From Octopus vulgaris (taxonomy: Eukaryota), in assembly GCA_951406725.2 (NCBI GenBank), contig OX597827.1, positions 84,678,435 through 84,742,434 on the forward strand: a stretch of 64,000 bases of DNA. Reading direction: 5' to 3'. The notes under the pieces were generated by a model. That model ran no database searches and was not told the origin of the DNA. It saw nothing but the letters and a program-made list of their open reading frames with translations. Numbering within the stretch: position 1 is the first letter of the stretch; each line of letters starts with the position of its first letter. Both the position numbers and the translations under genes were made by a program. Positions 1 through 64,000 of the stretch are shown piece by piece.

Positions 1-933
1 GACGAAATATACAAGTGGGCTGAAAAGAATAGCATGCAGTTCAATGCTGGAAAGTTTCAAGCTTTATACTATCAGCATGCAAAACTGAATGCAATACCCA
101 ATGAATACACTGGACCCGGAGGGATTGCAATCCCAGAGGCACAATCAGTGCGTGACCTGGGTATTCACATGAGTGATGACGCGACCTTTCATGTACATGT
201 TGCTAAACTGACAATGAAATGTAGACGGCTGGCTGGATGGATTCTTAGAACCTTTAGAACAAGAGAACAAGAAACCATGATGGTCCTCTGGAAGACACTT
301 GTCCTAAGCCACTTTGACTATTGCTCTCAGCTATGGTCACCATCCAGTGTCAAGTTGATCACAGAACTTGAGGCGATCCAACGAAGCTACACAAAGAAGA
401 TAGCCTCTATGCAGAATGTAAGCTACTGGGAAAGACTCAAGAGATTAAAATTATATTCCCTGGAGCGTAGGCGGGAAAGATATGCCATAATATACATCTG
501 GAAGATCCTGGAGGGAAGTGTCCTGAACTTTGGCATCGAGAGTTACGCAAATGCCAGAACTGGGCGCCACTGCGTGGTGCCTAGGACTCCAAACCTGCCA
601 TCAAGATGTAGGACAAGATTCTGTGATAGCCTGGGCTTCCGAGGCCCACAGCTCTTCAATATCCTCCCGAAGAACCTGAGAGACCTGCATGGGGTGGATA
701 CAGATGTCTTTAAAATGAAGCTGGATCTCTTCCTGTCAGGTGTCCCAGATGAACCAACTTCACGGCAGGAGGGGCAGATGAGGGCAGCTGCATCGAACTC
801 TCTCATGCACCAAATAGCAGTTGCTAGAAAGCCTCCATGAAGTGAAACCAAGTAGCAACACCAAATGGCGGTGCCCCAGCATGGCCACAGCTCATAAGCT
901 GAAACTAGAATCAATCAATCAATCAATCAATCA
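1..933 (+). mobile_element. CR1/L2-group LINE, family A, 3' part (runs off window start), (ATCA)n tail
   Basis: ORF 34-840 is the RT C-terminal region ([40 protein letters not shown]). 3' UTR has GCGGTGCCCCAGCATGGCC plus hairpin; (ATCA)n 909-933 runs into (TA)n. Confidence 0.93.
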
Positions 934-948
934 TATATATATATATAT

Positions 949-986
<38 letters not shown>

Positions 987-987
<1 letters not shown>

Positions 988-1681
988 GGCTAGCTGGAGG
1001 GAGCTGCATCGAACTTCTCATGAACAAGAGAGAAGGAGATACTGATGGTCCTATGGAAAACATTCGTCCTCAGCCGCTTGGACTACTGCTCCCAACTTTG
1101 GTCACCACACAATATAAAACAAACAGCAGAACTCAAAGCAACTCAGAGAAGCTACACAAAGAAAATCGTCTCAATGCAAAATGTCAGCTACTGGGAAAGA
1201 CTGAAGGTATTAAACCTCTTCTCCCTGGAGCGGAGGCGGGAGAGATATGCAGTGATATACATCTGGAAAATCCTGGAGGGTCTTGTCCCAAACTTTGGCA
1301 TTCAAAGTTACTCCAACCGCAGAATGGGCGCCGCTGCATGGTGCCAAGGATTCCAACATCACCATCAAAATACAGGTCCAGATACTACAACAGCTTGGGT
1401 TTCAGAGGACCACAGCTCTTTAACATCCTCCCTAAATGCCTGAGAGACTTACATGGTGTGGATGTGGGTTTCTTTAAAACTAAACTGGATCTCTTCTTGT
1501 TGGGAGTCCCAGATGAACATACCTCACGAAAGGAGACACGGATGCGGGCAGCAGCATCGAACTCCCTTGTTGATCAAGTGCCACGTATCAGAGGTGGATT
1601 CACAAACTAGTGTAGCTCATTCAGCGGTGGTGCCCCAGCATGGCCGCGGCCTTCGGGCTAAAACATTTTTAAGGATTTAAG

Positions 1682-1684
<3 letters not shown>
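987..1684 (+). mobile_element. CR1/L2-group LINE, family B, 5'-truncated, (TTTAAGGA)n tail
   Basis: Frameshifted ORFs 1045-1443 and 948-1610 are homologous to the family A C-terminus ([35 protein letters not shown]). Same 3' motif; (TA)n on both sides. Confidence 0.9.
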
Positions 1685-1712
<28 letters not shown>

Positions 1713-1771
1713 GTTTATATATATATGTATATATATGTATATATATATATATATGTATATATATGTATATA

Positions 1772-1832
<61 letters not shown>

Positions 1833-1927
1833 GTATATATATATATATGTATATATATGTATATATATATATATGTATATATATGTATATATATATATAT
1901 GTATATATATGTATATATATATATATG

Positions 1928-1974
<47 letters not shown>

Positions 1975-2043
1975 GTATATATATATATGTATATGTATAT
2001 ATATATGTATATGTATGTATATATGTATATGTATATATATATG

Positions 2044-2088
<45 letters not shown>

Positions 2089-2212
2089 GTATGTATATAT
2101 ACATATATATATATATATTATATATATGTATATATATATATGTATATATATATGTATATATATATGTATGTATATATATATGTATATATATATGTATGTA
2201 TATATATATATG

Positions 2213-2265
<53 letters not shown>

Positions 2266-2298
2266 ATATATATATGTATGTATATATATATATGTATG

Positions 2299-2329
<31 letters not shown>

Positions 2330-2394
2330 GTATATATATATATGTATGTATATATATATATGTATGTATATATATATATGTATGTATGTATATA
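1685..2394. repeat. (TA)n array with periodic TATG interruptions
   Basis: Directly visible; lies between two LINE 3' ends. Confidence 0.97.
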
Positions 2395-3288
2395 TGATTG
2401 ATTCATTGATTGATTCTAGTTTCAGCTCATGAGCTGTGGCCATGCTGGGGCACCGCCATTTGGTGTTGCTACTTGGTTTTACTTCACGAAAGCTTTTTAG
2501 CAACTCCCATTTGGTGCATGAGAGAGTTCGATGCAGCTGCCCTCATCTGCACCTCCTGCCGTGAAGTTGGTTCATCTGGGACACCTGACAGGAAGAGATC
2601 CAGTCCTGCTTTAAAGACATCCGCATCTACACCATGTAGGTCCCTCAGGTTCTTCGGGAGGATATTGAAGAGCCGTGGGCCTCTGAAGCCCAGGCTATCA
2701 CAATATCTTGTCCTACATCTTGATGGCAGATTTGAAGTCCTTGGTACTACGCAGTGGCGTCCGGTTCTGGCATTTGTGTGACTCTCGATGCCAAAGTCTG
2801 GGACAAGACCCTCCAGGATCTTCCAGGTATATATTATGGCATATCTTTCCCGCCTACGCTCCAGGGAATAGAGCTTTAATCTCTTGAGTCTCTGCCAGTA
2901 GCTCATATGCTGCACAGAGGCTATCTTCTTCGTGTAGCTTCGTTGGACGCCTCAAGTTCTGTGATCAACTTGACACTGGATGGTGACCATAGCTGAGAGC
3001 AATAGTCAAAGTGGCTGAGGACAAGTGTCTTCCAGAGGACCATCATGGTTTCTTGTTCTCTTGTTCTAAAGGTTCTAAGAATCCATCCAGCCAGCCGTCT
3101 ACATTTCATTGTCAGTTTAGCAACATGTACATGAAAGGTCGCGTCATCACTCATGTGAATACGCAGGTCACGCACTGATTGTGCCTCTGGGATTGCAATC
3201 CCTCCGGGTCCAGTGTATTCATTGGGTATTGCATTCAGTTTTGCATGCTGATAGTATAAAGCTTGAAACTTTTCAGCATTGAACTGCT
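2395..3288 (-). mobile_element. CR1/L2-group LINE, family A variant, 5'-truncated
   Basis: ORFs 2484-2915 and 2921-3175 match family A; (TGAT)n tail at 2395-2415; TA flanks (3291-3570 on the right). Confidence 0.92.
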
Positions 3289-3346
<58 letters not shown>

Positions 3347-3385
3347 ATATGTGTATATATATATATATGTGTATATATATATATG

Positions 3386-3432
<47 letters not shown>

Positions 3433-3449
3433 GTATATGTATATATATG

Positions 3450-3525
<76 letters not shown>

Positions 3526-3789
3526 GTATATATATATATGTATATATATGTATATGTATATATATATATAGTATGACTACAAAATTAGAGAATGGAGAAA
3601 CATACTTAAATCAATAAAACATCAACTATCCGATGATACTCAATCCATACTTTAATACACCATTACATAGGAGTAAAGGCAATATATAAAATGAAATGAG
3701 ATATACAGTAATAGTAAAAGTAAAAGTAAAAGTAAAAAGATAAAGAGATATAAGTAAAAAATTATAAATACAATATGCAAATAAATCAA

Positions 3790-3900
3790 AACTGACAGCT
3801 GTTTCGGCAGTGAGGACAGTCATACCTCATTTAACCTATAAGCCATAAAGGCAGGTATAAATGAGGCATTAACAAAGATGCCCCACGGCCTCTTCAGAGA
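3790..3900 (-). ncRNA. Penelope-type hammerhead ribozyme motif with extended stem II
   Basis: Minus strand reads CTGAAGA-GGC.GTGGGG...ATGCCTCATTTA...TAAATGAGGTAT...CCTCAC.GCC-GAAAC-AGCT-GTC. Core, stem II pairings and palindromic loop III are present; stem I is weak. Confidence 0.6.
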
Positions 3901-4438
3901 ATTAAATTAAATTTGTTATAATAGTGAAAAATATTATATAATCATATACATATAAATATAAAAATATAAAAAAGTAAAATATAAAAACTTATACATCATA
4001 ATGCTACACTTGTATAATATAATACATATTTGTACAAAAAGGAAGGTAACCAGAACAAAATAAAACAAAATATATAACAGTGTATATATAATATTAATAA
4101 GTACCGATATCATACATATTTAGCTAATAGTTTTTTTTATAAAAAAAGGGGGCTAACACATATGGAGATGAAAAATAATAATAATTAAATCCGTGGTACA
4201 GTTCATAAAATTCTAAAGCTATAAAAGTTAATAAAAATTACTATTAATAATAATAATAATAATAAAAATAATAATAGTAATAATAATAAAAAATAATATA
4301 TATGTATGTATATGTATGTATATATATATGTATATGTATATATATATATATGTATATGTATATATATGTATATGTATATATATGTATATGTATATATATA
4401 TGTATGTATATGTATGTATATATATATATATATGTATG

Positions 4439-4493
<55 letters not shown>

Positions 4494-5425
4494 GTATGTA
4501 TATGTAATCACGTACACATTTGCATGCATGTATTCATCCATCCATCCATCCATATGTATATCATTGTGAAACTTCTAGAATAGTATCTTAGATGAAACTT
4601 TGTGTGTGTGCGCGCGCGCGTATCCTGCGTAAGCTGTTCACGTGCACGTAGATTCGTTTAAGCATGCGTACATGTATTGTGTTAGATAATGTAAATATAT
4701 GTATCTGTATACATCACACACACAGAGTTGTAGATGCTTCTACATATACTCTGTAGATGTTTCAATACCATTTTAAATATATAATGTATAGGTTTTAAAA
4801 TTGAAATATCCAACTGTTCTCTTCTTTTACTGATATCTGAGGCGCCATTTCTTGTTCGTTAGAATTTTCGATTTAATTATAAACGGGAGCGAAAAAAAAA
4901 TGGACATTTAATGAACTACTAATTTTGTATGTCAACAACGCTTCTTTTACTTATTGAAAAGTCGATTAATATTTATTACTTGTCGTTTGGTGGCGCCACA
5001 ATATGAAGTATGGCGTTATGTGGTTATATCGATATTTTACAGATCCACTTTCTAATATGCCATACATTAGTGTCATATTTTATCATACAGAACTGCTGGT
5101 CGTTGAGACAGAGTTATAATGATGCTGACGAATAACCACCCCGCCGCCACCGAATCAACAACACTTCTAAAGCCACCCCTCATGCCACCCCTCATGCCAC
5201 CTTCACTCTACAACAATAACCACTATAGACACCAATAAAAGCACGACAGACACAAGTATACTACGAAAGACAAACTAGTAAACTATTACTAGTTTATTTG
5301 TCTTTTGCCTTCTCGCCTTATGCTCTATTGAATACTTGATGTGGTTTTACAATCAGGTTTTGACTGCTATTTCAAGCATGGTGGTATCTCTTAGATACCC
5401 TTATTTATATTATATATATATATAT

Positions 5426-5792
5426 GAACTTAGATATGTTTCGACCAAAGATTGGTCCAGGCCATGTCTAACTTAATAGCACTTAATAACCTAATAGGAT
5501 TATCTAAATCCTTTTTAAGTCAAGTTTTGTGGTATCATGTCCCATTCAAGTAGAGAGTTCTTGTTGAGTAAGTTGTATCCAGGTATGAATGTCTTGTCTG
5601 GTATTCCCTGAAGAAATCTCTCCAGACCCCGTTTAAAGGCGATGGATCATTTTCCTCTTTGATCAGTTTTGAGACAATTTTAAACAGGGCAGGGCCTGTT
5701 GAGGAAAATAAATTATGTCGCAGTGTACCTATATGTTGTGATCCTGAATTGGGCAGGGAATGTATGGCCCGTGGTCCCAGCCTTGGATGAAC

Positions 5793-5796
<4 letters not shown>
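5426..5796 (-). mobile_element. Older CR1/L2-group LINE (family D) 3' fragment embedded in (TA)n
   Basis: ORF 5535-5966 has HPRLGPRA..TLRHNLFSSTGPALF. 3' end CATGGCC-TG-GACCAA-TCT-TTGGTC-GAAAC; short TA runs on both sides. Confidence 0.75.
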
Positions 5797-5844
<48 letters not shown>

Positions 5845-6015
5845 TTCCGCACTAAGGCACGGGTTTGAGACCCCATAGTCGTAAGCTCAACCGTGATTTT
5901 TCTGTTGTGATTTTTGCTACCCAGGTATCGGTTATCTTTTGAATAATCCGTAACAAGATAATTCATTTATCCACTTCAATATGTATATATATATATGCAT
6001 ATATATTATAAATAA

Positions 6016-6066
<51 letters not shown>

Positions 6067-6074
6067 ATAAGGAT

Positions 6075-6139
<65 letters not shown>

Positions 6140-6161
6140 AACATATACATATATATAATGT

Positions 6162-6433
6162 AGGCACAGGAGTGTTGTGTGGTAAGACGCTTGCTTACCA
6201 ACCACATGGGCAAGTGTCTCCTACTATAGCCTCATGCTGACCAAAACCTTGTGAGTGGATTTGGTAGACGGAAGCTGAAAGAAGCCCTTCGTATATAGGT
6301 ATTTGTTTGTGTGTCTGTGTTTGTCCCCCCATCATCGCTTGACAACCAATGTTGGTGAGTTTACGTCGCTGTAACTTAGCGGTTCGGCAAAAGAGGTCGA
6401 GCGAATAAGTACTAGGCTTACAAAGAATAAGTC
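6162..6433 (+). mobile_element. tRNA-derived SINE (type 1), internally deleted and 3'-truncated
   Basis: Colinear with 11520-11925 (TGTGTGGTAAG, CCTTGTGAGTGGA.TTGGTAGACGGAA.CTGAAAGAAGCCC, GAATAAGTACTAGGCTTACAAAGAATA). Confidence 0.8.
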
Positions 6434-7663
6434 CATGCTTCAGGCCTCTTCCTTATCTCTACCTTTCTTAATCACTTCAGGACAGCCAACTAAAAGCCTT
6501 TCTTAGTCGTTCCAAGGAACAAACTCAAGATGATGCCTTTCCAATCTAAAAGACGAATCCCAACGTCTTTCAGCGACTTTAAGGTGTTTCTTGATTCAAC
6601 AACGATTATCACTCCCCACTATGGTGACTACTTTTTTCTGTTGACATCGTAGCCACACAAGCATGTTTCGGGGCCTGTTTTTGACATTTCTCAGAAAGTT
6701 TACACCAGCGATTCAACGATCAAACAAATTCCTGACTGGCTGAGATTTCGTTCTGCTTTTGGTCGTCTGTCCGCAGACGTGGCACAAATTTGACAGTAAC
6801 ATAATGCATTGTTATTTTATTTCTAAATGGTATGGCACGAACTTTTACGTGCGCCTTCTTTTTTGAAAACTTCTCAGACATTCAAGCAACTGTTTTTAGA
6901 GATCACAACACGAAATTTTACAATGATATTGTCGTTCGTTGCTATGGAAGGTCGTTTAGATATAAGAATGTTCTCGATAGGAAACGCTGGTAGAACTCGT
7001 CAAATTTACGCATTGTTTGACCACTTCTCCCCTTCGGTCTGCTGCACCATTAGAAAATTGCTCGAAAAAGTTCTTTCTAATCTGAAACCAAATTTCCCAT
7101 ACGTTCTGCTCAATCCTTCATTGATTAATTTACGATAAGTTGTTAAGTACACTAAACTAACGTTCACCCCAGCACGTGTACATCGGTGACTAACAGACAT
7201 GGTGACTACTGTAAGTCGAATGGATAGCAACTTTATTATATGATTAGAACGAATAGAGTCTCAATCCCTCACTCATCCTCTTCAGCCATTATCATCTTTA
7301 CTGTCCGATACGACACCTTATTGTCTCAGGCAGAATCCACCATTTATCCATCTAATAACTCTCACCAACCGTTTGTCATTAACTGTGTTTCTTTTATTTT
7401 TTTGCTTCTTAATGTAAGACAAGTTTATATTTTGATAAAATCTGTATACCTTATATTAATTTAGTAATCTTTACTTACCTCTGAAGAAGATGAATAACTG
7501 AAACAAACGTCAACTTTTGTAAGGAAATATCGACTCAATTCAACCAACTCTGTTATTAACCTCGAGTTCTTTATAAATTATGGTTTCCTTTGATCGCGCA
7601 ATCAGGTTTCCCTATTCTATCTCTCTCCATCTCACTCTCTTCTCTTTCTCCGTGCATATATTT

Positions 7664-7701
<38 letters not shown>

Positions 7702-8539
7702 ATAATTTGCCAGCAGAAAATATAGATTAATACTTTGGGGGAAAGGTGCAGTAAATAAAATTACTTCTGATTCGGTCATTTTCAATGTATGACAGACCAC
7801 TTCGGTTCGGTTATGAAATGATAGTTTTTCAGCAATCAACTGGTTCAGTAATACAGATAATAAGCACCTTAGTAAATTTATTCAGTTTATTATGACAAAG
7901 TTGTGTCCGCCGAAGCTTTAGAATTCGCCAGAGTTTTATTCTAATTAGTGATTCTGTTATTATTATTGTATTATCAAAAAACCTGTACTCTCTTAACATA
8001 ATTCTTTTGGAGTTAAACTTCAAAACAGGAATTGTCTGACGGAGCCATGAGACCATTTGATGGGGTTGATAGTTGGGAACATGTGGTATTGTATGAAAGG
8101 GGTTTCACCATGCAGCGTTTGGTTTTTACTTTGAATAGGAACCATCCATTTTGCGAAATACCATTGGCCTCAAAATGGCTGCGGTAAAGGAAAGATTTAA
8201 TCAAAGAGTTAGATTTAAAGGTCCACAGTAGAAATGAGTTATTTTGGTTAGATGTAAGTATTATATTTAAGTAGTGGTAAATACTGCTCTTTTGATAAAC
8301 CTAACGAGAAATTGCTCGATATTGATAGAATAGATTCCTCCAAAGTTAGGTCCATAATATTAATAAACTGTTGTTTAAAACTATAAAGCCAGGGCACTGT
8401 CTTTTTTTTTCTGGCGAAATATACTGCACAAATTCATGAAACGCGCCTCTTGATAGGAAATGGAATAGAAGAAGGCAATGCAATATTCAAATTCATTGAA
8501 ATCCAAAAATAAATTAGATAATTATTTTTAAAAAAAGTA

Positions 8540-9900
8540 TACAGAGGCAGAAACCTGCTGTTCAAAATTATAACGCCAGGTTTTGAATAATGTTGCAAAA
8601 GTAGTATGAAACGGGGACATTTGCTTATCTTTCAATGATATTCTCATGCAATACACCAACAATAGTGTGTTTGACTACCGTCTCTTCCAAAACACGCGAT
8701 TTCATGCACTCGATCAACATCTGCAGCAGATGAAGTGGACGCTCTTCCCAGGACTTCTTTATTGCCGTTTCAAGTTCATCAACAGATGTCTACTGCTTGC
8801 GTTCGATGTACACAACATTCATGAGATTTCCCCAGGCATATTCTATAGGATTAAGGTTGGAGCTTCTTTCTGGTCATGTCACGACTTCAAACCTGATTGC
8901 ATGGAGGAAATCCAAAGTTGGCTTTTGCATTATGAATAGGAGCGTTGTCCTGAAATATGAAGTTCTCGCCACATGGCCTTCTTCGTCAATGTAAGCCCTG
9001 TCCAAAGTATGGGCGTATCGCACAGCATTGAAACGGCCATCCGTAATGACAAGGGGCAGCTTCTAATTGGCAAATACCGCTCCCTACACTATAAGACCTC
9101 CTCTGTTACTCTGCTGCTTGAAATAAGACAGAATTTTGTATATATTTGTCTGCCCAGTAATACTTATAACCGTCGGGGCACCTAAATTCCATTTTTTCTT
9201 ATCAGAGGACAGAACCCTGATCCATGCATCATCCCATGTCTGATGGTGCCGAGCAAACTTCAATCTAACAGCTTTGTGGGAAGGGGACAATAACGGACGC
9301 TCTAGCAGATTTTCCAGGTGGAAACCATAGTTCAAAATCGCTCTTCTTACGGCCGATGTCGAGGCTTCTACTCCTGCTGATGCCTTAGTTTTGGAAACAG
9401 AAGATTAGCGTGACTTCTTCACAGCTATGACAATGTCATCCCTTTCTGATGTAGCCCTGGGACGTCCACCAGCATGAACCCTATTGTAGCCATTGGGGTC
9501 TTCCAGATATTTGTTCACTAGCGTTCTGCTTCGCCGAATCTTCTCGGCAATCTCCTAGATGTTCATTCCTTCCGCTTCCAGTGCAAGAATCTTCTCTTGC
9601 TTTCAGCATACTGGAAAGGAGTTGAATATTTTCTGGAACAATCCGGAAAGAAATGAAAATGTATTTGTGGTTTTATAGTTTTGAAATGTTGATATGCTTG
9701 GGAAAATTGGAATATTAGGCGTTGCAATGTGATAATAAAGATACAAGTTTTACATAGTTTTACATTTCAAAGTATCCATGAAATGCCCTTTCACAATAGA
9801 TTCTTATGCCCCTTGAGTCCGCTTAAATACAGAACTAAATTTCTAAATAACTTAAAACATGTGGCTTTGTAGTTTTGAATCGTAGTTTAAGTGCCTGTTC
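8540..9900 (-). mobile_element. Decayed Tc1/mariner (Tc3-like) DNA transposon
   Basis: ORF 9084-9335 reads PLLSPSHKAVRLKFARHHQTWDDAWIRVLSSDKKKWNL (W..V..SDEKKFNL motif). Degenerate inverted ends TTCAAAATTATAACGCC (~8561) and GGCTTTGTAGTTTTGAA (~9863). Confidence 0.75.
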
Positions 9901-10556
9901 AGCTTATTTTTTGACGTGGAATCTTTCGTGTTGCACATTATTAAAATGATGCAATAAATTTATGGTCGAAGGAAACTACATTGTCTGCAGAAGAGCACAA
10001 ATACTAAAATGCGTAGATTTAAAAAACACGAGGATATTTCTCTGAAATATAATGTCGATACAGATACCACATCATAAATTGTTGGTCATGAGAGTTGCAA
10101 AGGATAAAAATCTTTCGGATGTAATGACGAAGTTGGTTACCCATAAGCGACCCGGTGGCAATAACGTTATTGGTGTTAAAATTGAAGGCTCTACTGCTTA
10201 ACTAGCAAGAAATATGGGTAATCGAGAATTTTGAATTTGCTAACGTGTGAATATGGTAACTTAGAAATGGCTTCAGAATGGATCATGAAATGACCCGTTA
10301 TAGAACGAGGAAAGCAAACTATTGCAGCAAAAATTAATAAATTAATTTAAAGTGAAGGGTTTCTAATTTTCTAATTATATAACAGGGATGAAACTTGGCC
10401 GACCCAAAACAAGAATACGCAACTCTTTAAAGTATCATACACACCTGATTACAGTGCATACATACACACATATTTGCAGTATATATACACACACACACAT
10501 ATATATATATACACACATATTCACTATAAATATATTTGTATATACATATATTTACA

Positions 10557-10611
<55 letters not shown>

Positions 10612-10617
10612 CACGCA

Positions 10618-11518
10618 CAGATGGGTACCGTTAATCGAAAAATTGACTTCGTTAATCCGTTAACCCAAAATATAAATTCGTTAATCCGTTAACTTTTATT
10701 GAAAACTACAGTTTAATATCACACCGACTTTGTTTCCTCATAACATCCAGAATAATGGATACTTTTTAACGAAACTTTCACCTAATAATCGCTTATACCC
10801 CGTAGATTTTCTGTAAGGATTTGTTGGAAGCAATTTTCCGATGAGGTGGGGAGAGGAGTTTTGGAAAATTCACAGGACCCGACATTTTCCCCCCTCATAA
10901 CTTTCTGGAAAATATATATTTTTAAATGAAATTTTATACAAATACCTTTCAAACGGTTTTGGGCAAAATTTTTGGATGGAGGCGGGGGGAAGAGTTTCTG
11001 GAAAACGGAGTTTTGAATCAGACGGCCCACATAAGTTGGGATTTTTCCGTTTTGACAAGGATTTGACAAGGATATGTTTTTCACCAAAGTGTTCAGAATG
11101 ATGGGAGGCATCTTTTCACAAAAACAAAAAAGAAAATTTTGAAAAAGTGCCAAAACTATAAAATCAACTTTTTGGCCTTTTTGAGGGCTTTAGAACCCAA
11201 AATCTAAAGTTTTTGTTTTTTTCGCTTTAGAGTTAGAAAATGCTGATTTTATGATTTTAAGTTTTAAAGGACCTAAAGAAGGCTGAAAGAATGACGCGTA
11301 TCAAAATAGGTGAAGACAATCTGAAAACAATTGAAACTTTTAAACGTTTACCGGTTTTTGCGAAGTTTTGAGGTTAACGGAGTTGAGTTAACGGAAGCTA
11401 CATGTAACGGAAGTTAATTAATCTGACAATTATTTTCAAAGTTAACTTAAAAAGTTATATCGTTAAGGAAAATTTTAACTTCGTTAATTAACGATTAACG
11501 GGCTTACGCCCAGCTCTG
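10618..11518. mobile_element. Non-autonomous TIR element (hAT-like MITE)
   Basis: Imperfect inverted ends CAGATGGGTA-CCGTTAATCG and CGATTAACGG-GCTTACGCCCAGCTCTG, with many subterminal CGTTAA/TTAACG motifs at both ends. No coding capacity; TSD not preserved. Confidence 0.65.
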
Positions 11519-11519
11519 T

Positions 11520-11673
11520 ATATATTGTGTGGTAAGAAGCTTGCTAGCCAACCACATGGTTCCGGGGTCAGTCCCACTGCGTGGCTCCTTCGGAAAGTGT
11601 CTTCTACTATAGTCTCGGATCGACCAAAGCCTTGTGAGTGGAATTGGTAGACGGAAACTGAAAGAAGCCCGTC

Positions 11674-11729
<56 letters not shown>

Positions 11730-11925
11730 ATCTGTGTTTGTCCCTCCATCATCGCTTGACTACCGATGTTGGTGTGTGTACGTCCCCGCAACTTAGTGGT
11801 TCGGCAAAAGAGACTGACAGAATAAGTACTAGGCTTACAAAGAATACGCCTTGGGATCGATTTGTTTGACTAAAGGCGGTGCTCCAGCATGGCCGCAGTC
11901 AAATGACTGAAACAGATAAGAGTAT
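11520..11925 (+). mobile_element. tRNA-derived SINE (type 1) with internal (TA)n/(TG)n and family-C-like LINE tail
   Basis: Partial A box TGTGTGGTAAG and B-box-like GGGTCAGTCCC; internal TA 11675-11720; ends GGCGGTGCTCCAGCATGGCCG-CAGTC-AAAT-GACTG-AAACAGATAAGAG followed by TA. Confidence 0.85.
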
Positions 11926-12051
11926 ATATATATAAATATGTGTGTGTGTGCGCGCGTGTATACACATATTTACGGTAAATATATATATAAATATGTTTAG
12001 ATATATATGTTTACACTTAATATTTTTATAGGTTTATATTTTACACACCGT

Positions 12052-13025
12052 AATATTCTTTTCTACCCTAGGCACAAGGCCCGAAATTTGGGGGAGGGGG
12101 CCAGTCAATTAGATCGACCACAGTACACAACTGGTGTTTAATTTGTCGACCCCGAAAGGATGAAAGGCAAAGTCGACCTCGGCGGAATTTGAACTCAGAA
12201 CGTACAGACAGACGAAATACCTATTTCTTTACTACCCAGAAAGGGGCTAAACACAGAGACCTCAAACAAGGACCGACAAACGGATTATCGACCCCAGTGC
12301 TTAACTGGTACTTATTTAATCGACCCTGAAAAGATGAAAGGCAAAGTCAACCTCGGCGGAATTTGAACTCAGAACGTAGCGACAGACGAAATACCTATTT
12401 CTTTATTACCCACAAGGGGCTAAACACAGAGGGGGCAAACAAGGACAGACATAGGTATTAAGTCGATTACATCGACCCCAGTGCGTAACTGGTACTTAAT
12501 TTATCGACCCCGAAAGGATGAAAGGCAAAGTCGACCTCGGCGGAATTTGAACTCAGAACGTAGCGGCAGACGAAATACCGCTAAGCAGTTCGTCCGGCGC
12601 GCTAACGTTTCTGCCAGCTTACCGCCTTTCGACAGACGAAATACCGCTAAGCAGTTCGTCCGGCGCGCTAACGTTTCTGCCAGCTCACCGCCTTTCGACA
12701 GACGAAATACCGCTAAGCAGTTCGTCCGGCGCGCTAACGTTTCTGCCAGCTCACCGCCTTTCGACAGACGAAATACCGCTAAGCAGTTCGTCCGGCGCGC
12801 TAACGTTTCTGCCAGCTCACCGCCTTTCGACAGACGAAATACCGCTAAGCAGTTCGTCCGGCGCGCTAACGTTTCTGCCAGCTCACCGCCTTTCGACAGA
12901 CGAAATACCGCTAAGCAGTTCGTCCGGCGCGCTAACGTTTCTGCCAGCTCACCGCCTTTCGACAGACGAAATACCGCTAAGCATTTCGCCCGGCGTCCTA
13001 ACGTTTCTTCCTGCTCGCCGCCTTA
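12052..13025 (-). mobile_element. Nested cluster of tRNA-derived SINEs (type 2): three bodies, seven heads
   Basis: Minus strand has A box TGGCAGAAACGTTAG and B box GAGTTCAAATTCC. The body GAGGTCGACTTTGCCTTTCATCCTTTCGGGGTCGA occurs three times (~12145-12200, ~12320-12375, ~12505-12560). Confidence 0.88.
12564..13025. repeat. 66-bp tandem repeat (7 units) of the SINE 5' head
   Basis: Unit GACAGACGAAATACCGCTAAGCAGTTCGTCCGGCGCGCTAACGTTTCTGCCAGCTCACCGCCTTTC; seen as 22-aa periodicity in ORF 12481-13026. Confidence 0.95.
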
Positions 13026-13559
13026 ACATATTGTAATATTAAATAATGATATATTCTTTATGCTTTACATATTGTTTATAATATTTTCTATAATTCTGCA
13101 TACTATATTCAACCCTCACAGTATATATATATATATATATATATTTCCAACATCCTATACAATATTATTGCCTTCCATCAGTTACTTCGCATAATTGGCT
13201 AAATTAGATCTCCTTTCCTGCTATTAGTTCATTTTAACGAGGATATATATAGGTGTGTGTATGTGTGAAAGAGAATGTTTGTGTGTGCATTTATACAGAC
13301 AGACAGACAGACAGACAGACAAACCGAGCATGGAGAATCTGGCACCTTCGATGATTACTGGATGCGTATCATATAACAAGTGATAGGAGCTAGTTACTTG
13401 TACACTTGCCATGAAGTAAAACCTCTTTGGGTCTAATTATTTGAAGTGTGAACGTGAGAGAACGAAGGGTAATGGTTGACATGGAGATATCTACCTATCT
13501 ATCTGTCTGTCTGTCTGTCTTTCTATACACACACAATTATGACAGATGAAGAGAGAGAT

Positions 13560-13609
<50 letters not shown>

Positions 13610-13971
13610 ACAGTGGTTATCGTGCTCGTTATTTCCATCCATTCTTAGAGAAGACAATACTATGGCCACATGTCTACTTCATTACCGATCCGATATAAAT
13701 CCCATTCTCTTGGGAAACCATTCAAACCACCGTGATATTCAAATGCAACCCCACTAATTCATTTGTTGATTATGAAGTGATATCGCCTTGTCAACCTATC
13801 GGTGTTTATTAAAATATTCATTACCGCTCCGATGACTTCTTGACCGTAAACCCTAGCTGGACATTGTCCACTTCTAAAATATATAAAGCTAATTTATTAT
13901 TAGTAAATGAGCCCAAATACAGCATTTATCAGTGGGTATGCTTAGTGCGTATATGTGTGCGTATGTACGTA

Positions 13972-14052
13972 TGTAATGTAATGTAATGTAATGTAATGTA
14001 ATGTAATGTAATGTAATGTAATGTAATGTAATGTAATGTAATGTAATGTAAT
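13972..14052. repeat. (TGTAA)n pentanucleotide microsatellite
   Basis: Directly visible. Confidence 0.95.
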
Positions 14053-15279
14053 GGATGGATGTATGTATGGATGGATGGATGGATGTATACACACTCACAC
14101 ATACACGTATGTTTACATTTCTACAGGTATACATACATGAAATACATGCATAAGCGCATATATACATACCTGCGCGCACACACATGCAAAGGTATCGAAT
14201 ATGAAGGAGAGGATAGATTTATTTGACCTTTAACAGTTGATTCTTCCAGTTTTATTCTCTGCCCTAAATGGAGACTGAACTTAACTATACGATATTGTTA
14301 CGGTGGTGTACAGCAATGGTTGGTGTGGCTCTGTGTATATGCGGGAGCGTATGCCGATGTTGTTTTGTGATGTGTGATGGACATTGGAAGCGACTGTTGT
14401 AGAGAATGAAGAGAGAGAGAGGAAATTAGTTACGCGAGAGGTATGGTCAGATCATAAATAAAGTAGAGGCTGCGTTTCTGTTGGCATCGGTGATTGTATA
14501 TAAATCAGAGGCGTTGCTATCTCTTGTCTGTGGGTAAAAGGTGTTGAGAAGCAACTTCTCCGGCCATTATCACTGGCTACAACCAATCAGACGGTAGAGA
14601 CTGATGGTCGTCTGCCTGCTTCCAATTATAGACGACGGCCTGGCATGCGAGCAGCTACTTTTCAATAGTTGTGTATTTATTGCTGACCATATTTTAAAGT
14701 GTATAATTACTTTGGTCTCACACACACACGTACATGTGTACACACATACATAAAGGAAGGATGAGATTGATGGTTAAGACTAGCGCTCCCTTTTCCTATA
14801 ATAAGCACATATAAATCTCCTCTTTTGTATAACTATGTTACAATCGAACAAGATTATTAACTGTTGTACACTTACACATATACCGGGGCACACACGCACA
14901 CAAACACACATGATAAACTCAGACAACTGCGAACCTATACAGACAGCCATGTAAAGCGGATACACTGTTAAAGGGAGAAGCTCAAACACAAGCCTGAAAA
15001 TATATGTATCATGCATACATGCACATATATACATATACTCGCTTACATACATACACACACATATACATGCATGCATACATACATACACGCACGTATATAC
15101 ATACTCGCACACACATACACCCATCTTGCACTCAATTCCGAAATCTCTAAAGCTAATAAAAACAACCATTGATAATAATGTTTTTCAGCATGTTGACACT
15201 CTTCCTCTGTCCGTCCGTCCGTCCGTCCGTCCGTCTGTCTGTCTCTCTCTCTCTCTCTCCCCCCTCTCTCCCTCTCCTC

Positions 15280-16460
15280 AACAACCGCTAATATGGTTTC
15301 CGTAAAGCCAGATCCACTGCTGACCAACTCCATTTAGTCACTCACCAGTGGACCTTTAAGTAATTTGTCAACGACAGCAAAGATTGTGTGGCAGGGAAAT
15401 CTGCTGTCGAAACTACCCGCCCACGGCCTTCACCCACCCATGGCCTTCACCCGCCCACGGCCTTCACCCGCCCACGGCCTTCACCCACCCATGGCCTTCA
15501 CCCGCCCACGGCCTTCACCCACCCCCGGCCTTCACCCGCCCACGGCCTTCACCCACCCACGGCCTTCACCCGCCCACGGCCTTCACCCACCCACGGCCTT
15601 CACCCGCCCACGGCCTTCACCCACCCACGGCCTTCACCCACACATGGCCTTCACCCGCCCACGGCCTTCACCCGCCCACGGCCTTCACCCACCCACGGCC
15701 TTCACCCGCCTACGGACTCACCCGCCTATGGACTCCACCATCCTGTGGATTCCATCCACCTGTGGGCTCCACCAACTTAAGGATTTCACCTACCTGTCGG
15801 CTCCTCCAGCCTATGGACCCTACCCTCATGTGGGCTTCAGCCACCTATGGACTCCAGCTACTTATAGGCTCCACCCACCTATCGGTTCCACCCGCCTGTG
15901 GGCTCCATCCACAATCGCCTAACAGATCACACACACTGGGACTTCTTTCTGCCCCATTATTCTATCGACCTCGATATGCCCAGGGTACGGTATTGTACCC
16001 CAGTCTTTTCCTTCTATACATCAATAACTTATTTACCCTTCGTCCAACAATGACCACTTTTACACAGACGATACAACTCTTCATTCTTCCCTAACATTCC
16101 CCAACTACGCATCAGTCACTCGCATCCTTAATCGAGACCCCAAACTGATTGCATGAGCAGATACCTCGAAAGCATCCTCCAATGTGGTTATGTCAATTTC
16201 GTCTTTTTTAATAGCAAGAAAACACAAGCGCTACTCATGCCAAGACAACATACTCGCACCATATCCCCACTTAATCATGGGCGGCACGTAACGACATCCA
16301 AATACTGGGCATCACTATCAGCGAGGATTTCCCCTGGTTAAAGCACATTCCTGACTTAACTAGAACTGTCTCCCCAAGGCTGACCCTTCTAATTCCAAAC
16401 AATTATTGATAATCTGCAAATCTCAGGCGAGACCTACAACAGACAATCGCTGGATAATGT
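15280..16460 (+). pseudogene. Highly decayed non-LTR reverse transcriptase remnant
   Basis: Scattered motifs YGFRKARSTADQL (~15292), AQGTVLYPSLFLLYINNL (~15980) and FNSKKTQALL (~16205), with many frameshifts. Confidence 0.65.
15418..15910. repeat. 17-bp C-rich minisatellite (CCCACGGCCTTCACCCR)n
   Basis: Near-identical units 15418-15710, increasingly diverged units to ~15910. Confidence 0.92.
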
Positions 16461-16852
16461 GCTGCTGCTGCTGCTACTGCTGCTGCTGCTGCTGCACGCA
16501 CAGACATCCACGACTAGAAAGGCCCCCACCCGCCGCCGAATATGTTACGGGAACCAAAATTAAAATGGTTTTTACGAAGAAACTATTGTTTGAATTGGTT
16601 GATCCAAACGTTCCCTCAATATGAAGTTGACATTTATTTTATAGATTCCAGGCGAAGACACTCTGGGGCAGGATTTCAAATCAGACCATAAAGGATATGA
16701 ATAAATCCACTCAAGCAGTTAATCCACAATTATTTTAAGCCGGATTTTCAAAAATCTGTAATTTTTAAAATCCGGAATTCCACCACTTCACTCCCTTCCC
16801 ATAAATGGGGGAACATTAATTCTGGAATGATTTATGGATGGTAAATATATGA

Positions 16853-16857
16853 ACACA

Positions 16858-16930
<73 letters not shown>

Positions 16931-16955
16931 ACACACACTCACACACACAAACACA
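16853..16955. repeat. (CA)n microsatellite
   Basis: Directly visible. Confidence 0.95.
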
Positions 16956-17799
16956 CCTATAGACGTATATATTTACATGCACATATAGAGACACTCATTT
17001 ACAGACACCCTGCTCCGGCACACAAAGACTGACACACAGACAGGGCCCCCCACCCCATCACGAACATACACTCGTACTTCAAAACGCAACACAAAACACG
17101 TATACACACACATTCGTACACGCGCGCGCACGTACGCACACAAAAGTGACAAACAGACAGGTAGGCAAGCAATGAGAGAAATGAGTAAAATATGCTAAAT
17201 TTGGAGAAGTTGTCATGGGTGGATGGGGTGCGGGATAGAAAATAATACAGAGGAAGAAAGAAAGGAAATAACAGAAAGAAGAGAGAGAGAGAGAAAGTAT
17301 AATGAAAGAAAGAAGTAATGAGAGTGATTGAGTTAAAAGGCTGCTAATGAGACTGGGGAAGCATGCTGGGAAATTGGTGGTGGGAATTCTCTCTGGCTGA
17401 CAAACAGTTCATTAACGATGACCCGCTAGCAGTTGGAAATGTTTACGTTGCTATAGCAAACATGGCTGTGACACATGCTCTACATTGTCTGTTCGCCATC
17501 TTGGCCGAGTTGCCAATGGATTCGGTTTGCACAGGCACAGGGTAAACTATCTGGAAGTGTTTATTTTCAATTTAAGGATGGCAGATGATTTAATAGGAAG
17601 AATTGTATGGCTGTGCCCGGCTCCAAACACTTCCTTTTTCTTTCGTTTGCACTGTTCGTACAGGGAATCACTGGCTTACACACGTATGTCAATGTAATCA
17701 GCCACCGAACATTGTTGACACGTCCACCGCCTCCTCTCTTTTAATGCTTTATCTACCACATAAGAAGTGTATGGAAAACAACAATTGCTGCTCTTTATT

Positions 17800-17934
<135 letters not shown>

Positions 17935-18715
17935 GTTGGTGATATCAGAACGCATTACTATTTTGTCTTTCTTCTAAAAAATGGTTTGCACAGAATGTTT
18001 TGTTTGTTGAATATAACAAATGAAAGGATAAGGCTTCTGTTCAATATCTTGTCACATGACGGAGCCATCTTGATATGAGAAGGTATTTAACTCTTCAAAC
18101 ACTTCAAACTTATACAGATACCCCCCCCACTGTCCCTCTTTCTCTCCAATATCTTCTCTAATATATCGAGGTATGTATTGGTGTTACTTTGTTACTCTGA
18201 TATGATAGGCTAAGTTTAGAGCGGTGGTTGTTATTAAAACCTTGATCGTGCAAACCTATAATTAAAGACGCTCTAACCATAACCAATCCGGGCTTTTTGT
18301 GGTATACCCAAAATAACATTGTCGAATGTGTCCTTCATTTAAGATAAGGTGAAAGTTGAGGAACATTTGGCTGCTATTTCTAGCATTGTAAGAGTATAGG
18401 GTGTTACCGTTAGTTCATCAGTGTTTAGAGTAAATGTGTCGGTTATTGGCGTAGGGTGTGGCATTTGACAGCCTGTTCGGCAGCCAAATTGGTTACCCCA
18501 ACTTCATCCGACTATAATAAACATACCAATATACAACGACTGTCCTATGTGAAGGGTTAATTGATATTTTAACAGTGATATTCGGACTGCCGGGTGTATC
18601 TTTACGAATGAATGTTTTCATGTGTGTCAGGGACCATTGTTTTGGCTCAATTTGAACACTTTCGCCAATCTCAACTTATTACCTTAAACAGATACCGAAA
18701 AATATATTGGGTACT

Positions 18716-18746
<31 letters not shown>

Positions 18747-19384
18747 TATACACACACACATATACACACACACATATACACACACACACACACGCACGCA
18801 CGCACGCACGCGTTCGTATTGCCATCCGTTTGACCTGATAGTTTTAATTCCCTGAATTACAATAACTACACTTTCCTCAAGCATTGATCTCTCTTTTATT
18901 TCACTCATTAAAATGCGTATTTAGATTAATACTTTCATTTATAGAACTCTTTTAGCTCTCAATGTCACTCGACAGATCACTCTGCCTCGATTTTTAATAT
19001 CCACGAATGGCAGGCTTTTGTGAGTGCAACTATTCTCACTTGTTTTCATTGAGTTGATTAAGTCTATTGAGACACTCGATTGAAGTTATTCAGCCAGTAC
19101 TGACCGGAACTTCTTAAATAAGCAAAATCTACTGGGGTCACGGCTTTCCCGCTTATAGACTCGATGCTGGCCAGCCATAGACATGAAATCAAATTTGGTT
19201 CGTGTTGTATTCAATGACTATATTTTGACATTCGAATGTCCTGAGAGAAAAATATTTTTGTGCCACCAGATTAGATTTATGATCGGCTCTTCAATTGATA
19301 TATATCAACTGGTTTTGCTTTAAAAATATACGAGTTGCACCCAAGTCTCAACCATTATTATTATTATTAAGGTGGCGAGCTGTC

Positions 19385-20815
19385 ATATATGGGGCTCCAT
19401 AGCCCACTCTAGCAAGGATTTAATATCGCTAGGGACATACCCTGTTATAGGAAGTTGGTCTGTGATTTTTTTGAGAAATTTTTCCAGAGAACTTTTGAAT
19501 TTTATTGGATCTGTTTCCGTTTTGACATATTTTGGTATGATCTGGACTGGTTGAGGTAAAGTAGTTGTGTCGTAATGTTGTTATGTGTCCTGTGTTCGAT
19601 TTTTCTAGTGGGCGGTTAGCACGGGGGCCAAGTTTTGGGTGGATTTTCAAATTGATGCCAACATCATTTGTGCAATATTGATGAAATATTTTCCACATCA
19701 CACAAATGATGTGGCGTTCACAGTGGCGTTGGAGAGAGAGAGAGAGAGAGAGAGCAGAGATTGAGTGTTTTTAGTCGACCCCAATAGTCAATGGCTGTCA
19801 TGCTGTCTATCTTGTTATTGACCTCTCGAGTGTTTCCACTTTCATAATGAGTTGCTTTGGGTGGGGAGACCACAGTAAGCAACAGTACTCTAGGTGGGGT
19901 CAGGCAAAAGTAGAGTAGAGAAGGATGATGGTGTGAACACCTCTAGACCAGAAAGTTCTCAGAATCTTGGAGCACATCTTGCGGGCCAAGTCAACCTTGC
20001 TGTTTACGTGGGAACTCCAGTTTAGATTGTTATCATCAATTACACCAAGGTCTCTGGTTTTACTGGATGACACTAGGGAGTCACCCGAGGGAAGGGCATA
20101 TGGTAGTTTCAGAGTATCCTCTTTTCCAAAATGGATCAAATTAGACTTATCTTCACTTAGAAGCATATTGTTCTTTTCCGCCCATTGGACAACAGTAAAC
20201 AGATCCGACTAAAGGCATGTTCGGTCACCCATACAGTTTATGGCCTTCTGGAGCTTAGATTCATCGGCAAAGATTTTCATTGTACAGTGTTTGATGACGT
20301 CTGTTATGTCGTTGATGTAGATAATGAAGAGAAGCTGGCCCAACATAGTGTCTTGTGGGACACCACTACTGACTTTGGCTGAGCTGGATCGTATTCCCTG
20401 AAACACACCATGTTGGTTCTGTTCGTGAGGAAACACTTTATCCACTGCAATAGCTTTCCACGAACTCCAATATTGGACAGCTTCTTCAGCAGGATTTTGT
20501 GGTCCACTCTGCCAAATGCCTTGCTGAAATCAAGGTATATGACATCGGTGTTGGAGCCCTCTCCCAACACTTTTAAGATGTCGTCAAAATGGCGCAGAAG
20601 CTGTGATAAGCAATCCCTGCATTCACGGAAACCATGGTGGTTGGGGTTCAGCAGATTGTTGCCTTCGAAGAAGTGGGTTACTCGCGATCTCACCACCCTC
20701 TCAAATACAAGAGATTTGTTCCCCTATTTGAAAACCGGAACGACAGACTGGGAAGGAAAATGATCAGGAATGTAGCCAGCCTCAAGTGATTTCCTCCAGA
20801 GCTCAGCTAGAGGGG
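19385..20815 (-). mobile_element. Decayed CR1/L2-group LINE (family D-like) RT region
   Basis: ORFs 20304-20696 (HGFREC, VIYLDFSKAF), 20209-20445 (GVPQDTMLG, FADESKL), 19900-20166 (RDLGV, ILRTF) and 19429-19701 (HPKLGPRA..TLRHNYF). Confidence 0.85.
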
Positions 20816-22508
20816 CGGGGTCAATATGATGTGGACAGATCTTCAGGACAGTGGCCGGGACCTATCGGGACCTACTGCCGAATTGTGCTTGATCTTATTT
20901 CTGTTAGGCTATCAGGAGCACTCAACCATTGCGGATAAACATACATGCTATAAACCCTTTTGGATGGATGTACCTGCTCTAAATAATATATACACCCACT
21001 GCTGTATTGTAGGTACTGCAACAGTATGAATAGGGAGATGTGGCTCGGCAGTTTGGTTCGCAGCTACGGAGTTTTGGGTTCGTTTGTAGTAAGGTTTTTG
21101 TTGAAAACTACGAGGAAGCCTGTTGAAGGGTCCGCTCTCATTCTGTTTTTGGGTGGTAGACTTAATCAGTTTGCTGGTTCAATACCACCACCACCACCAG
21201 GGTATTGGGTGCCTTTGGTGAAATCCACTCCGTTGCAAGCATTCGATGCCAGTCTTATGCGTGAGGATATCTTCCTCTCTTCTCACCTCCTCTCTCAGGC
21301 CCTGGAAAGGTTCATGGATTCGGATATTTCTTCTGGCATTGAAAAATTTGTTTCTATGAAATAAATACCAAATGTTCAAATAGGAGTGTCAAGTGTGTTT
21401 ACAAATAGTGTAAAAATGGGAAACAAAGAAATAATATACAAGTGGAAGCTGATCAAAATATCAAGAGTGTTGAACAGTTCTTGGCGTGATTTGAACCCCG
21501 TCAACAATGTATCCGACAGTCTGGTTTTGCATTATAGGCTTCGTCTGCCCTGACCTCTCCTTTGTCATAGTAAAAATTAAACCGCCATCAATAGCACACA
21601 ATAGATCAGCCGAGAGATGGCGCTAGAATCGTAAACAGAAACGCTGACGCTGACAAATATTAACATAGTGTCACCGGGAGACGGAGAAATATCCAGAAAT
21701 ACATTCTTTTAAAAGATTCCCTGCTTTTTTTTAATTTCGTTTTTTAGTTTACTCATAATTTGTTTCGTAGTAGTTGTTATAGCAATAGTAGTAGTAGTAG
21801 TAATAGTAGCAGTGGTAGTAATGCTAATCGTTCCTTGTCTCTTTTATCATTTCCACTTTTAAGGAGTTCATTTCATATACTTCTTTAGTTCGTTTTTAGG
21901 CAAAAATCATCATTATTATTTATATTGTTGTTGTTATTATAGTTGTTCTTGTTTGTTTTTTCCTTTCTTCTACAACTAAAGTTTTTTCAATGAATCACTA
22001 GCTTCATTCCAAATATATATTGGCATCTTTTTTTTTTTTTTATATACTTAACTGCTTCCATTCTTTCTTTTTTCTGCCCTTTTCCCTTTCTTTTCTTTCC
22101 TATACATTCTATATTGTTCGTCTTCTGACTTGCTGTAGATTTAGTTTCTGTTAGTTGCCGAACCCTGCAGTTTCTCTGTCCTCCATCCTCTCCAACACCC
22201 CTCCATATTAAGGCAACATTCAATGTTCCTTAACCAACCAAACACGCTCAGTTCATCACTTCTTGTCTGTCAAACACTTCACAATATTCTCACAGCAAAT
22301 ATTGCTCTCCCTCCCATTCTCACATCACTTCAACACCCAGCCACACAAACACACACACACACTCCCCCCTCTCTTTCTCTCACCTCTTTCTCTCTCTCTT
22401 TCCTCACTTCTTTCTCTCCTCGGCCTGATTTTCCATCCTTTTTCTTCACAATTTATATATTAAAAATGCAACAATTTGTGTATCTTTACAAATTTGTTGC
22501 TGTGCAAA

Positions 22509-22582
<74 letters not shown>

Positions 22583-22646
22583 GCTAGCTAGCTAGCTAGC
22601 TAGCTAGCTATTTATCTGTCTGTCTGTCTGTCTGCCTGCATGTCTG

Positions 22647-22701
<55 letters not shown>

Positions 22702-22775
22702 CTCGGTCTGTCTGTCTATCTATCTCTCGGTCTGTCTGTCTGTCTGTTTATCTATCTATCTATCTATCTATCTCT
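22509..22775. repeat. (TCTA)n/(TCTG)n/(TAGC)n compound tetranucleotide array
   Basis: Directly visible; left flank of the Tx1-like element. Confidence 0.95.
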
Positions 22776-25700
22776 CGGACTTAGATAAGGCACATAGGCA
22801 GGGTCCTGGTTACTGGAAGCTGAACGTGTCTTTCACGGCACGCCAGGCTTACAGGGACCGGATTAGCATATTAATAAAGAGATCTTTGGCGGGTGCCATA
22901 ATCAACAACAGATGGTGGTATGCCCTAAAGAAAGCAATTAAAGCAGAATCGGTTAGGTACAGTAAGGCCCTAGCATTATACCGAAATAGAATAGAGGGAG
23001 ACTTAGTTAAGAATTTAGAAGAGGCACTTAAAACTGGCATCGCATCCAACGTACTGGCAGCGAGGTTGGCCCTCGACCAACACCTCAACTCCAAACACGA
23101 AGGATGCGTTGTCAGAGCTAGGATGCGTGCTCTGAGGAACGAAGGAGTTGAAGCCGCCCGAGGGGCCCGAGTGGTGGAGACGCAACGAGGCAACAGAGCC
23201 ACCATCAGGTCATTTACATATGGACAGGGGCGCGAATTACTCGAGCCTGAAAGGATGTGTGAGGCTTTTAAGCAACACTTTACCCAACTGCTTGGGACAA
23301 GTGGTGGGTCAGAACGCAGAGTGGACTTTAGTGCCTACCTGCATGCCCTGCCACGACTCTCAGCAAGAGAGGTGGAGTGTTGTGAAAAAACCCATCACAG
23401 CCGCGGACGTACGGGATGCGATGGCAGGCTGCGCGAGAGACAAGTCACCAGGCTTGGATGGTCTGCCCTACGAACTTTATTATCATATGCCAGACTTGTT
23501 TAGAGGCGTCTTGGCAGCTGTCTACTGCAACTGGCAGCAAAACGGGAGTATCCCTGCCTTTGTAATGCAAGGAGCAGTGGCACTGCTAAAGAAAGATCCA
23601 AACAAGGGGGACGTCATAGATAATTTCAGGCCCATCACTGCTCAACGCAGATTTGAAAATTTTGGCCAAGGTGTTAGCCGAGAGGTTGGCGCTTGTCATC
23701 GAGAAACTAGTCGACAAGGGGCAAACGTGCGCCGTGTCGGGTAGGAGTAACCATGACAACCTCCATCATATGCGCTACATCATAGACAGGGTAGTTAAGG
23801 ATCCTGGTATGGGTGGGGCGCTGATCAATTTGGATCAATCAAAAGCCTTCGATAGGGTAGACCATCACTACTTGGAGGCTGTCTTTAAAGCGGCTGGTTT
23901 CTGTCCCATCTTCCGCGGTTGGATCGCTGCCTTATACTGCGGCATCCGCTCGGTAGTTCGCGTAAATGGTCATCTCTCCAGACCTTTTAACATCATGCGT
24001 TCGGTTCGTCAAGGATGCCTCCTCTCATCGCTTCTGTATGTATTGACTCTTGAGCCACTACTGCGGAAACTGGCGATGCTGAGGGGCATCCCACGAGAGC
24101 TGGGATGCGGGAGGAGCGTGTCTGCATACGCGGACGACGTCACCATCATAGTGTCGAGCTACAAGCACATCAACCTGGTCAGCGAGATACTAAAAGAATA
24201 CGAAGCGGTAACGGGAGCAAAAATTAACCGGGAAAAGTCAGTTGGCTTGCGGCTCGGCACCTGGAGAAGCAAGCCCATGCCGTCCAACAGCGTCCCCATC
24301 GTGGAACACTAGACCGACGGACCGGTTAAATAGCTCGGAGTCTGGTTCGGTCCGGACCTCCAAATGGAGAAGAACTGGGGCGAAATAACGACTAGGGTGG
24401 CCACTCTCACCCAGCAATGGGCTGAGAGGAAGTTATCCCTAAAAGGTCGGGCGGAGGTGGCGAACGCGTACATCGCATCCGTCATCGAGTACCGCCTGAC
24501 CGTCGTGCCTTGTCCCGACCCTACCATCACCAAACTGGAACGCATACTCTTCCGCTTCCTGTAGAAGGGTAGCGTTCCGATGGTTAGGCAATCCATTTGC
24601 TGTCAACACCCGCTAAATTAAGGGCTAGGCATGCCGTGGTTGATGATACGCAGACATGCGCTGAGACTGCGACATCTCCGGCGCTTCATAGACGATGGTG
24701 AACAGGTGTGGTCGCCTTTTGTGCGATGCACTTTCCCGAAGCTCCTCTCCTTGGCCGAACTACAATCGTGGATCAGAGACCGAGGCTAGGCGAATGGCAC
24801 CGCGAGTGTCGCGTTGCTCTCAAGCAACTCTGCCGTCCGGACCAAATTTATGCGATTTCATTACAACAAAGGCGTTCTATAGAGGATTAGTGGAGGGGAG
24901 GTGCGACGACGTTCTCGGGCAGAATCTGGGCGACGACGAGAGACACCTGATCCGCCTGTTCAGGACAACTTTCAGGCCGGGACCTGTGGACAATCACCAA
25001 AGATCTCTGGCCTGGCAGTGCTATCGAGAAGCATTACCTGTTCGGGATAAGCTCTACAGGCACGGTTCGAGACACATTGGACCGACTTGCTCGTCATGCG
25101 GTCAGAGCGACGAAACCGTTCTGCACGCACTCGTGCAGTGTCCATCCATTTCGGACCTGTGGGCTTATGCCTAACGGCTGCTGTCACGTGTGGGACGAGT
25201 CCGCCTGTCGACCGAGTCTATCGTGAAAATTGCACCGCATCCTTCCCTCAACCGGGAAGGCAAGGCAGTTTTTATCGTACTGGTGGCTATGGTGAAAGAA
25301 TGTGCGTGGTGGACTCGAGCGAAAGGATTAGAGACAAACACTTACCTCTCTGGCCAACGTCATCAACTTTTTCAAGTACCACTTGAAAAGGAAGGTGAGA
25401 ATGGAAAGGCAGGTTTTGTCTCGTGAAAGTTTCAAAAAAAGGTGGGTGAATGTAGCAAAGATGGTGCGTGCAAGTGACGAAACCACTTTGAGCATGAGTC
25501 TGTAAATCGTAAAAGAGAGAGAGAGAGAGCACATTGCTCTCATGTGTTTATTTCCTCCCTGTCTGAGGTTACCGTGGTCTTTTCTGTAGGCTTTTCTTTC
25601 CACGGATGAACCTAATTTTGTTTGTTACTTTGAAAAAAAAATTTCTTTCTGTGATACACGATCCCTTTTGATCGCTTTTTTTCCTTCCGATCCCTTTTGA

Positions 25701-25819
25701 TCAAAATTTTACATTTGTTTCCTTTTTTTCTTCTTTTTCCTTTTCCATCTCCGAAAAGAAAAGCTCTACATTTGTAATTGTCCCCTCTGTGTCCAGCCCT
25801 GTGTGGCCAATAAAGAAAG
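22776..25819 (+). mobile_element. Tx1/L1-clade LINE, 5'-truncated, disrupted ORF2
   Basis: GPGYWKLN, KSPGLDGLPYELY, LDQSKAFDRVDH, VRQGC, AYADDVT and C-terminal CCHC (CSSCGQSDETVLHALVQC). T-rich 3' UTR ends in AATAAAGAAA. Confidence 0.92.
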
Positions 25820-25822
25820 TTA

Positions 25823-25879
<57 letters not shown>

Positions 25880-51236: not shown

Positions 51237-52221
51237 TGAAAACGCACGCGTGTTTGTTTTCGTTTTCGATTTCAGTACGTTTTGATTCTAGATGGTTTAT
51301 CTGTTTATCTACTCTATTTGTGCGTCGAGTGTATTGTACTATTGCTTTGCTTATTGTATTGCTGTATATATGTCGTGTGTTTATTTGTGTTTTTGTGTTA
51401 TTGGTTTTCCTAATTAATTAATTTAGATATCTGTGTATGTAAGTGCTTTCGTACAGGTTTCGATCTAATTGATTAATTATTCTGTTGATATATGTGTGTA
51501 TGCGTGTATATATATGTATATATATATATATATGTATATATATGTATCGCGTGTATTGGAGAAATTGATCTTGCGAGATATACCTTTAAAACTGTTTTCT
51601 TATCTTTCGCTATCGTGCGCGTGTGTTATATATTTAGAACGGTAAATTCCGTGACAACAAGTGTCGATGTCTACAGGTTGTACATATCTGTGATGAATGG
51701 ATATTTTTACTTTTATCTATATCTATATATGTAAGTATGTGTATATGTAACATATTGTAGCTATTCCTTCTCTTGCATTCTCACACTCTCTCCCTCTCTC
51801 AAAATCTCTTTCTCTCTCTTTCTTTCACAGCCTCTCTGCCCCTCTATCTCTCCCTCGTAATCTTTTTCTCGCTTTCCGTACACTACCTCTTTCTCCCCCC
51901 CCTCTCTCGCTCTTTCCATCACACTATCTCTCCCCTCTCTCCTCACTCTCCCTTTCTCCTTCCTTTTCACTATCCCTTTCTCTTTCCCTCACGAACTCAC
52001 TCCCTCCCTCCCAATCTCTCTCTTTTTCTTTCCTTCAGACCCCCTTTCTCTATCTCTCTCGCCCTCTCTCGCTTTCCTTCCCTGCCTCTCTCTCACCCTC
52101 TCTCTTTCCCCAAAACAGTCTTCTTTTCCTCTCTCTCACCCTCCCTTCCTCACAATCTCTTCATCTCTCCTCCCTTCTCCCTTTTTCCCTCACAGCTTCT
52201 CTCTCTCCCCGCTACAACGGA

Positions 52222-53175
52222 ATGGACAACATGCAAAAATTAGAGGTGAATGCAAACACTGGCGTCAACAAAAGCCAGCGTAACTGGACGAAAGTAGAGC
52301 TGGAAGTTTTCATCAGAGGATGGAGCTCGGCCGACAGATCGCAACCAACTAAAAACATAGCGGCGACCCTGAAAAGCCATGGCTTTATGAGGACGTTGGC
52401 GCAAGTAGAGAGGAAGAAAAGAGAAGTCGAAAGGGCCTACACTCTCATTGCACCACACATGGCTTTGCTAAGCCAAGTCCTCAAGGTGGACAAAGACAAA
52501 GAGAGAGAGATGGAAACAGGAAACACCAACCACAGAGTGTCAAAAAATGACACGCCCACTGCCACAGTCGAAGAAGGCAAGCAGGGCAAACAACAGATAG
52601 GCGGCGATGGGGAAACGGAAAATAACCACCCGGATGAAAATACCTATGCAGAAAGGAACCAGTGGACAACCGTCCAACGGAGGAAGAAAAAACAGAGAGG
52701 AACTGGGGACAAGAAAACCCAGATAACATGCAAATTCTTCCGGAATGGAACCTGCTGGCATGGAGAAACAGGGGAAGGATGCAGGTTCGCTCATCCCAGG
52801 CCCTATGGAAATTGCATCAAACCCACTCGACCAAAATGCCTTAACCAAAACCAAGACCGAAACCAAAACCAGAACAAATACAAGCTGCCCCAGAAATATG
52901 CAGACATAGTGCGTAATGCCCCAACAAGGAGAAGGCGCACATTTGCAGAGGAAATGCAGACGGCGGCAGCAGAACAAAGAAATTTTGTGGAAATAGCAGA
53001 GAAAATTGTGGGACAACTGGCCTGGATACATCGTCTTCAGAGCCAGGGGCACTCACAACAGCACTCAAGACCACCACAATCAAGGGACCCAGGGTGGCCA
53101 CCGCTGACACCAGCCCAGGTGCCACACCGTCAGCCTTTATTGACACCCCAAATATCTCACCAGTGCTTCTGCTGA
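52222..53175 (+). CDS. LINE ORF1: Myb/SANT(trihelix)-like N-terminal domain + CCCH zinc finger
   Basis: 317-aa ATG-initiated ORF. RNWTKVELEVFIRGW..IAATLKSHGFMRTLAQVERKKREVERAY fits the trihelix pattern; [22 protein letters not shown] is C-x7-C-x8-C-x3-H. Confidence 0.8.
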   Translation: MDNMQKLEVNANTGVNKSQRNWTKVELEVFIRGWSSADRSQPTKNIAATLKSHGFMRTLAQVERKKREVERAYTLIAPHMALLSQVLKVDKDKEREMETGNTNHRVSKNDTPTATVEEGKQGKQQIGGDGETENNHPDENTYAERNQWTTVQRRKKKQRGTGDKKTQITCKFFRNGTCWHGETGEGCRFAHPRPYGNCIKPTRPKCLNQNQDRNQNQNKYKLPQKYADIVRNAPTRRRRTFAEEMQTAAAEQRNFVEIAEKIVGQLAWIHRLQSQGHSQQHSRPPQSRDPGWPPLTPAQVPHRQPLLTPQISHQCFC

Positions 53176-56116
53176 ATGTCAGAGGTCTGGTGAAACCCAC
53201 TAATATGGGTAAAATTCCTTACCTTAGGGACTTAAGCACAAGCAACCATGCAATATGCATAGCGCTGACTGAAACGCACCTGTCAAGCAGTATAGCAGAT
53301 GCAGAAATACACATACCAAAGTATACTGTTTTTCGGTCAGACAGGAAGGAAAGAACTCATGGTGGGGTTGCCCTGTACGTCCGTGAAGATGTCACACCCA
53401 TAGTACTGTTGACACACTCAAACTCAGTCTGTGACACACTGATAGTACACATGAAACAACCGAAAATAGTAATATGTGTCACATATCGGCCACCAGACAC
53501 CCCTAGTCATGAAGGAGTGTTTGAAGATAGCCTCAGAAGAATAGAAGAAGTCCTGGACAAACTGGACCAGGGTAACACCATTCTACTGCTGGGAGATTTT
53601 AACCTTCCGAAAGTCAAATGGCCAGATGGCCATCTCCTCCCTGGAATGACATCACTTGAACAGAGACAGACAGAGTCCTTGTTGGCTCTCACACGCAAGT
53701 TTTTCATGGAACAAGCAGTGCTTCGGCCAACAAGAGGTGAGAATGTCTTGGACCTCTGTTTCACAAGCAACCCGATGCTCATCCACAACATAATGGTAAC
53801 ACCAACAATTCTCTCAGATCACAACTTAGTAGAGGTAATGATATATGGTATGAGAGAGTTAGTTGAGACGCAGCCATTAGAAAATACCACAGGCCTATCC
53901 AGTCTAAACTTCCATAAGGCAAACTGGAAGAAGATCAACGAAGAGATCCGAAAACATGACTGGAGTGACTTCATCACCACACAAGACACCAACACACATT
54001 TCCAACATTTCATGACAACAATACAGAACATATGCCATAAGTTTGTCCCGGAGAAAAAAGCCAGCGGGCATAGGAACGTTATTCCCAGAGACAGGAAAAT
54101 ACTTATGAGGCGAAGAGCTAAGCTCTCGAAGCAACTGAATGCACGGCAGAGAAACAATGAGGGACTCCACCTGAAACTTTTTGAAACGGAAACTGCACTC
54201 AAACTTTCCTATGAGAAGGAGAGGGCAGAGAGAGAAGCCAGGGCCATAGAGAATATTAAAACAAACCCTAAAGCCTTCTTTAAATTTGCGAAAGAAACCA
54301 CCTCGGTACACTGCAAGATTGGCCCACTCTTTGATAAAAAGGGCTCTCTAACTGAGGACCCCCAAGGGATAAGTGAAATACTAAAGGAACAGTATAAAAG
54401 TGTGTTCACATCCCCTCTGGGGCACATGCAAATCACAAACCCAGAAGTTTTCTTTGATGCCACAACACTCCAAAACCAAACAACAACCATCGACCACATA
54501 GACATAACAGAGAGGGATGTAATATCTGCCATAGAAGAAATGAGAATAAACTCAGCTGCTGGACCAGATGGATTCCCAGCAGTCCTCCTAAAAACATGCA
54601 GGCATGCCCTAGCGGGACCACTGAAGAAGCTCTTCAGTGGTTCCTTGGCTAACGGTAAACTGCCCAGGGCGCTAAAAGAAGGCACCATATGCCCTATCCA
54701 CAAAGGAGGGAGTAGAGCAGAGGCCAAAAACTACAGGCCAGTCTCCCTGACGTCACACATAAGTAAGGTCATGGAACGAATCATCAGAAAAAAACTGATC
54801 ACGTTCCTCGAAGAAACTAACCGTCTCACTGACACACAGCATGGCTTTCGCCCAGGAAGAAGCTGCCTTACGCAGCTGTTACAACACTACGACTGGGTAC
54901 TGAAACAACTACTGGATCGCTCACAGGTGGATGTGGTATATCTCGACTTTGCGAAGGCCTTTGACAAAGTCGACCACGGAGTGATATGTCACAAATTACT
55001 CAGACTCGGCATAACAGGAAAAGTAGGTGAGTGGATACATGACTTCCTGAAGGACAGAAGCCAGATGGTTGCAGCCAATGGAGCCCTCTCGGGAAAGACA
55101 CCAATAGCAAGCGGGGTGCCACAGGGCACAGTCTTGGGACCCTTGCTGTTTTTGGTGGCGCTCTCTGACATGCCCTTGGTAGCACAAACAACATCCCTCA
55201 CTAGCTATGCTGATGACACAAAGGTAGCACAGGCAATCAAAAACCCAGCTGATGCTGACCTTTTACAACAAGATCTGGATGCCATATACAAATGGGCTGA
55301 AGACAACAACATGCAATTTAATGCTGGTAAATTTCAAGCCTTACAATATCAAGCTGTAAACACATATACATTACAACACAACTATACTGGTCCAGGAGGG
55401 ATCGAAATCCCAGTATCGAAATCAATACGGGACCTGGGGATAGACATGAGTGACGATGCATCTTTTTCTTCACACATCGCGAAGGTGGCGACAATGTGCA
55501 GACGACTCACTGGCTGGATCCTGAGGACATTCCGGACAAGAGACTGCGAGACCATGTTGACACTATGGAGGACATTTGTCCTAAGCCGCCTGGACTACTG
55601 CTCCCAACTGTGGTCACCGCATAGTGTCAAACTAACCACAGAGCTTGAGACAATCCAAAGACATTTCACCAAGAGGATTTCCACCATGAAAGAAAAGAAC
55701 TATTGGGAGAGGCTTAGGGAACTCAATTTGTACTCCTTGGAACGAAGACGAGAGAGATATGCAGTGATATACATATGGAAAATCCTGGAGGGACTAGCAC
55801 CAAATTTTGGAATTGAGAGCTGTTCCAATCCCCGTACAGGACGTCACTGTGTGGTGCCAAAGGTCCCGTCTTCCACATCCAGGGTAAGGAGCAGATACTG
55901 TAATAGCCTGGGGTTCAGGGGCCCTCAGCTTTTCAACAAACTGCCAAGAAAACTAAGAGATCTACATGATGCGGATGTGGACATTTTCAAAAACATCTAG
56001 ACAAGCTGCTTTCCGGGATCCCAGATGAACCCACTGCAAGGTACGAAGGTAACCTAAGGGCAGCAGCTACAAACTCTCTCTTAGATCAGTGGCCAGCCAC
56101 GGCAAACTGGACTTAG
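53094..56116 (+). CDS. LINE ORF2: APE endonuclease + reverse transcriptase (one 1-nt homopolymer frameshift near 55990)
   Basis: [37 protein letters not shown] (APE); [33 protein letters not shown] (RT). Open to 56000; the sister copy has A6 rather than A5, which restores the frame to TAG at 56114-56116. Confidence 0.92.
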
Positions 56117-56193
56117 AGAGGGTAGCAACAAGGGCGGTGCCCCAGCATGGCCTCAGCCGGATGGCTGAAACAAGTAAAAGAGTATATATAAGA

Positions 56194-64000
<7,807 letters not shown>

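What the first reader, a model, noticed from the sequence alone, without database searches (positions are those of the whole stretch)
12052..13025. SINE that inserts site-specifically into the head of its own family (Russian-doll SINE)
Seen (minus strand): both internal junctions (~12220 and ~12395) read ..TAAAGAAATA|GGTATTTCGTCTGTC, so each tail is joined to the same position of another SINE head. The tandem heads end in the same GGTATTTCGTCTGTC before the next GAAAGGCGG start, as expected for a ~15-bp target-site duplication. The outermost head (12961-13025) and the last body (12052-12220, different tail) look like the original host SINE. Inference: two nested insertions explain three bodies, and the extra identical 66-bp heads arose by later tandem expansion, stacking seven Pol III A boxes ahead of one B box.
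Basis: partly seen in the sequence, partly recalled or inferred. Interest (0 to 1): 0.7.

Follow-up and report, generated by a model that had tools for sequence, protein, structure and literature searches.

The report
Self-nesting octopus SINE with Tx1 tail
An octopus-type short retroelement forms a nest of seven heads and three bodies joined at one 15-base motif, likely because two copies carrying a Tx1-like retrotransposon's tail were inserted into their own family's head, whose motif resembles the microsatellite flanking that retrotransposon; whether this is a genome-wide habit is untested.

Summary
The array is real: 7 heads, 3 bodies and nine copies of a 15-nt motif X. New here: the tails of the two inner bodies match the 3' end of a Tx1-like LINE 13 kb away. 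That LINE sits in a (TATC/TGTC)n microsatellite, and its 3' flank resembles X (45 of 125,738 positions score as well). In the window, 3 of 3 Tx1-type tails and 0 of 3 other tails have this flank. Body 2 shares three diagnostic sites with an unlinked copy that body 1 lacks, which argues against local duplication. Best reading: two independent Tx1-driven insertions at X with a 15-16-nt duplication, then recent tandem expansion of one head. Corrections: six consensus A boxes, three B boxes, and one insertion may have been truncated at X. Genome-wide specificity is untested: 0 of 15 SINE-derived database ORFs show the tail|X junction, and one suggests a second site about 33 nt upstream. A propagating composite master remains a rival. 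Closest precedent: Tx1-mobilised SINEU-3. New variant of a known kind; interest 0.5.

The parts
12976..13024 (-). H0, outer (host) SINE head; A box degenerate
   Evidence: 9 of 66 differences to inner heads; no TRGYNNANNNG match
12961..12975 (-). X, left copy of the 15-nt motif (inferred left target-site duplication); 3' arm of a predicted 12-bp hairpin in H0
12631..12960 (-). five identical 66-bp units (head + X), inferred recent tandem expansion
   Evidence: 0 differences among the five
12565..12630 (-). H6, head of the full-length inner SINE with its own X variant; A box at 12616
   Evidence: 2 differences to the other inner heads
12396..12564 (-). B1 body (B box 12552) ending in a Tx1-type tail (12439-12398)
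12381..12395 (-). X at the B1-tail junction
12222..12380 (-). B2 body (B box 12368; T4 run at 12332) with a Tx1-type tail; different source lineage from B1
12207..12221 (-). X at the B2-tail junction (inferred right target-site duplication)
12053..12206 (-). B3 body (B box 12194) with a different, non-Tx1 tail; inferred host body
22778..25818 (+). 5'-truncated, frame-disrupted Tx1-like LINE (RT, zf-RVT); its last 42 nt (25777-25818) are homologous to the B1/B2 tail
25819..26135 (+). (TCTG/TATC)n microsatellite forming the LINE's 3' flank; its first bases resemble X
22509..22773 (+). (TATC/TGTC)n microsatellite forming the LINE's 5' flank
32010..32224 (+). unlinked, un-nested copy of the same SINE family with a third tail type and a variant X region; used as comparison

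Best explanation
Two SINE bodies with a tail homologous to the 3' end of a Tx1-like LINE are joined at the same 15-nt motif X inside a host SINE of their own family, likely because a Tx1-type endonuclease/reverse transcriptase cut X as a mimic of its presumed microsatellite target and inserted them in two separate events, after which one head likely expanded in tandem. Shown: the anatomy, the tail homology, the similarity of X to the LINE's flank, and the separate lineages of B1 and B2. Inferred order: (1) host H0-X-B3. (2) B2 is target-primed at X and probably joined at its 5' end by homology within X, so it adds a body without a new head; a full-length insertion whose head was near-identical to the next one is not excluded. 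(3) A full-length copy H-X'-B1 enters X with a 15-16-nt duplication. (4) The unit 'duplicated X + head', bounded by direct repeats, expands to six by slippage or unequal exchange. Each insertion carries or duplicates X, so the site is regenerated. Only H6's A box lies at a usual distance from a B box (64 nt; the others 130 nt or more), so the extra heads probably add little to Pol III transcription (established A-B spacing, recalled; untested).
For: Tail homology: local score 48 against a maximum of 34 in 100 shuffles; nhmmer E 0.0024 from the LINE side and 1.9e-5 from the SINE side. The LINE has RVT_1 and zf-RVT. Its best named relatives are cephalopod RTs (Argonauta 65%, Acanthosepion 55%), with 'Transposon TX1 149 kDa' at 41% and YTX2 at 39% further down. 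LINE 3' flank against the SINE junction: 45 of 125,738 window positions score as high. Census: 3 of 3 Tx1-type tails and 0 of 3 other tails have the X-like flank. B2 shares alignment columns 69, 78 and 81 with the unlinked copy at 32055, while B1 groups with B3 there. Two random hits at one nucleotide are expected in at most 0.024 loci per genome under assumed copy numbers. Precedent: Tx1 families target microsatellites and transposons, and Tx1-mobilised SINEU-3 has a 16-bp TSD and forms tandem insertions around it (PMC4494074). P0127 suggests another Tx1-tail-into-head junction at a different locus.
Against: One locus and one LINE copy only; two of the three Tx1-type tails counted are the array itself. 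The LINE is a relative, not necessarily the partner (tails differ at several positions); its endonuclease is missing and its own TSD cannot be read in the microsatellite. 0 of 15 SINE-derived database ORFs show the exact tail|X junction, though only 3 carry the Tx1-type tail and only 1 of those has a readable 3' flank. P0127's junction lies about 33 nt upstream of X. P0126 has a Tx1-type tail, but its head is not preceded by X. The scoring scheme was chosen after seeing the match. No empty site could be examined.
Confidence: 0.6

Rival explanations
1. Composite master: one or a few founder self-insertions made a multi-body SINE that Pol III reads through and that retrotransposes as a unit on its last tail. 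The junction is then common by descent, with recombination mixing bodies, and no ongoing site specificity is needed.
For: Only one inner-head lineage. P0126 has a Tx1-type body under a head that is not preceded by X. SINE multimers with complete outer ends and truncated inner units are described in the blood clam (PMC11481361 section 15). A 12-of-15 candidate outer duplication exists but is not significant (39 of 500 shuffles).
Against: B2 holds a T4 run, a possible Pol III stop (its age is unknown). B1 and B2 are different lineages, so two tail|X joins are still needed unless recombination swapped the cores. It does not explain why the free LINE has a similar flank.
Confidence: 0.2
2. RNA-level concatemers: SINE RNA is cut or the RT stops at the hairpin loop just 5' of X, and the RT jumps to the 3' end of another SINE RNA, so bodies are stacked in a single insertion without DNA targeting of X.
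For: X starts exactly after the loop of a predicted 12-bp hairpin in H0. P0127 suggests that the junction position can vary. Template jumping is named as a mechanism for SINEU-2 extensions (PMC4494074).
Against: Head units end at the 3' end of X while bodies begin at its 5' end, an overlap that a staggered cut explains at once and jumping does not. Both internal tails are Tx1-type although the terminal tail is not. The folding z-scores are weak (-0.46 to -1.97).
Confidence: 0.12
3. One insertion followed by simple local tandem duplication of the X+body unit as well as the X+head unit.
For: Both units are bounded by X repeats. The inner heads plainly did duplicate. TSD-mediated expansion of SINE arrays is cited in PMC11481361.
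Against: B1 and B2 differ by 15 substitutions and 12 gap columns over 170 columns beyond X, and B2 shares 3 diagnostic sites with an unlinked copy that B1 lacks; gene conversion would have to be added.
Confidence: 0.05
4. Chance nesting of randomly inserting SINEs, or an assembly artefact.
For: SINEs make up 11.6% of O. vulgaris (PMC13282606), so single nests are expected. The number of identical heads could be mis-assembled, and the window has long (TA)n tracts and a 1,906-nt perfect inverted repeat.
Against: Two hits at one nucleotide are improbable at random. The divergent bodies cannot be a read artefact.
Confidence: 0.03

Closest known systems
SINEU-3 / Tx1-Mar of crocodilians (Kojima 2015, PMC4494074; read parts 1 and 3 of 5 and passages)
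   Same: A SINE inferred to be mobilised by a Tx1 LINE and to share its target; 16-bp TSD; tandem copies sandwiching a TSD; more than one preferred site in the target repeat.
   Different: SINEU has U1/U2 heads and targets another element (Mariner-N4_AMi). Here the head has A/B boxes, the tail itself is LINE-homologous, and the target is the SINE's own family, which gives nesting rather than head-to-tail tandems.
Microsatellite-targeting Tx1 families Kibi (TC)n, Koshi (TTC)n and crocodilian (TTCC)n/(TTTC)n families (as described in PMC4494074; the original 2004 paper not seen)
   Same: The LINE at 22778-25818 lies in a simple-repeat array and has Tx1-named relatives.
   Different: The repeat is (TATC/TGTC)n; one copy only; no phylogeny was made.
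Octopus tRNA-derived SINEs OK, OR1, OR2 (Ohshima and Okada 1994; paper not seen, only reference entries and one-line mentions in PMC4758252 and PMC4824008)
   Same: All 5 hits of the SINE-derived profile are Octopus bimaculoides gene models; tRNA-type A and B boxes.
SINE multimers in Scapharca broughtonii (PMC11481361, section 15 and passages) and SINE-derived satellites of squamates (PMC10702118, passages)
   Same: Tandem arrays made of SINE portions, with TSD-bounded units.
   Different: Those are explained as tandem amplification. Here the bodies are from different lineages and carry a tail other than the host's.
Zepp of Chlorella (insertion into its own copies is recalled; the passages seen in PMC10088271 call it only telomere-associated)
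   Same: Accumulation by insertion into earlier copies (recalled).
   Different: An autonomous, telomere-associated LINE, not a SINE.

Membership tests
tRNA-derived SINE (SINE2) | internal Pol III A and B boxes | tested here: met
   six A-box matches, three GWTCRA B boxes; H6 A-to-B spacing 64 nt
tRNA-derived SINE (SINE2) | recognisable tRNA ancestry of the head | tested here: inconclusive
   ARAGORN 0 genes; no tRNA among 28 Rfam matches at E<=10; the fold pairs the 5' GGCGG with the CCGCC after the B box
tRNA-derived SINE (SINE2) | short (<1 kb), interspersed copies | tested here: met
   unit 235 nt; other copies at 32010 and 28841 and inside O. bimaculoides gene models
tRNA-derived SINE (SINE2) | at least 100 copies per genome; Pol III transcription | not testable with these tools
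   no eukaryotic genome collection or transcript data; criterion from PMC3531059 (passage)
tRNA-derived SINE (SINE2) | 3' tail shared with a partner LINE | tested here: met
   B1/B2 tail matches the LINE 3' end; no LINE partner was identified for the B3 tail
SINEU | U1- or U2-derived head | tested here: not met
   no U1/U2 match in Rfam at E<=10; A/B boxes present. It works like SINEU-3 but is not a SINEU
Tx1-mobilised target-specific SINE | target shared with a Tx1 LINE | tested here: inconclusive
   flank similarity 45 of 125,738 and 3 of 3 against 0 of 3, but one LINE copy and one SINE locus
Tx1-mobilised target-specific SINE | target repeat in more than 20% of flanks (criterion in PMC4494074) | not testable with these tools
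   no genome; the ORF proxy gave one readable 3' flank among 3 Tx1-tailed proteins
Tx1-mobilised target-specific SINE | target-site duplication of about 10-16 nt | tested here: met
   15-16-nt direct repeats at all junctions; no empty site seen
Tx1 clade (LINE at 22778-25818) | ORF2 with RT and C-terminal zinc motif | tested here: met
   RVT_1 E 4.5e-26, zf-RVT E 4.8e-8
Tx1 clade (LINE at 22778-25818) | apurinic-type endonuclease | not testable with these tools
   copy is 5'-truncated (a 1153-aa relative aligns from residue 239); full-length relatives carry PF03372
Tx1 clade (LINE at 22778-25818) | RT phylogeny within Tx1 | not tested
   assignment rests on names of hits at 39-41% identity
Octopus OK/OR1/OR2; CORE-SINE | sequence identity to the family consensus or CORE domain | not testable with these tools
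   no consensus obtainable: no SINEBase supplement; the O. vulgaris supplement has no match to the motif
SINE-derived satellite | tandem repeat of a SINE portion | tested here: met
   66-bp unit, 6.9 copies; a short array only

The most novel reading that the evidence does not exclude
An octopus SINE subfamily captured the 3' end of a microsatellite-targeting Tx1 LINE and so acquired a preference for a microsatellite mimic inside its own family's head. Each insertion regenerates the site, so the family is its own self-renewing safe haven and breeds Russian-doll arrays genome-wide, helping to drive the high SINE content of octopus genomes.
Probability: 0.35. Interest if true: 0.72.

Novelty: new variant of a known kind. 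Interest (0 to 1): 0.5.

Why it matters
Target-specific SINEs are rare, and the described case (SINEU) targets another element. A SINE that targets its own head would be a positive-feedback, harm-avoiding strategy that arose by a simple tail swap. It would give a defined substrate pair (microsatellite and SINE head) for testing Tx1 endonuclease specificity. It would also affect octopus repeat annotation: one O. vulgaris study lists 893 recently active unclassified SINE families (PMC13282606, passage), and nested composites could inflate such counts (inference). If the junction is only inherited from a composite master, the finding is a modest structural note.

Tried and rejected
ARAGORN and Rfam found no tRNA, snRNA or ribozyme family in the array. 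A whole-window repeat search was swamped by (TA)n. A scan of the prokaryotic genome collection for a 24-nt SINE core motif, in the hope of stray host contigs, gave 0 loci. A protein search with the 43-residue junction translation found no candidate, a weak test because of the word filter. The exhaustive search with the 85-residue junction translation gave 12 hits and the profile search 5 (one shared). Of these 16 proteins, 15 match the SINE core; P0124 did not and was dropped. Twelve of the 15 read through X (by eye) and none has a tail directly at X; the queries and ORF calling favour other tail types. An outer TSD around the array (12 of 15) was not significant (39 of 500). Head-versus-body divergence did not reject two full-length insertions (p 0.42 and 0.13). 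Simple body duplication was rejected on diagnostic sites. No consensus of OK/OR1/OR2 could be obtained. Ten literature searches found no report of a SINE targeting its own head; the library lacks most subscription papers, including the 1994 octopus SINE paper and Repbase reports. Viral and metagenome contig collections stayed unchecked. No structure or complex prediction was run.

Full report
Observation. On the minus strand, 13024-12053 is an array built around a 15-nt motif X (GGTATTTCGTCTGTC, one copy with a C at position 14). X occurs nine times here and nowhere else in the window. The order is outer head H0, X, six inner heads each followed by X, then bodies B1, B2 and B3, with X after the tails of B1 and B2. 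Five inner heads are identical, the sixth differs at 2 of 66 positions and H0 at 9. Six heads match the A-box pattern and H0 does not; there are three B boxes.

Identity. The unit is a 235-nt SINE-like element with further copies at 32010-32224 (+) and 28841-29004 (-) and a tail fragment at 29344-29373 (-). All 5 hits of a profile of its antisense translation are Octopus bimaculoides gene models (two more named), so the family is an octopus element. ARAGORN and Rfam do not recognise the head. Whether it is OK, OR1 or OR2 of Ohshima and Okada 1994 could not be tested; that paper was seen only as a reference entry, and supplements that were not available may hold the consensus sequences.

A partner LINE in the window. 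The last 42 nt of B1 and B2 are homologous to 25777-25818 (+): local score 48, with 0 of 100 shuffles reaching it (maximum 34). That stretch is the 3' end of a 5'-truncated, frame-disrupted LINE starting at 22778, with RT and zf-RVT domains. Its best named relatives are cephalopod RTs, with Tx1-named proteins at 39-41% identity; 'Tx1-like' rests on these names, not on a tree. The LINE is embedded in a (TATC/TGTC)n microsatellite on both sides. The alignment of SINE tail and LINE end runs on into the flanks: AGGTATTTCGTCTGTC against AGTTATCT-GTCTGTC. Of 125,738 window positions outside the array, 45 score as well against the SINE junction (scoring chosen after seeing the match). In the window, 3 of 3 Tx1-type tails are followed by this kind of sequence and 0 of 3 tails of the two other types are; two of the three are the array itself. 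Tx1 families are known to target microsatellites and other repeats, and Tx1-mobilised SINEU-3 has a 16-bp TSD and forms tandems around it (PMC4494074, parts 1 and 3 of 5 and passages; also passages of PMC4640811).

Independent origin of the inner bodies. B1 and B2 differ at 6 of 92 core positions, and by 15 substitutions and 12 gap columns beyond X. At three sites B2 agrees with the unlinked copy at 32055 while B1 agrees with B3; at two others B1 and B2 agree. Local duplication does not produce the first pattern without added gene conversion. Two random insertions at one nucleotide are expected in at most 0.024 loci per genome under assumed copy numbers of up to 5e5 inserts and 1e6 targets.

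Reconstruction (inferred). Heads end at the 3' end of X and bodies begin at its 5' end, as a 15-16-nt staggered cut would give. The H0 junction matches the start of B2 over 16 nt and of B3 over 15, and only one inner-head lineage is present. The simplest history is: host H0-X-B3; insertion of B2, probably joined by homology within X; full-length insertion of H-X'-B1; recent tandem expansion of the X+head unit, which keeps the left-duplication variant in every unit as observed. X is also the 3' arm of a predicted 12-bp hairpin in H0, with weak folding z-scores; this may help cleavage or may point to an RNA-level route. Three database ORFs with the B3-type tail and a readable head (P0122, P0123, P0136) have H0-like heads, and P0126, with a Tx1-type tail, shares one inner-head variant (by eye). 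This fits H0 and B3 being the host but is weak evidence.

Evidence from other loci. No eukaryotic genome could be searched; the prokaryotic scan was empty, and viral and metagenome contigs stayed unchecked. As a proxy, 16 database proteins were examined, of which 15 are SINE-derived. None shows the tail|X junction. Only three carry the Tx1-type tail. P0135 has no readable flank. P0126 has a head that is not preceded by X. P0127 (unnamed, diverged) reads as a Tx1 tail joined to a head about 33 nt upstream of X; 35 of 5,000 random 8-mers match the head as well as its linker does. This favours insertion into heads as a recurring event but argues against a single strict site. SINEU and Tx1-Mar also use two unrelated sites in their target (PMC4494074).

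Rivals. Multimers of similar layout are described in a clam (PMC11481361, section 15). A T4 run in B2 and the LINE-flank similarity weigh against this rival. Template jumping at the hairpin loop explains stacked bodies but not X-bounded heads. Simple duplication and chance are unlikely.

Comparison and novelty. It works like SINEU-3/Tx1-Mar but is not a SINEU. The head expansion is an ordinary SINE-derived tandem repeat (PMC10702118, passages). Ten literature searches found no SINE that targets its own head, but the 1994 octopus paper and Repbase were out of reach. Other papers were seen as passages only: PMC3531059, PMC10886601, PMC4758252, PMC4824008, PMC13282606 (plus a supplement search) and PMC10088271. 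Self-insertion of Zepp and the usual A-B box spacing are recalled.

Verdict. A real nested SINE with good locus-level support for two Tx1-driven insertions at one site (0.6). Genome-wide self-targeting is plausible but untested (0.35). New variant of a known kind; interest 0.5.

Noticed in passing
window 11560-11915 (+): A second SINE-like family next to the array (another copy at 6209-6429). Its last 43 nt match 864-905, 2419-2460, 43975-44017, 47614-47655 and 56130-56172, which lie at or near the ends of copies of another LINE family: a likely second SINE-LINE tail pair.
   Followed up: partly
window 36874-63578: Several copies of an endonuclease-RT LINE, one with an open 1027-aa ORF2 at 52917-56000, are each bordered by very long (TA)n tracts, suggesting a TA-microsatellite preference.
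   Followed up: no
window 44514-46419 and 53732-55637: A 1,906-nt, 100% complementary inverted pair of LINE sequence: very recent copies or an assembly artefact.
   Followed up: no
window 12440-12452 and 12268-12280 (-): A GTCTGTC-like motif also lies just upstream of the LINE-derived tail in B1 and B2, so the tail may have been captured by a truncated Tx1 insertion at a similar target (speculation).
   Followed up: no
window 32010-32224 (+): A third tail type on the same SINE core; this copy's X region lacks the GTCTGTC motif and is not invaded.
   Followed up: partly
protein P0123 (O. bimaculoides XP_052828027.1): Reads as a B3-type tail joined directly to the 5' start of another head, so head-to-tail tandems of this family also occur.
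   Followed up: no
proteins P0122, P0134, P0136, P0137: O. bimaculoides gene models include antisense SINE translations as exons, which may be annotation artefacts or exonisation.
   Followed up: no
window 15415-15912: A 17-bp GC-rich minisatellite, 18-28 copies.
   Followed up: no
window 34899-35456 (-): An ORF that by eye resembles the protease-RT region of an LTR retrotransposon.
   Followed up: no
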